Positions 1 to 25,461 of a stretch of DNA of 25,461 nt are shown here, in pieces. The stretch's first letter is position 1, and the number at the start of each line of letters is the position of its first letter. The notes under the pieces were generated by a model. That model was not told the DNA's origin. It saw only the letters and a program-made list of their open reading frames with translations, and did no database searches. A program made the position numbers and the translations under genes. The stretch is from Macrostomum lignano (lineage: Eukaryota): the NCBI GenBank assembly GCA_002269645.1, contig NIVC01005126.1, forward strand, positions 1 through 25,461, written 5' to 3'.

Positions 1-185
1 ACAACTCACTCCCCACTCCTCGTGCAACCTCTCAGGACTCGTTGTGTTCGCCCTGGATATTTACTAAAATTCCTAACTTACATTAAACATTAAGAAAACA
101 CAATCTACTAATTTTATGCAAGTCAACCGAACTGTATATACAACAGTAACGCACTCCAACAATTTCCCTCATTTTTACAAAACAG

Positions 186-11362
<11,177 letters not shown>

Positions 11363-13082
11363 GTAAGGATCGCTCTCGGGCGAATCCATACGAGCGTATA
11401 TTATAGCATCGTCGAGACCAGCAGCAATGTAAAACGAAGTGAAGCAAAAAATGAAAAACTATGACAGCTTTGGACACCAAGCAGCTTCAGCCTACGTAGA
11501 TAAAAACATTGTTTGATTTTGAACGGTTGCCTACGAAATCTTGTTTGCCATAAGTGAAAGTAAGACATGTGTATGTCATGTTTAAACTGTTATGACACTT
11601 TATTGGTTTAAACCATAGACCTTATATTCCGTAGACCACTTGGTATGGCGGTAATTGGGAAAAAGCACTTGTGCGAAAAAGCCGACATTGGGTTGCTTAT
11701 AAATTTTAGTTCTGTAGCTTAGGGACATAGGTCTACGCTATATTTTGAGAATTAATAGAACTTCCCATGAATTGAATAAAAAGCTACTCAATCAAACTAA
11801 GAATGATGCATGAACTGCAGAGACTATTGACGAAATTGAGTTCAGTAGCTGATTTTCGCGCTGTCGCGAGTTGCAAAATTTTTTACATTTGCTTCTATGG
11901 CCACATGAGTGGTTAATGAGTGGCCCATCTTGTGTATATATGAATATAACTTTTAAATTTTCAACATTAAAATAGCCTATTTGTTGCGTAGGAAAATTCT
12001 GCATTGATAGATATAAGTCTCGCATTTGAGTTGCCAGCCGTCTAGGAGGAGATACGCGTTAAACCCGGCCGGTCGATCGATCGATCCACTCAGCTTTAGA
12101 TATAAGAGATATGATCTTTGGTTTAAACTTGTTAGCTGCCTATATGGCATATCTTAAGAGCTAACATTTTCTATCATCCCGCTGGAGGTGGCTTGAGAAG
12201 CAGGCCAAATATGAGCTACACACTGAAATATTGATTCAATGGCAAACATGCATTCGCTCGTATTAAGTGGATTCTAAAGATGTGACAGACAGCTGATAAC
12301 GGCAGTTTGTCGCGCAAAAGTAGGGAAAGCAGCACAGCACTGATGATGAGAAACTTACAATTAGAAAAAAAGAGGCTCACATGCAGTATCAAGCCAGCCA
12401 AGGATGAATTTTTCATCAGTTTTGGTTAAATATTTGTCTAAGAAAAAGCCAACGTAGAATAGCTGCTCGTTAATATGTACAAGCTACATGTCGCTGACTC
12501 GTTGCTAAGCAAACTATTCCTCGATTAATCTTTGCGTTACTGTAATGCAAGAAAAACATGGCAGTTTTGATCTGACAGACAGTTCAAACTTCCGCTTTTT
12601 GGGCGACTATCGCTAACCATGATGTGACCTATAGATTTAGGCACTGTACGCAAAGAAATTGCGAAACTTTTTTTACTTGCTTGCGAAATTGCTATACTTG
12701 TATGTTGACATATTTTACTGAAAATCTAGAAAACTGCAAGATACATGCATAAATCTATCGACAACATATATACTCAACAACATTTAAAGGTCACGTTTGA
12801 GATTGCGCAGTAAATTTTAGCTCAGTAATTTCTGAAATGGATTACATACGGCCTACCCACCTAGATACCGACAGAAGATTTTTAGTATCTAGGATACAAA
12901 CAAAAGCAAGCAAGATTTTTATTTTTAGTATATTAAGATGGAGGGTGGCGACTTTTCAATGTTGCTGAGTATACATGTAATCCACAGCTTTTAATTTACA
13001 AGTGTAAGTTCTTTAAAAAAGGAGAATTTAGAACAGCAAAAAGTCGGAATAAAAGTGTAGTAGAAGTTCTCAATTCTCTCTC

Positions 13083-13540
13083 AGTAGTAGGAAAGTGGTA
13101 CCCTCTACCGCCATCGCACCGGATTGGCCGGGGCACCCGGCCAATGAGGGGAGAGGGCGCCCCGAAGACGCCCACCCCGACGCCAAACCCACCCCGACCC
13201 CCAAACCCACCCCGACCCCAAACCCACCACCGCCACGCACCCAATCCCGACCCCAAACCCACGCACCCACCCCCGACCCAAACCAGGCCCCCTCCTGTCC
13301 TACACCCCTCCTGTCCTGCACCCCGTGCATCCCATACCAAGACCCCCTCCTGTCCTGCACCCCGTGCATCCCATACCAAGACCCCTTCCTGTCCTGCACC
13401 CCATGCATCCCATACCAAGACCCCCTCCTGTCCTACACCCCTCCTGTCCTGCACCCCGTGCATCCCATACCAAGACCCCCTCCTGTCCTGCACCCCATGC
13501 ATCCCATACCAAGGCCCCCTCCTATCCTACGCCTTGCCCC
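13083..13540 (+). repeat. Left terminal inverted repeat with C-rich and 39-bp minisatellites
   Basis: The first 71 bp are identical to the reverse complement of 24151-24221. Degenerate CCCCGACCCCAAACCCAC-type units follow, then about 5 copies of CATCCCATACCAAGACCCCCTCCTGTCCTGCACCCCGTG. Confidence 0.9.
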
Positions 13541-13792
13541 ATCCCATGTAGCAAGGTCCTTCTATCCTGTACCCTAACCAAAACCAATTCCCCCCTCCTA
13601 ATTCCTAAACCCAAGTCTTATTACCTGTCTCACTTACCGCCTTTAAAGCTAGCCAAGGCAAAACCCTCATTCCATGCTTTGGTTGTACTGTATCTTGCTG
13701 TGGCGGGTACAGCGTGAGGTCGTTAGACCTAGAACGCTACTTCTTGGCGGCCAGAGGGCCGCAAGAAGGTCCCGCCACCTCCTGTTACGTTG

Positions 13793-14044
13793 ATGGCTGA
13801 GACTTTGTTAAGGCCCGAGTTCCTGCGAAAGGGCTGCTGTGTGGGGGTTGGATTTGGGGTTCGGATTAGTTATTGCTATGGAACAGGAGCTGGTTTCTAA
13901 ATGGCTGAGTGGTCCCCGGAAGGGCTCCTGATTTGCCGAGAGTTCCTGCGAGAGGGCTGTTGTGTGGGGTTGGATTCGGGGTTCGGATTGGTTATTGCTA
14001 TGGAGCGGGAGCTGGTGTTACTTACCAACTCTCGTCGTATATAA
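13793..14044 (+). other. Two tandem paralogous micro-ORFs (13793-13900, 35 aa; 13901-14044, 47 aa)
   Basis: Both start ATGGCTGAG and share EFLR(K/E)GCCVG. A ~78-bp direct repeat underlies them. Coding status is unproven. Confidence 0.35.
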
Positions 14045-14045
14045 T
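13987..14045 (+). promoter_or_regulatory. Putative Pol II promoter of the PC4-like gene
   Basis: ATTGG (reverse CCAAT) at 13987-13991 and TATATAAT at 14038-14045, 46 nt upstream of ATG 14084. Confidence 0.5.
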
Positions 14046-14083
14046 CTCGCACACAGCCGGAAGGAAAGCTCACAGTGAACAAA

Positions 14084-14521
14084 ATGAACTTCAAGACATT
14101 ATCGAACAGATTTCGAATCGGCGTCAGGTCGCACTCGAAGTGCATCAGCATCAGAAAGTGGTACAAATTTGATGAAGAGTATCGACCAGGTCTGCCTGGC
14201 ATGGAGCTCACCGTCCACCAGTTTTGCCACTTGGGCAGCCTGAAGGAACGACTGGAAGAGTTTGCAAGAAAGTGTATCGATGCGCAATGCCTTCTGGGTG
14301 GCAACAGGCAAGTGGTTGTGCAAAATGGCGTAATCACACTCTGGCGCCTTCCAACTGTACTCGGACCGCCGGTGCACCTAAGGCACGCCTTACCGCTTCC
14401 TACTACACTTTGGCGCGAAGTCTGGGCTCAAAAGCAATGGGTCCTAGACAAAATGACAAGCGAGAGCCTCCGGTCGAGCCACCGATCGGCGATCCATGGG
14501 ATACCACCCTACGGAATCTGA
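14084..14521 (+). CDS. PC4/Sub1 (transcriptional coactivator p15)-like ssDNA-binding protein, probably two PC4 repeats
   Basis: ISIRKWYKFDEEYRPGLPGMELTVHQFCHL aligns by eye with human PC4 [31 protein letters not shown]. A weaker second copy reads LLGGNRQVVV...LPLPTTLWREV. AAAATG start context. Confidence 0.65.
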   Translation: MNFKTLSNRFRIGVRSHSKCISIRKWYKFDEEYRPGLPGMELTVHQFCHLGSLKERLEEFARKCIDAQCLLGGNRQVVVQNGVITLWRLPTVLGPPVHLRHALPLPTTLWREVWAQKQWVLDKMTSESLRSSHRSAIHGIPPYGI

Positions 14522-14769
14522 AGTGTTCAGCATGGGCAGCAAGGCTTACGCTCGACCAACTGATGCAAGTACCTGACAGGCAGTCGGCAGATTGGGACGA
14601 CCACTGGGGGGCCTTCCAAGCAGTTCAGGCTGAATTTAGAAAGAGATTTACATTCGAAACTCTGGAAGAGCCACCAACAGCTGAGAAGAACCAACAGCCT
14701 TCATTCCACCAGCCACCAATGAAGCGACGCGCAATGCATGAAGCGACAACTGGTCATTTCGTCAAGTAA
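14437..14769 (+). CDS. Hypothetical Polinton accessory protein (~110 aa)
   Basis: The 3' part of ORF 14224-14769 has protein-like composition and overlaps the end of the PC4-like gene. The start is uncertain and no family was recognised. Confidence 0.4.
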   Translation: MGPRQNDKREPPVEPPIGDPWDTTLRNLKCSAWAARLTLDQLMQVPDRQSADWDDHWGAFQAVQAEFRKRFTFETLEEPPTAEKNQQPSFHQPPMKRRAMHEATTGHFVK

Positions 14770-15004
14770 CTTTTTTTAAATATAGTTTTGAACCATAGTA
14801 CTGATCATGCACTGTTGTATATATTGCTTTGTCAACACTGGCTATAATATTGCCCCATGATGCTTTAATTTCTTGCGATAATACCTGTTTTGTAAATACA
14901 CGTGACGGGCCTTAATACTGCCCTTCCATTCTTCATAAACTTTTTTTTGTGCTAATACGAGCTTTTAACATGTAATTTTATGCTTTGCAATCCATGGACC
15001 TGCC

Positions 15005-15080
15005 AATAAAATAAACAAAAAAAACATTTCATTTTCGTAAGCATTGTTGTACAAACACTATTGTCGCATTCGCGTTTATT
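15005..15080. terminator. Convergent polyadenylation region
   Basis: AATAAA on + (15005-15010) and on - (TTTATT at 15075-15080) in the AT-rich gap between converging gene blocks. An (ATT)n tract lies at ~15135-15159. Confidence 0.5.
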
Positions 15081-15207
15081 TTTTCTTATCTTTTGTACAC
15101 AAAAGAAATACAGAAGTAAAGTTACAGCAAAAATATTATTATTATTATTATTATTATTACTCGGTGCATAGGCAGATCTCACTACTACTGTTATGCCGTA
15201 GAGGAGC

Positions 15208-15806
15208 TCAGTCAGAGTCCAGCAAAGTAGGTTCGGATGCTTGATCTGGTAGCAAAATGCGGGAGAGGGCATCAGCTGCAGTCTGAGCCTCAACCACGCT
15301 GCGAGCACCAGCTATTATACAACGATACGAATGAAACAAAATCAACTTTACAGAGGCAGTAAACTCAAGCACAAGTCCGTTAAACATTTCCGGCTCATAG
15401 GTGGCCCGATGCGGCCATTTAGACTTGACTTCCCCCAACCGGAGTGGATGCCGACCCGCGGGAAAGGCCGTCACAGAGGTAATAGTCTTGATGCGAATCT
15501 GGGGCAGACTGGTCAATCGCAAGAAGTCCGCACACAGCTTCACAATCTTCTCCGTCTCTGCGAGAGCTTCCTCCATGCTTTTGGCTCCACAGACAGACAC
15601 TTGTCCGGTCGGATACACCAGCGCGGTTACTCGATGCTGCCCGCTCTTCATCACCACTGCCAGTGTTCGAGGATGAACCAGGCGATGGCGGATTGTGTGA
15701 TACTGAGGCAGATGAAAGTCAGGAAATTCACTAGTTGAGGCAGACCCACCCGGGTCGCCAGGTCGGCTCCTGTCACGATGTTTGTCACGCGAATTGTTGC
15801 GACCAT
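15208..15806 (-). pseudogene. TATA-binding protein (TBP)-fold gene, ~199 aa if one frameshift is repaired
   Basis: ATG 15806 gives MVATIRVTNIVTGADLATRVGL (TBP beta-1 NIV strand). After a frameshift at ~15720-15670 it continues AVVMKSGQHRVTALVYPTGQVSVCGAKSMEEA (TBP [31 protein letters not shown]) and YEPEMFNGLVLEF..VKLILFHSYRCIIAGAR (TBP YEPELFPGLIYRM..IVLLIFVSGKVVLTGAK). Confidence 0.85.
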
Positions 15807-15851
15807 CTTTAGACAATCGAGAGAAACGCCAGTGCCTGCTGCAGATCGCTA

Positions 15852-15890
15852 CTTTTATAGACCCGTAGCCGCGAGGCCGCAGCCAATCAG
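15852..15890 (-). promoter_or_regulatory. Putative promoter of the TBP-like gene: NF-Y box plus TATA box
   Basis: AGCCAATCAG on + (15881-15890) and TATAAAAG on - (15859-15852), about 50 nt upstream of ATG 15806. Confidence 0.6.
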
Positions 15891-16299
15891 CGTACAGCGC
15901 CACCTTGGCCAGGGCGCAGGGTAGCACGTACTTTGAGGCACTCGGAAAGGCTAGGTGTGCGAGGTCGTAGACAGGCTGCAGCAGCAGACGCGACAGGAAC
16001 TGGCACTTGACATCCCCCTTGCTAAATATCGGGCCTTGCAAGTGAGAGATATCGCTCCAGAGACAAGAGTAGGGTCGGAACCCACTCCTGTCCCAGTCTA
16101 GACCGTGCCGCTTATTGGTGAGCCAGTAGCAGGTTCGTCGCTGTCCTCGATCAAAGAGCTCAAAGCTGTGCGGCGGTCGGTAGCAATAGTAATGAGCCGT
16201 CGTTTGACCGCATGCAAACTCAACCCATGCAATTTCCTTAATCACAAAGTCCTCTGTTTTGTAGAGGTGCGGAAATCCTTCAAAATCAATGACAATCAT
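15860..16299 (-). CDS. DEDD/DnaQ-like 3'-5' exonuclease-family protein; currently reads through into the TBP frame
   Basis: MIVIDFEGF (DxE motif I), FVIKEIA, WLTNKRHGLDW, IFSKGDVK and CALAKVALYADWL. True ATG at 16299 overlaps the upstream stop (ATGA). The 3' boundary is inferred. Confidence 0.55.
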
Positions 16300-16892
16300 C
16301 TTGGCCACTTGATCCACTTGCCGTATCCTTTCTGAGACTGAGTCTTCTTATAGCCTTGCAGTCGAGGTTTTTTAGGACTGGACTTTTCTTCCCGAGGCTT
16401 TTCCAGCAATTTTGTAGTGTTCAGACCAACTGCAGACAGAGGCACGTGGTTTTCTTGAAGACACGTAACAAACTCATTAATCCCATTCGGTGGCTGAAGG
16501 TACTTAGAGTACGTATCTTTAACTATGAAATGCAGCAGGTCCACGATATTTGAGTTGTACAACGGTTTACCATTGACAGAAACTTCATACGTATCATCTA
16601 TGCTAATCGACTTGCACTTTACGGTTATGAAGCTAATCAATGCCTGCAGACGATGATGCCATTTCTGATTCACCGTCAGATATAAAACCTCCTTCCACTG
16701 CGGTTCTTTGTGAATTACTGGAGGCTGTTCTTGGGTCGCACTTGCCTGCAGCTGCTGCACGCAACGCTCGTCCCTAATCTTGCGCAACTGTTTTTCCGCC
16801 TCTAGCTCGGGTTCACAGACTGTCTCCATGCCCCTCTGATTCACAAGTGCCTCATACTGCAACCGGGGTACCAGTATCATTTCCTTGTACAT
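16296..16892 (-). CDS. Conserved Polinton accessory protein (PW/PZ class; exact label uncertain), 198 aa
   Basis: Intact ORF with MILVP, EVSVNGKPLYNSNIVDLL and PPNGINEFVTCLQENHVP, a pattern I recognise from Maverick/adintovirus conserved ORFs. Confidence 0.6.
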   Translation of the reverse strand: MYKEMILVPRLQYEALVNQRGMETVCEPELEAEKQLRKIRDERCVQQLQASATQEQPPVIHKEPQWKEVLYLTVNQKWHHRLQALISFITVKCKSISIDDTYEVSVNGKPLYNSNIVDLLHFIVKDTYSKYLQPPNGINEFVTCLQENHVPLSAVGLNTTKLLEKPREEKSSPKKPRLQGYKKTQSQKGYGKWIKWPR

Positions 16893-17182
16893 GTCTTTTT
16901 ATACAGGTGAGAATCAGAGGAAGACAACGAAGGATATGCGGGTGTGAGAGATTGCGCCGAGCCTCTTTCACACTTTTGCTTTGTGCAACAAGCCGGAGAG
17001 TATTTCGATATCGCCTGAGTCTCCGCTTCAAGCTATCTTCACAACAACTTTTCCTGCTAGTAGTTTATAATACACTCAACCAAAAAGCAAATGGTGCTTT
17101 TATTTGCATAGGTAAGTATGCAGCGACGCAAGGATATAGTGCCCTCACAAAAGACAGTTATTAGTGCAATGTGTTTATCCAT
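16852..17182 (-). pseudogene. Small basic Polinton conserved protein with two frameshifts
   Basis: Segments MDKHIALITVFC..RRCILTYANKSTICFLVECIINY / LAGKVVV / LKRRLRRYRNTLRLVAQSKSVKEARRNL lie in successive frames and resemble the Polinton small Arg/Lys-rich ORF family. Confidence 0.45.
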
Positions 17183-17212
17183 GTTTAACTCAGTGCAGAT
17201 ACTGAGCCATTC

Positions 17213-17875
17213 TTATAGATAAACTCGCTGCGGGGCCTCATCGGGGAGAAAATTGGCTCTCAGGCGCAGTTCATGGGGCGAAGCGGGGTGAAAATCAAGC
17301 AGCAGATAGCGCTGATCTCCATCTCGCACCAATCGATCCATCAGTTCTACTAGCAGAGTGCGCCGTTTGGGAAAGCATTGCTGACTTAAAGCTTGGACCG
17401 CAGAGGCGTCTCTGGGGTTGTTGAACAACACAATGTAGGTGCAATTTATGCTAATTGTGCGCCACTCTCTGCCTTTGAAAAATAGATTTTGCGTGATGAG
17501 AATGACAAAGCAGGGCTTGTGGTGGGCCTCACGGGTGAACAGATGTCGTAGCTCTCGACTTGCAGCTGCTTCATCCAGTAAATCGTCAATCACAATCAGG
17601 TCATGGGGCTGCAGATCCAAATTCGATAATCCTTCACATACTTGCACTCCTAGCCGCCGCAGAGTCGCGTGGAGTTCCGGCTGCGGGCATCCGTGATACC
17701 AAATCATCCGCTTGGGAGGTTGGTCGAACAGAAGCAGTCGTTGGGACAGCAACCGCAAACAGAATGTTGATTTTCCCGCTCGAGAAGGGCCCGAAACCAT
17801 CATGCAGCCTCCCATCCGCAGTCTGGAATCAAACACCTTGCAACTGATTTTTGAGTCTGAGTATGATTGCATCGT
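17213..17875 (-). CDS. A32/FtsK-like genome packaging ATPase
   Basis: Walker A GPSRAGKS, Walker B LIVIDDL, then HH..VILITQNLF and RTISINCTYIVLFNNPRD. The ORF is intact; the start is placed at an internal ATG and is uncertain. Confidence 0.92.
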   Translation of the reverse strand, partial: TMQSYSDSKISCKVFDSRLRMGGCMMVSGPSRAGKSTFCLRLLSQRLLLFDQPPKRMIWYHGCPQPELHATLRRLGVQVCEGLSNLDLQPHDLIVIDDLLDEAAASRELRHLFTREAHHKPCFVILITQNLFFKGREWRTISINCTYIVLFNNPRDASAVQALSQQCFPKRRTLLVELMDRLVRDGDQRYLLLDFHPASPHELRLRANFLPDEAPQRVYL

Positions 17876-18302
17876 TTTGAGCCACAGCTGCCGGGTGCAA
17901 AACCTTGATGAACAAGGCATTATATGACATTCTCTTATGCAGTCGATGGATCAAGTAAAAAATGCAATACCAGCCGCAAAGAGTTGACGAACTGGGCTGA
18001 ACAGGGACCGTATTCCATTGTAGCACCATCCGCGTCGGTTTAGTTTTCTTTAACCAGCTCTTCATATTTTTACTCAAGCCTCCCAAAGAGTTGAAAATTT
18101 CACAATGCACTTTACTGGTTACTACTCCAGCAATCCAGTGACCGCACTCATCATTCCATGGCTCATACAAAATGAAGCAGCAGGGTCGGCAGGTTGAATC
18201 GAAAAATGGTGTCACTGTTCCAACTGTAAAATTTCCGCAATAGGCATCCCGCACAGATGTGGGGCAGCGAGAAATGAACGCTTCCAACTCTTCGGAATTC
18301 AT
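17829..18302 (-). CDS. Adenain-like (C5) capsid maturation cysteine protease, 157 aa
   Basis: GHWIA (His), EIFNSLG, VQP (oxyanion Gln) and CGWYC (Cys). Intact ORF. Confidence 0.9.
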   Translation of the reverse strand: MNSEELEAFISRCPTSVRDAYCGNFTVGTVTPFFDSTCRPCCFILYEPWNDECGHWIAGVVTSKVHCEIFNSLGGLSKNMKSWLKKTKPTRMVLQWNTVPVQPSSSTLCGWYCIFYLIHRLHKRMSYNALFIKVLHPAAVAQNDAIILRLKNQLQGV

Positions 18303-19569
18303 GCTCTGCGATAATCCAGCAGCACATCCCTCTCTTTAGTGATTTCCATGCATGAATCATACACGCACAAGCAGATGAGTGTGACTGGCTGTGCGAGAGC
18401 GTTGGAAAAGCGAATATCCAGTCGTAGTTGACCCTGCCTATGACCAAACCAGCTGCCTACTTCATCGCCACTTGGACTAAGGTCAAACGCAAGCAGATAG
18501 GCACTATTTCGAAATTCATCAAAGCTTATGCAATATTTTCCACTGAGACTGCGGGCAAACTGCAAAAATTCGGATGAGGGCTGCTGCTGTGGTTCTATGG
18601 GCTGCCCAGTAATTGGCTCTCCATTGACAAACAGGCTTAAACTATTCAACCAAATGCTTGGAACCAAAACGGGTTGTGGTGCAGAGATCCATTGAAAGCA
18701 GTCTGGCTGACCATTCCAAGGAGCACAAATTTTGGCAGCTGACCATGCGTGATTGAATCGAGACTCTTGTTTCTTGTCCCAACAGAAAATGTGAATGTCT
18801 GAAGCTCTCTTCTATCAAAGTGGTAGAGAGCATTACGCTGTGAGAGCCCCTGTTCATGTGCGAGAGCCACTGTTGGGTTTACTCGGAGACGCCTCAAAAG
18901 CAGAATAGCATTGTCGACTTCAACACGGTATTGAACTCCATTATTGGGTACCATCAACGAAAAAGCGCTGCAGTGCCGGGTCAATTTGACCTGCAGGCTG
19001 ATTTGGTTTAGCAGATACTGCCGGATTGAGAAAATGTCTGAAAACAACGGGCCGGCATATTGCACAACAGCAGAAGCCTCATGCAATCTCGCACGATTTG
19101 TGAATCCATGATTTTGCTCCCCAATGGTGTCACTCTCTCCAGCGGTGTCTGGATAATAACCTGCGGCCGCCAGTTCTTGAAGCTGGTTGGCATTGCTGCT
19201 GGTCAGCACTTGAAGCATTGCTCGATATGGGTAGAGCTGGTCCCCACCACTCACAACCCGCTGGTTGAGTTTTACAGTGACATCACGAAACAGGCTGGCA
19301 AGCGGGAGATTCGATAGTCCGACATGGGCATCATCTTCATTAGTCAGCTCTGCATTGTTTATCACACGAGTTATCCGGCAAGTGACTTGCAGCACTGTGG
19401 CGTGCAGATCGGTGTAGTCCTCAGAGGAGGCATGGCAGTCGAATTCAATCGGTGCATCAGGAGTCGTGAGACTGCCGATGGGATGAAAGTCCATGAAGTG
19501 AGACCTATCCACTCCAATTTCATGCGTCATTGGCTCAAACAGGTTGAGCCGTGGATTTGTCCGATACAT
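18299..19569 (-). pseudogene. Double jelly-roll major capsid protein (PY), one 1-nt frameshift at ~18650, ~423 aa repaired
   Basis: LNLFEP, FHPIGSL..PIEFD, DYTDLHATVL, YPYRAML and NPFWF in ORF 18646-19569 continue as LNSLSLFVNG..LLAFDLSP..LRLDIRF in ORF 18299-18667. Confidence 0.9.
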
Positions 19570-19831
19570 TATGAGAGTGAATCGAGCACTCGGTTGACTG
19601 TTTTTAACGGTATCTTGCGCTTTTTTGTGGGCACTGGCTTGCTCTTCTTTGGTTTGATTTTTGGCGTTTTCTTATGTTTTTTCTGCGATGGAGGTGGTAT
19701 GCGGGAAAGGAGAACTGCATTTTCATGAGTCTCAGGGGGCAGTCGAGATAGCAGCGATGTGGGATATCCGTGCCATGAGGAAGTTTGAAGCAACTGCCTC
19801 GATAAAACTCGGTCACTTGTCGAATGTCCAT
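19569..19831 (-). CDS. Short Lys/Pro-rich ORF directly upstream of MCP, candidate DNA-condensing core protein (possibly frameshifted)
   Basis: KKHKKTPKIKPKKSKPVPTKKRKI; its TAA overlaps the MCP ATG (TAATG). Start and frame are uncertain. Confidence 0.4.
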
Positions 19832-20591
19832 GACTCACGCAGCTCAAAAGTCAAGACTGTGGGTCCAAAGAGTAATCGGATAGATTCGATACAGTTGATC
19901 GGTCGTAGCCGTATTTGCATGTGTGTTAAGCGGTGGTTTGCTGCTATTGGGAAGAACAGCTTATTCTTATAGATGAGTTCCGACCGGTGACCCTGCAAAA
20001 GACCACCAATATTCAAAGTCTGCAGTGCTGGAGTAAACTGATTTCCAATACAGCGCGGGCTAATCTGATCGCACTCAACAAGCAGCAAATCCGTATTCCA
20101 GGCCGGGTTCATGCCAGGTCGTTCAAAGCAACCTGCCTGCTCGCTATAGGTTGTCTGCGCAGCACCAAAGATTTTCCCCATCTGGCTGTTTTCTGGAAAC
20201 ATAAATCTCCACAGATCCCAGCCATTTGATAGTATACATATGGCTAACTGAATCAAGGGTAAATTTAATTAGATGCACATTTATAGGTGTTTCGCCAATT
20301 CCAGACTCATCAAAATCTTTTACAATCAGTAGCATTTACTGCATCAATCAGCTCATTCAAGTCATTGTAGCGCCCAGCTGGAATTTCAGCACATTGCATT
20401 GAACCCTCAAGCTGATAATATAGCGACAATGGATGAGGGATCGTGTAGATGCAGTTGATAAAACTGATTCCAAGCAGACCCAACTCATAGTCCAAAGCAG
20501 AATCCAGCAGCACAGGATGCAGCAGCTCAGCAGTAAAGTTGGCCGGGTCATCATCGGGGCCGGACATTACCTGAAATCTTTGCCTTTTCAT
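19813..20591 (-). pseudogene. Minor capsid/penton protein (PX-like), two frameshifts (~20330, ~20190)
   Basis: ANFTAELLHPVLLD..YELGLLGISF..IPAGRYNDLNELIDAVN, then LLLVECDQI..IGNQFTPAL..FFPI..IRL..FGPTVLTFELR, spread over three frames. Confidence 0.75.
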
Positions 20592-21565
20592 ATTTTTCTT
20601 AAGTCTTTTTCGTCAATCCAACTGGGTTTTTCTGAATCGCGCCACTGAACCAAATACCGAATCTTTCCACTCTTCAGCTTCTTAATGTTGAGAACCTTGT
20701 CGATGATCCACAGCTTCTTGTTTCCTGTCACTTGCTGCATTTCCGGCTCGTAAAACTTGCCTTCCAACTCTTCACCTCGGGCATCGATCAGAGTGTACAT
20801 GTATGGATAATGCTTGGGGTGGAGGGACTTGACTTCAAATACTTCCTCACTCCATCCCCTTGTGTATCCCTTGGTGAATGGGTTGGCCAGATTGCGAAGA
20901 GAGATTCGCACCATCATTCCTGCCTTGAACTTTGGTCTGGAGACCTTTTCACGAGTCTCAGGAAGCTTCCCATCGTAAAGCCGGTGCCAAATTTCCATCT
21001 CGTTTGACTTGTCGACATCAACTGGTCGGCTTTGAATACTCCGATGAATACTCTGGTTGTATGCCTTTGCTAAGGGTTGAAGCACATCGGTCCAGGTTAA
21101 TGTTGACTTGTGACGGAAGTACCGCCACATTCGGGATTTCAGTGTGCGGTTCCATCTCTCAATGACTGCGCATTTCTGGTCACTACTTGATGTGAATGCA
21201 TGAATTTTGTGGTTTACGCAGAGGGCTCGGAACTGGGTGTTACAAAACTCTTTTCCACGGTCGGTCCGAACTGCTCGTGGGCATCGAGGGTGAGCTCGAT
21301 TTAGGATCGCTTCGAATCCGGCTGCAACCTCCTCGGCTGTCTTGCGGCGCACCGGCTGAGCCCAGGCAAACTTGCTGAGCACATCAATGCAGCATAAAAT
21401 ATATCGTACGCCGCCATTGTACTTAGCAAACGGTAGCATTTCAACCAGGTCCAGTTCCCACTGGTCATCCATGCCCCGCACCACAATCGGTGCTCGACGA
21501 AAGTTTTTGCGTTTATCTCTATGCAGTGTGTAGACATCTTGGTCTTGGAGCCACGTTTTTACCTT
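20588..21565 (-). pseudogene. Polinton retroviral-like DDE integrase with C-terminal chromodomain, 5'-truncated
   Basis: WELDLVEM (D), VRTDRGKEF (D), VIERWNRTLK (E) and chromodomain IIDKVL..YLVQWRD..SWIDEKDL. The frame extends upstream through KVKTWLQDQDVYTLH to a stop at ~21606 with no ATG. Confidence 0.92.
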
Positions 21566-21762
21566 TAATTGTAAAAACTGGAAATTGCTAGCTAGTGGAT
21601 AAAACTAAAAACCTAAGCTGGAATTTTCTAAAAAATCATTGGTTTAGAAGTATATCGTATATACATACCTGCCCTACACTAAACTTGGGTCCGTGATGTT
21701 TGTGCAACTCTCGTTTTAATGCCTGATAGCCGCCATAGCTGCCCGGCCTCTGCAGTCAAAAT

Positions 21763-22635
21763 AAATACCTGGCAGAAGGTTTGAAATTGCCTTTTTCTTT
21801 TTCATTTTACCAAATTTCTAGTACCTATCATTTTCTTATGCCAAACACCGGCTTGAAAAAAAAAACTACCCACCCCACCATTTCTGCGGATTTAGCGTTT
21901 CTAGCCTCTGTTGTGCGCGAAAAAGCATGCATGTTTGCACAAAATACATACATTTCAATGGGAATTTTACCCGAACCTGTGCATGAAAAGACGCATTTTG
22001 TCGAAAAATTCACGCCGTATTGCATACTTTTAATCACTGTGCACGAAAACTTGCATACTTGTGCATAAAACACATGTATTTCAGTGGGGATTTTAACCCG
22101 GACCTGTGCACAAAAATGACTCATTATGGCAAAATATTTAAGAAAAAGAGCATTTTTCGCCACTGCAGCTTACATATAGAGTAAAAAAGGTGTTCATTAT
22201 TATTAAAAAATTCTATAAACTTTGTAGTATGCAGATCTAAATACCTGGCGGAAGGTTGGAAATTGCCTTTTTCGTTTTCATTTTACCGAATTTCTAGTAC
22301 CTATCATTTTCTTATGCCAAACACCTGGCTTGAAAAAAAAACTGCCCACCCCCACCAGTTTCTGCGGATTTAGCGTTTCTAGCCTCTGTTGTGCACGAAA
22401 AATCATGCATTTTTGCATAAAATACATGTATTTCAATGGGAATTTTTACCCGAATGTGTGCACGAAAAACCTCGACACTTTGCATACTTTTTAACACTGT
22501 GCACGAAAAACTTGCATACTTGTGCATAAAACACATACATTTCAATGAGAATTTTAACCCAGAGATGTGCACAAAAAATGACTCATTATGGTAAAAATAT
22601 TAATGTGAAAGAACATTTTCTCTCCTGCAGTGTAC
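21763..22635 (+). repeat. AT-rich tandem duplication with 476-bp period
   Basis: AAATACCTGGC.GAAGG starts at 21763 and 22239. The copies align through TGACTCATTATGG and contain internal TGTGCAC/ATTTCA.TGGGA sub-repeats. Confidence 0.85.
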
Positions 22636-22758
22636 CAAATATTGAATATGGCAAAGCATGTATTTATTATTATTCAGACTATATTATGTTCGTATTAAAT
22701 TTACATGCATATAGTTAAAAATTAAATATATGTGGAAAGAATGTTATTGTGAAAAAAA

Positions 22759-23505
22759 GAGCTTGCTAGTGTCCAGATCGCACTGGCCGACACTGGCTTG
22801 TCATCTTGAGAACGTGCACCAGAACTAAATCCCCGTTGAAAATCTTCTGGTCGCGGAACGCTGACTTGGCCACAGGCTTTGAATTGACCAGTCGGTAGCT
22901 CACTTTCTTGCGAACATTCTCTAGGGTCTACAGGGAGTTGTTTAGCAGCCCGTTGTCTTTCTTGAACTCATTCTTGGCCTTTTGCACGACGCTCCATGCG
23001 GTAGATAATAAACAGCGGTCGACACGTCAACACACCGAGTGGTCCTGATTACCCAGCCACTGCCATTGCGTAGGTACTTCTCTATCCGGTTGAGGATAGT
23101 CTGTATATCGTCAGAGAAGTATTGCTCCTCCTCACTCCGAATAAGAGAGTGGACCTTGGCAGCAAACCAGGCGGTGTTCTCGGCGGCGCAGCGGCCATTA
23201 ATGATGCGCTGCATCAGGACTCCGAGGCGCAGCTGAACCTTGATGGCGGTTCCTGGCTCACGTTGATGCTGGGTGATTAAGTCAATGAAAGCTTGACGAG
23301 TGCTTTCCAACACATTCCTCGGGTCTCCGCATGCACTGGCCCGGTAAAGTCGGGACCTGCCATTAAACGCCTCCTTAATCAGTTGAAAATGAATCGTTGG
23401 GTAGTCATCTGACTCAAACAGTGCTGGTATCGCAGGGCATACCGCATAGTGCTTCTCAATGCCCCGATTACTGATGACTCGCAAAAAGTCGCAAGTTATT
23501 TGCAT
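22759..23505 (-). pseudogene. Protein-primed DNA polymerase B remnant (large internal deletion)
   Basis: The N-terminal region ending IEKYLRNGSGW..VDVSTAVYYLPHGAS is joined at ~22990 to AKNEFKKD..LLNNSL*TLENVRKK..LV..DKP..LDTSKL (motif B region). Exonuclease, motif A and motif C are absent. Confidence 0.8.
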
Positions 23506-23565
23506 TTTCGTTGTATTTTTAATTTAATCTAAAATAAATAAAAAATCTATAGGACCGAGGTGCTT

Positions 23566-23704
23566 TATTTATAAAGTGTACTGGAGCCCTTCTCACGCAG
23601 GGTCCAAACCAAATCGTTCACCAGGGACCTATCGACCAATAGAATCCCTTCTCCACATTTTACTCGGAAATCACTTCAAATGCTTTCTCGACCAATAGAA
23701 TCCC
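23566..23704 (-). promoter_or_regulatory. Putative PolB promoter: two CCAAT repeats plus TATA
   Basis: TCGACCAATAGAATCCC at 23632-23648 and 23688-23704; TATAAATA on - at 23573-23566; ATG at 23505. Confidence 0.55.
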
Positions 23705-23936
23705 CTCTCTACTCGAAAATTCCAAGCAATCAGACCCTCTATCGGATCACATTGAAACTCTGTGCTGCGTGTCACCACACGCGGTAGGAGGACACTCGCC
23801 AATGGACACTCATTCACATCTCGATACCCACCCTTGGACACTCAACCAGACACTCGGCTGCCCGACCCTCATCTGGCCTGCCCGACCGGCTTGCCCGACC
23901 CCAACCTGGGCTTGCCCGACCCCCTTCTCCGGCCTC

Positions 23937-24221
23937 CGGTATGGGATGGTGTGCTGGACAGGAAGGGGCCTTGGTATGGGATGGATAGGAGGGGCCCGGT
24001 TTGGGGTCGGAGGTAGGTGCGTGGGTTTGGGGTCGGGGGTGGGCGTCTTTGGGGGCCCGGTTTGGGTCGGGGGTGGGTGCGTGGCGGTGGTGGGGTCGGG
24101 GGTGGGTGCGTGGCGGTGGTGGGGTCGGGGTGGGCGTCTTTTGGGGGCCCCTCCCCTCATTGGCCGGGTGCCCCGGCCAATCCGGTGCGATGGCGGTAGA
24201 GGGTACCACTTTCCTACTACT
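23937..24221 (-). repeat. Right terminal inverted repeat
   Basis: Reverse complement of the left end, with fewer copies of the 39-bp unit. Confidence 0.9.
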
Positions 24222-24285
24222 TCTCTCTACTTAGCGTTCACTAGCGTCTAGCAAGCTGCAGAGACATTCAGTGCGGAGTAGTCAG

Positions 24286-25123
24286 TTAGACAGCAAAGAT
24301 AGACAGCCTGTCGGCCTTCTGAACGTCCGTATTCCAGTGACCAGTCGAGCTATTCGTGAACAAAATCCTCGGCGCGCAGTGAAGTTTTCCTTAGAAAATG
24401 GGCAGACATCATCGGTATCCATTATCATTAGCAGTCCATTGTCAGAAGGCAAGCAACCGCCGTAGTTGTAGTTGATGAAAAACCTGCGCTCGTGACTCCA
24501 TCCTATGACGGTAGACACGTGACCAGCTACGGAGAAATAGTTGACAGTCCTGTTAGCGAGGCCATCTACAGGCCAGCTCGATTTGAGGCAATCGAGGGCG
24601 AACCAACTCTGCGCCGTGAGTCCCGGCTTGGATACGTCAAACGTCAATCGAATAACGGGAACGTTTGATTTGTACACGATTACGCGAAACTCTTTCATGG
24701 TTAGAAAGTTTTTCAGTTCGTCCAAATTGTCCAGAAGATCCGAGCGGAACACATCCGGCAGTCCAGCAGTTGAGCTCTCGCTCTCAACCCGTTAGGACGT
24801 GCTCATTGCCAGATGCTGTGACGAAAGAGTTGTAGGCCTTGCGGCCAACTTCAGCTTTGATTGGTGAAGATCAGATGCGACACTACCGGGGGCTCGGATC
24901 TGGTGCCCGACACGGAAGCCAGAGACTCCAAAAGTCCATCGGACGACGATGGCAGGCACTTTAGCGGGCACTCGCTGCTCAGTAGGTGGCACTCGCCTGA
25001 GCTGCCGTTCAGAAGAACTTGACTGGCGCGCCAAATCATTTTCGATTCGAACTCATTTTGCAGCTTTGCTATCCAACAGGCATTTCTCGGTATGGCCGTC
25101 TTGTTTGCTAAGCTCTTCAGCAA
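24286..25123 (-). pseudogene. Frameshifted intronless host gene, uncharacterised invertebrate protein family
   Basis: FRSDLLD..WF..NYFSVAG..RRFFINYNYGGC..D.G..C is continued in another frame by PRILFT..HW..KADRLSIFAV*. Upstream pieces (SGECHLL; LIF / AEVGRKAYNSF) lie in different frames. Family recalled from memory only. Confidence 0.45.
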
Positions 25124-25461
25124 TCAGCGCAACCGTTGAGCTTCTGAACTTCAAAGCATGACTCTGTTCGGGCCTGAGGCCAAGCAGAATTTAAACAAAT
25201 AAACAACGGAACAGATTTACTGCAGACAACATTTTCTTGTTAATTTAAGATCCGTTCAAAAGTCTTGCAGCTGATTGTAAATAATGTACGACTTTATCGG
25301 TGTATAGAGCCGGTTTTAGCCTCAGCTGTATTATAAGTCTGTACACTGTAACTGCAATGCTTTTCATTGGCTAGAAAAGATCGCAATCCCTTTAGCGTAT
25401 GCTGTGGTGAGATTGGTTTCGGTACGTGGCATTATAAACCGTCTTTCTGTGGTGATTTCGG

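Follow-up and report, generated by a model that had tools for sequence, protein, structure and literature searches.

A divergent TATA-binding protein gene in Polintons of Macrostomum lignano, with TAAGAA as its candidate cognate promoter box

Whether and how animal Polintons follow an ordered, virus-like expression programme is the question behind a locus at which a Polinton/Maverick of Macrostomum lignano carries what reads as a gene for a TATA-binding protein (TBP). The window, meaning the whole stretch of DNA analysed (contig NIVC01005126.1, 25,461 nucleotides), holds an element with the features given for Polintons, Mavericks and adintoviruses in the available text of PMC8097293 and PMC8502044, namely terminal inverted repeats with AGT ends, a 6-bp duplication, and pPolB, integrase, ATPase, protease and capsid genes. 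The eight core genes that the accessible part of PMC8097293 gives for vertebrate Mavericks do not include TBP, and that paper also reports that no virions were seen for these elements. In Starrett et al., legends to figures on MELD viruses and related elements do carry a TBP label, and the novelty of the gene is therefore slightly lower than had been assumed. The features of the window are as follows.

13083..24221, no strand: family-A Polinton/Maverick of 11.1 kb with AGTAGT ends, terminal inverted repeats and a 6-bp target duplication
14038..14521, plus: PC4-like gene (PF02229, E 3e-5, just under the curated cut-off), with TATATAA 46 nt upstream and no TAAGAA
15208..15806, minus: TBP gene, a two-lobe core alone without N-terminal extension, with a frame change near 15716-15720
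15852..15859, minus: canonical TATA box TATAAAAG, 53 nt before the TBP start, within the coding sequence of the upstream gene (EXO)
15860..16299, minus: EXO, a conserved gene of ~145 aa, always directly upstream of TBP
15418-16299: extent of the EXO read-through in unbroken copies, as placed on the window (1602-2483 in the family-A copy L002)
15881..15890, plus: CCAAT consensus match AGCCAATCAG, on EXO codons and not above chance
16345..16352, minus: TAAGAA box of EXO, 51 nt before EXO
16296..16892, minus: ORF X, 198 aa, no family, with a canonical TATA at 16903 and no TAAGAA box
17210..17217, minus: TAAGAA box of small ORF Z, over the ATPase stop codon and 33 nt before Z
17213..17920, minus: packaging-type ATPase, with a one-off variant box TAAGAG at 17932-17937
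17829..18299, minus: cysteine protease (PRO), a weak Peptidase_C48 match, without box
18299..19569, minus: major capsid protein (MCP), in two frames in the window copy, with TAAGAA at 19669-19674, 105 nt upstream
19569..19969, minus: small basic ORF Y, with TAAGAA at 19964-19969, ~150 nt upstream of the Y start
19813..20684, minus: putative minor capsid gene (mCP), labelled from position, with TAAGAA at 20679-20684 and 20596-20601
20588..21604, minus: retrovirus-type integrase (INT) with chromodomain, its start not located in the window copy
22942..23573, minus: N-terminal remnant of the protein-primed DNA polymerase, with a canonical TATA 68 nt upstream and no TAAGAA

The polymerase is mostly deleted in the window copy, and long polymerase ORFs were found in at least 4 of 10 sister copies inspected. 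The integrase gave an rve match (E 2e-13) and the polymerase a DNA_pol_B_2 match (E 7e-14) in one copy of a second family (B, see below); the window ATPase and protease gave AAA and Peptidase_C48 matches below cut-off only. Neither mCP nor EXO had a Pfam match; EXO is presumed to be exonuclease-like, and its nearest Atlas clusters were unnamed. The MCP of a family-B copy gave a poor model (pLDDT 40.6), with Foldseek matches mostly to jelly-roll capsids at a TM of at most 0.29. Among the element ORFs, several of which have no family, Pfam recognised no TFIIB or RNA polymerase gene, and a Pox_A32 search of the genome for other Polinton families gave no match. The PC4-like gene adjoins the terminal repeat in both families and has a canonical TATA (window 14084-14521); its product is a second transcription-cofactor or ssDNA-binding fold carried by the element. 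Extended terminal repeats (~1 kb in some copies) put the same TATATAA promoter before PC4 and the polymerase (family-A copy C114, L123-L124; C291, L127-L128).

The gene at 15208..15806 is a TBP with near certainty. The sequence-only reading had assigned a TBP fold to the C-terminal part of the minus-strand ORF 15208-16317, and PF00352 was indeed matched over both repeats, in two stretches, by the whole ORF (E 3.6e-16) and by its last 170 codons alone (E 2.9e-17), the score being 62.7 bits against a curated cut-off of 22.9; 35 TBP sequences of the PDB were matched at E<=0.001. The missing first strand, IRVTNIVTGADL, is encoded from the ATG at 15806 in another frame, as had been proposed, and the predicted repaired product, a single core of ~199 aa, agrees with natural unbroken copies of 198-201 aa. 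The model of one such copy (pLDDT 80.5) matched solved TBPs in Foldseek against the PDB (E 9e-13, TM 0.70).

A DNA search of the genome gave at least 46 matches, and 30 family-A loci were fetched. All four TBP motifs lay in one frame of 198-201 aa at 16 of these, 3 had diverged frames of 189 aa, and 11, the window included, were broken. On contig C2126 the identical insertion is present together with its two flanks (99.5% identity over 11.8 kb) and has an unbroken TBP, so the break in the window stems from misassembly or from a mutation that happened very recently. The frame break is private to this contig or copy, and the proposal of a gene normally hidden by a frameshift does not hold. Three of the four sequencing runs that were guessed to be RNA (of 24 listed) cover the break site, none with the window's state, and the fourth has no cover there; element cover in these runs is thin and extends to non-coding parts, which makes them uninformative on transcription. 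A fusion of EXO with TBP was considered and set aside, since the long frame occurs only in broken copies (window L001; differently broken L011, L020 and L023) and is a by-product of the break. In unbroken copies of both families, the conserved ~145 aa of EXO are not followed by a stop, and the EXO frame continues for ~130 codons across the 5' half of TBP, in a frame other than that of TBP.

A search for intact copies in other Polintons of the genome had been suggested as a check, and the gene was found in two families. A protein search, in which 150 of 195 candidates were scored, gave 44 rows of family A and 106 of family B, the latter at 35-42% identity. This accounts for upwards of 100 stray TBP-like annotations in the genome, which are element genes. 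All 19 family-B contigs inspected have TBP after EXO in Polintons (ATPase in 18, polymerase in 17, full inverted repeats in 2). The family-B order is PC4, INT, mCP, MCP, PRO, ATPase, X, EXO, TBP and then the polymerase on the other strand, and in both families, which are 31-36% identical, TBP keeps its place between EXO and the element end or polymerase. The genome has its host TBP and a TRF2-like gene elsewhere, in three places each, and element TBPs are 25-29% identical to the former and 23-28% to the latter. The data thus support a real, conserved and divergent element-borne TBP.

The gene had also been credited with its own CCAAT and TATA promoter. Both motifs are present, and both lie inside EXO coding sequence. 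Given the EXO protein, the TATA has a chance probability of 0.026, and 26 of 26 parsed loci (of 30) share it unchanged, loci that are 87-100% alike and hence weak evidence of conservation; this part of the claim stands, weakly. The CCAAT box does not: its chance probability is 0.58 (0.32 for the full consensus), and it was rejected as not above chance and absent from family B. At that place family B has CTTAAGAAG instead of the family-A CTATAAAAG, and this difference led to the finding of a box, TAAGAA, that recurs through the structural cassette.

Upstream of family-B genes, TAAGAA was present for INT (9/12), mCP (13/13), Y (13/13), MCP (15/15), ATPase (16/16), Z (13/14), EXO (17/18) and TBP (19/19), that is, for 8 of 10 cassette genes, and absent for PRO (0/13), X (0/17) and PC4 (0/11); PC4 has TATAWAW upstream in 10 of 11. 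Family A has exact TAAGAA before mCP, Y, MCP, Z and EXO only, at places that match family B and in different reading frames; TBP, X, PC4 and the polymerase have a canonical TATA in front of them (for the polymerase, in the window and three copies). The distance from box to start is 33-110 nt, or ~147-150 nt for Y. The consensus is YWTAAGAA; the family-A form often begins TATAAGAA, and 100 of the 123 family-B boxes begin CT or TT. TAAGAA ranked first or joint first among 6-mers of the upstream windows in all four copies tested. These windows make up 10-12% of the cassette and hold 5 of 6 coding-strand sites in family A and 7 of 8, 7 of 10 and 7 of 11 in family B (binomial p 3e-6 to 9e-5), values that are overstated in that these upstream windows were chosen after the motif was seen, the Z start was picked from the motif and the copies are kin; antisense sites number 0-1. 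A control AT-rich Polinton without TBP match has TAAGAA 20 times, yet at -120 to -25 of none of its 16 genes, with one site at -7; this control is a single, distantly related element covered in part, its right end not reached.

TAAGAA sites often encode LRK, FKK or YKK, and the motif could in principle be a by-product of lysine-rich protein ends beside a TBP that is a recent, functionless host capture, an account into which the narrowness of the element TBP clade in databases (few members outside this genome: P0002-P0004, P0009, P0020, P0153, P0154 and P0156-P0158) would also fit. Against the first half of this account, rare TTA-AGA codon pairs are kept (P 0.02-0.06 each given the protein, with 0.24-0.34 for frame-2 sites), and the motif is kept in non-coding DNA, the INT site lying in a diverged spacer; two TTA/CTA-AGA sites in copy C130 fall inside genes, away from any start. 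Against a recent capture, which the sequence-only reading had named among the outcomes that would undo its claim, stand the 25-29% identity to host TBP and a quick tree (85 of 152 rows, every second database match), in which the 16 element-type proteins fall together in a single long-branched clade with SH-aLRT 99, separate from host TBP and the TRF2-like proteins; long branches meet at the root, and the tree thus does not place the donor. Nor does the gene look functionless. For lobe 1, dN/dS did not exceed 0.25 in 10 of the 11 family-B pairs (0.51 on 13 changes in the remaining pair), and for lobe 2 it was 0.07-0.21 in 6 of the 11, dS being saturated in the other 5; two A-versus-B pairs were uninformative. 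Lobe 1 overlaps the EXO read-through tail, and since synonymous change in the TBP frame is free there (dS up to 0.75), the constraint acts on TBP. As judged from these substitution rates, family-B TBP is under purifying selection. The account of capture and by-product is largely refuted, and we give it almost no weight.

The box could instead be real and yet serve another end, as an RNA-level or 3'-end signal (polyadenylation or a trans-splicing branch point) or be bound by some other factor, for instance the PC4-like protein or EXO. Several TAAGAA sites do fall close ahead of the preceding gene's stop, at 0-23 nt from it, and some INT leaders have a T-rich tract and AG. The next start follows at a narrowly limited distance (33-110 nt, ~147 for Y), against about -400 to +435 for the previous stop, and a pyrimidine tract is absent from most leaders. 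A polyadenylation role in particular is disfavoured: in 17 of 17 copies TBP, the last gene, is followed by AATAAA or ATTAAA beyond its stop, and TAAGAA is absent from that place. We judge such a non-promoter role quite improbable.

Residues were compared in yeast numbering, after Table 1 in the available portion of PMC12529657. Kept in 19 of 19 element-type proteins are N69, V71, E186, E188, F190 and F207; changed across the clade, again in 19 of 19, are the DNA-face positions F116Y, K120Q/H, V122S/T, T124C, N159T, V161T/S and P191N/S/T, which are mostly canonical among 134 other database TBPs. The canonical set of four intercalating Phe, two Asn, two Thr and P191 is altered at F99, N159, T124, T215 and P191, and F116 is Tyr. 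The earlier assignment was right in its particulars: the repeat-1 Asn is kept, the repeat-2 Asn is Thr, and the four Phe read L (alignment-dependent), Y, F and F. That the DNA-face states are new yet fixed suggests altered specificity over decay, and the loss of intercalating F99 may leave DNA binding weak. E186 and E188 are TFIIB contacts according to the accessible text of PMC7221094, which adds that most viral TBPs have changed glutamates and are paired with a viral TFIIB. Helix 2 of the family-A TBP (L002 residues 78-95) is acidic, as against a basic patch in host TBP and family B; that basic patch binds host regulators (PMC7221094, same portion).

A further alternative is that TAAGAA is a weak TATA read by host TBP, the element TBP doing some other job (supply boost, TFIIB decoy or host-gene repression). 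According to the available part of PMC1636458, wild-type TBP can cope with a G at position 6 of the box, and a solved complex with that variant is among the PDB matches; given how its boxes often start, family A above all makes host TBP a candidate reader, and keeping the TFIIB glutamates while losing F99 is what a decoy would need. Other observations fit this alternative poorly: PC4 in the same elements uses canonical TATA, the TBP-less control Polinton lacks the box, and the DNA-face residues stand in fixed new states, without drift, across proteins down to 31% identity. Family-B boxes mostly start CT or TT, and such starts are poor for host TBP. Part of that expectation comes from PMC12529657, where, in the text available, a preference for T at the first box position is ascribed to P191; the loss of P191 fits the C at that position in 84 of 123 family-B sites. 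We consider reading by host TBP fairly unlikely.

Our preferred reading, held with moderate confidence, is that the element TBP is a likely late-gene promoter selector acting through TAAGAA (YWTAAGAA) before most capsid, packaging and integrase genes. PC4, the polymerase and the family-A TBP would be made first, from ordinary TATA by host TBP; the element TBP would then bind TAAGAA boxes and, through its two retained glutamates, recruit host TFIIB and Pol II, turning on the structural cassette. The early and late order assumed here follows gene type only. The polar residue at 122 might meet the G at box position 6, a structural guess in keeping with known TBP-DNA contacts. The idea that the protein may recognise a variant TATA is materially strengthened by this box before most cassette genes in both families, with binding itself predicted. 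Autoregulation, also raised by the sequence-only reading, is not supported for family A, where the TBP gene has a canonical TATA and no variant box, and is plausible for family B, where the box on the TBP gene itself could give positive feedback. The broken copy in the window would depend on sister copies.

The two lobes of the protein have different histories in family B. Lobe 1 tracks EXO (Spearman 0.78, 66 pairs), and its correlation with lobe 2 is 0.08. Where two copies agree to 94-98% in lobe 1, their second lobes often agree to 60-76%, and near-identical lobe 2 occurs only in three pairs, those with near-identical polymerase ends. Lobe 1 thus follows EXO and lobe 2 follows the polymerase end, so that recombination between the arm with the structural genes and the polymerase arm takes place within the TBP gene, between the lobes. 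Tentatively, and with rather less assurance than for promoter selection itself, the system might be a one-protein, sigma-factor-like switch in animal Polintons, the smallest such system known, in which a re-specified TBP reads TAAGAA with host TFIIB and the lobes are modular: an AGAA-facing lobe that is conserved, and a lobe for the loose 5' half that is swapped with the polymerase arm. We take the variable lobe to be the one that faces this 5' half, on an assumed orientation. The P191 passage of PMC12529657 also enters into that assignment. Separately, polymerases behind near-identical cassettes are only 45-70% identical (family-B copies such as C100, C38, C211 and C130).

The nearest analogues are the herpesvirus TBP mimics (EBV BcRF1, KSHV ORF24, HCMV UL87), which, in the accessible text of PMC4893493 and PMC12529657, share with the element a virus-encoded TBP fold and a polar DNA face (at the V122 and V161 positions). 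The arrangement of promoters is also alike in the same sources, with a TATT late box before structural genes and TATA before early ones in herpesviruses, and TAAGAA against TATAWAW in the element. The mimics are described there as domains, ~10% identical, within large proteins that work in a complex of six, and they have no TFIIB glutamates, whereas the element TBP is a bare core of 190-200 aa with both glutamates and no evident partner complex; nor is it a long protein with a Pol II-binding N-terminus, as the herpesvirus vPIC protein with its five partners is. By analogy, the element system would work like herpesvirus vTBP/TATT without being a member of it. Nucleocytovirus TBPs, as covered by the available text of PMC7221094, share the two-lobe, virus-borne fold at 17% identity or less (Foldseek); most are paired with viral TFIIB and have diverged glutamates, whereas the element keeps the glutamates and has no recognised TFIIB gene. 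With cellular TBP and TRF2/TBPL1 (host L079 and L085) the element TBP has in common the saddle fold and N69, V71, E186, E188, F190 and F207; it differs from them in having no N-terminal extension, in seven fixed DNA-face changes, in the loss of F99 and, in family A, in lacking the helix-2 basic patch.

No promoter box is described in the available text of the Polinton and adintovirus papers PMC8097293 and PMC8502044, and no relevant TATA or TBP passage stands in the parts available of PMC11161782, PMC11131425, PMC12220804, PMC8097293 and 10.64898/2026.06.19.733378, sources outside subscription journals and Repbase. New here is thus a candidate cognate box for a Polinton TBP and, if the reading is true, a built-in early-to-late switch. 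Once a dedicated TBP is paired with a box of its own, the promoters, their regulator and the probable sequence of expression can all be named. Such a system would also be another independent viral route to TBP-based late control, beside those of giant viruses and herpesviruses, and would offer a natural TBP whose specificity has changed while its fit to host TFIIB persists.

A search of viral contigs for relatives of the TBP and ATPase found none, and none of 16 TBP loci from a metagenome scan had Polinton genes by tblastn; the nine whose ORFs were listed were archaeal-, eukaryotic- or giant-virus-like. Archaeal-looking loci among them (L161, L163, L171 and L172) have divergent TBP genes, sometimes paired, beside restriction-modification and helicase genes. 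In the M. lignano genome there is a third, AT-rich Polinton family without TBP (L160, L158 and L159; C506:472001-493700), and further polymerase families are also listed. In the host flank of the window (77-10816), exons of a sodium:neurotransmitter symporter (77-631, 9019-9321 and 10337-10816) surround a BTB-BACK gene at 3184-4873 on the same strand, a layout that fits a nested gene or two transporter genes. The host introns hold long tandem arrays of 16-nt and 8/12-nt units, at 1170-1920 and 9173-10300 of the window.
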